Assembly: GCA_000004695.1 (NCBI GenBank)
Contig: CM000155.2
Span: 2,048,001-2,112,000, forward strand
Direction of reading: 5' to 3'
From: Dictyostelium discoideum
Taxonomy: Eukaryota
DNA length: 64,000 bases
In this document: piece by piece, positions 1 through 64,000 of the stretch
Position numbering within the stretch: the first letter of the stretch is position 1
Layout of the letters: the number at the start of each line of letters is the position of its first letter
Made by a program: the position numbers and the translations under genes
The notes under the pieces: generated by a model
Database searches by the model: none
Seen by the model: the letters and a program-made list of their open reading frames with translations, nothing else
Told to the model about the DNA's origin: nothing

Positions 1-1842
1 CACTTCTTGATACTCTAAAAACTCTTTTGGTAGTGTAGCTTCGATTGGAGGTTGTATTGGCCAATTTCCACTGGTCAACACATAGATATTCATCTCTATG
101 GATTTGAAGTTCTGAGTCATTGGAGAGTCTCTAAATGAATTCATAATATCATTACTTAACTCGATGTCTTTAAACATCTCCTCCAACTTTGCAGTGAACG
201 TCGTACCACATTCAGTCTTTAATTTGGAAATCATTGATTTCTCAGCATCGATCGAGGTTGATTTATCCAAGAGTAAACGTTTTGATAGATCTTGTTTATA
301 GAATGCTTCAAACACATCCTTGCCTTGAATATAACGGAAGAGGATCAACGACTTGTTCAACACGGTCTCTAATTCCTCTTCAGACATTCTCTTTCCACCA
401 ACTTTTAGCTTTGAATCTATGAATCTTGCGACTAATTCGGCGGGTTTGTTTTGCTTGGTATTGATAAAGTATTCGAATGACTCTTTCAATGCGTAGGTCA
501 ACAATTCGTTCTTTGAGAATGATTGACTCAATATTCTATCCAATCTGTCCTTGTAGTCTAAAAGATCTTGAATTAACGTTGCCTCTTTCTCTTTATCATT
601 CAACATTTGAATACCAGTTTGCTTGATATAACTTTGCCATGACTCTTTAATCTTTTTAATTTCACCAACGCTATTCAATAGTTGATAGAGTTTACCTAAA
701 TCCTCTAACCTATCGCCATTCACCATTGCATTGAAACCTTTCTCCAAGATAACATCCACATGTCTCTCTATCAATTGTCTATCCAACACTGCCATCAATT
801 GCTTCTTTGTCGATTGCTCTAAATATCTCATTAATCTCTCACCTTCTTGATTTAATCTTTCACAAACATACTTTAAATACATTGGTGTTTCAATTTCATT
901 AATCTTACTATTACCTTCCATATCATAAAATCTATTTGTTTCTTTAATAAATTCAATTTCAAATTTTGTATAAATCTAAAAAAAAAATAAAAAATAAAAA
1001 AAATTAATAAATTAATAAATAATAAATAATAAATTGGTTTAAACCAAACTTACATTTAATGATGATAACATTTTAACTAAACTATGTATTAAATCTCTAT
1101 CAATTTCATCACCTTCTCTTTCACATCTAATTGAATATAATAATGAATCGATTGTTTTTCTTTCTAAATTTGATTGTTGTGATAAATTATTACCAAAATA
1201 AAATAAACCTAAATCCCAAATTGATTTAACCGTATTTGAATTTTGAATAACATAAGTTCTATCTAAATATAAAAATATACTCCTAATCATTATCTGTGTT
1301 TATAATTGTTTAATTATTAATAAAAAGTTAATTATTATTATTATCATCTATTTGTTTATTATTTATTTATTTACCATTTGATTTGTATGATCTTTCCAAA
1401 TTGAATTTATAGATTTTAAGAAAATGATTGGGTCAGATGACATTGTTAAAACTAAATGTTTTATAGTAAGAGTTATATGTTTTTCAATTTGTACCGATAT
1501 TTTATTATATAGGTTCGATGCTAATATTTTATCAAAACATAAGTTTTCTACCATTTTATATAATTCCTCTTGTGTTAATGTTGTTGCTTGCTTCATATTG
1601 ATTGATGTAATAGCTGAACTTAATTTATTCCATGATGAATCTTCATAGTTATCTGGTGTTTTTGGTATCTGTTTTAAATTTTTAATAACCAATATCTTCT
1701 TTGCTGGTGGTGTACCTGCTAAACTATTCGTTAATGGTTTTTTATTATTATTATTTATATTATTAACATTATTATTATTATTATTTAAATTATTATTATT
1801 ATTATTATTATTATTATTGTTATTGTTATTATTAAAATTCAT
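1..1842 (-). CDS. Cullin-4-like protein, N-terminal and middle part; 3' end runs off window. Exons (minus strand): 1375..1842, 1054..1293, <1..975.
   Basis: Translation of exon 2 reads IMIRSIFLYLDRTYV...SIWDLGLFYF, which matches the cullin-4 helix 'QMIMIRSIFLFLDRTYV...SIWDMGL'. The long exon (1..975) has cullin-repeat-like sequence (YLKYVCERLNQEGERLMRYL...). The N-terminus is poly-Asn. Donors GTAAAT and GTAAGT and acceptors CAG/TAG preserve the frame across both introns. Confidence 0.8.
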
Positions 1843-1852
1843 TTTTATTTTT

Positions 1853-1883
<31 letters not shown>

Positions 1884-2587
1884 TTATCTGTACAGAAAAA
1901 AAAAAAAAAAAAGGTTCAATGAATTGACAAATTTAATTAATGCAATTAATTTTTTTTTTTTTTTTTTAAAAAAAGAAAAAAAAAAAAAAAAAAATTTTTA
2001 TTGATAAAAATGTTCAAATTTGACCTAAAAAAAAAAAAAAAATATTTGCTTTTTTTTTTTTTTTATTTTATTTTTCATATTTTTTTTTTTTTTTTTTTAT
2101 AAACAATTATTTAATTTTATTTATTTTTAATATGAATTTAGCATATAAAAATAGACCAATCAAAAATACACAAAATCATATAAAATATAAAAAAAATGAA
2201 TATAACCATTCTGTTTTTTAAATTTTTAAATTTTTTTTTTATTTTTTTTTAAATCTTAATTTTATTTTTTTCGGTCAATAATTTTATTTTTAGAATTTAA
2301 TTATCTACCATTCATTTTTTTTATTTTAAAGAACAATGAGTAGGGAATAGATTTTTATAAAAAAAAAAAAAAATTGGTTTGTTTAATTTTTTTTTTTTTA
2401 AGTTTTATAAATTTCTTATTTTCATTTATTAATAATTTATTTTTTAAAAAAAAAAAAAAAAGATAAATAAATATGTGGACATTATAAAAAATTTAAATTA
2501 AATAGTAATCAGTTTCATTTTTTTTTTTTTTTTTTTAATTTTTTTTTTATTTTTTTGTTTTTAATAATCATAATTGATTTTATTATT

Positions 2588-3160
2588 TTATTTTTTTGAA
2601 AAATAATAAAAAGCAACAAAGAAATCATAAACCATACAAAAAGTTGGATACCAATATGGAGTCTTAGTGGTTGCAACATGGAAAAAACTATGATGTAATA
2701 AATCCCAAATTGCATGAATTAAATAACCATATACAATATATTTTTGACCCTTTTGTAAAGCATACAATGCACAGCCTCCAACCAATGCTGAAACAGCTAA
2801 ATCAAACATATATTCGAATTGTGTTACTACTGAATTTGATGAAAATGCGAATGTAATACCTGCACATGCTAAATAAATTAAAAAAAAAAAATAAAAAAAA
2901 ATAAAAAAAATGAAAAAATAAAAAAATAAAAATTAATAAATTATTTAATTAATAAATAAATAAATAAATAAATAAATTCTACTAAATTTTTTTTTATTTT
3001 TTTTTTAATTTTTTTTAAATTGTGTGTTCATACCTGCTAAAATTACAATGTCAAAATGGAAAGCGAAACGATGATTTGATTTGTGGAATAAAACAAATGC
3101 AACAATAGCTAAAACAGCCAAAACTAGGCCATGTTGATCTCCTGTTGAAACAATTAACAT
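2588..3160 (-). CDS. Hypothetical small (~132 aa) four-helix membrane protein; 2 exons, complement(join(2588..2858,3034..3160)).
   Basis: ATG at 3160. Exon 1 encodes MLIVSTGDQHGLVLAVLAIVAFVLFHKSNHRFAFHFDIVILAG with a GTATGA donor. Exon 2 (after a CAG acceptor) continues in frame as ITFAFSS...MFDLAVSALVGGCALYALQKGQKYIVYGYLIHAIWDLLHHSFFHVATTKTPYWYPTFCMVYDFF. Hydrophobic segments suggest TM helices. No family recognised. Confidence 0.5.
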
Positions 3161-3473
3161 TTTTTATAATTATAATTAATTATTTGATTATGGTGTGTGT
3201 AAATTAAAATGTTGAAAGATATTTTTAATAAAAAAAAAATAAAAAAAAAAAATAAAAAATTGGAAGATGATTAAATTTTTAAATTTCATTTTTTTTTTTT
3301 TTTTATTTTTTTTATTTTTTTTTTATTGAAACCCACCACCAAATCATTATTCCTTATTTCAATCAAAATTAAACAGAATTTTTTTTTTTTACTTTTTTTA
3401 CTTTTTTTTTTTTGTTGTTTTTTTTGTAAATATTTACACTTTACCAAATTTGGGAAATAAATCCCACTATATA

Positions 3474-3527
<54 letters not shown>

Positions 3528-3589
3528 GAAACTTTCTATTTAAATGAGTAAAAGATGACAAAGAATTAATAATGGATGGTGTCGAAATT

Positions 3590-3790
3590 GTAAAAAAAAT
3601 CAATTAAAAATAGTGCAATTGAAAAAGTATTTGGTATAGTTGGTGTACCACATATGAATTACAAGCACAAGGTTTTGGATTTTTTGGATTTCGTAATGAA
3701 CAAAGTTGTAGTTATGATGATGCAGGTTTACCAGGATTTTGTATGACAGTTAGTGGTCCTGGTGTAGTTCATGCATTGGCAAGTGTATTT
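3590..3790 (+). pseudogene. Degenerate fragment of a thiamine-pyrophosphate enzyme gene (2-hydroxyacyl-CoA lyase / acetolactate-synthase-like N-terminal TPP domain); frameshifted, no complete ORF.
   Basis: Two adjacent frames read SIKNSAIEKVFGIVGVPH and ELQAQGFGFFGFRNEQSCSYDDAGLPGFCMTVSGPGVVHALASVFNE. These resemble the HACL1/ALS N-terminus (..IFGIVGIPV..ELA.AAQ..GI.YIG.RNEQAA.YAA.A.GYLTGRPGVCLVVSGPG.IHAL.G..NA). The fragment is about 70 aa, is interrupted by a frameshift, and is flanked by direct repeats AATGAGTAAAAGATGACAAA at 3543 and 3792. Confidence 0.5.
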
Positions 3791-4080
3791 AATGAGTAAA
3801 AGATGACAAATAATTAATATATTTACATTTTTGAAAAAAAAAAAAAAAAAATGGTTTCTTTGAAAAACAATATTTTAAATTATTTTTGTTTTTTTTTTTT
3901 TTTTCTCCACATTAATTAAAAAAAAAAAATTAACAATTTGTAAAGAAAAATAAAAAAGATTTTTTTATTTTTTTTTATTTTAATTTAAATTTCTCCTAAG
4001 AGATGTGATAATTAAAAAAAAAAATTTTAAAAAAAAATTAAAAAAAAAAAAAAGGCGGGAAACTATAACTCACTCATACA

Positions 4081-4405
4081 ATGGCTTTATCTCTTTATTA
4101 TGATGAAGATGATGACGAAAATGAAAATGAAAACAAAGATAAACCAAATAATGATTTTAAAAATCAACAACAAATAAATACATCAAAAACCACTAATAAT
4201 AATAATAATATTAATAATAAAAATAATTATAATAATAAATTCAATGATGATGATATATTTAATAATGATAAAATTATAACCAAACCAAGAGTAACAACAA
4301 CAACAACAACTACCAAAAATACATCAACCAATTCAAATATAAATAAAACCAAATTTAATGATGATGATATATTTGATGATGAAGATGAAGATAGTAATAG
4401 TAATA

Positions 4406-4443
<38 letters not shown>

Positions 4444-7347
4444 GATACAATAATAACAAATGATTATAGATATCAAAAAACAGTACCATTTTCATCATTT
4501 TGTGATTTAATGAATAGAATTATTAATGATACAAAGATTAGTAATAAAAAGAATTATTTAGAGAAATTTATGAATCATTATAAAGATGAACCAAATAATT
4601 TTTATCAATTACTTAGATTAATATTACCACAATTGGATAAAGATAGAAATAGTTATGGATTAAAAGAGAAAACATTGGCAAGATTATATGTTGAACTATT
4701 GAATATATCACCGGAAAGTGTTGACGCAATGAGGTTATTAAATTGGAAGAAATCAACCAATGATGAAATTGGTGGTGATTTCGGTACTGCTGTTTATTTA
4801 TCGTTAAAGAATAGATGTAATAATGATAATGGTAGAATTAAAGTCTCAATGGGTGATATCAATGAATCGCTAGATCAACTAAGTCAACCATTAACAGATA
4901 AGAAAACAAAAGTTTCAATCTTAAAAAAAGTATTACGATCAACCACAGCACAAGAACAAAAGTGGTTTGTACGTATCATTCTAAAAGAGATGAAAAATGG
5001 ACTCTCTGATAACATCACTTTAAAATTCTTTCATCCTGATGCAATCGACCATTTTAATATAACTTCAAATTTAAGATTAGTATGTACAAATTTATTTTAT
5101 ATGACACAATCAAAACAAAAAGAATTAAAAGATAAACAAAAACTTGAAGAAAAAGAAAACCTTTTAAAACAACAACAACAACAACAAAATGATTTAGATA
5201 TTTATAAATTAGAAATTAAATTATTTAATCCAATAAAGCCAATGTTGGCAAATAGACAAAGTATTGATAATTTATCAATGATATTGAATAGTGCAATTTC
5301 GGCAACACAATTTGTGGTTGAAAAGAAATTTGATGGTGAAAGAATTCAAATTCATAAAGATGGTGAACAGGTTAAATACTTTTCAAGGAATAGTAATGAT
5401 TCAACCGGTATATATGGCTCAATGTTTACACCAATTGTTAAGGAGTGTGTTTTGGCCGAGAGATGTATATTGGATGGTGAGTTGATTGTATGGGATTCCA
5501 TATCACAACGATTTGAAGATTTTGGTAATTTAAAAACATTGGCATTGAATAAGGATGGTATTTCAGGTAGTGGTGATCCGTTGGGTATAAATTATGGCAA
5601 ACAACTTTGTTTCATTGCATTTGATATTCTATTTGTAAAAGATCAAAGTGTGATGAACTTACCATTAATGCAAAGATTAATGCTATTAAAACGTTGTGTA
5701 ACAATAAAATCAAAACAATTTGAAATCTCTGAACAGACAACTGTGAATTCAATTTCCCAAATCATTAGTTTACTAGAGAGTGCGATCATCAATCGTGAAG
5801 AAGGTTTAATGTTAAAGAATTTACATTCCCTCTATGTACCTGCTGAAAGAAAAGATAAATGGGTGAAAATTAAACCAGAGTATATAGATGGCATGGGTAA
5901 TGGTGCCGATGATTTGGATTTGGTTATTATTGGTGGCTACTATGGCAGTGGTTTGAATAGAAGGGGTGGCACAATCTCCCATTTCATGTTGGGTGTACCT
6001 TTTATAGCAGATTCCACCGACACTGACATTGATGATGAATCAACATTTGATAAGAATGTTATATTCTATTCATTTTGTAAAGTTGGTTCAGGCTATACCG
6101 ATATACAATTGAAATCCCTACAAAAGGATTTAGACCCACATTGGAATAACTTCAGTACAAGTAAACCACCATCAATAATTCAATTGGCTGAACCATTCAA
6201 AGAGAAACCTGACGTTTGGATTGATCCAAGAGTTTATTCAAAAGTACTTCAAATTAAGGCATCCCAAATCGTTGTAACTGATAAATACAAATGTGGCTAC
6301 ACTCTTAGATTCCCAAGAGTATTAAAAATTAGAGATGATAAAGGTTGGAAAGATTGTTGTAGTCATGAAGAAATCATTGACCTCTTTACAAACTATTCAA
6401 CAAATTTAAATTTTAAAAGAGATCATGAATATGGTGATGGCAGTGGTGGGAAAAATAAAAAATTAAAGAAATCAAAGAAAACTACAAACCAACTATTAGC
6501 CGATAGTGGGTTAAAAGTATTATCAATATTTCAAGATACTGACACAAGTGGTATTATACCAACTCAAAATATATTTCAAGGTATTGAAATTTGTGTTATT
6601 AAAGGTAGTAGTGGGGAATACACAAAATCAAAATTAGAAATTATGATTGTTGAAATGGGTGGTTCAAAAGTTCAATATCCATCAAGAAACACAAATTATG
6701 TAATCTCTTCAAAAGAGGTTGTAAAAATTCAAAATTTAATTCAATCTGGTTTCATTGATATCGTATCTTTTAATTGGATTGTAGATTGTTATAATGAAAA
6801 AAGGTTAGTCCCATTAGGTCCTAAATATATGATTTTCTCAACTGAATCAACAAAGAAAAGATTTCTTTTAGATTCTGACCAATTTGGTGATTCCTATATA
6901 AACGAAACTACTGAACAATCTTTAAAAGATTCTTTTAATCAAATTGATAAATTAAAATTAAAAAAACAATTATCAATCAATTCTACTACTACTACTACCA
7001 CTACTTCTATTTCAAAATATTTTTCAAATTGTTGGTGGTCATTATTTAAAGAATTTACATTTTATTTAGATTTATATCAAGTTGTTGGTGAGAAGTCAAC
7101 ATTAATTGAAAATAATAATTTAGAATTATCAAATTTAAATATTCAATTTTATGGTGGTAAAATTTCAATAGAATTTAATAATAAAATCACTCATGTTGTT
7201 TTAGATTCTTTAGATTTATCAAGAATTACTTTTATTAAAAATAAAATCAATTCATTATCATTACCAATTCAAATTGTTACTACAAATTGGATTCAACTTT
7301 CAATTAATAATTATTCAATTCAACCAATTTTAGAAATTTTAGATTAA
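4081..7347 (+). CDS. lig4: ATP-dependent DNA ligase IV (single exon, 1088 aa)
   Basis: The adenylation motif KFDGERIQIHKDG matches Lig4 'KLDGERMQMHKDG' (KxDGxR), followed by FSRNSND. The OB-fold and conserved ligase motifs follow. Two C-terminal BRCT-like domains (6540-6800 and 7000-7300) are typical of ligase IV rather than I/III. The N-terminus is low-complexity N/T/D-rich. Confidence 0.85.
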
Positions 7348-7421
7348 TTTTTAAAATAAAAAAAAAAGATAATATATATACACTTTTAAAATAATTATTT
7401 TTTTTTTTTTTTATTTATTTT

Positions 7422-7479
<58 letters not shown>

Positions 7480-7577
7480 TTATATGATATTATGGATATT
7501 TTATTGTTACTATTTTTATTTTTTTATTATTATTACTATTAAATTTTTTTTTTTTTTTTTTTTTTAATTTTTTTAAT

Positions 7578-8399
7578 TTATGTACTACTTTTTGTTAAGT
7601 TATCAATTAAATCTTGTAATGGAAGCATTTCTTTTTTATCAACTAAATTAAATTCGACAATGAAAAAGTAAAAATGTTTGAAACAAGTATTTAAGTGAGC
7701 TTCTTCACCTAATGAAACGATCTTTGTAAAGTGAGAGTAATAGATATGACCGTATACTCTAAACAATCTCTTAAAGATATTTTTAACGATGGATTGGAAG
7801 TTTTTAGGGAATTGAACGTCAACACGTGATGGGAATATGTTTTCATCATCTAAAATACCTTGAACCCATGTCATTAAAAATTCTACATACTCTGGAGCTG
7901 ATACTTTAATTGGTTTCTTTACTGATTCACCATCAGCCCATAAATATTCATATTTTGGTCCTGCTGACATAACTTCACATGTTTTTGGAGTACAAAATTC
8001 AGTAATTGATCCATAAAGTAAATTAATTTGATTAAAAAAATCAACAGCTAAAAAAAATAATAAAAAAAATGAATATTAAAATTATAATAATAATAATAAA
8101 TTATAATAATTAGTATAGGTCTATATATTTATTAACCAAAGTAAAATGTGATATTGTATATTTACTATTAACTGCTAACCATTCATTTAAATCTTCTCTT
8201 TCTGGAAGTGAGACTGCTAATCTTAAATTACCACTACCTAATGTAGCTTTTGCGTGTTTATGTAAATCGTGTCTTTTAGTTCCTTTACTGAAACCTTTTT
8301 TTGGTTTAAATGTTTTATTTTTATCGCTATTACTATTGTTATTGTTTTTGTTATTGTTGTTTTTTTTAAATTGGTCAGTAAATGCTTTTTTTTAAAAAA

Positions 8400-8430
<31 letters not shown>

Positions 8431-8479
8431 GTTTATTTTTATTAAATAAAAAAAAAAAACTTACAATATTTTGAACATT
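7578..8479 (-). CDS. Mob1 (Mps-one-binder) kinase activator; 3 exons, complement(join(7578..8047,8166..8332,8466..8479)).
   Basis: Exon 3 reads [63 protein letters not shown]..., which matches human MOB1 ([39 protein letters not shown]). Exon 2 reads ...KNKTFKPKKGFSKGTKRHDLHKHAKATLGSGNLRLAVSLPEREDLNEWLAVN. The 14-nt first exon ATGTTCAAAATATT has a GTAAGT donor and gives MFKIF.., which resembles human MSFLF. Confidence 0.8.
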
Positions 8480-8821
8480 TTTTTTTTTTTTTTTTTATTT
8501 ACTATATTTACACAATTTCTGTTTTTGGTTTTGTTTTTTTTTTTTTGTTTATATTTTTTTTATTTTTTTTTTATTTTTTTTTTATTTTTTTTATATAATT
8601 ACAAATTTGGTGTATAAATAATAAAAAAAATATATATATATAAACTATTTGATGAAATAAAATAGTTAGTTAATATTGTACAATGTGGGGTAGTAAATAA
8701 ATATTAAGTTTTATAAAGTGGATGGGAAAAAAAAAAAGTGAAAAAAAAAAAAATAAAAAAAAATTAAAAAAAAAATTTTTTTTATTGGGGAAACCCCAAA
8801 CCCTTTGGATTTTTTTTTTTG

Positions 8822-8855
<34 letters not shown>

Positions 8856-8945
8856 AAATATTCATCCCTATTATTTGGTGAAAATAAAAAATACCTTTTT
8901 TTTTGGTTTTTTTAATTTTATTTTTTTTAATTAATTATTCTAACC

Positions 8946-8985
<40 letters not shown>

Positions 8986-9527
8986 CTTTTTTTGATTAGA
9001 AAAAAAATATTTATTTTTAGAGCACAAATGGAAAAAAAAAAAAAATTAAAAAAAATTAAAAAAAATTAAAAAAAAAAAATTAAAAAAAATTAAAAAAAAA
9101 TTGAAAAAATAAAAATGACTTGAAATCGCATTTGTTTAATCGATAAAGGTTGTGTTTTGTGAGATTTGCAAAAATATTCAAAAAATAGATAAAATTATAA
9201 TAATAACAACAACATTTATTTATTCCCATATATATTCGTCATCACCATCACCATCACCATCACCATTCAATAACTTAATATCATGTCAGTAAATAGTAGT
9301 AGTTTTAATAATAGTGGTAGTATCAACAATAATAATAAAAATACACATGATCATCTGACTTGTCATTTATCAGATTTTTTAAACACAAATAAAATAAAAA
9401 ATTGTACAGTTGAAAATTTAATTGAAAAGTAATAAATAAAATAAAATAAAATAAAATAAAAAAAATAAATAAATAAAAATAAAAATAAAATAAAAAACAT
9501 AAAGAATAAGAATAAGAAAACCTAAAA

Positions 9528-9595
<68 letters not shown>

Positions 9596-9668
9596 TATTA
9601 GTGAAAATGATAATCATTTTAAAATTTATAAATTTTTATTATTTGATTTCTCAGAAGTTGTTGGAAAA

Positions 9669-9971
9669 ATGGTTAAAGAGTATTTACCAAATAGAAATGG
9701 TGAAGTGAAGGATTATTCAAGTAGTGGGAAATATTGTTTACCAGATGAGGGACTTTTAAAAATGGTTTATGATATCGCAACAATAGAATACAAAATCAAT
9801 ACACCAATTGGGAAAGAGAATTTTATAGAAGGTTTTGTGGACACTCCTGATTTAATACACTTTACAATAAAGTTTGTTTCCAAGACTGCAGAGTTCCATA
9901 ATGTCTCAAGTTTTTGTGATTCTTTTGATTCATCTTCAACTACTATAACAAATACAACCTTTTCAACATAA
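9669..9971 (+). CDS. Hypothetical protein (100 aa), no recognisable family
   Basis: ATG-initiated ORF with non-low-complexity composition (MVKEYLPNRNGEVKDYSSSGKYCLPDEGLLKMVYDIATIEYKINTPIGKENFIEGFVDTPDLIHFTIKF...). Weak evidence only. Confidence 0.3.
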   Translation: MVKEYLPNRNGEVKDYSSSGKYCLPDEGLLKMVYDIATIEYKINTPIGKENFIEGFVDTPDLIHFTIKFVSKTAEFHNVSSFCDSFDSSSTTITNTTFST

Positions 9972-10465
9972 CAATAAATCTTCAAAAAAAAAAAAAAAAA
10001 TAATAATAGATTTTTGGTGGTTCCAAAAAAAAAAAAAAAAAAAAAATAATAATAATAATCAAAAATTTTTGGGGTTAAGTTGAGAAACAAAAAAGAAAAA
10101 AACAAAAAGGAAAAAAAAAAATAATAACAGAATGACAAATTTGTCAGATGGAACCACAATGATAGGAAAAAAAAAAAAAAAAAAAATTAGATTTTTTTTT
10201 TTTACAATAGGGGGTTATTACAATAATTAAATTTTTTATTTTTTTTTTTATTTTTTATTTTTTATTTTTTATTTTTTTTTATTTTTATTTTTTTTATTTT
10301 AAATTAAAAAATTGTATTTAAAAAAATTTTAATTTAATATATTCATTTTTTTTTTTTTTATCCAACATTATAATAATTTTATTCATTCAGTATTACTTCA
10401 TTATCAGTACAACAAAATTTTGTTAAAAAACATTCTATAATAATAATAATTAAAGTTCATCAATA

Positions 10466-10940
10466 ATGTTATCACCACAACCACAACCAGAAATTATCCC
10501 ATTACCAGCCAGTATGTATTTTTTTCTTACTTTTTTTTTTCTATTTTTATTTAAAATAGAAAAAAAATAATACTGCAAATATTAACCAAGTTTTTTTTTC
10601 CACCTTTTTTTTTTTCTTTTTTTCTTTTTTTCTTTTTTTTCCGCTTACTTTTTTTTTTTTTTTTCCTCTCTTTCGGAATCCATTAAACTCAGTGAAAGTT
10701 GGAGGAGAACATGGCATGAGAGTACCAAAACCAAAGCATACAAAAGTTGTACATAGCCCTCCACCACGTACACAATTTGCAACTGGTTTAGATCCAACTC
10801 CTCTTTCTCCAACACTTGATGGTGAATCAAAACCTGAAAAAAAAGAATCAAACCAAGAGAGAGAAAGAAAATTCTCACAAGAACCAACAATTTCTGAAAA
10901 TCATAAGACTCAATCACGTCCATTAAACCAACCAAGATAA
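10466..10940 (+). CDS. Hypothetical small basic Pro/Ser-rich protein (~97 aa); candidate 2-exon model join(10466..10511,10693..10940).
   Basis: ATG at 10466 (MLSPQPQPEIIPLPA), a GTATGT donor at 10512, and a CAG acceptor at 10690-92 give a phase-compatible junction that recreates an ATG codon. Exon 2 reads KVGGEHGMRVPKPKHTKVVHSPPPRTQFATGLDPTPLSPTLDGESKPEKKESNQERERKF... Confidence 0.3.
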
Positions 10941-10956
10941 AAAAACAAACAAAACC

Positions 10957-11018
<62 letters not shown>

Positions 11019-12203
11019 GAATTCTATTTTTGTAATTGTATGAATGTAATATGGGATTGTGGAAGAATTAATATTACCTTTAATCATTGTAAATAAATTA
11101 AACAAAAAAAAAAAAAACAAAAAAAAACAAACAAAACAAAAAGTTAAAAAAATAAATTTTTTTTTTTTTATTAAAAATAGAAAGATTTATACTTTCATAC
11201 CATAACAAAATCATACCTCACAATTAAAATAATATAATGGTCTACTTATTATGTTATAACATTTTTAATAAAAAATGATTTCTGCCTATTTTTTCAGTAA
11301 TAATACAACCAACAATTTGTGTTACCTTACCTTCATACTCTGATTTATTTTTGATCAATGTACACATTTGTGCAATTTCAAAAAAAAAATAAAAAAAAAA
11401 ATATCTTTTTTTTTTTTTTTTTTTTTTATAAATTATTTTTATTTTTATTTTTTTTTTTTTTCAAAATTGATTCATATCATCGATTCAAATAAAAATTAAA
11501 AAAAAAAAAAAAAAAGATATTTTTAATTAATTTCATTTTAAAGGTATTGTTATAAAATATTTTTCATTTTACTTTATTTTTTTTATAGTTTTAAAACACT
11601 TCCAAATCAAGACAACCACATTTTTATTTTTTTTTTTTTTTTAAAATTTTTTTTTTTAATTTTTTTTTTTTTTTTTTTTTTGTAGTAATTTTTTAGTTTT
11701 ATTTTATTTTTTCATTTTAATATATTGACTATATTTTATAATTCACTTTATATGTATACATAGTACATAGTTTTTTACTTTTTTTTTTTTTTTTATTTTT
11801 TTTTTTTTTTTCTTCAATATATTTTTTTTTTTTAATGATAAGTTTTAAATAATATTGGAAAATATAAAAAAATAACAAAAAAAAAAAAGTAATAACCCAT
11901 CCAATTAATATTATTTTTCATATTTAAATACCCACACTTTTTCAATTTTATAGATGTTTTTTTTTTTTTTACTAATAATCAAAATTAATATTAATTACTA
12001 ATTGCATAAACCCATTTATTTTTTTAATTATAAAATCAATAATTTTTAGGTTTTTTTTTATTTTTTTATTTCATTTTTTAATTTTAAATATTTCTTTTTT
12101 ATAATATATATTAAAAAAATACAATAAAGTAAATAATATACAAATAGAGAAAAGAAAATAAAAAAAAAATCAACCTAAAAAAATATATATATATATAATC
12201 AAA

Positions 12204-14690
12204 ATGGATACTTTAACAAATTCCCAAGATTATTCAAATGTCGATTTATCATTAGAATCATTAGCAGAAGAATTATATAATATTCAATCATTTAATAAAG
12301 ATGTAATTTTAGATAGTTTTGATATTGATGGTAATTATTACTGAAAAAAAAAAAAAAAATTTTAAATTACTAAAAATTTCTTTTTTTTTTTTTTATTTAT
12401 TATTTATATAGATTATGATCATACTCAATTAGATACAACAATTGATTTTAATAAATTTAAAATTGGATTAACAATTTTAAAGATTTCATCAAAAGGTAAA
12501 CCACAAAAAAAGAAATTAATATTTGATTTAGCAAGAAATCAAATTGTATGTGGTAAAAAGAAAAAAGTGAATTTCTCAGAGATTGATGAGATTAGGGTTG
12601 GTCACAAGACCAACATTTTCAATCAATTTAAATCATCAAAGAATTTAAAAGAGGATATCGAATCGATTCAACAATCATTTTCAATTCTATTCAGTGGTAA
12701 TCTTAGAAAGACAATGGATTTCGTTTGTAGTGATATTCCAGAACGTAGACAAATAGTGTCGGCATTGTATCATGTGGTTCAAGAATCAAAGAGTGTCAAT
12801 AACGAATACAATTTCGTTAAGCGTGAATGGGATAGAGTTGGCAAAGATTCCATCGATTTCTCGACATTGAAGAAGATATTGGCCAGACTCAACTTCACCA
12901 CCTCTGACGCCGTTCTCCACAATCTTATGAAATTCAGCGATTCCAATAGCGACTACCATTTGGACTTTTCTGAATTTTCCAATCTTCTTAAACTACTCCG
13001 TAGTCATCCAGAGATGAAACCTGTATTCTATAAATATAATGGTGGCAATGGTGAATGGGTGCCAATTCAAGGTATGATTGATTTCTTTAGAATTGAGCAA
13101 TCTGAAGTGTGGACTGTTGAACAGTGTAGAGATTTAATTAAAAAGTATCATCACGAGAGATTGGATTGTATTTCATTTGAAAATTTCGAGGAGTTTATTT
13201 GTGGTGAAGCAAACTTGGCACAATACCCACACACAAGTACTGTCTATCAAGATACTTCCAAACCGTTGTCCTACTATTTCATAAATTCATCCCATAACAC
13301 CTACCTTTCAGGCCACCAATTGAAAGGTCTTTCCACCAGTGAAATGTATACAAATACACTCAGACAGGGTTGCAAATGCGTTGAATTGGACGTTTGGGAT
13401 GGTAATGATGGTGATCCAATCATTTTCCATGGTAATACATTAACAAGTCAAATTAAATTCTCTCATGTTTGTGAAACCATTAAAGCTAGAGGATTTGAAA
13501 CTTCACCATATCCTGTCATACTCAGTTTAGAAGTTCATTGTTCAGTACCTCAACAAATCATGATGGCAAATCATATGAAAGAAATTTTTGGTGAAATGTT
13601 ACCAACTCCATTACCAGAGGGTACAAAAGAATTACCAACATTAGACTCATTAAAATATAAAATTTTATTGAAAGGTCATACTTCTCATACTCATGTGAGT
13701 GCTGTTGGTAATTCATCAGCATCATCATCTCAATCAAATATTCAAACTGATGACAATGATGATGATGGTGCTGTTGATTTAACAGAATATGATGAAGTTG
13801 ATGATAGAAGTGCATCATCATCATCCTCATCATTCTCTTTATCATTTGGTAGTAGTGGTAAAAAGAAGAAAATTACAAAAATTAAAATTGCACCAGAATT
13901 TGAAGAATTAATTTATTTAGTTTCACATGGATTTAAATCTGGTAATACTACAAAAGAAATTCCATCATATAAAATTCATTCATTGGTTGAGGAGAAAGTT
14001 AAACAATTGGTACAATCTGAACCAAGAGAGGTCGTTGAAGCATCACAAAATCATTTACTTAGAGTTTATCCAAGAGGTACTCGTTTCGATAGTAGCAATT
14101 TTGATCCAATGCCAGGTTGGAGTATTGGTTGTCAATTGGCAGCTTTGAATCAACAAACTTCATCGGAACCAATGTGGATCAATGATGGTATGTTCTCAGA
14201 TAATGGTGGTTGTGGCTACGTTTTAAAACCACCTTGTCTTTTACCAGGTGAATGTGAAACTTATGACCCTACCTCACCAGAGAGAATCAAGTCAAGTAAA
14301 TACTCAAGACTCATAGTAAATGTAATTAGTGCAAGACAATTACCAAAGTATACTAAATCAACTAAAGGTGAAGTCATTGATCCTTATGTTACCCTATCAA
14401 TCGTTGGCACTCATTTCGATCAAAAAGTTGAAAAAACTAAAGTTATCGACAATAATGGTTTCAATCCACATTGGGGTGAAGAATTTGAATTCCCACTTTA
14501 CAATTCTCAATTATCAATGTTATTAATTCGTGTTGATGATAAAGATAAAGTTGGTCACAATAGAATTGGTCATCATTGTATTAGAGTTGAAAATATTAGA
14601 CCAGGTTATAGAATCTTAAAATTAAAAAATAATTTTAATAGAACAATTCCATTAGCTAATTTATTATGTAAATTTACATTTGTTGAATAA
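12204..14690 (+). CDS. plc: Phosphoinositide-specific phospholipase C (PLC-delta type); join(12204..12330,12412..14690).
   Basis: Exon 1 (MDTLTNSQDYSNVDLSLESLAEELYNIQSFNKDVILDSFDID) has a GTAATT donor. Exon 2 opens with a PH-domain-like segment (DYDHTQLDTTIDFNKFKIGLTILKISSKGKPQKKKLIFDLARNQIVCGKKKK). It continues through EF-hand-like and catalytic X-box sequence (SSHNTYLSGHQLKG.S...Y...L..GCRCVELDVWDG.DG.PIIFHG.TLTS), a Y-box (SFSE....K...........N...L.RVYP.G.R.DSSNFDP...W..G.Q.VALN.QT) and a C-terminal C2 domain. Confidence 0.85.
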
Positions 14691-14775
14691 AATAAAATAA
14701 AATAAAATAAAATAAAATAAAATAAAATAAAATAAATAAAATATAAAAAAAATAATAAAATAAAATAAAATAAAA
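14691..14775. repeat. (AAAAT)n / (AATAAAAT)n simple repeat immediately 3' of the PLC stop codon
   Basis: aataaaataaaataaaataaaataaaataaaataaaataaaataaa...; similar microsatellites occur at 9421-9500, and (CATCAC)n at 9241-9268. Confidence 0.9.
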
Positions 14776-15366
14776 AATTAAACACTATTGTTTATTTAAA
14801 ATCAAAAATGAAATTAAAAATAAAAAAATCTTAAAAATAAAAAAAAATATATGTCTTATAAAAAAAAAAAAAAAAATCCAAAAAAAAAAAAAAAATTAAT
14901 AATAATATTAGAAAAAATAAAAATTTAAAAATTAAAAATGAAAAGGTAGTAATCAAAAACTTTGGTATTATAATGGTGTAAATGTGGTCAAAAATATCTC
15001 AAAAAAACGAAACAGTAAGGGTTACAACATTTTTTGGAATTTTTTTTTTTTCTTTTTTTTTTTAATTTAAAAATTTTTTTTTTTATTTTTTTATTTTTTA
15101 TTTTTTTTTTTTAAATTAATTTTTTCAAAGTTGTGGCACAACATACATACACACACACACACACAAATTAAAACAAGTTTTTTTCCTCGATTTAATTTTT
15201 TTTGTTTCTATTTTTATTATTTTAAAAACCTCATTAATAATAATAATATAATATTAATATAATAATAATAATAAAATATCTGTACATATTATTGTTTTTC
15301 ATTCATTTTTCGATTTCTTTTTTTTAAAACTCATTCAAAATTTTATATAATATAATTTAAATAAAT

Positions 15367-15981
15367 ATGTTAAATTCAGTCGGAGGTAGTGTCGCCACTA
15401 AAGTTGGTGCTTCATTTTTACCAGAGAGTTCTCTCTTAAAAACAATTGCAAAATATGCAGCTTGGGCTACTGGTGCCTGTATGTATTATTAATAATAATA
15501 ATAATAATAAATTAAATTAAAAAAAATAAATAAAATATACATATAAAATAATAATAATAATAATAATAATAAGAATAATATTAACAGTATATTACAATTT
15601 AATAATAATAATAATATATAATTTATAGTACTTGTTTTATTAGGTGGTATTTCAATTTTTGATTCACATTGGATTATTGGACCAATTTGTATAGCATTAG
15701 GTGGTGTTATGCTTGTTATTGAATTTGCAGTACCATTCGCTGCTCAATTCCAATTATTTTTAACAGTATTTGAATATAAAATTCGTGGTATTATGTATGT
15801 TTGCTTCTGTGTGCCTGCATTTTTCACAGTTTTTACAATTGCACCAGGTCTTGGTTGTATCTTTTCTGGTGGTATCTATGTGATTTTAGGTTTTGTCAAG
15901 AATGAAAAAGCTGAATTACCTCAATATAATAAACAAAGAGATGTTGAAAATGGTCATATGAATTCTTCTGATAATAATTAA
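15367..15981 (+). CDS. Hypothetical small multi-TM membrane protein (~150 aa); join(15367..15478,15628..15981) with an apparent 1-nt frameshift near 15655-15661.
   Basis: Exon 1 reads MLNSVGGSVATKVGASFLPESSLLKTIAKYAAWATGA with a GTATGT donor at 15479. After the TTTATAG acceptor the in-phase frame reads LLVLLGGISIF, then is out of frame with the long downstream ORF (DSHWIIGPICIALGGVMLVIEFAVPFAAQF...NEKAELPQYNKQRDVENGHMNSSDNN). The shift lies at a T5GG run. Confidence 0.35.
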
Positions 15982-16234
15982 TAATAAATAATTAATAATA
16001 AAAAAAAAAATAAAAAATAAAAAAATGTACTTCGAAATACTTTTTTAAATATTTAAAAATGTATGACAATTTATCATACATACACATTATACAATATATA
16101 ATTTTTCAATTGTCTTTATTATTTTTGAAGTTCAATTATCCGTGAAAGGGTTTATTTTTATTTTATTTATTTTTTTTTTTTTTTTTCAAACCCAAAACAT
16201 TGTTGAACAATTTTATTTTTAATTTTTTATATTA

Positions 16235-16265
<31 letters not shown>

Positions 16266-16276
16266 TCAAAAAAAAA

Positions 16277-16326
<50 letters not shown>

Positions 16327-16417
16327 CATATTAATTCCTTCACTATAGTGAAAATTTTGTTTTATTTATTTCACTAAGAAATAATAATAACAAAAGTTAA
16401 GAAAGAAAGAAAAAAAA

Positions 16418-17194
16418 ATGACTGATAAAAATAATGAGAATAAAGTGAGTGGATTAGATAATACCCAATTTTTACATGACATGAAAATGGTTATACCACC
16501 AACAACTACTTCAACACCAACACCAACACCAACACCAATTCCAACAAATACAAATACAACTACAACTACAACTACAACAACTACAACTACACCAACACCA
16601 ATTCCAATTAAAATCAATTCAAATATATCATCAACAACTATGAATGCATTGGATAAACTTCAACAATCACCATCACCATCGGAACATAAGATATCATTAT
16701 TAAATTCATTAAATCAACCAAACAGATTAAGAACATTGAATAGAGCATCATCATTACAAAATTTATCAACTTCTAGTGACGGTACTAGAAATCATATTGA
16801 TAAGCATTCTATACATCATCATGGTGGTGTAAAGAATAAGGAAGAGCAAGAACAAGAAGTAGAAGATAAATTCAATTTAATAAAATATGATGCAACCAAT
16901 TCAAATCATCCAACACCATCTTCAAAATATGATTTCGTTAAAGTTAAAGTACAATTAGAGAATCATTATTATGTTTTATCACGTTTTTTAATTAGTAGAG
17001 TTTTAAATGTCACAAAAGTTGATGCTGCTGATTCCGTTAAAATCTCTTTAGCTTTAAAAAAAACTTTAGTTGATCAAGGTCGTTTAACAATTACTCAATC
17101 TGAATTAGAAAATGAATTATTTAAACTCTTACAATCATATGGTTATGGTAAAGAATATATTGAAAGATATAAAATGACAACACAGTAAGTAAAG

Positions 17195-17228
<34 letters not shown>

Positions 17229-17993
17229 GATAATAGATTAAATAAATAAATAACTAATTTATTTTTTTATTTTATTTTATTTTTTATTTTAGATTTCATC
17301 ACCAAAGAGTACCATTAATTATTTTAATATCAGGACCAAAGTATATAGGTAAATCATGGTTAGCAACACAATTAGCAGAGAGATTAAATTTATCAACAGT
17401 ATTACAAACTACATTAGTTCATGATTTAATGTTTACTATTATTAAAGAGTTTCAACCAAAATCATCAGATGAAGAAGTTACAGGTAGTCATCCATCAAAT
17501 TTATTTGGTATGCCATCAGATCCACCAATTGTATTTAAAAATCATAAATCTAAAGAGGAACTTTTAACAGAGTTTAAAAAGGAATGCATCATGATTAGAC
17601 ATGGCGTTGATACTGATATTGAGAAATGTTTTGAAGAGGGTAAAGCAATCATCATTGAAGGACCACATATTGATCCCTCTTTATTCATTGAATTAATCGC
17701 TGAAAGAAATATGATCTCACCAATTCAATTTGTTTTTGAAAAAACTCAATCAAATGAAGATTTAATTAAATTAGAATTGGAAAAACAAATTTTATATCAA
17801 CAACAACAAGATCTTTTAAAACAAAGAAATTTAAAAAATAATACTTATACTTTTGATAATTCAAATATAAATAATAAAGATAATACTCAAAATATAGATA
17901 AAAATATAAATACAAATACGAATAAAAATATAAATGATAATAATGATAATGATAATGATGATGATGATATAAATAAAAAAAATACAAATGTAG

Positions 17994-18036
<43 letters not shown>

Positions 18037-18580
18037 TAATATACCGATTGTACAAACAGTTATACCCGATGAAATACCACCATCAATAAATGATAATAAT
18101 AGTAATAATAAAGATAATAAAGATAAAGATAATAAAGATAAAGATAATAATAATAATTTAAATAATGAAGATGAAATTAGGAGAAAAAAAGAAGAAAAAG
18201 AATCAAAGAAATTAGCAACAGCAGCATTAATTAATAGTTTAAGAAAACCAAAAGCAAAAGGTATTGTAATACCATTTGTTTTAAGTATTGATCCAAAGGA
18301 TCATAAATTTTTAATTCAAAATTGGTTATCAACAAGTCCATACGATCAAGCAAATGCTGAAAAAGCATTTGGTTCTGATCCAGAGAAACAAACTGAATCC
18401 ATTTTAAATAATTTACAAACTATTCAAGATTATCTTTGTACTGGTGTACCACCTTTTCAAAGAGTTGAAGTTAATTCTCATTGTTTATTAGATACTTTAG
18501 ATGTATTACATAGTGCTGTTTTAAAAAGAATTAATACTGCTTATTCTGGTCATGTTAAAGGTTTTGATTATGAATCTTAA
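16418..18580 (+). CDS. P-loop kinase-like protein (2-phosphoglycerate-kinase-like domain) with Thr/Pro-rich N-terminus; join(16418..17184,17293..18580).
   Basis: Exon 1 ends ...KMTT with a GTAAGT donor at 17185. Exon 2, after a TTTAG acceptor, continues in frame as QFHHQRVPLIILISGPKYIGKSWLATQLAERLNLSTVLQTTLVHDLMF..., a Walker-A-like G.KxIGKS with the ATP-cone-like upstream region that 2-PGK-family proteins have. The C-terminal conserved block is GIVIPFVLSIDPKDHKFLIQNWL. A central poly-N/D/K insert is present. Confidence 0.55.
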
Positions 18581-18623
18581 AAAAAAAAAAAAAAAAAAAC
18601 AACTCCAAGTCTATATTGTTTTT

Positions 18624-18663
<40 letters not shown>

Positions 18664-18862
18664 TAAAAAAAATAAAAATAAAAAAAAAAAAGTTACAAAA
18701 AGGAAAAACAAATAAAAAAAAAAATAAAAAAAAATAATATGTTTTCTAAAAATAAAATGATAAAAATAAATTTCAAAAAAAAAAAAAAAAAAAGAAATCA
18801 AGGGAAAACTCTTAATGATATTTTTTTTTATATATATATTTTTTATTATTTTTTATTTTAAT

Positions 18863-19313
18863 TTATTTACATTTACCAATTAAAGAACCCATTTTACAAT
18901 AATCACCTTGTTTAACATTAAATTGGAAATCGTTTGCTTCAAAAATTAAAACTACAGTACTACCTAAATGGAATTGACCAATTTCTTGACCTCTTTCTTG
19001 TGGGATAGGTTGTTCATAATTGACATCATAACTATGACTACCAACACCACCCCAAGAGAAATATTCTAAATTTTTGCATCTAAAATCACGAGTTATACAA
19101 TTGGTTTGAGTTTCTTGATCAAAATTCAAAGAGATTGATCCAACATTATATGCACCAACTGCTGTCATTGAATAAAATCCTTCTTTCCATTCACCAGTTA
19201 AAACAATTCTTTCATTCAATGCGAATAAACTTGGAATTAATTTTAAAAATGCTTTATTAACTGGGAATAATGTACCTAATAAAAATAAAAATGAATTATT
19301 AGTGTATAATTCA

Positions 19314-19345
<32 letters not shown>

Positions 19346-20019
19346 AATGTATTAATTAAATTACCTGGAAAATGATGACGATTTTCAATTGTCCAATCTT
19401 CAGAAGAATGAATTCTATGATAATCACCTGGAGATAGATATAAAATACAATGAAATAATTTTGAATTTTTATTTTTTAAAAGTGTTTGTGGATCACAACC
19501 TAAGAAATGAGAGATTGAATAAGTCACACCTTTGACTTGTTCAACTTGGTCACCAACGATTTCACCACAAGCTAAAACACGACCATCAACAGGACTGACT
19601 GTACCTTGATCCGAATGAATTGGTCTTGCACCTTGAATAATCTCTCTTGAGAAGAAATCCGCTAATGATGGATAACTATCTAATGGTTCGGGTATTTCAT
19701 CTTGATTACATTTAAATATATTAATCCATGCTTGATATAATGGTTTTCTCATGAATACTGGTAATGTTTTTCTATTTATCATACCCCATAAATATGATAA
19801 TCCTACTCCTAAAAAATCCCATCTTACAACTTGTGGTGGCTTCTTTATTGGTACATGTCTTAATACCGATCTAATTGATGATAATGATTTCTTTGATACG
19901 TTGGCTGACGTTTTTAATACCTTTTTTATAACACTATTACCTTGTTGTTGTTGTTTCTCTGTTGTAATTGTTGTAGTAGTAGTAGTTGCTGTTGTTGTTG
20001 TAGTTCTTTTTTTTGTCAT
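18863..20019 (-). CDS. psd: Phosphatidylserine decarboxylase proenzyme; complement(join(18863..19275,19365..20019)).
   Basis: The LGST autocleavage motif lies in FHLGSTVVLIFEA. The LSPGDYHRIHSS motif (conserved PSD D/H/S) and the C-terminal NERIVLTGEW...YSMTAVGAYNVGSI are present. The intron has a GTAATT donor and TTAG acceptor in phase 1, with a codon-aligned junction (..RHHFPG|TLFPVNKAF..). Confidence 0.85.
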
Positions 20020-20334
20020 TATTTATTTATTTTTATGTGTGTAATTTTGATTAGTTTTTTATTTTTTATTTTTATATTTTTTTTTTTATGATTAGTTTTT
20101 TATTTTATTTTTTATTTGTTTTTATGCTTTTCTAAATAATAAAAAAAAAAAAAAGTGGGTGGATTATAGATTTATTTTTTATTTTTTATTTTGGAGGAAG
20201 TGTTGTGTTATCGTTGGGGTTGATAAAAAATAACAAATTTTTTTTTTTTTTTTTTAAACCAGGAGCAAGAAAAAAAAAATGATTTTTTAAGATTTTTTTT
20301 TATTTTATTTTATTTTTTTTTATATTTTTATTTT

Positions 20335-20375
<41 letters not shown>

Positions 20376-20406
20376 TCCATGGGAACTGAATCTTTCCAAC
20401 CCATTG

Positions 20407-20454
<48 letters not shown>

Positions 20455-20834
20455 TTTTTTATTTTTATTTTTTTTTTTTTTGGTTTAAATGTTCATGGCC
20501 ATGATCAATATTTAATGTAATTCTTTTTATATAAATAAAAAATATGAAAATATCAAAAAAATTAAAAATTTAAAAATTTAAAAATATAAAAAAAAAAAAT
20601 GGAAAAAATCAAATTCGGCCCAAAACAAAAAATATATTTTTGATATTTTATATTCCAATTAAAAAAAAAAAAAAAAAAAAGGTATCATTTTATAAAAGAA
20701 ATTTCTTTCTTTCAATTAGATATTTTTGTTCTATATATTATTTTTTTTTTTATTTAGAAATTGCGTTCATAGGTGAATTTTCACAATTTTTTAATTTCAC
20801 CAAATATCATTTTCTAATTTTTTTTCTTTTCTTT

Positions 20835-20866
<32 letters not shown>

Positions 20867-21295
20867 TTTTTTTAATTGGATGGTAAAATGTTAACATCTT
20901 TTTTATTTTTTTTTTTTTTTCCACCAATTAGAATTGTTTACAAATTGAATAAAAAAACGTTCTCAATTGATCCCCATAAATTTAATAATGATGATGATTA
21001 ATTACAAAAAAAAAAAAAAAAAAAAGATCTTTTATTGTAACCAATAGAAATAAAAAAAATATTTTCAAAGTATTTTATTGATAAGGGGGTCTAAAAATAT
21101 CTCGAGCAAAAAAAAAAAAAAAAATAAAAAAAAATAAAAATAAAATTAGTTCGCCATCACAAAAAAAAAAAAAACAATAGTAAAAATTATTTTTTTAATT
21201 TTTTTTAATTTAATTTAATTTTTTTTTTACTCATCTTTTATTTGTAACATTATTTCCTTGTATTGTATTTTTAATTGATAAATTTGTAATTGTAA

Positions 21296-21326
<31 letters not shown>

Positions 21327-21433
21327 CAAAAAAAAAAAAAAAAAAAAAAAAAAAATAATCCTGCAATAAGAGGAAATAAAAATTTAATTTTAAGGAACAA
21401 AGAAAATAAACTTAAAAACCCAAGAAAAAAAAA

Positions 21434-21736
21434 ATGAATGAAGATGGAGAATCATCATGGATGAGCACATGGCAAGGTGAGGATGAAAGTTCAAAAGACG
21501 GAGCCGATGATACTTTTCCAGCATTAAGAGGAAATATTGGAGATTGGTCATCATTTATGATAGCCATGGATGATGAAGATGGAAAAGAACTTACAAAATC
21601 ATTATCATCAATTAATTTAAAATTAAATAAACAATCTGCTGGTAATACTAGTAGTAATAATTTTGGAGCAAATCATCCACTTTCATCAATCCAGTCATCA
21701 GCAAATACATCAACAACATCATTAACAAGTTCGCCA

Positions 21737-21774
<38 letters not shown>

Positions 21775-24331
21775 TAATAATATACCAAGTAAATTAAAAG
21801 GTTCAACTGGAATTTCTTCACCTTCACCTTCATCACCATCAACATCATATACAAATTTAAAGGGTAGTTCAGGAATTTCAACAGCTCCATCATCACCATC
21901 AACTTCGTCAACAAGTTTAAAATCATTTTTTGGTGGAAATTCAGGAGGAAATTCATTACAAAATTCACCATCGGCTTCATCAACAAATTTAAAGGGTAGT
22001 TCAGGTATTCAAAATCCAAATAAACCAATAATTGGTTCATCAAAACAAAAACATGTTCACCAACAATTTTCCAAAACCAATTTTTCCAATTTATCAGCTT
22101 CCATTCATTATGATGCAAATAATTCATCCTCTTCATCACCAACATCAGGTTCACCAATTACTCCACCAATTTCTTTATCAAATTCACCAAATCTTCAAAG
22201 TATTCCAAAAATGAATTTAAGTAATAATAACAATAATAATGGTTCATTTAGTTCATCACCAGGTAATTTAGCATCATCACCACCATTATCATCATCTAAA
22301 GAATCTGAAACATCATTTTTTAATTTATTTAATAGAAAGAAAAAAGAAAAAGAAAAATCATTTACTGGTGGTAATATTTCAGGTCATCAACAACAAAGTA
22401 CAATTAGTACTTTATCAATTGATATTCATGATGGTAGTTCAACAATGTCATCACATATGGAATTTTCATATTTGGAAGAACATGAAGATACAACATCACA
22501 TGCATCAGGTTTAGAAATGTCAATGAGTAGTGATAAAATTTATGAAGGTTGGATGGAAATGTATATTCAAAAGAAATGGAAAAAGAAATGGTGTGTACTT
22601 CGTGGCATTCATTTAGAATATTATAAAGGTTGGTGGGAAGATCAACAAGGTGCACAAGATAGTGAAGAATGCGGTAAAATTTTATTAAATTATTGGTATA
22701 CCTTTTCAAAACCAGTTTTAACCGATGCTAAATTCCATTTTCATATTACTCAAGGTTCAGAAGTTGAGAAAGCAACTGGACTTGGTAATGTTACAAAACT
22801 AAAATTTAGATTGGAAGAAGAACATATTGCAAAGAAATGGATTGATGAATGTGAGAGAGTAATTAAAAAGAGAAAAGAAACAACAGTAACACTAAGACCA
22901 TTGGCTGAACATAAATCTGGTGGTATTTTAGGTAATATAGGTAGAGGCAGAAGTAATACTGTTTCAATGCCATCATTTGAAGCGGTTCCAGAATCAAAAG
23001 GTCCAAAAGTTTGTATACCAAATGAATTGGTAGATTGTTTAGAACCCGATGAAAAGATACTTTTGGATAAAGTTAAACTTTTATTGGATGAATTTCCACC
23101 AAAACCATTACCACCTGGTGAAACACCATCATCTTATCGTGCAAAACCAAGATCAAGTGATGGATATTATCGTGTTTTATCATTGGATGGTGGCGGTTTA
23201 AGATCAGTTATGGTTTGTGTATTAATTGAACGTATAGCTAAACGTTATCCAAAGTTTTTAGAACATGTTGACGTTTTCACAGGTACATCAGCTGGTTCTA
23301 TCGTTGCTGCTGGTTTAGCATTTGAATTCCCACCAAAAGGTACACGTCGTGTTTTAGAATTGACCGCATTACCAGTATTTGGTAAGAAAAGACCAGGTTT
23401 CAATATGGGTAATGCAAAATATTTTGCACGTGTTTTACGTGCCTCTTGTTATGTTTTCTTCCAAGATAGAAAGTTTTATGAAGCACAAAGAAAACTTGTA
23501 GTACCAGCTTTTCAATTGGATAGTGCATGGCCACCCGAAGCTGCCCAATTACAACCAGAAGTTCGTAGATGGCAACCACGTGTTTTCCATAATATTGGTA
23601 AATGTGAGGGTTACCTTGAAACCGATGTAATTGGTGATGTGCTATTAAGATCAGCATCAGCACCAACTTATTTCCCATCTTATCAAGGTTATATCGACGG
23701 TGGTGTATTTGCAAATAATCCAGCGCTATCAGCAATTTCATTGGCAATGTCACCAAGTTTAGATCAAATTCCAGCGGATAAAATCATTTGTCTTTCAATT
23801 GGTACAGGTTCATCTTCACACTATATGGAAGGTGGCCAAGATTATGATTGGGGTCTTTTAAATTGGGCACCAAAATTGGGTAATCTTTTAATGGGTTCAC
23901 AAGTTGATTATCTCACTCAACTTTGTGAGAATATGTTGGGTCAAAGATTCCATCGTTTAAATCCTGAATTGGGTGAAAATACTTCAATGGATGATCCAAA
24001 ATTGGTTTCAGAATTAGCAACTCTTGCAAATACTATTGATCTAACTAAAACTTTTGAATTTGTTGAAAAATATTTCATTTTACCAGAAGATCTTGAACAA
24101 CCACCAACTTCACCAACATCAACCAATATTAACTCTACACCAAATTTAAATCTTGGTAATCTTAAACCAGACTTAAATGATACAACTTTATCACCAAGAA
24201 CTCTATATGTAAATAATAGTACAGGTAGTTCAGAATCACCACGTAATATAACACCACGTAATATAACACCACGTAATATTTCACCAAGAAATAACGATAT
24301 TGATTCTTCAATACCATTAACTCCAAGATAA
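21434..24331 (+). CDS. Patatin-like phospholipase domain protein (iPLA2-like), 965 aa, long Ser/Asn-rich N-terminus
   Basis: The patatin oxyanion/glycine-rich motif is DGGGLRSV, the GxSxG nucleophile elbow is GTSAGS (23281-23300) and the catalytic-Asp motif is DGGVFANNP (23695-23725). The N-terminal ~330 aa are low-complexity S/N/P. The C-terminus has NITPR repeats. Confidence 0.8.
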
Positions 24332-24500
24332 AAAAAAAAAAAAAAAAAAAAAAAACATATATATATATAAATATATAACAATATATATATATATAATAAT
24401 ATAATATAATATAATATAAAATAAAATAAAAAAATAAAATAAAAGAATATATAATTTAATCATATAATAAAATATAAAAAAAAAAAAAAAAAGTTTATTT

Positions 24501-25696
24501 TTATTTATTTAACATTTTTTCTATTGTCATTTTACTTGAGCAATATGGACATGGGCCATTAATAGAACTTGAACCAATTACAGTTGTGGGTAATGAAAAT
24601 AACCATTCACTAATACAATGATAATGAAATTGTTTACTACATTTTAAATTATTACAAGTTACATTTGGTAATGAAGTCATTGATTTTATATTATTTTCAT
24701 TATCAAGTTTGTTATTATTATTATTATTATTGTTATTATCATTATTATTATCATTGTCATTATTATTATTATTATTATTATTTGTTTCTTGTTGTAAATT
24801 TTGTGGTAAATGATGAGTATAACAAATACTACATTGAATTATAATTTCTTCAATTAATGTATTATCCATTGATTTCAAAGGAAATGATAGTTCTAACATT
24901 TTTTGAAAATTATCAATTGGTGAAGATCTTTCAAACCATTGTTGAGCACTATATTTTTTATTCCAAAGTTGATGTAATGGTTGGGTTTTTGATGATGGAC
25001 CAATGAAATCAACTTTATAGGGTGCAATTCTTGGTTGATTTGGGTTAACTTCGAAACAAATAGAACAACCGTTACCAATTGCAATTCTACGAAATATTGA
25101 TGATCTTCTTGGATTAATTGGTTCTAATACCCATGATTCACTATCAATTTCTTCCATAAAATTAAAGAATTCTTGATATTCATAATCTATCATAATTTGT
25201 ATCTTTTTTAAAATATTTGAAATTGATATTGAATTATTATTATTATTATTATTATTGTTTTCAAAATTATTATTATTATTTTTATTATTATTATAAAATG
25301 AATTATCATTTGTTGAAGTATTAATTGATCTTAATTTTGTAATAAATTCTGTTGAATTTAGTGGTAAATCACATTTTACGAATGGGAATTGAGTTGGATA
25401 ACCTATTGGTATACTAAATTCAACAATGAATTCACGTTCTTTAATATCTAATAGCATAATTTCAAATGATGATAATGATTTATCAATGTTTATAACTTTA
25501 TTCCAACCAATTTCATCAATTTCATTTGAAATTAAACTAAATGTATCAAATGGTAATGTAATTATTTTATTTGAAGTTGTCAATGTTGATGTACCTGTAT
25601 TTATTGTAATTCTATCTAAAATATCTTTTAATTCAAAAAAGAATTGTTGTATATTTTTACATTGAATAAATCTCTTTAATATGTTAAATTGAGGAG

Positions 25697-25728
<32 letters not shown>

Positions 25729-26022
25729 TTATTATTTTTATTTTAATATTAATATTAAATTTTAAATAATGATAAAAACATTTTTAATAACTTGAACATG
25801 AGGTAATAATATATCATAAAGTTCTTTTGTACAATTAAATTCTAAATCTTCAATGTATAAAGTTGAAGTTGTTTCACTATTTATGCTATTACCACAACCA
25901 TTTGATAGTTTAATTTCGATTGGGTATTGTTTACCTAACACTTGTATAAAGCCTGAATATTCACTCTGTTGTTTGTTGGTTGGTATTAAAAGTGGAAATA
26001 AAGGTTCTTCATTTAAATTCAT
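24501..26022 (-). CDS. fncL: FANCL-type E3 ubiquitin ligase (Fanconi anaemia group L orthologue); complement(join(24501..25673,25792..26022)).
   Basis: Exon 1 (ELF domain) reads EPLFPLLIPTNKQQSEYSGFIQVLGKQYPIEIKL, matching human QCPLLLPQNRSKTVYEGFISAQGRDFHLRIVL. The central UBC-RWD-like part reads IDEIGWNKV...FSIPIGYPTQFPF. The C-terminal RING/PHD reads CSICY...CNNLKCSKQFHYHCISEWLFSL...GPCPYCSSKMTIEKM, matching human CGICY..CDNSQCGQPFHQICLYEWLRGL...GECPYCSKPITLKM. The intron has a GTTATT donor and AAAG acceptor in phase 0. Confidence 0.8.
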
Positions 26023-26700
26023 GTGTCCTATCTGTTTTTTAAATATATATAAAATGTTTATGAAGAAGAAAAAAAAATTAAAAAAAAATTTTTTTCTTTT
26101 TATTTTTTTTTAATTTTTTATTCTTTTTATTTTTTTTTTTTCAATTGAATTTCCCAAAAAAAAACAAATATAGAAAAAAAATAAAAAAATAAAAAAAATT
26201 GATTTTGGTTGAATTCTTTTTATTTTATATTTTTATTTTTTTTTTTATTTGAATGTTCTTATCTAGATTATTTTTAAAAAAAAATAGAATCAATTTCAGG
26301 AAATTAAAAAAAAAAAATAAAAAGTTTTAAAACCACACTTTATAAATTTAAATATCTGGGTAATATAATCTGGGAAAAAAAAAATTAAAAAAAAAAAAAA
26401 AAAATTAAAATAAAAAAAAAAATAAAAAAAAAAAAATAAAAAAAATTTTAATTCGAGAAAAAAAAAAGGTTATCGACATTAAATTACCCATTTGTTTTTT
26501 TTTTTTTTTTTTTTAAATACACATATTGTAACATAGTTTAACACCATTTCATAGTGTGGGGGTGTTTTAATTTTAATTTATTATTATAATTTCTTTTATT
26601 ATCTAAGATAATAATATATTTATATATAAAAAAAAAAAAAAGTATTCTCAAAAAAACACTTTTTTTCATTATTTTTTTTTTTTTTTACCAGGTTTTTCAA

Positions 26701-26741
<41 letters not shown>

Positions 26742-27199
26742 ATGATGAAACATAAAGGAAAAGATGTTTTAAAAGTTAAAGTTGAAATATTAGTTAAAAA
26801 AGTAGGCAATTTAAAAGAATTAAATGGTGGATCAGTTTTTGTTTATTGGAGAAGAGGTACATCTAAACAATCAGGTGAAACACATCATATGATAGTTAGA
26901 AATGGTGAAGCCATTTTTGAAGAGAAAATTTCATTTGAGAGTAAATTCTTTATAGATGCTAAATCTCAAAAACCTGATGAAAAGAAATTATCACTTCAAT
27001 TAAAAGAAGAGAAAAAGAAATCACAAGGTAAAGTTTTAGGTAAAATAGAATTGGATTTAACATCATACATGAATTCAAAACATAATCAACCAATAACTTT
27101 ATCATTTACAAAAGGTTTAAAACCTGAACCACAAATATTTGTATGTATTAAATTCTTATATATATAAATATATATATAATATAATTTATGTATATTAAT

Positions 27200-27230
<31 letters not shown>

Positions 27231-29686
27231 CTTCATTATAATAATAATAATAATAATAATAATAAAAGTGTTCATTTAATACTATACCATTAAAACATAA
27301 TAATAAACCATTAATTAAAGTAGGTGGTAAAGATGCATCAAAAGATCCAAGAATAGTTAGAACATTTGGTGGTGAAGATTACTTTTTAGATAAAACTGAT
27401 GATGAATTATCAGATACAACTGTTGATACTTCTATGGCAAATGATATTGTAAGTTTTCTTTTTTCTTTTTTTATTTTTTATTATATATTAATATTTTATT
27501 TATTTATTTATTTATTTTTATTTATTTTAGACATCAAATGATTACTCAGATGAAGATATAAATGATGATTTAGGAGAAAGTAAAAAAGATTTAAAGAATG
27601 AAATTGATAGATTATATAAAGAGATTGAAGGTATAGAGAGTGAAAGCTATGAAAGATTACAAACTATCAAAGAGAAAGAAAAAGATATAGAATCATTAAA
27701 AAAACAAATTAAAATTTTATCTGAAGATAATCTTGAAAAAGATATAAAAATTGAAAATCTTTTATTAGAAAAAGATAATTTAATTGAACAACAAGTTAAT
27801 GAAGTTGCAAGATGTTAGTAAAATAAATTATAAATTATAAATAATAATAATAAATAATAATATATAATAATAATTATTATTAATATATATATATATTTTT
27901 TTTAATAGATTCTTCTGATCCAACATCAGAAGTTGAAATATTAAGACAAGAAAAGATGGAAAAGATAGCGATAATTACAGCACAGGAGAAAGAGATATCA
28001 AAATTAAAGAAGCAAATTAAACAAACTGCATTATCTAATACAGAATTTTCAAGTACGTCAGGTGCAGATTTAAGAACTAAATATCAAGCATTGCAACAAG
28101 AGAATGAGCAACAAGAAAAGTTGATATCACAATTGGAAAAGGAGAAACAGGATTTAATAGAAAAACAACAACAGCAACAGCAACAACAACAGCAGTTATA
28201 TTCATCAGCATCATCTTTATCGAATATTGGTGGAAATGCAGGATCGTTAAATAACGGTAAAAAGATACAAAGTCCAGAGATTGTGCAAACTAAATCGAAT
28301 AATACATCAGGATCAATTGAAGAATTGAGAAAACAATCAGCAGCTTATAAACAAGAGTTGGATGAAAAGGCATTAGTTGAAAGAAGTATATTTTTAGGTG
28401 AAGTGCAATTCAGAGGGAATTTACCAGTTAGTGGTATTAATTTATTCGATGGTTTGATCGCATTGGGTGTATTGAAAGATTATAAAATTGGTGTCAGAGT
28501 TTTCTCAAGTATTAATATCGCATTTGAACATACTTTTAAAAAGTCATCATCAGATTCTTCATTATTGGCTTACTGGTTATCAACTTCATGTTTATTATTA
28601 GCAAAAATTAAAAATAAAATGGAATTAGATCAACCACTTGCCAATGGTGGTGGTGGTGGTGGTGGTGGTAATTCCAGTCCACAATATGACCAAAATGGTC
28701 AATTATCACCAATTTCAAGTTTTGAATATAATTTAAAAACAATTATCTTTAAATTTTATTCAAAATTAGTTCAAAATGCTTATAATAAATTATCACCAGT
28801 TTTGGTTAAAAGTATTTTACAACATGATATTCTAGCATTTAATAGTGGTAAAATTTCAAGGAGAAAATCAACACCTGATATTAATTTAAACAATATTAAT
28901 TCAAATAATAATAGTAATGATGGTGCTGGTGGTATTGGTGTTGGTGGTGTTATTACAACATCTGGTAGTATACCATCTTCACCTCAACTTCATTCTCATA
29001 ATAATAATAGTAATAATAATAATAATAATAAAAATAATAATAATAATAATTTTAATAGTAATTTAACAAGTAATACAACATTAGATATTTTACAAGAATT
29101 CTTTGAAATATTAAGACAAAATTATGTTCATCCAAGTTTAATTGGTCAATTTTATTCACAATTATTTTATTATATAAATGCATGGTTATTAAATTCATTG
29201 AATAATATTAGAGGATTGTGTTCGGTGGTTAATGGTTTCCAAATGAAGATTGAGTTATCAAAGATTCAAGATTGGGTTTCAATTAGTCATTTAGATGAAT
29301 CAATTAATCAATTGGAACCAATGATTGAAACTGCTAATCTATTGGTAATGGATAAAGAGTTGTTATCGGATGAGGAAGTACTTCACCAAGTTTGTCCATC
29401 AGTTTCAATGTATCAAATTAAACATTTACTACAATCTTTTCAAACTGATCAAATCAATAGTGAAGAAATACCTGATTCTGTTTTTCATTCAATTGATAGA
29501 CTAATTCATATTAGAAATGAACCATTACATGCTGATATCAATTTAGATATCTCTTTTATGCATCAATTATCTTTAGATTTCTTAACAAAAGATCCCCAAT
29601 ATGGTAGAGAAAGAAAAGATAATACAACTACTACTTTTAATATAAATTCTTATAATACTGGTAGTAGTACTTTTAAAAGATTTTAA
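26742..29686 (+). CDS. NT-C2 domain + coiled-coil + DIL (dilute) domain protein; approx join(26742..27144,27324..27448,27531..27813,27909..29686).
   Basis: The N-terminal ~130 aa (KVKVEILVKKVGNLKELNGGSVFVYWRRG...HMIVRNGEAIFEEKISFESKFF...GKIELDLTSYMN) resemble the EEIG1/EHBP1-type N-terminal C2. Exons 2-3 are acidic/coiled-coil (GTAAGT and GTTAGT donors, TTTTAG/AATAG acceptors, all in frame). The last exon has a coiled coil, then a DIL-like region (LFDGLIALGVLKDYK..., YWLSTSCLLL..., FYSQLFYYINAWLLNSLNN...). The exon1/2 junction is ambiguous: the GTATGT donor at 27141 is out of phase and the GT at 27145 fits. Confidence 0.6.
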
Positions 29687-30009
29687 AATATAATAAAAAA
29701 AAAATAAAATAAAAATAAAAAAAAAAAAGAGATTTTTAAAAAAAAAAAACGTTGAAAATACTTTTTTGAATTTTTTTTTTTTTTTTCTATTTTTTTTCTA
29801 AACACAAAGATATTTAAATTTATTCTCTGAATTTTTTTCATTTTTTTTTTTTTTTTTTTTTTTTTTATTAAAAAAAAACTTTTTTTTTTTTTTATTTTTA
29901 TTATTAATTAAAACTCTTTATATTTTTAAAAAAACATAATATATTATTTATTTATTTATTTTTTTATTTTTTTATAAATATATTATATATATATATATAT
30001 AAATTTAAA

Positions 30010-32742
30010 ATGATAAAAAATTTAATTTCAGCATTTTCACAAGGTGTTGGAATTCAAAAAAAGGAATTACCATCAACAATAATTTTAAATAAAGATGATT
30101 ATAAAGAAGCCAATTATTATAATTATTATAGAAATTTAGAATTAAATAAACCAGATGAAGTATTAGCAAGAAGAATTGCAGGTTTAGCACCAATTGCATA
30201 TCAATATTATAATGTTTCAAGTTTTGATAATAATCAATTTAAAATTGTAGATTTTTCAATTGATTCAAAATTGAATGATACATGTTTAACATGTGTTTGG
30301 ACACAAACCTATAAGAATGAATCAAAAACACCGGTTGAAGCAGTTTATAGAATTCCATTATCACCATTATCAACGGTATCAGCATTTTCAGTACAATTCA
30401 ATGGTAAAACATTACATGGTAAAATAAAAGATTCAACCAAGGCACAAGAGAAATACGATGATGCAATTGCAAGTGGTGGTCAAGCATTCCTTGCAGAGAA
30501 ATCAAAAGATGATGATAACTATTTCAATTTTAAATTAGGTAATATACCACCAACTGAATCATCAATTACAATTCATATCACTATGATCTCTGAAATTGGT
30601 AGTCATTTAAATTCATTACATTATCTATTACATCGTTACTGTTTTCCACAATCGTCAAATTATAATTTTTCATTATCATTATCAGTGAATTTAAGTAATT
30701 CAATTAAATCAATTTTTTTTGATGGTGATAAATCACATTCACTTCAATATGAAAATAAAGAGAAAACAAAATGTATAATTCAATATAAAAAATCACTTGG
30801 TTTTAATACTCAACCAAATATTCTAATTGTATTTGAATTGGATGATTTAAATAAACCACAATCATTTATTGAAAAATTATCAATTAATAAAGAAGATATT
30901 AAAAACAATCCACATTCAGATTCAGATTCAGATTCAGATGATGAAGAAAATAAAAAAGAAAATGAAAAATCATCATATGCAATTGCATTAAATTTTTTCC
31001 CAAAATTTGAATCAATTAATAAAGAAGATATTTATCAAAAAGGTGAATTTATATTTTTAATTGATTGTTCTGGTAGTATGAGTGGTAATCCAATTGATTC
31101 AGCAAGAAGAGCATTGGAAATTATTATTAGAAGTTTAAATGAACAATGTAAATTTAATATTTATTGTTTTGGTTCAGGTTTTAATAAAGCTTTTCAAGAG
31201 GGATCTAGAAAGTATGATGATGATTCTTTGGCCGTGGTTAATAGATATGTTTCAAATATTAGTGCAAATTTAGGTGGAACTGAATTATTACAACCAATTA
31301 AAGATATCTTATCAAAAGAGATTGATCCAGAATATCCAAGACAAATTTTCATTCTTACTGATGGTGCTGTCTCTGATAGATCAAAATTAATTGAATTTGT
31401 TTCAAAAGAATCAAAAACAACTCGTATCTTTACCTATGGTATTGGTAGTAGTGTAGATGTTGAATTGGTAGTTGGTTTAAGTAAAGCTTGTAAAGGTTAT
31501 TATACACTAATTAGAAATAGTTCAGATATGGAAACTGAAGTAATGAAATTATTATCTATCGCTTTTGAACCAACACTTTCAAATGTATCTTTTGATTGGA
31601 GTCAATTATTAGATCTAAGCAATGGTAAAAGTACAACTATAATTCAATCACCTACTCAAATTAGACCAATTTTTAATAATGAAAGAATGATGGTTTATGC
31701 TACTATTGAACTCGATAATGATATTTCTAATAACATTGAAAATCATGGTCAACCAGTAATTGTAACAATGAATGCTGATGGTCCATTAGGTGATAGATTA
31801 TCTTATCATGTCGAATTGGATTTTAAAAATTATTCACAATCTAATAGTATTCATACATTGGCTGCTTTTAAAAGAATTCAAGATTTAGAAGAAATTGAAA
31901 GAAAATCTTCAAAAGAAACTGAAAAACTTGAAATCATCAAATTGGGTAAGAAATATAATTTGGTTTCAAAACATACATCTTTAGTTGTAACTTCAGATTC
32001 TGATTCACCAACTGAAGATACAATGAAAGTTATAAATATTCTTCCAAATAATTCTCAACATCCAATTATTGTTGACAGATGTCATACTTTTGCTGTTAAT
32101 TTTAATTCACCACTTCAGTACCAACAACAACAACAACAACAACAACAAAATTTCAATAGTGGATTTGCACCACCACCACCACCAATGATGTCATCAGGAC
32201 CACCACCACCCCCAGGTTCATCTTTTGGTGCACCTCCACCTCCACCCCCAGGTGGAGCTTTCCCAACATCATCAATATCAGAAAAAAAATCATCATCACA
32301 ATCATCATCATCATATTTACCACCAACAATGTCATTGTCAAGAAAATCATCATTGTCACCATCATCACCATCAAAAAATTATCCAAGCCCTAAACTCTCA
32401 AGTCCTTCTTTATCGTATGGTTCAACTCAATCAGAAAGCACTCCATCAAATGATCCATTAATTTCTTTATTAGCTAAACAAAAAGCAAATGGTTCTTGGA
32501 GTAAATCATCTATTCAAGATCAATTCTCTTCTGCTATTAGTAAAATACCAAATGAACTTTCTGCTGTTGAAGACGTTTGGGCAACTTTATTAGTTATCTC
32601 AAAAATTATGAAAACATTTGCTTCTCAAAAATCAAAATGGGAACTTAGTGTTCAAAAATCAAATAAATGGGTTAAACAACAATTATTAAAATTAAATCTT
32701 TCTTTTGATCAATTTTTAGAACTTGCAAAATCAAATGTATAA
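30010..32742 (+). CDS. VIT + von Willebrand factor A (vWA) domain protein with C-terminal polyproline tract (VWA5A / inter-alpha-trypsin-inhibitor-like), 910 aa
   Basis: The N-terminal VIT-like region (30100-30600) is followed by a vWA MIDAS motif FIFLIDCSGSMSG (DxSxS) ...GGTEL... IFILTDGAVSD. The segment APPPPPMMSSGPPPPPGSSFGAPPPPPPGG lies at 32160-32260. The C-terminal region is Ser-rich. Confidence 0.75.
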   Translation: MIKNLISAFSQGVGIQKKELPSTIILNKDDYKEANYYNYYRNLELNKPDEVLARRIAGLAPIAYQYYNVSSFDNNQFKIVDFSIDSKLNDTCLTCVWTQTYKNESKTPVEAVYRIPLSPLSTVSAFSVQFNGKTLHGKIKDSTKAQEKYDDAIASGGQAFLAEKSKDDDNYFNFKLGNIPPTESSITIHITMISEIGSHLNSLHYLLHRYCFPQSSNYNFSLSLSVNLSNSIKSIFFDGDKSHSLQYENKEKTKCIIQYKKSLGFNTQPNILIVFELDDLNKPQSFIEKLSINKEDIKNNPHSDSDSDSDDEENKKENEKSSYAIALNFFPKFESINKEDIYQKGEFIFLIDCSGSMSGNPIDSARRALEIIIRSLNEQCKFNIYCFGSGFNKAFQEGSRKYDDDSLAVVNRYVSNISANLGGTELLQPIKDILSKEIDPEYPRQIFILTDGAVSDRSKLIEFVSKESKTTRIFTYGIGSSVDVELVVGLSKACKGYYTLIRNSSDMETEVMKLLSIAFEPTLSNVSFDWSQLLDLSNGKSTTIIQSPTQIRPIFNNERMMVYATIELDNDISNNIENHGQPVIVTMNADGPLGDRLSYHVELDFKNYSQSNSIHTLAAFKRIQDLEEIERKSSKETEKLEIIKLGKKYNLVSKHTSLVVTSDSDSPTEDTMKVINILPNNSQHPIIVDRCHTFAVNFNSPLQYQQQQQQQQQNFNSGFAPPPPPMMSSGPPPPPGSSFGAPPPPPPGGAFPTSSISEKKSSSQSSSSYLPPTMSLSRKSSLSPSSPSKNYPSPKLSSPSLSYGSTQSESTPSNDPLISLLAKQKANGSWSKSSIQDQFSSAISKIPNELSAVEDVWATLLVISKIMKTFASQKSKWELSVQKSNKWVKQQLLKLNLSFDQFLELAKSNV

Positions 32743-33071
32743 AATAAAATTTAAAAAATTAATTAAAATAATAAAATAATAAATATATTTAAAACAATTC
32801 AATTGATTGTAACATAAAATATCTTATTTTATTTAAAATTTTTAAAATTTATTGATGAGTCAATATTTAAAAAATAATTTTTAAGATTTGCATTTAGATA
32901 TTTTTTAATTTTTAATATCTTGATTTTTTTTTTTTTCTTTTTTTTATTTCTCGAAGCCCCATTTTATTTTTAATATATATTTTTTTTATTTAGAATATGA
33001 TTTGAGAATATGGTTTGAGAATAAGAAATATTATTTATCTTTTTCTAATTATTATTAAAATTTTTTTTATA

Positions 33072-33106
<35 letters not shown>

Positions 33107-33219
33107 ATAAAAAGAAAATTTTTTTTCTATTTTTAATTATAAAATAAATATTAATAAAAATTTAAAAACATAAAATTTATAAAATATTTTAAATAAAAAA
33201 AAAAATCAATAAAAGAAAA

Positions 33220-34119
33220 ATGTCAATTTTAATTACTGGTAGTACTGGCAAATTTGGAAAAAATTCAATCGAATTTTTATTATCAAAAGGTGTTGACCCA
33301 AAATCAATAATTGCATTGGTTCGTGAAGAATCAAAAGGTAAACAATTCCAAGAAAAAGGTTTAAATGTTAGAATTGGTGATTATACAAATGAAGAATCTT
33401 TAGTAAAGGCTTTCCAAGGTATTGAAAAATTATTATTCATTTCATCAAGTGATATTGAAAATAGAATTGATCATCATAATAATGTAATTAAAGCAGCTAA
33501 ACAAGTTGGTACAATTAAACACTTGGTTTATACAAGTTTCTTTAGAAAAGAAGAGGTTGAAAAAAGTGGTAATTCTTCAATTGGTTTTGTTGGTAAACCA
33601 CATATTATTGCTGAAGATTTGATTGAAAAATCTGGAATAAATTATACAATTCTTCAAAATATTCTTTATACCGATTTCTTAACAGAATTCTTTTTTGGTG
33701 AAAAGGTATTAGAGAATGGTATTTTTTTCCCAGCAGGTAATGGTATTGGTAACTATGCCATTAGAAAAGATATGGCTGAAGCTGCAGTAAATATATTATT
33801 GGATGAAAATCAACAAAAACATCTAAATAAAAAGTATATCATTTCTAATGAAGAAAGTTCATCATTTGAAGATGCTGCTAAAATTCTCTCTGAAATCAGT
33901 GGTAAAACTCTTTCATATACAAGTCCAGATGTTGCAACATTTGAAAACACTTTAACTGGTTTTGGTGTCCCTCCAGTTTACATTCAACTATCAGTTGCTT
34001 TTGGTTTGGCCATTCAAAATAATGAGTTTAATACCCTTAAAACTGATCTTTCAACATTGTTAAATAGAAAACCAACTACTTTAAAACAATTTTTATTTGA
34101 AACTTATAAAAAACAATAA
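33220..34119 (+). CDS. NmrA-like NAD(P)-binding atypical short-chain reductase (299 aa)
   Basis: The N-terminal Rossmann motif is ILITGSTGKFGKNSIEFLL (GxxGxxG), with overall NmrA/quinone-oxidoreductase-2-like architecture (..VRIGDYTNEESLVKAFQGIEKLLFISS...). Confidence 0.7.
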   Translation: MSILITGSTGKFGKNSIEFLLSKGVDPKSIIALVREESKGKQFQEKGLNVRIGDYTNEESLVKAFQGIEKLLFISSSDIENRIDHHNNVIKAAKQVGTIKHLVYTSFFRKEEVEKSGNSSIGFVGKPHIIAEDLIEKSGINYTILQNILYTDFLTEFFFGEKVLENGIFFPAGNGIGNYAIRKDMAEAAVNILLDENQQKHLNKKYIISNEESSSFEDAAKILSEISGKTLSYTSPDVATFENTLTGFGVPPVYIQLSVAFGLAIQNNEFNTLKTDLSTLLNRKPTTLKQFLFETYKKQ

Positions 34120-34149
34120 ATCCCATTGATTATAAAACAAATTAATTTG

Positions 34150-34305
34150 TTTTGTGTTTTGTCCACAATTTCGCTTCTTTTTTGTAGGCATTTGTATTAC
34201 TAAATATTTATGGTGTTGTTTGTAATTTTCATCTTATTTCTTTTTATTTTTTTTATTTACTTTGAAAAGTTAAAAATCTGGAAATTTTCTGATTAACTTG
34301 ATTCC

Positions 34306-34336
<31 letters not shown>

Positions 34337-34482
34337 AGTGTTAGTCAGAGAGTAATGAGTGAGTTGTTTTATTTTATGAGATGTTTGGGTAGTGGTATTG
34401 AGTATAGTGGTGAGTTCTATTGTCTTCTGAATTGCAATAGTTATAGCGAGATTAATGAGTCTAGTTTGTTTTGTTTTTCATG
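34150..34482 (-). mobile_element. Truncated TRE5-A/DRE-like non-LTR retrotransposon fragment (ORF2 3' end + oligo(A) + part of B-module); its tRNA-proximal end lies 48 bp upstream of tRNA-Leu.
   Basis: 34340-34482 is a close copy of 35172-35310 (the 3' end of ORF2 of the full element). 34311-34338 is poly(T), which is poly(A) on the element strand. 34160-34310 matches 39875-40020 / 34960-35100 (B-module-like). The right boundary at 34482 is 48 bp from the tRNA-Leu 5' end at 34530, which is the typical TRE5 target distance. Confidence 0.65.
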
Positions 34483-34529
34483 AAAAAAACACTACGTATT
34501 ATGTTGTAATAATAATAATTTTCAAACAA

Positions 34530-34611
34530 GTAAGCTTGCCCGAGCTGGTTTAAGGGGTTGCATTAAGGCTGCAATATCATTGATACAAGGGTTCGAATCC
34601 CTTAGCTTACA
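34530..34611 (+). tRNA. tRNA-Leu (anticodon AAG), class II with long variable arm
   Basis: The acceptor stem GTAAGCT/AGCTTAC is 7 bp. The D-arm is GCCCGAGCTGGTTTAAGGGGT. The anticodon stem TTGCA/TGCAA carries loop TTAAGGC (U33, anticodon AAG). The variable arm is ATCATTGAT. The T-arm GGGTTCGAATCCC (B box) is followed by discriminator A. Confidence 0.8.
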
Positions 34612-34642
34612 ATAATTTTAAAAATTATTTTTCAGGATTATA

Positions 34643-34675
<33 letters not shown>

Positions 34676-35103
34676 TGAATTGGATAACGCAATTATTATT
34701 TGCTTCTCCTTGAGATGCTAGATCTCATTTTATTTTATTTTTTTTTTTTTTTTTTACAGGGTCTCTAAAAGAGGGGTTACCTTCCTTTTTTTTTTTTTTT
34801 TTTTTTTGGGTTCGAATTTTGAATTGTATTATTACTTTGGATTAAAACCTTTTTTTTGCCCAAACTTTTTTCTAAATTTTTTTTTATTTTATCGCCGGGT
34901 TCGGGATTGAGGTTTATGACGTATTTGAATGGTTTTTTTTTTAATGGGGTTTTATCCACAATTTGGCTTTTTTTTTGTAGGCCATTGGGGTGGCTAAAAA
35001 TTGGGGGGGTGGTTGGGGAATTTCCATTTAATTTCCTTCCAATTTTTAAAATTTTCCTTAAAAAGGTTAAAAATCGGGAAATTTTTGGATTAACTGGGGT
35101 TCC

Positions 35104-35171
<68 letters not shown>

Positions 35172-38100
35172 TTATTTATAGAAAGTACTGAGTGAATTAT
35201 TGTATTTTTTGAGATGTTTAGGAAGTTCTATTGCGTGAAGAGGTGAGTTCCATTGTCTGCTAAATTGTAATAGCTTTAGCGAGATTAGTGAGTCTAATTT
35301 ATTTTGTTCTTCTGGCCGTTGCTTTGATTTGATTCTTAATGTTTTGTTTATAACCGCTTGTGTCCTGTCCCATGCAGCTCTTTGTGTTTTAATTAGTTCA
35401 CGTATGACTTGTTGTCTGTGAATTATTATTTCTTTTTCATCGTGAATGAGTTTATTTCTTTTGTGCCAGATTTTATCGAATATAATAGCTATTAAATTGG
35501 CTACTAGTGCAATTTGTAGATGGTTTAAAATCTTCACATTCCAGGTGTGAGTGGTGTGTCCACACTTAGTTAGGGTGTAGTTGAAGATTTCTTGTGTGTT
35601 TTTGATGTGGGCTTTGCAGTTGAAGAATATATGTTCTGAGGTCTCATCTTCCCCACACTGTTGGCATGGCATGTTGTATATTTTTGGTAGTGCTTTCAGT
35701 GTGTATCTCCATAATAGATCTCTACCTTTCATGTTTATTATTTTTTTGATTTCTTTAAATGGAAGGTGTTTGCTATTAATTTTGGTCATTATTTCTTTTT
35801 GGCCAGGAGTTGGTATGAATTTGTTGTGTTCAGGAGATTGAGTTGTCATCATATCCTCGTATATTTTTTTTAATTTTGGGAGGTGTTCGTAGTGTGTTTG
35901 TTTATTTTGTGGAGTTTTTAATTGGGTCCATGCTTGCTTGCATTGCCAGTGTAGTTGTAGTTGATTTTGTTTTGTTGTTGTTTTGTTGTTGTTGTTGTTT
36001 TTGAGTTCCTCTTCCCACAGTTTTATATATGAACTAGGAGTGTTACTTACTCTTTGGTGGAGGTATCTTTCGAATAACCATGCTTTCTGTGCTAGTTCTC
36101 TTGTCTTCAGGTTCCATAAGTTTAGGCCACCATTGATATAGTTGTTTTGTCTTCTTTGTAGTGAAAGAGAGTTTTTAGATTTTGTGTTGAAAACGAATTT
36201 TACGATGTTATTTTCAATACTATTGTGTTGTGGTGTGGTGTTGATGTAAGTGTGGAACGTTAACTGAGATAGTGCATATGTTTTTGCCATTATGAGTCTG
36301 CCCATATAGGTTGATGAAGTTGAGTTCCATGTTACTAGTTTAGCTCTGATGTTGTCTGAGATTGTATTGATTTTGGATTTGATACCCTTATTGTTGAAGT
36401 CAAAGCCGAGGTACCTTTCGTTTGATTTTATGACGGTGTATAGCGTTCTGGTGTTCCATTTGAAAGTGATACACGAGCATTTGGTTTGGTTTATTTTTGC
36501 GCTGGTTGCTTGGCAAAACTTCTTGATCCATTCATTCATGAGGAAATGGTCCATAAAGTTGTATGCTATTGTTGCTGTATCATCGGCGAACTGTAGTATT
36601 TTAATGGTTTCTTTGGTTACACCATTGATGCAGCGGTCATTTATTATAGTAGTTGCCATGCATTCAACCACTAATGCGAAGATAGTGGGAGAGATAGGAT
36701 CACCTTGTTTGGTTCCTCTTTTTGATGTAAAGCTTTTAGATAATGAGTTATTGATGTACACTGATGTTTCTGATTCATTGAGTAAGTTCATTATTGTGAG
36801 GACCATTTTGAGTGGTAGTTTTAGATGTGCAAGAGTACGTAGAATGGCGTTATGTGAGATTGAATCGAATGCTTTTTCAAAATCATAAAATGTTATGATT
36901 GGTTCCATATCCTCTTTTGTGTTAATCTCTCGTTTTATTATTTCTATTGTTGAGTTTAAGGTGATGATGTTATCGTGCAGTAGTCTTCTTGGTACGAATC
37001 CAGTTTGGAATGGTGAGATTATTTTGTTTAAGAACTTCAGGATCCTATTGTTGATTATTTTCGAATAGATTTTGTAATCGACATTTAGAAGTGTTATTGG
37101 TCTATAGTTATCCAGGTTGTTTGGGTCTCCTTTGTTTTTATATATAGTAATCAATATCCCTTGTTTGAAGTCCTTTGGGATTGTTGTGTTCCAGAAGTGA
37201 TTGTATAGTTTTGATATTATTGGTAGAATTTCATTAATGTGGTTTTTGTAAAATGTTGGAAGGAGTCCATCTTTACCAGGTGCTTTTCCTTCTTGTATTT
37301 TTTCAATGCCTAGTCTGATTTCGTATTCTTCTATTGGTTGATTAATTTCGTCCAATATCTTTTGATCAATCCTTTTATTGAATGTTTTTAGGAGTTCGTG
37401 GTGAGTGTCTTCGTTGCATTCTCTCTTCTGGTACAGGTTCTCGTAATATCTTCTTGCTACTTCGAGGATATCCTCGTTTTTTGTTACCAAACAATTGTTG
37501 CTTGGATCTAGAATTTGAGGGATTTCATTTGTCTTTCTTTGGACTTTTAACCTTCTGGTTAAGTATTTTGATGGTGTTTCTTTGTTGTTGATGTGGGTGT
37601 TGGTTTGGTTTGCTTGTTTTATTCTTACTTGTTCCTTTAGAATATTGTTGATCTCTTCTTTAAGGAAGATTGCTCTTGAATCTTTGGCTGTTTCGAGTTT
37701 TTCTGCGAGTTCTTTTAGTTTGTTTTTGGTTTTATTGCTTTCTCTAATTTCTATATTAATTGACAGTTTCTTTATTTCATCTTTTAGTTTCAACCATTGT
37801 TCGCAAATGTTTAATTTGTACCATTTGCTGGTGTTCTCTTCGAATTTTTTATTGTAGTATTTAATTGTTTTATTAATTTTGAGGCTGGTTGAATTCATTT
37901 TGAGAGTTTCTAGGTTTTGTCTCCATAGTCTTTCTCCTTTCTTTTGTTGCTCGTATTCTGGTATTTTTAATTCAATGATTACCATGTTGTGATCAGATTT
38001 TAATTTGATTTCCTTAGTAGTAACTATTGGGTTTAGATGGAGTATCTTCTTTGAGACAAAGACCCTATCGATGGTTGATTTGTTTCTTGGAAATGTGATT

Positions 38101-38393
38101 CCATTCTTAATTTCTGTAAATTCGAATTCGTCGAAGATTGTTTTAATATATTTGTTAAGGTTATTATCCACTGAACAGTCTACATTGAAGTCTCCAGTTA
38201 TAATATCGCTGTGTAGTATTTCTTCTGTGAGATTTTCCTTATACCATTCATGTCTTTCGTTTGACTTTGCTGGGGCATAAATGGTTGTGCATTTGATCTG
38301 TGTTTTTGCAATCATCCATTCGGAAGATATAATTCTTTCGTTTATTGTTTTTGTTGTTGTTTTTATTTGGGTGTTGATGATGATTTGTGACAC
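35172..38393 (-). CDS. TRE5-A ORF2: apurinic/apyrimidinic-type endonuclease + reverse transcriptase polyprotein (>=1073 aa)
   Basis: The N-terminal APE-like motifs are ..ITGDFNVDCS.. The RT motifs are FYDFEKAFDSISHNAILRTL (F.D..KAFD) and ILQFADDTATIA (the FADD/YXDD box). A C-terminal Cys/His-rich region is CQQCGEDETSEHIFFNC. The open frame extends upstream of the GTG at 38393 to ~38480 with no in-frame ATG. Confidence 0.8.
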   Translation of the reverse strand: MSQIIINTQIKTTTKTINERIISSEWMIAKTQIKCTTIYAPAKSNERHEWYKENLTEEILHSDIITGDFNVDCSVDNNLNKYIKTIFDEFEFTEIKNGITFPRNKSTIDRVFVSKKILHLNPIVTTKEIKLKSDHNMVIIELKIPEYEQQKKGERLWRQNLETLKMNSTSLKINKTIKYYNKKFEENTSKWYKLNICEQWLKLKDEIKKLSINIEIRESNKTKNKLKELAEKLETAKDSRAIFLKEEINNILKEQVRIKQANQTNTHINNKETPSKYLTRRLKVQRKTNEIPQILDPSNNCLVTKNEDILEVARRYYENLYQKRECNEDTHHELLKTFNKRIDQKILDEINQPIEEYEIRLGIEKIQEGKAPGKDGLLPTFYKNHINEILPIISKLYNHFWNTTIPKDFKQGILITIYKNKGDPNNLDNYRPITLLNVDYKIYSKIINNRILKFLNKIISPFQTGFVPRRLLHDNIITLNSTIEIIKREINTKEDMEPIITFYDFEKAFDSISHNAILRTLAHLKLPLKMVLTIMNLLNESETSVYINNSLSKSFTSKRGTKQGDPISPTIFALVVECMATTIINDRCINGVTKETIKILQFADDTATIAYNFMDHFLMNEWIKKFCQATSAKINQTKCSCITFKWNTRTLYTVIKSNERYLGFDFNNKGIKSKINTISDNIRAKLVTWNSTSSTYMGRLIMAKTYALSQLTFHTYINTTPQHNSIENNIVKFVFNTKSKNSLSLQRRQNNYINGGLNLWNLKTRELAQKAWLFERYLHQRVSNTPSSYIKLWEEELKNNNNNKTTTKQNQLQLHWQCKQAWTQLKTPQNKQTHYEHLPKLKKIYEDMMTTQSPEHNKFIPTPGQKEIMTKINSKHLPFKEIKKIINMKGRDLLWRYTLKALPKIYNMPCQQCGEDETSEHIFFNCKAHIKNTQEIFNYTLTKCGHTTHTWNVKILNHLQIALVANLIAIIFDKIWHKRNKLIHDEKEIIIHRQQVIRELIKTQRAAWDRTQAVINKTLRIKSKQRPEEQNKLDSLISLKLLQFSRQWNSPLHAIELPKHLKKYNNSLSTFYK

Positions 38394-38605
38394 CCCTTGT
38401 CCTGTTTTATCAATTGGTGCGTGGTGTGTTATTTTGTTTTTATATTGTTGATTTATTGAGTAAATTTTATTTGTTTTTATATTTGTTTCAGTTAGAAGTG
38501 CTGCGTCCAGCTTGTTGTTGTCTAATACGGTGTTTATTATGCTGGCAGATTGGATGGTGTTGGATCCTTGGACGTTCCAAACACCTATTCTTATTGTGTT
38601 TTTCT

Positions 38606-39873
38606 TTATAGTTTTATTTGGGGTAGATTTTTATCTACCTTTTGAAGTTTCTGGTTTATTTTGTCTTCTAACTGATCTTTACTTTGTTCGTTGTGTTGTT
38701 GGTCTTGTGTGTTTGTGGGGTTTTTTGATTTACTGATTTGTTTTAGAATTTCCTTGTTGAAGTTGTCTATATCTTCATCCATTTTTGTTTTTATGCTTTT
38801 TTGTCCATATTCACCCAATTTTGGTTTGACTGGTGTTTTGTTGGTCCTGTTTGTTTTGTCTTGTTGTTTGTTTTTTGGTGTGTTTAACAATTTACTTGGT
38901 GAATCAATAATTTTCGATGGTGTACCATAGGTTGGGCTGAAACTCATGATATGTTTTATTGGAGAGGAGAAGAACCATTGATTTGAAGGGATTGAAAGTG
39001 GGAATTCTATTTTTCTTATTGCATCAGTGTTTGGGCTGGTGAAGTCGAAGATATCATTTACCTCTCTAAGTTTTTCTTCCGTTGTTAGTCTCTTTGTTTC
39101 GCCGTGTTGTTTTATTGGTGTATTGTATGGAGATGGTGGTTCAATAGGTTTTTCTGATTTTGTTTTAATTTCTTGATTTTTTATCGATTGGGTATTGATC
39201 TCATTCTCTATTCTTGTTAGTTCATCTACGTTTTCTAGTGATGCATCTATTACCTTTTGAGCTGTATCATCTAGGGCCATAAATGTTTTATCATTAGATG
39301 AGGAGGTGATTGGTGGGATAATGATTGTTCTTTTTCCTTGTTTTGGTATTTGTTCTGATGTAGATTTTGGTTGTTGTTCATCTGATTGTTTTTTATTTTT
39401 GTTTTCTTCTTGATTTTCTGGTAATGAGGTTTGATCTCTCCATCCTTTGTTGGAGTGACCAATTAATGTTAGATTGTCTAGTTCAATGATAGTATCATAT
39501 TCTTCTACGACTCTTTTCACTGTTTTGATAATTAGAGTTTCGCCTTTAATTTCAGATTTAATTAGTTTACATCCTTCATTTTCTATTACCCATTCTATTT
39601 CTGTGAGTGATTTATACCAATCGAAATCCGTATACATATTTTTTGGTCTTAGAGTGGTTATAAATTGTCCTTTTAATTCTGCATCGAACATATTTACAAA
39701 ATAGATTACTGTACTAATACTGTCTGTGAGAATTTTGAATGTATTATTACTTTTGATTAAAACATCTTTTTTGTCCAAACTTTTTTCTAAATCTTTTTTT
39801 ATTTTATCGTCTGGTTCGTGATTGATGTTTATGACGTATTTGAATTGTTTTTTTTTTAAATGAGTTTTATCCA
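38606..39873 (-). CDS. TRE5-A ORF1 protein (422 aa, basic; function unknown)
   Basis: The first open frame of the element follows the B-module (MDKTHLKKKQFKYVININHEPDDKIKK...). A degenerate copy of its first ~60 codons recurs at 34777-34959. The element is retroelement-typical in having an ORF1 upstream of the RT ORF. Confidence 0.7.
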
Positions 39874-40019
39874 CAATTTCGCTTATTTTTTGTAGGCCTT
39901 TGGGGTGCTTAATATTTGGGGGGGTGGTTGGGAATTTCCTTTTATTTTCCTTCTATTTTTTAAAATTTTCTTTAAAAAGTTAAAAATCTGGAAATTTTTT
40001 GATTAACTTGGGGTCCCCG

Positions 40020-40077
<58 letters not shown>

Positions 40078-40080
<3 letters not shown>

Positions 40081-40934
40081 TCTTTTTTATATGAAAAATG
40101 AAATAATCAAAAAAAGAGATTGTTGTTGTTGTTTGTTTTTTTTCGATCTGATTATTTTTTGCTTTTTTTTGAAAATTTTGCTACGCAAAATTCTCAAAAC
40201 GAAACAAATAATAAATTACAATAAAGTAAAAAGATGGCTTTTTAAGATAGTTTATTTATTTATTTATTTGTTTTTTAAGTCTTTTTTATATGAAAAATGA
40301 AATAATCAAAAAAAGAGATTGTTGTTGTTGTTTGTTTTTTTTCGATCTGATTATTTTTTGCTTTTTTTTGAAAATTTTGCTACGCAAAATTCTCAAAACG
40401 AAACAAATAATAAATTACAATAAAGTAAAAAGATGGCTTTTTAAGATAGTTTATTTATTTATTTATTTGTTTTTTAAGTCTTTTTTATATGAAAAATGAA
40501 ATAATCAAAAAAAGAGATTGTTGTTGTTGTTTGTTTTTTTTCGATCTGATTATTTTTTGCTTTTTTTTGAAAATTTTGCTACGCAAAATTCTCAAAACGA
40601 AACAAATAATAAATTACAATAAAGTAAAAAGATGGCTTTTTAAGATAGTTTATTTATTTATTTATTTGTTTTTTAAGTCTTTTTTATATGAAAAATGAAA
40701 TAATCAAAAAAAGAGATTGTTGTTGTTGTTTGTTTTTTTTCGATCTGATTATTTTTTGCTTTTTTTTGAAAATTTTGCTACGCAAAATTCTCAAAACGAA
40801 ACAAATAATAAATTACAATAAAGTAAAAAGATGGCTTTTTAAGATAGTTTATTTATTTATTTATTTGTTTTTTAAGTCTTTTTTATATGAAAAATGAAAT
40901 AATCAAAAAAAGAGATTGTTGTTGTTGTTTGTTT
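40078..40934. repeat. Tandem array, 4.3 copies of a 199-bp unit (TRE5-A 5' 'A-module'-like repeats)
   Basis: The units at 40078, 40277, 40476 and 40675 are essentially identical, with a partial fifth unit to ~40934. Each creates an identical spurious 69-aa ORF (40091, 40290, 40489, 40688). The array is contiguous with the 5' UTR of the retroelement. Confidence 0.85.
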
Positions 40935-40983
40935 TTTTTCGATCTCAGGATTATACGATCCTAATAAAGTGATTTAATTGAAT

Positions 40984-41066
40984 TTTCATCAAACCGGCTT
41001 TGGCGCAATGGTAGCGCGATTGACTGTAGTTATATAAGTGATCAATCGGTTGCTAGTTCGAATCTG
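40984..41066 (+). tRNA. tRNA-Tyr (anticodon GTA) with ~11-nt intron 3' of the anticodon
   Basis: The acceptor stem CCGGCTT/AAGCCGG is followed by discriminator A. The D-arm is TGGCGCAATGGTAGCGC. The anticodon stem ATTGA/TCAAT encloses CTGTAG + an 11-nt insert (TTATATAAGTG) + A, which is the canonical eukaryotic tRNA-Tyr intron position. The T-arm is GCTAGTTCGAATCTGGC. Confidence 0.75.
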
Positions 41067-41100
41067 GCAAGCCGGACTTTTTTAATGTAAATCAATATAT

Positions 41101-41116
41101 CGCTGGTTCGATTCTT
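41101..41116 (+). promoter_or_regulatory. Extra B-box (ex-B) downstream of tRNA-Tyr
   Basis: GGTTCGATTC at 41105-41114 lies ~38 bp beyond the tRNA 3' end and matches the pol III B-box consensus GGTTCGAATCC. Dictyostelium tRNA genes characteristically carry such an external B box. Confidence 0.5.
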
Positions 41117-41929
41117 GGTCAGAAATGTGTCTAAAATTAGTCTCCTTTGACCAATTCTTTTAATAAGAATAATTACTTTGGATCTTAAAACACATATAAA
41201 ACTACTAGTTATTGTTTATTTCTTATATTGGATATACACTCAAAAAAAAAAAAAAAAAAAAAGAAATATATTTCCTAAAAACCCAAAGAAATAAAATCAA
41301 AAATAAAAAAGGTATTTCCCATAATTGTTTAAAAAAAAAAAAAAAATCTAAAGGTCTAAATTTGTATTTTTTTTTTTTTTTTTATCCAAATTTGATTTTT
41401 TTTTACATTTTTTTTTTTCTGTATATTTTTTATTTTTTTTTTTTTTATGTATTTTTTATTTTGTGGATGTTGAGAGTTTACCCTATTATTTCATACTTTA
41501 AATTATGGAGCTTCACCATCTGAAGCTGAAAAATTCATTTTTTATCAAAATTTAATTATCTTTTATCATATCCATCAATTACTCTCAATCCATTGTAATT
41601 GATGGACATGATAAAAGAATTTTCAATATTGATAAAAATATGAGGTTTTCAGCTTCAGATGGTGTATCTTCATAATTACCAGTAGTAAAGTATCATATTC
41701 ATTTCATAAAATTTCAAATATAGAGTTTCAAACAAAATTAATATATTTAATATTTCCTATGAAGAATTTATGCTTCTGTCCATGAAAAACTCACAATTGG
41801 AATAGAAATAACCAAACATACAATATTAATTAATTATTGATAAACCAATAAAATACAAAACAACAATTAATTAATTTAATGAATAAAAAAAAAAAAAAAA
41901 AAATTAAAACAAAGTAAAAATGAGATTTA

Positions 41930-44681
<2,752 letters not shown>

Positions 44682-44937
44682 ATTATTATTAATTATTAAA
44701 TTTTTTAAATTTATTGGTATTTGATAAAAGAATAATGATAAAATTTGAATAATATTATAATTATTATTATTACTATTATCATTATCATTATTATTATTAT
44801 TAAAATCTGTATCTAAATAATTTAAAACTATATCAATTGAGAAAGCTAATAAAGGTTTACTAATTGTATACCACTTTTTTTTTTTATAAAATTAATTAAT
44901 TAATTAATACTTTGTTATTTTTTTTTTTTTTTTTTAT

Positions 44938-47737
44938 TTACTTTTTTTTTTTTATTAATTTACATACTTTTTTAATTTCATTAAAATAATCTAATAGTTT
45001 TTGTTTTAAAGAGAATAGTAAATTTTTATTATTACAATTATTATAATTTGAAAATGTTATCACAATTATGAATAATGAAATTAGCAAATCTGATGATTGT
45101 GTTGTTAACCTAGTTGGTGAAATAATACCATTTTCTATAATACTACATTTATTAATGATTTTATCAATTATGGTTGGAATTATATTATCAATAATTATTG
45201 AAATGGTCTCATTATCTATATTACTAACATTATCTTTATTTGTTTGATTCAATGTGAATATTAAAATAAAATGAAATACTGTATTAAAAATATCTAAAAT
45301 TTGTTTTTTTTCTTCTTTATTATATTCATTATTTTGATTATTTTGATTATTTTGATTATTTTGATTATTTTGATTATTATTTAAAATTGATAATATTGTT
45401 TTATAAAATAAATTATTATGATTTATTTGAATATATGAAAATAATCTATAAACTTTAAAAAATTGTTGAGGTGGATTTGGGATTGTATTATTTGAACTAT
45501 TGTTATTATCGTTATTATTGTTATTAGGTGTTGTTGTTGTTGTTGTTGTTGATGATGATGAAGAATTTAAATCAATAATTTTGGTGGGTGAATTTTTGAA
45601 AGGATAATTTAAAGATAAAAATAAAATTATTGAAGAAATATCTAATTTCCATGAATGTAATAATTGAATTTCATTGAATTTTAAAATGATTGAATTAATA
45701 ATTGATATCATTGAATCGGTTGGGCTAATTTTAATTGATTTATCAATTGATTCAAATGCTNNNNNNNNNNNNNNNNNNNNNNNNNNNNNNNNNNNNNNNN
45801 NNNNNNNNNNNNNNNNNNNNNNNNNNNNNNNNNNNNNNNNNNNNNNNNNNNNNNNNNNNNGATTTATATTTATAATTTGATCAATTGGAGAAATGTGAGA
45901 ATTTACAGGTGTTAATGATGGAGTTGAAGTTGGAGTTGGAGAAGGAGTTGATGAAACGATAGTATGTTGAACAGCTAAACCAAAATCACCCAATGATACC
46001 AATAAGCCACCTCCATCAGAATTTTCTTCAAATGAACTTGATATATTGCTAAATGATGATTGTTGGTGGTGATCCTCTTCTCTAACTAAAAATACATTAC
46101 CAGGTTTTAAATCTCTATGAATGATTCCCTTGGAATGAATATATCTTAAACCAATACAAATCTGTTTAAAAATATTTAAATTCTCTTCTTCATTAACTTG
46201 ATCAGGTGGTCTATTTTCTAACCATTGACTAAGAGTTTGAGAATATAATTGCATCACAATAAATAATGTTGTAATTCTATTAATTTTTGGTGAAACAATA
46301 TTATTTTTATTATTATTATTATTGTTATTGTTATTATTATTATTTATTGATGGTTTTAATAAAGAATTATTTTGAGTTAATGATGATCTTAAACTTGGTG
46401 GTTGTGATTTTTGTTGTTGTTGTTGTTGTTGTTGTTGGTATTGTTTTGGTGGCATTGAGATTGGTGGAGTTGTTGAAGTTGGAATTGATGATGGATTTGG
46501 AATTAAATCATCATTATTTTCAAATACACCACTATAATCACTATCAGATTCTGATAATGAATCATCATCTGTTTCTTCCTCACCTTCACTTGATGAAAAT
46601 GAACGACGATGACGACTATGATTAAATGATTCAGTATCAGTATCATTTTGTATATTAGTCATAGTACTACGATTTGTGTCATCGAATCCTTGAGAATCAT
46701 CTTCATCGGATTCTTCATCTGAACCATCATCCAAACTAAAACTTGTGTAATGTTTTTTTGGTGTCTTAAAGAAGCCAACTCCATTACTACTAACATCATT
46801 TGAATCATCAGAATCATCATAACTCTTTTTAAAACGTGATGAATTGATCATTGATTCTCGAATTGATGTTTGTTTATTAAATTGTTTAAAATCTTCATCA
46901 TGTGGGAATTGAAGTTTATATAAACTATCATCAGATGATGATGAAGAAGATGACGATGATGATGATGAAATATCATCATCATTATCATCACCTGCACCAG
47001 ATTGGTCCAAAGCTTTTTTCTTACTGTTATTATTATTATTATTTACATTTTTCTTTTTTTGTGGTGAAACTTTCTTTTTGGCTTTATTAACTCTACGATT
47101 ACATGGATTATCACTCTCATTCAAGTAGGAAGCCTCTTCTGAAGTGGTTCCCCAATTGCCATCGAATAATAAATGATTGTTATAAATGATATTTTTGATA
47201 TCACTATCAATTTGTTTACCATTTGAGGTTGACAATGATGTTGATGCCATTGATGATGATGGTGGTAATAATTCCTCAGTCTCTAACCAAGCTGAATGGT
47301 ATCTAACGATATTTCTATGATTTAATGATGCCAAAGTTTTTACCTCTCTCAAAACCTTTTCTAAAAAGGTTTTGGTGGTGTTTTTAAATGGTATCTTTTT
47401 CAATGCATAATATTCTCCATCCAATTTATTCTTTACCTTAAAAACTGATCCATATCCACCTTTTCCAACTTTTTCTATTTCACAAAAATCCTCTTCATAT
47501 CTGGAAACTTTTAATTGTTGTTGAAATTGTTGAAGTTGTGAGTTTGGATGTAATAAGTGAACTTGTGGTATTGGTTGTTGATTTTGTTGGTTTTGTTGTT
47601 GAAATTGTTGTTGTTGTTGTTGTTGTCCACAACTAAAAATAATAAATAGAAAGTAAGTGTTTTTAAAAAAAAGAAAAAAGAAAAAAAGAAATTCGTAATA
47701 AAAGATATTAGTAATAGATTGATATAAATAAAATAAA

Positions 47738-47797
<60 letters not shown>

Positions 47798-47906
47798 AAA
47801 CTTACAATGAAGATGGCAATGTAGTATATCTTGGTGATAAGTCATTTGATGAATTATTTAAATTTTGAGAAGGTAATGAAGACAAGGAAAATCCTCTTTG
47901 AAGCAT
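44938..47906 (-). CDS. eIF2-alpha kinase-like Ser/Thr protein kinase; complement(join(44938..47632,47806..47906)); interrupted by assembly gap.
   Basis: Exon 1 ([18 protein letters not shown]...) has a GTAAGT donor. Exon 2 has a poly-Q stretch, then kinase subdomain [21 protein letters not shown], and [27 protein letters not shown] (the IVRY..AWLE signature of eIF2alpha kinases). A ~330-aa acidic/Ser-rich insert sits between subdomains IV and V. Then come [16 protein letters not shown], the catalytic loop [13 protein letters not shown] and DFGLA. Subdomains VIII-XI are not seen and presumably lie in the N-gap at 45761-45860. Confidence 0.7.
45761..45860. other. Assembly gap (100 N) inside the kinase gene
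   Basis: A run of 100 'n' characters; the reading frame continues across it in the ORF track only formally. Confidence 0.99.
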
Positions 47907-48117
47907 ATTTATAAAACTATATATTCTATTTAATTATAACTTTACTATTATTGCTAGTGTGTGTCTGTAATAATTTAAAAAAAAAAAATAAAATAAAAAA
48001 ATATAATTTTAATAGATGTTAATGAGTTTTGACTTTTTTTTTTTTTTGTTTTTTTTTTATTTTTTGAATAATTATAAGAAAAATGCGATAAAAAATAAAA
48101 AATAAAATTAAACAAAT

Positions 48118-48148
<31 letters not shown>

Positions 48149-60210: not shown

Positions 60211-61064
60211 ATAATTTTTTTTTTTTGATAAATTTTTAAAAAATAAATAATAATAGAGTCTTAATTTTAAATTAATTTTTAAAAAACAAATATTATAATA
60301 TTTAATATATTTTTATATGTTGGTTTATTTTAAATTACATGAAATTTAAATGGGGGTATGAATGAATTTAAATAATAATAATTTGTTTTTGGAAAAATTT
60401 ATTTTTAATAATAAATAAAAAATAAAAAAAAAAGATTTATTTTTTATAATTGAACAAACAAAAATTATAATTTGTTTATTATTATTTTAAAATAATTTAA
60501 GTGTACTCTATACTATAATCTGTTTAATCTAGATTATTAAAGTAAATTGTTTGTTTTTCGTTATTTTTTTTTTTTGTTTTTTTTAATTTTTTAAAAATGA
60601 GTTTTATCTAAAGGTAATCTACCACATTCTAACCTTAATACTGGTAAATTAATATTGATTATTTTTGTGTAATTTTCTGACTTTGTAATGGGAAAAGATA
60701 AAAATCTAATTTTAGAAATAGTGGATAATAAGTTTAATATATTATTATTGTAATTTTAAAAAAAAAGGAGTTTGTTTATTTTTTTTTTTTTTTTATTCAC
60801 TTTTTTTTTTTTTCCTTTTTTTTTTTTTTCTATTCACATTTTTATTATTTATTTATTCAATTAAAAAACAAAAACACAAGCACAGAAATTTTATTTTTAA
60901 GTAATTTTAATATAGAATAACCATTTAACAATATTGTAATATGAATTTATTAACACATATATTTTAACCCCTTTTTTTTTTTTTATTTATAATTTTTCAT
61001 TTAAATAATGGTATAAAAAAAAAAAATAAAAAAAATAAAAAAAAAATAAAAAAAAAAAAAACAA

Positions 61065-63089
61065 ATGAAAATATTTATTATAAAAATAATATTAGTACTC
61101 TTTAACTATGTATTATTAAGTTATTCAATAAATCAAGATTTAAATATTTTAAATGTATATGATGTTAGATTTGCACAAACTCATGTTATACCAATTGAAG
61201 GTAAAAGTTGGATACTTAATAATAAAACCTATACATTAACGATTGTTGGTAATAGAGATTCATTGTTATTAGTTAAATTTATTGATATATCAATAACAGG
61301 AACATCATCAATCAAAACAGTAACAACAAAAACAACCAAAGAAGAAATAAAAGCAACAATATTAACAAACACATATAATGTAATGGTATGGAATAATGAT
61401 ATAGTAATGGGAACACGTTTATTAAATGATCCAAATCAATTACCACCAACAGAATCAAATGGAGAACAATATTCAAATGAACATCATAGTATAATGATAC
61501 CAAAAGAATGGGTAAAACCTGGTATGAAATTGCAATTTTTTGAAAATTCAAATAGTTTTATAAAGAGTTCAAAATTTATATTTCCAAATGTTGGTCAAGA
61601 TTATACATTAAAAATGTGGACATTACCATTTTATTTATTTGGTGCAAATGATACAAATACAAGACCATTCAATCAAACTAAAAACATTGATGATAGTATA
61701 AGTGCTGGTTTAAGTCAAGTTTATTCATGTTCAAATATTTTATCATTAAATCATCCAATTCAAAGGGTAGATTGGCCTTATTTAGTATTAGGACCTAGAA
61801 ATGGTTTACCTGGAATGTTAATTACAAATTCAGATCAAAAAAAAGATGGTTATGCAATAATGGAAGGTGTATTAAATATTTTAACAGGAATTAGAGTTGC
61901 ATTTGGTGAATCAACATCATCAATTCAAATATATGCACCATTATTACATTTAGGTGCAAATGGTAAATATGCTGATACCTATGGAGGTTTAGGGGGAAGT
62001 TCCAGAGGTACAGGAGACTATAGGTATGTAGCTCAATTGAGTTTTCTATTATAATAAACTCACTTTCAAATATTAAAACCAAATTAAAAAAAAATTAAAA
62101 ATAAACCTAAAATTTAATTCTGAATCTAATGGTATATTTTTTAATAATTTATAACCAAATTAAAATATTTATATAGATATTCTGATACATTTGTACATGA
62201 ACAAGGCCATGCTATGGGATTACCCCATGCAGGGGAAGCTTTTGCATCTGGCTCATACCCCTATGTAAATGGTAGTCTACTAGGATCAGAATGGGGTTTC
62301 GATATTAATCATTATGAATTCCTTAGTATTACCCTTTCAAATACATCAAAAAACTATAAAGGATGTGAAAAAAAGAATGTTAAAGATACACAAAATCGTT
62401 GTGTTAAACAAAGTGTTATGCAAAGTGGTGCAGGTGATAGATCATCAAATTATTTATTTAGTATGTTTTCCGATTTTGAAATGTCAATTATTCAAAATTA
62501 TTTTAAAAATTCAATTTACTATGATGAACAAATTGGAAAATATAAAAAATGGAATGAAACTATTGGTTCATATTATGAATATAAACCAATTACAAAAGAT
62601 TATGGATTCTATAGGCTAGATGATGGTATACCAATTGAAAGAGATATTGATGTCTATACAATTGTATTTACCTATAGTTTGGTTGGACCTGAACCATTAT
62701 CACAAATTTATCCATTACTTAAATCAAAAGGTAATTTAATTAGACAATTTGATCCAACTAATAAAACTGAAATGAAATTAATTACACCAAATACCGGTTC
62801 AATTCCATGGTATTGTTTTAATAGTGGTTGTGATTATACAATTAGAGTTACCTATGATGATGATTCAATTAAACATATACTCCTTCAACAAGGTAAACGT
62901 CAATATTGGAAACCAATGGGTGATTTTAAATTAAATTTTAATGATCCAACAAGTTCTGATAGTTTCTTATTAGGTGTAATAAATGTTAAAGCAATAAAAA
63001 CAATTAAAAAGGTTGAATTATTAGAAACTTTAATGGCTTGGAATGGAATATCTAAAAATTCAAAACTATTAACATTTAAATTATTTTAA
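61065..63089 (+). CDS. Dictomallein-like M66 metalloprotease, paralogue 4; join(61065..62033,62177..63089), with a ~143-bp intron just upstream of the HExxH site.
   Basis: Two ORFs (61065-62054 and 62214-63089) are joined by a GTATGT donor at 62034 and a TATAG acceptor at 62176 (phase 2), giving ..GTGDYR|YSDTFVHEQGHAMGLPHAGEA.. The N-terminal domain carries an extra Thr/Lys-rich insert (ISITGTSSIKTVTTKTTKEEIKATILTNT) absent from paralogues 1-3. Confidence 0.7.
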
Positions 63090-63175
63090 TTTAAAAAAAA
63101 AAAAATAAAAAATAAAAAATAAATAAATAAAAAAGATATATAATAATAAAAATTATAGTTTAATATTTTAATTTT

Positions 63176-63216
<41 letters not shown>

Positions 63217-63313
63217 CAAAAAAATTTATTTATTTATTTATTTTATTATATTATATAATTTATATAATATTATTTATTTTACTTAATAACTATACAACAT
63301 ATATTATTATTAA

Positions 63314-63343
<30 letters not shown>

Positions 63344-63348
<5 letters not shown>

Positions 63349-64000
63349 CCATTTGAATTGCATCTGGATCTTCATCATTACATTTATTACTACCACCAAC
63401 AGCATAATTATTATCATCAGCTGCTTTATTATAATCTAAACCTGATAAATTTGTATAACTTGAACTTGATTTAAGTGATGGATCTAATAAAGAATTTGAT
63501 GGATGAACTATTAATAAAGAGACTTGAGTATTATTAATTAATTTCTCTTGTTTGGTAGCATCTTCACGTGGTACACCAACAACAACACACCAATATTCAG
63601 CGTCTGGGTTACTTGATCTTTGGAGAACTTCTTGGTATGGATCATTTGATTGAATGATGTTAAAGCTATCAATATTAATCTTTGGATTATTACCAATTCT
63701 TTCCAAGAGTTTCTCTGGATTGGTGGCCAATACTGTGATTTTGATATTTTCACGTCTAGCCATTTTGATGACGACTGTGAGAGCATCATTTTCATAGATT
63801 TCACCAGAGAATCCGAATAAAATATTATGTTGTCTATGGAATCTTTCTAAACCTTTATCAACGACTACACCAACACATGATTTACAAGTTTGTAAAACTT
63901 TGACAATAACTTTACCATAGAATGCTTGGCCATCACTGCCACCACTACCACCACCACCAAAGAAACCACCAGATTGACCAAGTGAAGAAATACCTTCGTT
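63344..64000 (-). CDS. Hypothetical protein, C-terminal part (gene continues beyond window end)
   Basis: The open frame runs from the window edge through ...GGFFGGGGSGGSDGQAFYGKVIVKVLQTCKSCVGVVVDKGLERFHRQHNILFGFSGEIYENDALTVVIKMARRENIKITVLATNPEKLLERIG... to a stop at 63344. It faintly resembles the C-terminal regulatory domains of cation/H+ exchangers, but that is a guess. Confidence 0.35.

Follow-up and report, generated by a model that had tools for sequence, protein, structure and literature searches.

How did some 215 bp of enzyme-like DNA, enclosed by a 32–34-nt direct repeat, come to lie in the spacer between two unrelated genes, and what has become of it since? The locus is part of a 64-kb window—the whole stretch of DNA that was analysed, 23.7% GC overall—whose genes identify Dictyostelium discoideum. 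A reading of this DNA made from the sequence alone had described the piece as an orphan fragment of a thiamine-pyrophosphate (TPP) enzyme gene, and had offered two explanations for it: a gene relic, or a short segment that had been duplicated and transposed, with its direct repeats as the mark of the event.

A repeat-bounded fragment between lig4 and a DUF6010 gene

The divergent spacer in question is 920 bp long (window positions 3161–4080), and separates a gene for a DUF6010 protein from lig4, the gene for DNA ligase IV, which is DDB_G0292760 (PMC9234386). The flanking spacer is 13% GC, versus 30% in the region of the fragment, and the setting is thus AT-rich and intergenic, between unrelated genes, as the sequence-only reading had it. 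The 20-bp direct repeat is real, as well. The exact 20-mer AATGAGTAAAAGATGACAAA occurs in two + strand copies, at 3543, where the first had been placed, and at 3791, one position before that given for the second; an exact search of the whole 64-kb window found no third copy. A repeat search extends the match to 32 nt (3540–3571 versus 3788–3819, spacing 248), of which 30/32 are identical and two differ; with one 1-nt indel allowed, the repeat becomes 3537–3571 versus 3786–3819 (32–34 nt). The same fragment and repeats are present, identical, in an independent assembly, GCA_054883475.1 (locus L001), and are therefore no assembly artefact.

The DNA between the repeats matches the Pfam family TPP_enzyme_N (PF02776; E=2.6e-6, above the gathering score), and its top matches among solved structures are chains of 2-hydroxyacyl-CoA lyase and oxalyl-CoA decarboxylase (best E=9e-12), which bears out the N-terminal TPP-enzyme identity that had been proposed for it. 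The spacer has no Rfam match. The features of the locus are collected in Table 1.

Table 1. Features of the lig4–DUF6010 spacer and its flanking genes (window positions)
Feature	Position	Strand	Remarks
DUF6010 protein gene, DDB_G0292764	2588..3160	-	135 aa, two exons, intron 2869-3033
Poly(T) tract	3478..3526	.	49 nt, 10 nt upstream of the insertion site
Left copy of target-site duplication	3537..3571	+	TATTTAAATG-AGTAAAAGATGACAAA-G-AATTAATA
hacl1-derived segment	3564..3794	+	Parent -8..+253 relative to ATG; from blastn and alignment
A-run with +1 insertion and GC>AA versus parent	3592..3599	+	First frameshift; window allele only
Site of 13-nt deletion	3650..3651	+	Parent ATTACACCAATTG; original frame restored; window allele only
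ATGATG replacing 24 parent nt	3717..3722	+	Net -18, in frame; common to all filled alleles
Right copy of target-site duplication	3786..3819	+	TATTTAATG-AGTAAAAGATGACAAA-T-AATTAATA
DNA ligase IV gene lig4, DDB_G0292760	4081..7347	+	1088 aa

A T-run occupies the same place as the poly(T) tract in two loci that lack the fragment (L003 and L008, below), and the tract is therefore native spacer DNA. It is 12 nt shorter in L001/L009, an assembly otherwise identical to the window; this is either a real length polymorphism or a homopolymer difference of sequencing or assembly. An A-run lies just downstream of the insertion site.

Several further observations concern the surroundings. Between the identifiers of lig4 (...760) and of the DUF6010 gene (...764) lies an unused even one, DDB_G0292762, and this could be the name of an existing dictyBase model or pseudogene for the fragment. 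The lig4 product differs in length from lineage to lineage: 1088, 1104, 1116, 1118, 1122, 1153, 1164 and 1234 aa. When three versions are aligned (window 4081–4480; L003:1868–5329; L004:1938–5306), the longer ones add residues and the alignment stays unbroken; low-complexity Asn/Thr runs near the N-terminus are a likely place for this variation. A neighbouring cullin gene is represented by two models, of 157 aa and 629 aa, in lineage ACTFIZ (L003:7152–9735) and by a single product of 776–802 aa in other assemblies. The split models are probably an annotation split.

The parent gene

The 47-aa open stretch of the fragment, used as query in an exhaustive HMMER search, gave as its top match P0001, a dictyostelid-like HACL with 65% identity to that stretch. 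P0001 as query led to P0072 and, through the cluster of P0072, to the parent: D. discoideum hacl1, which encodes 2-hydroxyacyl-CoA lyase (HACL1_DICDI, DDB_G0292402, Q54DA9; protein P0072/P0190). A word-indexed homology search with the repaired 84-aa translation found no protein. The parent protein is 580 aa long, starts MDGVEIIAKSIKNSAIEKVFGIVGVPITPIAYELQAQGVGFFGFRNEQSCSY... (MDGVEII), and has all three TPP-enzyme domains; codons 1–84 of the 580 are represented in the fragment. In nucleotides this is 253/1743 of the coding sequence, or ~14%, rather than the ~10% at which the fragment had been put. The one intron of hacl1 starts at about +476 of the coding sequence, and the copy ends at +253.

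On the parent side, the aligned segment corresponds to positions 9993–10253 of L002 and 2993–3253 of L005. Fragment and parent (L005/L002 hacl1) are 95.7% identical over 230 aligned nt, with 10 substitutions. Donor origin is unambiguous for 3572–3785; the ends of the segment, 3564–3571 and 3786–3794, are microhomology common to the target. The fragment contains a D. discoideum-specific GGA where the hacl1 genes of 'cf. discoideum' and D. firmibasis have GGG.

The intact parent lies outside the window, 146–152 kb away on the same contig. Within the window, tblastn with an approximate human HACL1 sequence as query found no other hacl1 exons or coding DNA; the fragment is not the visible part of an intact gene whose further exons the sequence-only reading had missed.

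Two gene-like features at the locus were considered and rejected. The repeat is not the true 5' end of a gene (MSKDDKELI...): the parent protein starts MDGVEII, and the 16-nt repeat core AGTAAAAGATGACAAA does not occur in the parent locus or in the 10 kb to either side of it. Nor is GTAAAA, after AATGA, the 5' splice site of a hidden intron, for the parent continues in frame there with GCTCAATCAAATGG, and its only intron is that at about +476.

Empty and filled sites

Orthologous spacers were located through the neighbouring gene: a homology search with the DUF6010 protein, and the members of its cluster, led to them. The hacl1 piece is absent from the DUF6010–lig4 spacer in five lineages: 'Dictyostelium cf. 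discoideum' ACTFIZ (L003) and ACTFIY (L008), D. citrinum (L012), D. firmibasis (L013) and D. dimigraforme (L004). The site is filled in the window, in L001/L009, and in ACTFIW (L010) and ACTFIR (L011), both of which are labelled D. discoideum.

The ACTFIZ spacer is 671 bp long, versus 920 bp in the window, and the 249-bp difference matches the 248-bp insertion. It reads ...GAAACTTTTTATTTAATGAGTAAAAGATGGCAAATAATTTATATGTTT...: one clean repeat copy, TATTTAATGAGTAAAAGATGGCAAATAATTTATA, no hacl1, and flanks that continue as they do in the window. At both positions where the two copies in the window differ, the right copy has the ACTFIZ state. ACTFIY lacks the fragment and has a single, partly deleted copy of the repeat, TATTTAATTAGTAA/TATTTTACATTTTT, and the spacers of D. 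citrinum, D. firmibasis and D. dimigraforme have neither fragment nor recognisable repeat copy. A single copy at the empty site means that the repeat is duplicated target: it is neither a part of hacl1 nor a mobile unit.

With the parent elsewhere on the chromosome and empty sites that have one repeat, the second of the two explanations offered from the sequence—a short duplicated segment, its direct repeats marking the event—turns out to be the right one. 'Transposed' is apt if it means a copied segment at a new site; it is not apt in the transposon-mediated sense, as the hallmarks of transposons and of retroposition are missing.

The D. citrinum spacer is 1503 bp long, and some 700 bp of it (region of L012:1280–2320), at 31% GC, may have been inserted there independently; a Pfam search with the open stretches of this ~700-bp insert gave nothing significant. 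The D. citrinum spacer also contains a long AAT-repeat tract that is called as a 104-aa poly-Asn 'gene'.

Decay of the copy

A single frameshift had been thought sufficient to read through the fragment. Two changes of frame are needed, +1 in 3592–3599 and −13 between 3650/3651, and together these make an excursion to another frame and back; the frame-shifted stretch contains stops. The ACTFIW and ACTFIR alleles have a 12-nt deletion at the A-run site instead of the +1, and they retain the 13 nt that the window allele has lost, so the 13-nt deletion must postdate the insertion. Besides the 12-nt deletion, these alleles have insertions of 1–4 nt and roughly twelve substitutions of their own. All filled alleles have just two changes in common: the replacement of 24 nt by 6/7 nt, which therefore arose at or soon after insertion, and TATTAA>TATTTA at the right junction.

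Divergence between alleles is 7.8–8.2% in the insert, with 5 indel events, and 5.6–9.5% in the flanking spacer. The similarity of these values indicates that the insert has been under no constraint, and it rules out hypermutation. At every amino-acid difference between fragment and parent, the D. purpureum protein agrees with the D. discoideum parent, and all of the amino-acid changes are thus on the fragment side. Taken together—similarity to the parent, truncation and disabling lesions, an intact parent elsewhere, and no coding constraint—the fragment has what is expected of a pseudogene fragment. The frameshifts, the deletions and the mostly amino-acid-changing substitutions show the copy to have decayed neutrally; to judge from sequence it is non-functional, with no sign of any role.

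The repeats have changed as well. In ACTFIW and ACTFIR (L010:1780–2260 and L011:1770–2250, − strand) both copies read ...ACGAGTAAAAG; in the window both (at 3545 and 3793) are ...ATGAGTAAAAG, and T is the state at the L003 empty site. That one lineage has the same T>C change in its two copies suggests either that a short tract was converted between the 32-nt repeats or that there were two parallel hits.

The junctions

At the left junction, target ...CAAATAATTAATA meets donor ...AATAATTAATA|ATGGATGG. The sequence common to both sides is AATTAATA, an overlap of 8 nt with the left repeat copy (3564–3571, equal to the hacl1 leader) and of 11 nt with the right copy. At the right junction, donor ...GGTGTATTAAATG|CTC meets target ...TATTTAATG|AGTAAAAG, and the joined sequence reads ...GTGTATTTAATG|AGTAAAAG. 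Here the overlap is TATT, if it is to be exact, or else the first 9 nt, which match donor TATTAAATG at 8/9 positions. T/A run lengths at this junction differ between alleles, so the original right overlap can only be bounded, at 4–9 nt. Both tips of the duplicated segment—left and right alike—coincide with sequence shared with the donor.

How often such overlaps arise by chance was estimated from random donor/target pairings drawn from the same sequences. The left overlap (8–11 nt) has a chance probability of 0.07–0.2%, or 0.6–1.3% when donor ends are drawn from the AT-rich flank only; for at least 8 exact nt, the values are 0.2% and, under the AT-rich-flank null, 1.3%. AT-rich, low-complexity sequence inflates chance matches, and under this stricter null the chance of one at the left junction rises to 1.3%. 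For the right junction the probability is 0.7–2%, that of a 9-mer with no more than one mismatch being 0.7%.

Read directly, the sequence has no poly(A) tract at either junction. The insert is hacl1 from end to end, with no terminal inverted repeat or element-derived sequence, and the inverted repeats that were detected are pairings of A/T homopolymers only. Insertion of a transposable element was rejected on these grounds: there are no terminal inverted or long terminal repeats, and nothing is element-encoded.

Position of the donor and age of the insertion

In GCA_054883475.1, one contig (JBTAPE010000034.1) contains both the fragment and hacl1, in opposite orientation and 152 kb apart, the fragment at ~1,053,37x (+) and hacl1 from 1,206,246 down to 1,204,419 (−). 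In GCA_054859355.1 (JBTAPG010000061.1) they are 146 kb apart, again inverted. The two loci are spaced similarly in lineages with empty sites (ACTFIY, ~161 kb; D. firmibasis, ~139 kb), and the donor was therefore already that close when the insertion took place. Intact hacl1 occupies its own syntenic locus, 140–160 kb away, in all of the lineages checked. The D. discoideum genome is ~34 Mb in size, and for a donor drawn from it at random we estimate a chance of ~1% of lying this near in cis.

How old the insertion is can be judged from the lineages that have it. Over ungapped columns (window 660–6660 versus L008–L011), ACTFIW and ACTFIR differ from the window lineage by ~4.1%, and ACTFIY, labelled 'cf. 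discoideum', by 4.2%; the tree of this locus is nearly a trichotomy, and species labels do not track divergence here. In a neighbour-joining tree of 2554 ungapped columns, the filled lineages group together in 145/200 bootstraps, with ACTFIY almost trichotomous with them and ACTFIZ outside. This tree and the distribution of filled and empty sites together place the insertion later than the divergence of ACTFIZ and shortly before the deep split within D. discoideum. Since support for the filled clade is only 145/200, the empty site in ACTFIY may be ancestral, may reflect lineage sorting, or may have arisen secondarily, when recombination between the repeats removed the insert.

How the copy was made

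The insert is a DNA-level copy of hacl1 −8..+253; its donor has been retained in cis, the target has been duplicated, and there is microhomology at both junctions. How this came about is less certain. The likely answer, we think, is microhomology-primed templated insertion at the DNA level—MMBIR/FoSTeS-like, or by repair of a staggered break—followed by neutral decay. A retained donor paired with an empty site, microhomology beyond chance at two junctions, and a donor close in cis all point this way. The target 3' DNA end, ...AATAATTAATA, would have left its own template and annealed, by 8–11 nt of microhomology, to the hacl1 leader, some 150 kb off on the opposite strand of the same chromosome, to be extended there by ~260 nt. 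The extended strand would then have re-annealed to the target through TATT(T/A)AATG, 32–34 nt behind the point of departure; by returning behind it, the strand would have caused the intervening target to be duplicated, and so have created the direct repeat. A break with ~32-nt 3' overhangs, both tips of which primed and captured the copied strand, might have given the same product by a different route. Synthesis-dependent microhomology-mediated end joining is a further route to templated insertions. We infer the mechanism from the junctions of one old event, the bases of which later mutated, and on the available evidence a replicative template switch and the repair of a staggered double-strand break cannot be told apart.

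Other origins must be set against templated insertion. A free hacl1 DNA fragment might have been captured by end joining at a staggered double-strand break, with no donor-primed synthesis, and fill-in of the overhangs might have produced the target duplication. Capture would leave the same structure, with duplicated target on both sides of an insert, and classical end-joining genes are present in Dictyostelium (PMC9234386). We consider capture unlikely, nevertheless: random ligation does not predict microhomology of 8–11 nt and 4–9 nt exactly at the tips of the duplication, nor does it predict a donor in cis, ~150 kb away, for which a random donor has only the ~1% estimated above; and a stagger of 32–34 nt is unusually long for duplications made by fill-in. 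Retroposition—reverse transcription of a truncated hacl1 transcript and its integration by a TRE-type non-LTR retrotransposon—would explain the repeat as the target-site duplication of that element, and the start of the copy, only 8–11 nt upstream of the ATG, could be near the start of transcription. Poly(A) should then be found at a junction, and it is at neither; hacl1 is represented by its 5' end, and target-primed reverse transcription yields 3' ends. According to PMC3159450, moreover, TRE5-A integrates ~50 bp upstream of tRNA genes, and a tRNA scan found none within 12 kb of the insertion; the same paper reports that the D. discoideum genome is without processed pseudogenes. All of this makes retroposition very improbable.

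To the remaining possibilities, that hacl1 once stood here and was mostly deleted in situ, or that the locus is a tandem or rolling-circle array of a 248-bp unit in which the repeat serves as linker, we attach almost no credence. Until the empty sites were seen, 1.13 tandem units were apparent, and both repeat ends match hacl1. The empty sites change the picture: in ACTFIZ, and partly in ACTFIY, what had passed for a linker is single-copy sequence native to the spacer, and this eliminates tandem, rolling-circle and re-integrated small-circle models (1.13 x 248 bp) alike. As for the in-situ relic, the first of the sequence-only explanations, the orthologous spacer is empty in five relatives, tblastn found no other hacl1 exons in the window, and intact hacl1 is found at a conserved, separate, syntenic locus 140–160 kb away in every lineage examined.

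Templated insertion raises the matter of why this spacer was the target. The poly(T) tract and the A-run downstream make fork stalling, or a fragile site, plausible, although this is speculation. A bolder idea is that the divergent lig4–DUF6010 spacer, with its very long poly(dA:dT) tracts, is a recurrent insertion hotspot at which collapsed forks are restarted by microhomology-primed copying of nearby genes, the D. citrinum insert being perhaps a second case, or else that transcription from the divergent promoter takes in the fragment and gives rise to antisense or small RNAs against hacl1; we mention it as an outside chance. Should templated insertions prove frequent across the genome, the lineages of Dictyostelium would supply a natural series of them, each dated.

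Comparison with known systems

If we read the junctions correctly, the locus provides a natural templated insertion complete with its donor, empty and filled sites, its two junctions and a pair of alleles that have decayed independently, in a host in which processed pseudogenes are reported to be absent and small-scale structural mutation is little described. It suggests that gene-fragment 'orphans' in Dictyostelium spacers can come from microhomology-primed copy-and-paste at the DNA level, and it gives annotators a reason against calling a gene at the hacl1 fragment. It reveals neither a new kind of element nor a new function.

Templated insertions by microhomology template switching (MMBIR/FoSTeS) are described mainly from yeast, human disease and cancer genomes (for instance in PMC8421209 and PMC11724301). 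The hacl1 insertion is like these in that a stretch was copied from a donor that is retained, with microhomology at two junctions; in that the donor is nearby in cis, and can be inverted; in that mobile-element features are absent; and in that the copy has a small complex change (24 nt to 6–7 nt), with one base altered where the left microhomology ends. Unlike them, it has a clean target duplication of 32–34 nt, and it is fixed, old and germline-equivalent in a wild amoeba lineage rather than somatic or experimental. The copy is longer, too, than the very short templated inverted duplications reported at yeast breaks, which are mostly ~5–34 bp (PMC11724301).

Closer to home, small pieces of the coding or UTR sequence of other genes have been inserted as new introns in D. 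discoideum, in two cases (PMC4683709). The organism is the same, and short pieces of genes are again found inserted elsewhere, but those pieces are within genes, act as introns, and are reported to have no short direct repeats around them, whereas the hacl1 fragment is intergenic and has a long flanking duplication. With the processed pseudogenes made by non-LTR retrotransposons, the hacl1 insert has in common a flanking target-site duplication; it differs from them in being the 5' rather than the 3' part of its gene, without poly(A) and without a tRNA target.

The fragment is most simply described, perhaps, alongside duplicative (unprocessed) pseudogene fragments, for it copies part of a functional gene, has frameshifts and has drifted neutrally, and its parent is intact. 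Such fragments usually come from segmental or tandem duplications in which flanking DNA is copied too. In this case, in contrast, only hacl1 −8..+253 was copied, to a place ~150 kb away, and with duplication of the target. A duplicative pseudogene fragment made by templated insertion belongs to a known class of structural mutation, and what is unusual about this one is only the completeness of its record and the length and cleanness of its target duplication.

Follow-up and report, generated by a model that had tools for sequence, protein, structure and literature searches.

Among the closest described systems is EHBP1, a Rab8/10 effector that consists of an N-terminal C2 (NT-C2) domain, a CH domain, and a bMERB domain. 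For EHBP-1, an N-terminal and a strand-2 basic patch of the NT-C2 domain were both required for binding to PI(4,5)P2 membranes (PMC4894640). In plant PMI1 and yeast Hoi1 (animal FAM102-EEIG1), the NT-C2 domain has likewise been reported as a membrane-targeting module. The isolated core NT-C2 of PMI1 or Hoi1 failed to reach the membrane alone, and conserved flanking segments were needed for targeting. The C-terminal tail of Hoi1 binds a partner; this disordered BLTP2-binding tail, like the C-terminal DUF of PMI1, is unrelated to the globular tail of myosins.

That globular tail occurs in class V/XI myosins (Myo5a/b/c, Myo2p, MyoXIk, MyoJ), in which a two-subdomain globular tail domain (GTD) is preceded by a coiled coil. 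Residues E1595/Y1596 of myosin Va, at the H4''-H5 site, contact Spir and melanophilin peptides, and in the off state the peptide pocket of the MyoV GTD is also used where GTDs contact each other (PMC5021521). In addition, the mutants Q1753R (myosin Va) and Q1748R (myosin Vb) were reported to lose Rab11 binding (PMC5021521). A motor-less precedent exists in animals, where afadin/Canoe and RADIL are reported to use a Dilute domain as part of a non-myosin scaffold. Afadin and RADIL carry RA, FHA, and PDZ domains but are not known to have a C2 domain.

A single gene within the 64,000-nucleotide stretch of Dictyostelium discoideum DNA analyzed here (the window) joins an NT-C2 domain to a myosin-V-type tail (Table 1). 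Open reading frame and translation place the ATG start codon at 26742 and the TAA stop at 29684-29686, and the three intervening introns are short and AT-rich (82-128 nt, 3-6% G+C); their ends are canonical and their phases agree. The 879-aa product is identical at 879/879 residues to XP_629482.1 of D. discoideum AX4 (UniProt Q54CQ9); from the numbering of neighboring genes, the gene identifier is probably DDB_G0292742. The locus is one correctly annotated gene whose exon structure and both domains public annotation already records. Taken as a sequence feature, it leaves the existing picture unchanged and is an ordinary, only modestly interesting gene. The neighboring genes (patatin/PH, FANCL, VIT-VWA, and NmrA-like) are unrelated to it, and gene order in D. 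discoideum, a eukaryote, is not informative as to function.

Table 1. Features of the NT-C2/GTD gene, with positions numbered from the first nucleotide of the window.
Feature	Position	Strand	Basis
Single four-exon protein-coding gene	26742-29686	+	ORF, splice model and translation
Exon 1, aa 1-133: start codon, most of NT-C2	26742..27140	+	ORF; product identical to XP_629482.1
NT-C2 coding region, aa 7-142, split by intron 1	26760..27295	+	Pfam PF10358, AF2, Foldseek
Intron 1, 128 nt, GTATGT...AG, phase 0, 6% G+C	27141..27268	+	
Exon 2, aa 134-193: last NT-C2 beta-strand (CSFNTIPLKH), then conserved acidic linker	27269..27448	+	
Conserved linker segment, aa 157-188 (SKDPRIVRTFGGEDYFLDKTDDELSDTTVDTS)	27338..27433	+	Orthologue alignment
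Intron 2, 82 nt, GTAAGT...AG, phase 0	27449..27530	+	
Exon 3, aa 194-287 and first base of codon 288	27531..27813	+	
Coiled-coil region, aa 203-384, split by intron 3	27558..28198	+	AF2 helices, heptad test
Intron 3, 95 nt, GTTAGT...AG, phase 1	27814..27908	+	
Exon 4, rest of codon 288 to aa 879 and TAA stop	27909..29686	+	
Complete myosin-V-type GTD, aa 424-853	28316..29605	+	PDB profile, Foldseek
Low-complexity loop 1 in GTD, aa 529-551, poly-Gly	28631..28699	+	pLDDT <50
Low-complexity loop 2 in GTD, aa 593-675, Asn/Ser/Gly-rich	28823..29071	+	pLDDT <50
Pfam DIL core, aa 701-801	29147..29449	+	PF01843

The sequence-only reading of this DNA had called the exon 1/2 junction irregular, on the grounds that the strong GTATGT donor was out of phase. 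This description does not hold: the donor at 27141 pairs in phase 0 with an acceptor AG at 27267-68 that had been missed, and the apparent irregularity arose because the wrong acceptor (27319-20) had been chosen. The corresponding alternative intron 1 (27145..27320, forward strand), which runs from a weak GT donor at 27145 to the AG at 27319-20, is in frame, yet it was rejected. Its use would remove 17 residues (CSFNTIPLKHNNKPLIKV), among them the last C2 beta-strand, and leave Val-Leu in their place, and the match to the NT-C2 profile would cover positions 2-123 rather than 2-138 of 143. The CSFNTIPLKHNNKPLIKV segment is present in 9 of the 11 dictyostelid orthologue models, and in genomic DNA of D. 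purpureum and Cavenderia fasciculata the peptide of this region directly follows a GTATG... intron. The position of intron 1 recurs in D. purpureum (L001), C. fasciculata (L002), and P. violaceum (L009), the last of which has all three introns in common with D. discoideum in position and phase; all three are spliced out in an intron-less, transcript-like contig (L005). In two automated orthologue models (P0008 and P0011), the last C2 strand (the CSFNT segment) is wholly or partly missing; the alternative intron deletes the same segment, and this loss is a caution for gene modeling in AT-rich genomes.

These data also bear on whether the prediction could be a chimera of an adjacent NT-C2 gene and DIL gene, or whether the weak donor is truly used at the exon 1/2 boundary. 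The first reading of the sequence pointed in this direction, as do the two models that skip the CSFNT segment. Against it stand the canonical introns with their consistent phases, the identity of the protein with the reference annotation, and the conservation of the junction peptide after the GTATG... intron. Moreover, intron-less contigs of relatives contain one unbroken ORF with both domains and a CSFNTIPIK segment, and complete transcriptome ORFs of relatives also carry the two domains together. Either version of this explanation is close to refuted and would be very surprising, and the assignment to one gene, not two, is upheld by such single transcripts.

An HMM check with Pfam PF10358 bore out the NT-C2 character of the first exon, with an E-value of 7.5e-29 and 100.7 bits (cut-off 25.2) for the whole protein over aa 7-142; the N-terminal fragment alone scored 104.4 bits and covered profile positions 2-138 of 143. 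An extent of about 130 aa within exon 1 had been proposed; most of the domain does lie there, and the estimate was slightly short, the last strand (aa 131-143) entering exon 2. The match begins at residue 7, and nearly all relatives scanned likewise have the domain at the N-terminus. AF2 predicts a beta-sandwich at aa 9-143 (pLDDT about 80), for which Foldseek returned the C2B domain of Munc13, the C2 domain of intersectin-2, and the N-terminal C2 domain of CEP120 (E about 1e-5, target TM-score ~0.7). The domain is strongly basic (net charge +12, pI 9.8). Two basic stretches, KHKGK (aa 3-7) and WRRG (aa 36-39; W-[RK]-R-G motif), are conserved throughout the family and can be equated, by position only, with RRLRR and HRRRK of EHBP-1. 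The resemblance to EHBP1 comprises an N-terminal NT-C2 domain as putative membrane anchor, with candidate basic patches ahead of strand 1 and within strand 2, a C-terminal module expected to engage trafficking machinery, and the overall logic of a linker from membrane to cytoskeleton or cargo. The Dictyostelium protein differs in its coiled-coil middle and myosin-V-type tail, and Pfam, at E-values up to 1, reports NT-C2 and DIL as its only domains, with neither a CH nor a bMERB (DUF3585) domain.

The DIL-type domain reported for the last exon was likewise recovered by PF01843 (cut-off 24 bits), with E 5.5e-26 and 91.2 bits for the whole protein and 92.6 bits for the C-terminal fragment (profile positions 1-104 of 105). 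Both peptides quoted in its support occur in the protein: LFDGLIALGVLKDYK spans aa 466-480, and FYSQLFYYINAWLLNSLNNIR spans aa 702-722. Beyond the 105-aa DIL core, the C-terminal 430 aa as a whole make up a complete two-subdomain myosin-V-type tail. Compared with the PDB, a loop-free profile of the C-terminal region (A2) matched the GTDs of myosins Vb, Va, and Vc at E 2e-27 over profile positions 59-329 of 354, a match that spans residues 64-362 of the 394-aa Myo5b chain (~270 positions). Foldseek gave MyoV GTDs at E 4e-12, with target TM-scores of 0.6-0.74 over 370-455 aligned columns; across MyoV, MyoXI, and Myo2p GTDs, the target TM-scores ranged from 0.54 to 0.74. In the AF2 model (mean pLDDT 62, pTM 0.40; folded parts about 80-90), aa 424-853 form a helical bundle with a net charge of -9. 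Two long disordered loops are inserted relative to myosin V; the first differs in length among orthologues, and the second is unconserved.

The protein is not a myosin, because it lacks the motor and IQ regions of class V/XI myosins, with no Myosin_head and no IQ domain found in a Pfam scan of the 879 aa, and has a C2 domain at its N-terminus. By contrast, one database match (P0138) combines Myosin_head, IQ, and DIL domains according to Pfam. The RA, FHA, and PDZ domains of the animal scaffolds were not found in the Dictyostelium protein with Pfam either. At the level of individual residues, the Glu-Tyr pair with which class V myosins bind peptides in subdomain 1 has a candidate counterpart: an invariant S-F-E(560) followed by Y561 aligns with the 'NF..EY' of MyoVb (NFDLTEYR), next to a 3-residue gap that removes the equivalent of D1592. 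E560 is invariant among the orthologues, and Y561 varies in 2 of the 11. The Rab11 site differs from that of myosin V. In the profile alignment, for which the length of the chain gave the numbering offset and matching residues at the two positions bore it out, the equivalent of MyoVa Q1753/MyoVb Q1748 is the invariant V767, and that of MyoVb Y1714 is Ile735; both residues are invariant or nearly so in dictyostelids. On the basis of residue identity, with Val in place of the critical Gln, the canonical Rab11-binding mode was rejected.

Between the two modules lies the acidic coiled-coil connection that had been described, in the form of an acidic linker followed by heptad helices. About two-thirds of the positions in linker aa 157-188 are invariant across the 11 dictyostelids, and a similar G-E-x-Y-x-L...T-x-S...D pattern occurs in Archamoebae, in Variosea, and in the long paralogues. 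The linker is rich in Ser, Thr, and Asp, has a net charge of -8, and is modeled by AF2 with low confidence; it may parallel the flanking segments of PMI1 and Hoi1. AF2 places three helices in the coiled-coil region (203-288, 293-332, and 339-384; pLDDT about 80-86), which has a net charge of -10, and in a crude heptad test 50-75% of the a/d positions were hydrophobic, compared with 10-30% elsewhere.

This distribution of charge would suit an autoinhibited switch, in which the acidic linker, the coiled coil, or the GTD folds onto the basic NT-C2 domain, and cargo or phosphorylation opens the molecule and releases membrane binding. The charges are complementary (+12 for NT-C2 versus -8, -10, and -9 for linker, coiled coil, and GTD), the Ser/Thr/Asp-rich linker is nearly invariant, and the core NT-C2 of PMI1 and Hoi1 needs flanking regions or a tail to reach the membrane. 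Such a switch is nonetheless improbable as the main account of the protein; it is compatible with tethering rather than exclusive of it, and the AF2 output comprises pLDDT, pTM, and secondary structure only.

The sequence-only reading had further presented the architecture as unusual. It is not rare: the family is old, widespread, and already present in public annotation. Precomputed Pfam annotation assigns both domains to 11/11 dictyostelid orthologues, whose mean column identity is 64%, with the C2 domain, linker, and GTD conserved and the low-complexity loops not. The suggested search of other amoebozoans found family members in Amoebozoa and also in Discoba, the NT-C2 + DIL architecture occurring in Archamoebae, Variosea, Discosea, Tubulinea, Heterolobosea, and Euglena. 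Both domains are found in at least 54 of the best 149 cluster representatives at 50% identity (Amoebozoa and Discoba). This count comes from a local jackhmmer search; an N-terminal HMM built from dictyostelids only had undercounted the family at 32, as Pfam exposed. Among 28 further representatives, Pfam lists both domains in 25, the other three being one myosin and two proteins that are N-terminally incomplete or divergent. Complete transcriptome ORFs with both domains are available from Phalansterium, Luapelamoeba, Heterolobosea BB2, Pharyngomonas, and Euglena. With members in Amoebozoa and Discoba, the family possibly dates to early eukaryotes.

The statement that the architecture is not commonly described fared better, since a search of the accessible literature found no paper describing it. 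NT-C2 was reportedly defined by Zhang and Aravind in 2010, in Gene 469:18, and that work is said perhaps to list the NT-C2 + DIL combination already. Searches of the same literature on Q54CQ9, DDB_G029274x, and the NT-C2 + DIL architecture found neither a mention of the gene nor a functional study. The locus is of residual value as a pointer to at least 54 clusters in which a membrane anchor is paired with a complete myosin-V cargo-binding tail.

The role of an adaptor in vesicle traffic that had been suggested is reasonable in light of the known roles of both modules. The best reading, and on balance a probable one, is that of a dimeric, motor-less adaptor or tether from membrane to cargo, for which we infer lipid binding, dimerization, and cargo binding. 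The coiled coil would form a parallel dimer, and its two NT-C2 domains may use the KHKGK stretch and the WRRG strand to attach to membranes that are acidic and rich in phosphoinositides; these two elements are the putative counterparts of the two membrane-binding basic patches of EHBP-1. The two globular tails would then hold a receptor on a vesicle or organelle, most likely by contacting a short peptide motif in the subdomain-1 groove, where the candidate Glu-Tyr pair is located. In this way, a cargo membrane could be docked or tethered to a second membrane without movement. The protein may in addition be a competitor of class-V-like myosins for their cargo receptors.

A different role for the tail deserves consideration, namely that the GTD mainly regulates class-V-like myosins (MyoJ, MyoH) and does not tether. 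It would do so either by acting as a natural dominant-negative tail that sequesters their cargo receptors or, like the autoinhibited tail of myosin V, by binding their motor heads in trans. The C-terminal region is indeed a complete GTD, closest to the tails of myosins Va, Vb, and Vc, and the off-state use of the MyoV peptide pocket offers a precedent (PMC5021521). In Dictyostelium, the class V myosin MyoJ is reported to act on contractile-vacuole membranes (PMC2733752). However, such regulation leaves unexplained the strongly conserved NT-C2 domain and coiled coil in every family member. In a HMMER search with the C-terminal profile, two-domain proteins scored 100-330 bits and the best myosin-head protein ~80, so the tails of the family resemble each other far more than they resemble myosin tails. 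A mainly regulatory function is, on this evidence, unlikely.

Returning to the adaptor or tether, a broader and decidedly tentative proposal is that the family comprises unrecognized, very old motor-less vesicle tethers, or 'parked myosin-V tails', which sit on phosphoinositide membranes and capture the same receptor-bearing vesicles that are delivered by class V/XI myosins. If true, parked tails would let vesicles be handed over as transport gives way to docking. Work in Dictyostelium could show how, in the absence of a motor, a target membrane retains cargo recognized by myosin-V-type tails. A long paralogue is additionally present in four dictyostelids other than D. discoideum, and species with both the short and the long form would offer a tractable system for the tether idea.

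Four open segments on the + strand were found by translation between 26742 and 29686, in an extremely AT-rich window where coding stretches have about 20–35% G+C versus 5–15% in spacers. Joined together, they give a 2640-nt coding sequence and an 879-residue protein, and the introns that separate them contain 3–6% G+C. The assembled protein is identical at 879/879 positions to D. discoideum AX4 XP_629482.1 (EAL61045.1; UniProt Q54CQ9), publicly annotated as 'C2 calcium/lipid-binding region-containing protein'; thus, the window derives from AX4, and the gene is already present in the AX4 reference annotation.

Features of the NT-C2/DIL gene, intron 1 in related species and neighbouring genes (a slash marks a splice boundary)
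Feature	Position	Strand	Description
Exon 1	26742-27140	+	translation/joining
Exon 2	27269-27448	+	translation/joining
Exon 3	27531-27813	+	translation/joining
Exon 4	27909-29686	+	translation/joining
Intron 1		+	128 nt, GTATGT...AG
Intron 2		+	82 nt, GTAAGT...AG
Intron 3		+	95 nt, GTTAGT...AG
Intron 1, D. purpureum			...caaatcaat/GTATGT...tatAG/tgttcattt (genomic sequence)
Intron 1, Cavenderia fasciculata			...ttgcat/GTATGA...tttAG/tgtacattt (genomic sequence)
Intron 1, P. violaceum			76 nt, GTATGT...AG (genomic sequence)
Linker, aa 157-188	27338-27433	+	SKDPRIVRTFGGEDYFLDKTDDELSDTTVDTS; between C2 domain and coiled coil
PH + patatin-like phospholipase	21434-24331	+	upstream; 965 aa, long Asn/Ser-rich tracts; matches DDB_G0292746
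FANCL orthologue	24504-26022	-	Pfam FANCL_d2, FANCL_d3, FANCL_C; intron between about 25584 and 25761
VIT + von Willebrand A protein	30010-32742	+	downstream; 910 aa, C-terminal part Pro-rich with poly-Q
NmrA-like NAD(P)-binding protein	33220-34119	+	downstream; 299 aa

The sequence-only reading had treated the GTATGT donor of exon 1 as out of phase and called for a weaker GT 4 nt downstream, a claim that holds only with the acceptor at 27319-20. No codon is split by GTATGT at 27141, whose phase matches that of the AG at 27267-68, and this pair yields exactly the annotated protein. The 17 residues restored by the annotated junction, CSFNTIPLKHNNKPLIKV, are kept in nine of the 11 dictyostelid orthologue models, as far as Cavenderia and Heterostelium (53–54% overall identity). 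Peptide conservation is not expected from an intron of 6% G+C. Moreover, the last β-strand of the C2 sandwich in the AlphaFold2 model (aa 131–143) lies partly within it, and the Pfam NT-C2 match of the corresponding fragments covers profile positions 2–138 of 143 with these residues versus 2–123 without them (104.4 bits for the annotated junction versus 102.5 bits for the alternative). Intron 1 also occupies an identical codon boundary in three other species: D. purpureum, Cavenderia fasciculata and P. violaceum. The annotated protein, the 17 conserved residues, the C2 strand and the intron position in relatives together led to rejection of the weak donor with its acceptor at 27319-20.

The closest approach to transcript data is an intron-less 3.1-kb contig (L005) from a P. 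violaceum-like organism, which was also assembled from run SRR8446776. Its alignment to the genomic locus of P. violaceum falls into five blocks; the contig is continuous across ...PEPVIS/CSFNTIPIK..., and is taken to be mRNA-derived because all four introns are absent from it. On that assumption, this relative's contig would be the nearest equivalent of cDNA evidence for the splicing of intron 1. The remaining two D. discoideum introns share their positions and phases with the P. violaceum locus. A two-gene or alternative-splice reading of 26742-29686 is essentially refuted.

Some public orthologue models look wrong. In two automated models (P0008 and P0011) the CSFNTIPLKHNNKPLIKV segment, and with it the last C2 strand, is wholly or partly missing at the intron 1 junction, which resembles the mistake of the sequence-only reading. 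In another instance, the D. purpureum model (P0003) carries an unrelated C-terminus (…KIVVLIQSIFTYYATNYL), which suggests a missed splice or a frameshift.

By every sequence and fold test run, Q54CQ9 belongs to both the NT-C2 family and the DIL/globular-tail family. The two domains initially proposed were recovered with Pfam, NT-C2 (PF10358) at aa 7–142 (E 7.5e-29, 100.7 bits, cut-off 25.2) and DIL (PF01843) at aa 701–801 (E 5.5e-26, 91.2 bits, cut-off 24). An AlphaFold2 model prepared from an alignment of 11 orthologues (mean pLDDT 62, about 80–90 within folded parts) comprises a β-sandwich (aa 9–143), three long helices (aa 203–288, 293–332 and 339–384) and a helical bundle (aa 424–853) broken by two disordered low-complexity loops (aa 529–551 and 593–675). 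In the best register, a/d positions of the three helices are 50–75% hydrophobic versus 10–30% elsewhere, a heptad pattern. The C-terminal region extends beyond the DIL core and matches whole myosin-V-type globular tail domains (GTDs): a profile of aa 420–860 with the loops removed retrieved PDB crystal structures of GTDs from myosins Vb, Va and Vc (E 2e-27 to 1e-24, spanning about 270 of 354 positions), followed by plant myosin XI and yeast Myo2p (E ~1e-14). Foldseek searches with the model gave the same ranking (370–455 aligned columns, target TM-score 0.54–0.74), next to which came C2 domains matching the N-terminus.

The suggestion that this architecture is rare was overstated, as PF10358 and PF01843 occur together in 11/11 dictyostelid orthologues (precomputed annotation) and in at least 54 further representatives. 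An exhaustive HMMER search with a full-length profile over 1.84 billion cluster representatives returned 1012 matches with E below 1e-3. Among the best 149 non-query representatives of these, 54 contain both domains (local iterative search) and only three a myosin P-loop. Pfam scans of 28 representatives placed NT-C2 and DIL above threshold in 25; the others were one genuine myosin (Myosin_head, IQ and DIL) and two proteins with DIL only. Among the sources with names, the family is found in Archamoebae (Mastigamoeba balamuthi and Pelomyxa schiedti, two paralogues each), Variosea (Phalansterium, Soliformovum), Discosea (Luapelamoeba, Vermistella, Balamuthia) and Tubulinea (Pyxidicula) and, outside Amoebozoa, in Heterolobosea sp. 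BB2, Pharyngomonas kirbyi and Euglena gracilis. Several are complete ORFs in transcriptome assemblies, so that NT-C2 and DIL lie on one mRNA in those organisms. Dictyostelids also possess a second, longer paralogue of 1290–1545 aa with NT-C2, a long coiled coil and DIL (proteins P0025, P0030, P0031, P0033 and P0038; loci L003 and L004); the sources with names place it in P. violaceum, Heterostelium, Acytostelium and assembly GCA_001606155.1, probably Tieghemostelium lacteum. Within the best 149 of the 1012 matches, two-domain proteins score far above any myosin, which suggests, as an impression from profile scores rather than a tree, a distinct, old tail lineage and not repeated recent fusions.

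Pfam rules out three more familiar identities. Lacking head and IQ motifs, Q54CQ9 is not a myosin; the absence of CH and bMERB domains separates it from EHBP1 orthologues; and it contains none of the other domains of afadin/RADIL-type proteins. In outline it may nevertheless be likened to EHBP1, both pairing a C2 anchor at the N-terminus with a trafficking module at the C-terminus. NT-C2 was defined in 2010 in a paper (Zhang & Aravind, Gene 469:18) that reportedly discussed fusions between this domain and cytoskeleton-related domains, and a paraphrase in the PMI1 preprint agrees.

The anatomy of Q54CQ9 is established, and its mechanism may be sketched from the families involved. NT-C2 is regarded as the membrane-targeting module in otherwise unrelated adaptors. 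For example, EHBP-1 binds PI(4,5)P2-rich endosomes and needs basic patches before strand 1 and in strand 2 (PMC4894640). By positional correspondence, basic residues occupy both patches in Q54CQ9 (KHKGK and WRRG) and are kept family-wide. Plasma-membrane localisation of plant PMI1 requires an extended NT-C2 region, and in yeast Hoi1, NT-C2 joined to a partner-binding C-terminal tail is needed to bring BLTP2 to ER-plasma-membrane contacts; in both, the isolated core NT-C2 failed to reach the membrane alone. In Q54CQ9, about two-thirds of the positions of the linker at aa 157–188 (SKDPRIVRTFGGEDYFLDKTD...) are invariant among dictyostelids, and Archamoebae, Variosea and the long paralogues have a recognisable counterpart. 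It matched no Pfam family, and its AlphaFold2 confidence is low. This linker may be a PMI1-like functional extension or a phosphorylatable regulatory acidic stretch. The NT-C2 domain is strongly basic (net charge +12, pI 9.8), and the coiled coil, as proposed from the sequence, is acidic (net charge -10; linker -8). One rival reading, an autoinhibited switch whose acidic segments cover the basic C2, would be compatible with this anatomy.

In myosin V tails, a groove of subdomain 1 accepts peptide motifs from Spir, melanophilin and MICAL1, and Rab11 binds subdomain 2 (PMC5021521). HMMER alignment places the Rab11-critical Myo5b residues Gln1748 and Tyr1714 (numbering checked against the chain length and the residue present at each of the two sites) opposite Val767, which is invariant, and Ile735, which nearly is; Rab11 is therefore unlikely to be contacted in the canonical way. 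An invariant S-F-E560 followed by Tyr561 aligns with the Myo5b 'NF..EY' segment, whose Glu and Tyr contact the peptides in myosin Va (PMC5021521), the Va-to-Vb equivalence of this pair being by homology. A second rival reading, regulation of class-V-like myosins by competition, would likewise be compatible with the anatomy. The favoured reading is that Q54CQ9 acts as a dimeric, motor-less adaptor, whose two C2 domains would anchor it on an acidic membrane and whose two tails would grip a receptor peptide carried by a vesicle or a second membrane.

The sequence-only reading identified the domains correctly, in an ordinary gene that had been annotated before, with one error at the splice junction and one overstatement of rarity. 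As a real family that is conserved and widespread but apparently unstudied, it is of modest value as an experimental lead.

The gene is most likely DDB_G0292742, judging from the serial numbering of its upstream neighbours, DDB_G0292746 and DDB_G0292744. The former, a 'patatin family protein', is among the core chemotaxis phosphoproteins (PMC6397043); the latter, fncL, corresponds to the FANCL gene, and a knockout has been made (PMC2730050). The flanking spacers (26060-26740 and 29690-30000) consist mainly of extended homopolymers of A and T, with G+C down to 5–15%, including about 40 A's immediately 5' of the start codon at 26742; such spacers are typical for Dictyostelium.

Follow-up and report, generated by a model that had tools for sequence, protein, structure and literature searches.

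TRE5-A.1, formerly called DRE, is a tRNA-gene-targeted non-LTR retrotransposon of Dictyostelium discoideum. In the published AB-ORF1/ORF2-BC structure the A module measures ~200 bp, the B module of ~290 bp is duplicated into the 3' UTR and the C module spans 134-137 bp (PMC3159450). ORF1 is overlapped by ORF2, which is read in the -1 frame and carries APE, RT and zinc-finger domains, and a hairpin in the 3'-terminal C module was found to be essential for retrotransposition of TRE5-A.1. The ORF1 protein binds subunits of TFIIIB, and TFIIIC/TFIIIB at the tRNA gene are required for targeting (PMC5911963; PMC3159450). [quoted passage not shown] TRE3-A to TRE3-D belong to the same superfamily, share the order of the ORF2 domains and also target RNA polymerase III genes, but they insert 40-150 bp downstream of the tRNA gene, in the same orientation, and have no A, B or C modules. 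DGLT-A and yeast Ty3 likewise rely on the RNA polymerase III machinery to reach safe landing sites; however, they carry LTRs and an integrase, generate 4-5-bp duplications and insert at about -15 rather than -47.

We analyzed a stretch of 64,000 nucleotides (the window) from chromosome 6 of D. discoideum AX4. The product of a neighboring gene equals AX4 DDB_G0292738, and the spacing of the two tRNA genes (6,464 bp) and their lengths agree with LeuAAG-8 and TyrGUA-9 on chr6. This TyrGUA-9/LeuAAG-8 locus was already listed by Spaller et al. 2017 (PMC5391098), whose S2 Table places TyrGUA-9 at chr6:2088994-2089076 and records 1,138 reads for the experimental integration of tagged TRE5-A at this gene. 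Between the two genes lies what is almost certainly a full-length, autonomous TRE5-A.1 (34650-40944, minus strand), inserted by target-primed reverse transcription in the 69-bp spacer that separated tRNA-Leu(AAG)-8 from tRNA-Tyr(GUA)-9. A preliminary description of the locus had proposed a TRE5-A insertion, and this reading is supported, since homology, the empty site and the geometry of the family are all in its favor. The features of the locus are collected in Table 1.

Table 1. Features of the tRNA-Leu/tRNA-Tyr locus and of the inserted element, in order along the window.
Feature	Position in window	Strand	Basis
TRE5-A remnant, truncated at both ends (ORF2 3' end, A-run, part of 3' B)	34152-34479	-	repeat families D3, D8, D9
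tRNA-Leu(AAG), LeuAAG-8	34530-34611	+	ARAGORN; Rfam 51 bits; PMC5391098 S2 Table (chr6:2082530-2082611)
Target-site duplication, copy at element 3' end	34632-34649		repeat search
Oligo(A) tail, T28 on the plus strand	34650-34677	-	sequence reading
C module, ~137-140 bp	34678-34817	-	boundary from repeat families D5, D14
3' B module, 291 bp, duplicate of 5' B	34818-35108	-	repeat families D5, D7
Internal A-run between ORF2 and 3' B module, 63 nt	35109-35171	-	repeat analysis
ORF2, 1,152 codons plus stop	35172-38630	-	open reading frame
ORF1, 444 aa, 51.4 kDa	38606-39940	-	open reading frame
5' B module, 289 bp, including the ORF1 start	39733-40021	-	repeat families D5, D7
A-run between A-module array and B module	40022-40078	-	repeat families, sequence reading
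A-module array, 199-bp unit, 4.5 copies	40052-40944	-	TRF
Target-site duplication, copy at element 5' end	40945-40962		repeat search
tRNA-Tyr(GTA) with intron, TyrGUA-9, targeted gene	40994-41077	+	ARAGORN; Rfam 57.8 bits
B-box-like motif GGTTCGATTCT, 27 nt past tRNA-Tyr	41105-41115	+	motif scan

Read 5' to 3' on the minus strand, the element consists of A modules, B, ORF1, ORF2, B, C and oligo(A), which is the published TRE5-A.1 structure. The A-module array terminates at the canonical 5' terminus GATCGA..., and the element, described earlier as near full-length, is in fact fully full-length. ORF2, in the -1 frame, shares 22 nt with ORF1, and its first 105 codons contain no ATG. Its product was identical at 1047 of 1047 aa to DDB_G0269056, which is 'TRE5-A ORF2' in dictyBase naming (PMC12405889 Table 2); the link from the sequence to the TRE5-A name was made through dictyBase gene IDs. 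Because of this 100% identity, and because the module layout matches PMC3159450, we assigned the element to TRE5-A, in agreement with the homology suggested in the preliminary description. A Pfam search of ORF2 gave a strong match to RVT_1 (E = 3e-33), while Exo_endo_phos (E = 0.02) and zf-RVT (E = 0.04) were found in the expected order at scores below the Pfam cut-offs. ORF1 was identical at 432 of 436 positions (99%) to DDB_G0281943, a multi-copy protein of 444 aa and 51.4 kDa. The 3'-terminal 54 nt of the C module were predicted to form hairpins (-11.3 kcal/mol, z = -3.0). The element shares with TRE5-A.1 the modules, the ORF1/ORF2 sequences, the -1 overlap, the oligo(A), a duplication of variable length and a head-to-head position at 49 nt from the tRNA gene. 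It differs in having an array of 4.5 A units in the window, and 10.5 at the same locus in the newer assembly GCA_054883475.1, versus the single 200-bp A module published, and in a duplication (17-18 bp) toward the upper limit of the range.

Some features of the window sequence point to problems of its assembly. The start codon of ORF1 reads AGG in the window versus ATG in an independent assembly, and the missing ATG is most likely a base-call error. Differences between the window and L001 were confined to the 3' B and 5' B modules, and many of these are probably base-call errors of the window assembly. The T-to-G differences among them, and the array of 4.5 A units, may be artefacts of the reference. 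The oligo(A) tail measures 24 nt in the other assembly.

The 64 kb contain two copies of the duplicated sequence TCAGGATTATACGATCCT and no more, one at each end of the element. The direct repeat in the preliminary description was thus exact and unique, but its second copy had been placed at 40935-40952, a slip of 10 bases. The accompanying distances were correct despite this slip, as the left copy begins 21 nt past tRNA-Leu and the end of the 17-mer in the right copy is 32 nt from tRNA-Tyr. The 18-nt repeat is made up of 17 nt and one T that can equally be assigned to the oligo(A) tail. A comparable match was found in none of 100 dinucleotide-preserving shuffles, even when 2 mismatches were allowed. 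The repeat stops at 18 nt, since the preceding base is t in one copy and c in the other, and the following bases (T27 in one, AATAAAG in the other) do not extend it; it is a clean duplication and not part of a longer duplicated block. Between the copies lie 6,295 bp of minus-strand element, consistent with the ~6.3 kb given for the ORF1/ORF2 element. When the element and one repeat copy were deleted in silico the tRNA genes came to lie 69 bp apart, rather than the ~75 bp estimated previously. The independent assembly has the same junctions, with the same duplication at both ends. An oligo(A) tail and a target-site duplication of variable length are hallmarks of target-primed reverse transcription, and both are present (A28 and 17-18 bp). 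We also noted that the duplication is a little longer than the 10-16 bp published for tagged elements. The inverted arms AGGAT/ATCCT within it, which had led to its being called near-palindromic, are genuine; they are coincidental, because neither the orthologous target of other strains nor the duplications flanking other copies contain them, and a functional role for the palindrome was rejected on the same ground.

The A-module end of the minus-strand element points right, toward the plus-strand gene for tRNA-Tyr, so that the two are arranged head to head. Exactly 49 nt separate the final base of the element from the first base of tRNA-Tyr, which is the distance proposed in the preliminary description and falls within both published windows. 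At seven other TRE5-A.1 loci the element and a tRNA gene likewise faced each other head to head, across a gap of 43-49 nt (55 nt in one case), and the duplication measured 12-16 bp. The TRE5 targeting geometry, and its expected recurrence at other copies, were therefore borne out. ORF2, A-run, B and C were collinear across eight independent loci.

The AX4 proteins of the flanking genes had exact matches in the isogenic assembly only, and empty sites were reached through members of the flanking-gene clusters from other isolates. The element was missing in two diverged D. discoideum isolates (L004 and L005), and L004 had an empty site in which the target was present once and without interruption, the outcome that the proposed comparison with other strains had sought. 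No synteny was found in L006 (D. cf. discoideum), which was uninformative on the empty site. The insertion is recent and polymorphic, since the two copies of the duplication do not differ, ORF2 matches other genomic copies exactly and diverged isolates lack the element. On the other side of tRNA-Leu, the 5' junction of the TRE5-A remnant lies 50 nt upstream of the gene, head to head. The remnant is 82% identical to the full element over the ORF2 end, A-run and B (89-91% over the B module) and is older than the full-length TRE5-A.1; it was missing in both L004 and L005.

The nearness of tRNA-Leu raised the question of whether this gene, and not tRNA-Tyr, had directed the insertion, in the manner of a TRE3 element downstream of its target. 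The 3' end of tRNA-Leu is only 38 bp from the insertion point, close to the 40-150 bp that the literature gives for TRE3. However, TRE3 elements have the orientation of their tRNA gene, whereas the window element is antiparallel to tRNA-Leu; its sequence and its proteins are those of TRE5-A, and the head-to-head distance of 49 nt to tRNA-Tyr is the TRE5-A mode repeated in seven other copies. We consider targeting by tRNA-Leu very improbable and, given the wrong orientation, effectively refuted, and the element is not a member of TRE3. Even less credible is a composite of two events, in which a TRE5-A ended at the internal A-run, a separate B-C fragment followed and the 18-bp repeat was a coincidence or artefact: the 63-nt A-run past ORF2 does look like a poly(A) tail and in the window numerous mismatches separate the B-C part from the 5' B module, but the canonical 3' structure of TRE5-A.1 is ORF2/A-run/B/C (PMC3159450), collinear at all eight loci, on which grounds we rejected this reading, and moreover the mismatches vanish in the independent assembly, both junctions there have the same duplication, and the chance expectation of the repeat is 0.

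Membership in the DGLT-A/Ty3-type LTR elements was also considered. No terminal direct repeats beyond the 18-bp duplication were found in the window element, domain searches found no integrase domain in it, and its distance to tRNA-Tyr is 49 nt; it does not belong to this type. Inserts resembling solo LTRs of DGLT-A do sit at these two tRNA genes in L004 and L005. In L004, an LTR-like insert was observed at -13 of tRNA-Tyr, and BLAST showed it to be 73% identical (E = 1e-38) to an LTR beside a Ty3/gypsy ORF in L013. In L005, an LTR-like insert was observed at -15 of tRNA-Leu, together with an unrelated 875-bp element at -41 of tRNA-Tyr that ends in poly(A) and is flanked by a 9-bp duplication. 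BLAST of this 875-bp insert against all loci analyzed gave mostly AT-rich noise and no classifying match.

In the single insertion of a TRE5-A.1 upstream of tRNA-Tyr that we favor, the ORF1 protein would bind TFIIIB on the tRNA-Tyr gene and would thereby set the ORF2 endonuclease and reverse transcriptase ~47 bp upstream of it, as the literature on the family suggests. At this locus, staggered cleavage has left the 18-bp duplication. Priming took place next to tRNA-Leu, as the oligo(A) tail shows, and the complete 5' end of the element, with the A-module promoter array, looks across 49 nt at the 5' end of tRNA-Tyr. External B boxes have been described (PMC5911963), and GGTTCGATTCT, judged by its motif, is probably an external B box; in the alignment it was conserved among other strains.

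The number of A units varied from 2.5 to about 19.5 between copies. Since unit number varies in this way and the reference under-represents the units (4.5 versus 10.5), an expansion of the arrays after integration is suggested; a literature search on multimerisation of the A module found nothing specific in the papers covered. We would put at about an even chance the view that these two tRNA genes form a landing pad that is hit repeatedly and is polymorphic among strains, and that the A-arrays expand in this manner. Both the element and the tRNA locus are already in the literature, and nothing is added here on TRE5-A itself, although the recurrence at the landing pad and the variation of the A-arrays may be undocumented at such resolution. 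Practical use is limited to flagging problems of the reference assembly in repeats and to a polymorphic marker locus. The two flanks, the duplication, a naturally empty site and the separate insertions of other isolates are all visible at one locus. It is a textbook case of a retrotransposon persisting in a gene-dense haploid genome by targeting tRNA genes through their RNA polymerase III machinery.

An 18-nt sequence, TCAGGATTATACGATCCT, occurred in exactly two copies in the 64-kb window (34632-34649 and 40945-40962), and these bracketed a 6,295-bp element on the minus strand (34650-40944). The G+C content of the window is 23.7%, and no match to the repeat was found in 100 dinucleotide-preserving shuffles with up to two mismatches permitted, which rules out a chance repeat. 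The repeat could not be extended, since the bases preceding the two copies differ and the left copy is followed by a T28 run and the right copy by AATAAAG. Thus, the preliminary description was right in proposing a clean target-site duplication rather than part of a longer duplicated block. The repeat and its distances to the tRNA genes were also correct in that description, but the second copy had been placed at 40935-40952, a slip of 10 bases. Because the last T of the repeat could be derived from the tail, the duplication is either 17 or 18 bp long. When the element and one repeat copy were deleted, the spacing between tRNA-Leu and tRNA-Tyr was 69 bp and not ~75 bp as first estimated. The inverted arms of the duplication (AGGAT...ATCCT) were not conserved in the orthologous target, and none were seen in the duplications of the other TRE5-A copies compared.

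Features of the tRNA-Leu/tRNA-Tyr locus (window coordinates)
Feature	Position	Strand	Source or family
Older TRE5-A remnant: ORF2 3' end, A-run, partial B module	34152-34479
tRNA-Leu(AAG)	34530-34611	+	ARAGORN, Rfam
A28 tail	34650-34677	-
C module, about 140 bp	34678-34817	-
3' B module, 291 bp, duplicate of 5' B	34818-35108	-	repeat families D5, D7
Second A-run	35109-35171	-
ORF2, 1,152-codon open frame	38630-35175	-
ORF1	start codon position 39938-39940, ends 38606	-
5' B module, 289 bp, includes ORF1 start	39733-40021	-
A-run between A-module array and B	40022-40078	-
A-module array, 199-bp unit, 4.5 copies, starts at canonical GATCGA... terminus	40052-40944	-
tRNA-Tyr(GTA), intron-containing	40994-41077	+	ARAGORN, Rfam

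The suggestion that the element is homologous to TRE5-A was upheld by its ORF2 product, which was identical at 1047 of 1047 positions to a protein for which DDB_G0269056 is one of the accessions; this gene is listed under the dictyBase product name 'TRE5-A ORF2' in PMC12405889 Table 2. ORF1 was 99% identical to a 444-aa protein found in many genomic copies, and the 51.4-kDa size of this match agrees with the 51 kDa published for the TRE5-A ORF1 protein (PMC5911963). The autonomous TRE5-A.1 is organized as AB-ORF1/ORF2-BC with A, B and C modules of ~200 bp, ~290 bp and 134-137 bp, respectively (PMC3159450), and the window element has the same module layout. ORF2 lies in the -1 frame relative to ORF1, with which it shares 22 nt, and its first 105 codons contain no ATG; overlapping ORFs, with ORF2 reached by a -1 frameshift, have been described for TRE5-A (PMC5911963). 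The RVT_1 domain of ORF2 was strongly detected, and weak, sub-threshold APE and zf-RVT matches were present in the expected order. For the 3'-terminal 54 nt of the C module, folding into hairpins was predicted (-11.3 kcal/mol, z = -3.0), and this predicted fold is compatible with the C-module hairpin that published work found essential for TRE5-A retrotransposition. A composite of two events was ruled out, since the ORF2/A-run/B/C order is canonical (PMC3159450) and collinear across all copies.

The first base of the element is separated from the first base of tRNA-Tyr by 49 nt, with the 5' ends facing each other. TRE5-A is always inserted head to head, and its published distance is 47+/-3 bp for 80% of tagged copies and 59% of natural ones, with 44-54 bp given as an alternative range; the proposed TRE5 geometry of ~49 bp upstream of tRNA-Tyr therefore falls inside the published windows. 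The element runs antiparallel to tRNA-Leu and lies 38 bp downstream of it, a placement that fits no TRE3 pattern, and tRNA-Leu as the targeting gene was ruled out by orientation and by the element sequence. The offset of 6,464 bp and the gene lengths of LeuAAG-8 (chr6:2082530-2082611) and TyrGUA-9 (chr6:2088994-2089076) in Table S2 of Spaller et al. 2017 (PMC5391098) agree exactly with the window pair. In the adapter library of that study, tagged TRE5-A integrated at TyrGUA-9 with 1,138 reads and at LeuAAG-8 with 12 reads (PMC5391098). The products of the neighbouring NmrA-like and VWA genes were exact matches to D. discoideum AX4 DDB_G0292738 and DDB_G0292740. The gene matches and the tRNA catalogue together place the window at AX4 chr6:2,048,001-2,112,000.

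We compared the locus with three other assemblies. In L001, the same locus in an independent assembly of the same lineage (GCA_054883475.1), the flanking genes were 100% identical and the element was likewise present with the same duplication at both junctions, ruling out an assembly artefact. L004 (GCA_054859355.1) and L005 (GCA_054859385.1), from isolates 2-4% diverged in coding DNA, kept the gene order (NmrA-like gene, tRNA-Leu, tRNA-Tyr, downstream gene) and had no TRE5-A at the Leu-Tyr locus. Since the target in L004 is present once and uninterrupted (...TTATTGTGCAAATTCATACGAACCTAAACAGG...), this locus represents the empty site that the preliminary description had sought. A look-up of the identical ORF2 protein identified nine places in GCA_054883475.1, corresponding to eight loci, one being the window locus and two of the places being halves of a tandem pair. 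All seven other loci were head to head with different tRNA genes (Val-TAC, Val-AAC, Asn, Ser, Phe, Arg and Pro) and had duplications of 12-16 bp, as had been expected (12-18 bp). Their gaps were 43-49 nt after junction refinement, with one of 55 nt including 9 extra nucleotides (44-54 bp had been anticipated), a geometry shared with the window element. At some TRE5-A loci, more than one copy had accumulated upstream of a single tRNA gene, either as tandem pairs or as nested stacks. In L007, for example, a shorter ORF2-deleted copy is followed by a full one, and two full copies are found in L013 and in L014 (L014/L015). Such stacks are consistent with repeated targeting of already occupied sites.

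The tRNA pair has also received other inserts. The Leu-Tyr spacer of L005 (11773-12665) contains an independent 875-bp insert with an oligo(A) tail at the tRNA-Leu side, a 9-bp flanking duplication (TAACGAACC) and two 96-bp direct repeats at its 5' end, which is separated from the downstream tRNA-Tyr by 41 nt; it had no TRE5-A similarity by BLAST against all fetched loci and is unclassified. Two LTR-like TG...CA inserts with 4-bp flanking repeats were detected. The one in L004 (11375-11639; 265 bp, repeat AAAT) ends 13 nt before tRNA-Tyr and is 73% similar to sequence beside a Ty3/gypsy polyprotein gene in L013; the one in L005 (11251-11646; 396 bp, repeat AATT) ends 15 nt before tRNA-Leu. Both match the geometry of DGLT-A solo LTRs, which lie 13-33 bp (mean 15) upstream of tRNA genes (PMC5006619). 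A B-box-like motif, GGTTCGATTCT, was noted 27 nt downstream of tRNA-Tyr (41105-41115), conserved in L004 and with one base different in L005. It is probably an external B box, although the internal B box is only 50 bp away.

The remnant upstream of tRNA-Leu is 82-91% identical to the full copy and lacks a C module and tail. At its truncated 5' end it faces tRNA-Leu head to head across a gap of 50 nt. The B-module part assigns it to the TRE5-A type, because TRE5-B and TRE5-C have no 3' B module (PMC3159450). The remnant was absent from L004 and L005, and the AX4 spacer that separates the NmrA-like gene from tRNA-Leu appears to lack ~250 bp of L004 sequence, suggesting that a deletion occurred later.

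Between 33000 and 40100, the window differed from L001 by 61 mismatches. These and most length differences were confined to the two B modules (affected stretches 34780-35130 and 39860-40020) or to homopolymer runs, with two exceptions, one in the remnant region and one in tRNA-Leu. Most were G or C in the window versus T or A in L001, and the two long T runs follow directly on their right; in one case the ORF1 start codon is altered, from ATG to AGG. The B-module mismatches probably reflect miscalled bases in the reference. In the D-loop of tRNA-Leu, position 34550 is T in the window and C in L001, L004 and L005 (GGTTTAAGG versus GGTCTAAGG), so that either the reference is wrong at this base or AX4 carries a substitution of its own. 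The array of the 199-bp A module, which is the promoter, had 4.5 units in the window versus 10.5 in L001 (16787-18874), and about 2.5-19.5 units at other TRE5-A.1 loci (for example, L010 at about 4405-8283). Either the array was collapsed in the reference or arrays expand after integration. The window also contains an assembly gap of 100 N (45761-45860) within a kinase-domain ORF region and a single N at 49156.

The element is thus a full-length, oligo(A)-tailed and strain-polymorphic copy with an exact 18-bp duplication at canonical distance and orientation. From the literature, its ORF1 protein would contact TFIIIB at the tRNA gene, a nick made ~47 bp upstream of the gene by the ORF2 endonuclease would prime reverse transcription, starting at the oligo(A)/C-module end, and staggered second-strand cleavage would create the duplication. 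The observation in the preliminary description was confirmed and its interpretation supported. Both tRNA genes are already in the published catalogue and the element family is already known. Because the duplication copies are identical to each other and ORF2 is identical to other copies, the sequence comparisons indicate that the insertion is a recent event. The element is an ordinary representative of the most thoroughly studied retrotransposon of Dictyostelium.

Follow-up and report, generated by a model that had tools for sequence, protein, structure and literature searches.

Structure of the locus

The window (the whole analyzed stretch of 64,000 nucleotides of Dictyostelium discoideum DNA) contains a tRNA-Tyr(GTA) gene on the plus strand (40994–41077, predicted by ARAGORN; 57.8 bits with the Rfam tRNA model) and a 6,296-bp non-LTR retrotransposon on the minus strand (34650–40945). 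[quoted passage not shown] The Rfam scan of the region 33000–42500 yielded nothing besides two tRNAs. The NmrA-like gene beyond the element is an exact match to DDB_G0292738, which places the window on chromosome 6 of AX4.

The element lies inside a target-site duplication (TSD). One 17-bp copy, CAGGATTATACGATCCT, occupies positions 40946–40962 on the side of the tRNA gene, and the identical 17-mer is found at the distal side (34633–34649), immediately behind a T run of 27 nt. The tRNA-proximal junction recurs at the orthologous locus L005 of the independent assembly described below. At the distal copy the final T of CAGGATTATACGATCCT is ambiguous with the A-tail of the element.

On the minus strand the order of parts is as follows: A-module array, oligo(A)56, B-module, ORF1, ORF2, oligo(A)63, B-module, C-module, and A-tail. 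The array is separated from the 289-bp 5' B-module (39733–40021) by the internal oligo(A)56 run (40022–40077, oligo(T) on the plus strand). A run of this kind, variable in length, is present between the A-array and the B-module in all other loci compared. The 5' B-module contains the start of ORF1 and is a direct repeat of the 3' B-module (34818–35107), which in turn is preceded by oligo(A)63 (35108–35170). With the adjoining runs included, the repeated pair spans 39733–40077 and 34818–35163 at a spacing of 4915 bp, and both copies align to B-modules of other loci. The C-module (34677–34817, 141 bp) forms the 3'-end of the element and is located between the 3' B-module and the oligo(A) tail of 27 nt (34650–34676).

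Two minus-strand ORFs lie between the B-module copies, one of 422/444 codons and one of 1073/1152 codons with a reverse transcriptase domain. The former, ORF1 (444 codons, 38606–39940), has D. discoideum ORF1 proteins as relatives at 97–99% identity. The ORF2 frame (35172–38630) is open from 38630 and overlaps the end of ORF1, whose stop codon is at 38606–38608. The Pfam search of ORF2 produced a match to RVT_1 (E=2.9e-33) and weak matches to the endonuclease Exo_endo_phos (E=0.021) and the zinc finger zf-RVT (E=0.039), the latter two below the Pfam cut-offs; the order APE-RT-ZF is as published.

[quoted passage not shown] Base-by-base comparison showed that the units starting at 40078, 40277, 40476 and 40675, described as perfect or near-perfect in the initial annotation of this DNA, are 100% identical at all 199 positions. 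On the element strand these four full units are 40675–40873, 40476–40674, 40277–40475 and 40078–40276. Four perfect 199-mers are impossible by chance. The 199-bp periodicity first breaks at 40946, and the total length of the array is 868 bp, or 4.36 units: four full ones and a 72-bp partial unit (40874–40945), which matches the final 72 nt of every full unit exactly and is further referred to as the segment X. The first nucleotide of the element is thus 40945, and its sense strand opens with AGATCGAAAAAAAAC. The array end initially placed near 40934 was 11 bp too short, and the region drawn around it, ending at 40952, took in 7 bp of the flank. The array had been correctly positioned between the TSD proximal to tRNA-Tyr and the oligo(A)/B-module: it is bounded by the TSD at 40946–40962 on one side and by oligo(T)56 at 40022–40077, followed by the B-module, on the other.

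Identification of the element

We assign the 199-bp repeat, with high confidence, to the A-module array, the 5' promoter region of a complete non-LTR retrotransposon TRE5-A.1 (formerly DRE or DREa). This confidence applies to the identity of the repeat as a TRE5-A A-module array, and the collapse of units discussed below is graded separately.

The structure of TRE5-A was published as AB-ORF1/ORF2-BC with the B-module duplicated in the 3' untranslated region (PMC3159450), and the element in the window has this layout, including the duplicated B-module. [quoted passage not shown] We also located the TRE5-A ORF1 and TRE5-A ORF2 qRT-PCR primers, with sequences taken from PMC4559204. Rep-109, Rep-75, Rep-176 and the 5' half of Rep-108 each have one site with zero or one mismatch; the sites of Rep-108 and Rep-109 are in ORF1 and those of Rep-75 and Rep-176 in ORF2, and the orientation is as expected, with the forward primers on the minus strand and the reverse ones on the plus strand.

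At the other end of the element, the C-module nucleotides mutated in an earlier study, C38, A35, C26 and T15 as counted from the 3'-end (PMC3159450), are all present when the 3'-end of the C-module is set at 34677. The terminal 54 nt, for which a stem-loop has been published, fold with the energy of −16.9 kcal/mol at 22 C, compared to the published −20.08 (mfold), and the module is 141 bp long versus the published 134–137 bp.

[quoted passage not shown] Its assignment to the A-module is based on this position, on its length (199 bp versus the published 200 bp) and on recurrence at other TRE5-A loci. Together, the AB-ORF1/ORF2-BC layout, the spacing to the tRNA gene, the primers, the C-module nucleotides and the recurrence bear out the earlier suggestion that the unit is the TRE5-A A-module.

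The element shares with TRE5-A.1 the 48-bp tRNA spacing, the orientation, the AB-ORF1/ORF2-BC structure, the C-module and the oligo(A) tail. After removal of the three extra units it is 5,699 bp long, compared to the published 5.7 kb. The TSD is 17 bp here versus 10–16 bp in published descriptions. Finally, the accessible papers describe a single 200-bp A-module, whereas each genomic copy examined has at least 1.36 units, and many have from 2 to 21. The element is an ordinary, standard member of a well-studied family, whose A-module promoter and targeting are already well described.

The unit in other TRE5-A copies

The comparison set comprised 25 loci of the D. discoideum assembly GCA_054883475.1, obtained by exact look-up of three ORF1 variants (P0007–P0009). 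Using blastn, the unit from the window was found at 97–100% identity directly upstream of oligo(A)/B/ORF1 in 24 arrays of this assembly, 22 of which are independent and have a visible 5'-end. At L007 and L019 the same blastn search with the window unit found no array before the queried ORF1. The called tRNA gene upstream of an array is usually 44–51 bp away on the opposite strand, with two arrays much farther; the spacing in L005 and in the window reads as 39 bp in this comparison due to over-extension of the blastn hit.

The copy number equals 1.3–1.4 in ten arrays, 2.0–2.4 in five and 3.3–3.4 in two, and the remaining seven are longer, with 7.4, 8.3, 8.4, 10.4, at least 10 (this array ends at the edge of the locus), 19.4 and 21.4 units. 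The range from 1.3 to 21.4 among the 24 arrays agrees with the variable number of A-modules proposed for this family in the initial annotation. Given the presence of the array at many TRE5-A loci, tandem A-modules are normal and widespread in TRE5-A rather than special to the window copy. TRE5-A copies differ about 16-fold in how many promoter modules they carry.

Three haplotypes of the unit were observed. The window unit is of type I. Type II differs by the substitution 31C>T, insertion of A at position 106 and deletion of A at 134; type III combines these changes with a deletion of AAC and is restricted to the B-proximal unit. Most arrays consist of a single haplotype, with types II and III mixed in L026, and rare differences of single units within arrays are one-base changes in the length of A-runs.

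The non-autonomous deletion derivative TRE5-A.2 has the same A-module array before the B-module and ORF1. At related loci where no ORF2 was called, the elements carry type II/III units in arrays of 1.3 to 21.4 copies. In contrast to TRE5-A.2, the element in the window has a full ORF2 and type I units, and hence we classify it as TRE5-A.1.

More distant loci were also considered. L001, which carries a relative of ORF1 (65% identity) from D. cf. discoideum, has no tandem 5' modules and no tRNA gene nearby. At the orthologous loci of two divergent strains, L027 and L028, both the element and the 199-bp unit are absent from the spacer between tRNA-Leu and tRNA-Tyr; the flanks are approximately 92% identical and the spacers have diverged to 340 and 954 bp, and these are not clean empty sites.

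Open reading frames within the units

Each unit gives rise to an identical 69-codon ORF on the plus strand, the four starting at 40091, 40290, 40489 and 40688. This ORF reads antisense to the element and is closed only with 11 nt borrowed from the following unit. Its product is a low-complexity sequence (MKNEIIKKRDCCCCLFFFDLIIFCFF...) with no match in Pfam, and the exact look-up of the 69-residue product retrieved no gene product on record. Further, two single-base indels of the type II haplotype shorten the ORF to 19 codons. These observations uphold the initial view that the ORFs are an artefact of repetition.

The location of the array directly upstream of a tRNA gene and the four identical ORFs could be taken to mean that the repeat is a host minisatellite or a regulatory repeat upstream of tRNA that happens to abut a retroelement, or that it encodes a repeated 69-residue peptide. 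We consider this practically untenable. The array is inside the TSD; the unit accompanies TRE5-A ORF1 to at least 22 unrelated loci beside different tRNA genes, and it is missing from the homologous tRNA-Leu/tRNA-Tyr spacer in the two divergent strains that lack the element. As for the peptide, besides the lack of a family match and of a gene-product record and the reduction to 19 codons in type II, 199 bp is not a whole number of codons.

Copy number at the orthologous locus

L005 in GCA_054883475.1 is the site orthologous to the window locus: it has the same flanks, junction and TSD, and the same NmrA-like gene beyond the element. Its array contains ten full units and the 72-nt segment, that is, 10.36 units versus 4.36 in the window. 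The expectation that the number of units would prove polymorphic or sensitive to assembly was therefore correct.

The remaining sequence is nearly the same. In 4.8 kb of the flank on the tRNA side, differences form two clusters (42634–42638 and 42590–42591), and one further base differs in tRNA-Leu. There are no differences in the bodies of ORF1 and ORF2. Approximately 65 substituted positions are confined to the two B-modules and the adjoining start of the C-module, namely, to the stretches 40021–39860 (5' B-module) and 35096–34780 (from the 3' B-module into the C-module), each following a long oligo(A) run. Most of these substitutions are A>C smears beside existing Cs, for instance, CACAAACAACACCAC read as CCCAACCACCCCCCC. 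In the 5' B-module 18 positions differ, 17 of them being substitutions and one an extra C at 40021. The B-module of L005 is almost identical to those of two unrelated loci, the C run differing by one base, and this agreement identifies the window as the deviating copy. To judge from its form, the substitution pattern is a product of out-of-phase base calling after a long homopolymer. There is also a 100-N gap at 45761–45860, 4.8 kb from the array. Error signatures beside the array and this gap mark a low-quality stretch of the AX4 reference.

One of the affected positions bears on ORF1. Its canonical ATG (39940–39938) reads AGG in the window, whereas in L005 ORF1 is intact and corresponds to P0009. 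We rejected the reading of the window ORF1 as a dead copy without a start codon, given that the orthologous copy is intact and the differences resemble base-calling errors; these errors alone would account for the seemingly missing start.

Three explanations of the number 4.36 were weighed. Probably it is an undercount, perfect repeats having been collapsed in the AX4 assembly of the Sanger era. A perfect 199-bp array of more than about four units should be unbridgeable by Sanger-length reads and would thus collapse. The converse error, an expansion during assembly, is excluded by the fact that the independent assembly has more units and not fewer.

Alternatively, 4.36 may be the true number for the sequenced AX4 clone, with 10.36 in the other assembly reflecting rapid expansion or contraction by unequal sister-chromatid exchange or replication slippage after the lineages split. 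Units that are 100% identical over 199 bp are an ideal substrate for unequal exchange, the copy number does span 1.3 to 21.4 between loci, and the assemblies differ at a few flank positions, hence they come from separate DNA preparations and may represent different sub-strains. On the other hand, with flanks nearly identical, six units would have had to be gained or lost in a short time, the sequence-quality problems adjoin the array with an assembly gap 4.8 kb away, and the 868 bp of perfect array are close to the maximum that Sanger-length reads would bridge, which is the size to which longer arrays would be expected to shrink. On balance we regard true instability as somewhat unlikely.

The third explanation is that the tandem array itself is an assembly artefact, formed by stacking of reads from many single-module TRE5-A copies, with the real element having one module. 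The AX4 repeats are indeed error-prone, as demonstrated by the B-module errors and the N gap. However, the independent assembly with multi-megabase contigs contains arrays of 2–21 units at many loci, this one included with 10.36, and the same artefact would have had to arise in both assemblies, which makes this explanation very unlikely.

The AX4 reference at this locus of chromosome 6 is unreliable in and around the element, and a long-read assembly is advisable when TRE5-A copies are scored as intact or defective or when small RNAs or RNA-seq reads are mapped to A-modules. Should long arrays be the true state, the reference genome would systematically under-count TRE5-A promoter arrays.

Phase of the array ends

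The 5'-ends of the arrays were located by walking back from the first full unit. More than half of the independent arrays (12 of 22) start at the identical nucleotide, AGATCG..., which is position 128 of the unit in the phasing used. Three have one to three extra templated nucleotides (starts at 125–127), four start five to seven nucleotides later, and the other three start elsewhere. Hence 19 of the 22 independent 5'-ends are confined to a stretch of 11 nt out of the 199 nt of the unit (binomial tail 1.7e-21). Random 5' truncation as the origin of the partial unit is ruled out by this clustering. The "truncated unit" of the initial annotation is, in fact, a phase-locked terminus of the element, where the 5'-ends of other copies cluster as well. 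The window copy begins exactly at the phase-locked nucleotide, and we conclude that the insertion is full-length.

On the element strand the structure can be written as (X72-Y127)n-X72, followed by oligo(A) and the B-module, with the element opening at the first base of X. In the minimal 5.7-kb form n=1, yielding X-Y-X or 1.36 units; the window copy has n=4, and others have up to n=21. X72-Y127-X72 is the minimum in every genomic copy examined. In the published description the A-module measures 200 bp and the structure is written "AB", with no mention of the extra 72-nt X (PMC3159450).

A full-text literature search found no tandem A-modules in Dictyostelium among the papers within its reach. 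The original DRE papers are said to mention tandem A-modules already. What may not be in print is the X-Y-X redundancy with its phase lock, the arrays of up to 21 perfect units, and the probable collapse and load of errors at this locus.

The plus-strand RNA of TRE5-A is the template for retrotransposition. The 200-bp A-module acts as the internal pol II promoter for this RNA and is replaceable by another promoter (PMC3159450, citing Schumann 1994), and its activity is reported to be enhanced by the upstream tRNA gene (PMC5911963). In our reading, plus-strand transcription of the outermost module would start at the first base of X (AGATCG). The suggestion relies on the phase lock and on the internal A-module promoter known from the literature, and it has a parallel in the common truncation site of mouse L1 type A monomers, which is taken to be their start site (PMC6454616). 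The phase-locked 5'-ends are consistent with a fixed start and provide a sequence-level prediction of the transcription start.

The initial annotation also placed several putative promoter modules directly upstream of a pol III gene. The array does adjoin tRNA-Tyr, but the promoters are divergent and point away from it. As they would fire away from the tRNA gene, they are presumably not functional upstream promoters of the pol III gene.

Possible mechanism of array inheritance and growth

The following sequence of events would be consistent with these data. Target-primed reverse transcription presumably placed the element at its site, 48 bp upstream of tRNA-Tyr(GTA) and with its 5'-end toward the tRNA gene. 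Every unit would be a monomer combining a promoter and a start site. RNA initiated at the outermost module would carry the whole array into daughter copies, while starts at inner modules would produce daughters with fewer modules and the same terminal phase; the latter would explain why 1.36 units is the commonest class. Units could be gained or lost when perfect units undergo unequal exchange or replication slippage, or perhaps while the cDNA is being synthesized.

The X-Y-X redundancy suggests a further route, which we put forward as doubtful. The reverse transcriptase could add units if the end of the nascent cDNA (anti-X) re-anneals to an internal X, in a transfer resembling that of strong-stop DNA, and growth would then not depend on chromosomal unequal exchange alone. 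On this view TRE5-A arrays, which reach at least 21 perfect units, may be far longer and more changeable than one would gather from the AX4 reference and the accessible papers. If unit gain mediated by reverse transcriptase does occur, Dictyostelium would be a haploid, genetically tractable model for the expansion of L1-type monomer arrays.

Comparison with mouse L1 promoters

By functional analogy, the closest counterpart of the TRE5-A array is the promoter monomer array of mouse L1 (L1Md). The A, Gf and Tf monomer arrays are likewise tandem 5' promoter units of about 200 bp, variable in number, in a non-LTR retrotransposon. The host belongs to a different eukaryotic supergroup and the element to a different clade; only functional analogy is meant, and homology is not claimed. 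The outermost L1Md monomer is cut at a preferred site marking the transcription start (PMC6454616), which resembles the clustering of 19 of 22 ends within 11 nt in the TRE5-A family.

Monomers of L1Md are additive in transcription, and highly similar monomers are under-represented in assemblies (PMC6454616). If A-modules are additive in the same way, a few long-array copies could dominate the output of plus-strand RNA and retrotransposition. As in mouse L1, extra modules would plausibly strengthen the promoter and buffer the element against 5' truncation. For expansion of L1Md arrays, unequal crossing-over or events during cDNA synthesis have been proposed (PMC6454616).

The two systems also differ. 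TRE5-A units are 100% identical within an array, whereas L1Md monomers fall into many subtypes. TRE5-A arrays reach 21 units, while 99% of L1Md promoters do not exceed 10. The place of the L1 "tether" is taken in TRE5-A by the oligo(A) run and the B-module.

Internal structure of the A-module

The 199-bp promoter unit (A-module) repeated in tandem at the 5' end of the TRE5-A.1 element contains an imperfect palindrome, GAGAATTTTGCGTAGCAAAATTTTC, found at 40171–40195 and at the matching position of every unit. The RNA of the unit has a folding Z-score of −4.25 against shuffled sequences. The palindrome might act as a dyad for factor binding or form a hairpin in the 5'-UTR.

TRE5-A arrays at other loci

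Two loci from the second D. discoideum assembly (L007 and L008; GCA_054883475.1, CM142511.1, about 3.02–3.04 Mb) contain head-to-tail repeats of TRE5-A ORF1-ORF2 units with a period of approximately 4,890 bp, the gap between ORF2 and the next ORF1 being only about 120 bp. An array of at least ten A-module units is located at the upstream end of these repeats (L008, positions 1–1989). Independent insertions seem a less likely reading of this arrangement than a tandem array of element bodies.

The A-module array begins and ends with a 72-nt segment, X. In the subfamily represented by six further loci (L021–L026), one AAC is missing from the (CAA)n run of the B-module-proximal X, whereas the 5'-terminal X retains it. 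The two X copies of an element are thus distinguishable, and this difference could serve as a tracer of unit addition.

Substitutions in the B-modules of the reference

The window was compared with the orthologous locus of the second assembly (L005), which has the same insertion. Apart from one base in the tRNA-Leu gene and homopolymer lengths, all base substitutions in this stretch of the comparison fall within 39860–40021 and 34780–35096, that is, in both B-modules and in the initial ~40 nt of the C-module. Long oligo(A) runs directly precede both stretches, and the majority of the substitutions in them are A>C smears. The pattern of these substitutions looks like a base-calling error of the reference. 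Through them the ORF1 start codon is lost in the window (AGG at 39940–39938), whereas ORF1 of L005 is intact.

The tRNA-Leu/tRNA-Tyr pair and a second TRE5-A

A fragmentary second TRE5-A is located on the minus strand at ~34141–34482. It retains only the final ~145 nt of ORF2, together with an oligo(A) run and approximately the first 170 nt of a B-module, and has neither a C-module nor an A-tail. At its 3' side, ~20 bp separate it from the NmrA-like gene's stop codon (gene at 33220–34119). Its 5' break lies ~47–50 bp upstream of the tRNA-Leu(AAG) gene (34530–34611), and therefore TRE5-A has hit both tRNA genes of the pair.

Before the insertion, the distance between tRNA-Leu(AAG) and tRNA-Tyr(GTA) was only about 69 bp (34612–34649 plus 40963–40993), so that tRNA-Leu is followed, 38 bp downstream, by the 3' end of the complete TRE5-A. 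The spacer equals 340 and 954 bp, respectively, in L027 and L028, two divergent strains that lack the element. At position 34550, in the D-loop of tRNA-Leu(AAG), the window has GGTTTAAGG and both L005 and L027 have GGTCTAAGG; the difference is either a reference error or an SNP within the tRNA gene. On the other side of the pair, GGTTCGATTC is found at 41105–41114, 28 bp downstream of tRNA-Tyr, and is conserved at ~11765–11774 of L027, a 92%-identical strain.

The tRNA-side flank

In the 4.8 kb of this flank compared with L005, differences are confined to two small clusters, 42590–42591 and 42634–42638. Both are at or near the start of a long minus-strand ORF (42621–44681), whose gene model could be affected by them. 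The same ORF contains a perfect (TAT)35 microsatellite (43811–43917), and several TAT-repeat-like stretches are spread over L027 and L028. An assembly gap of 100 N (45761–45860) is situated 4.8 kb from the array, and a single N occurs at 49156.
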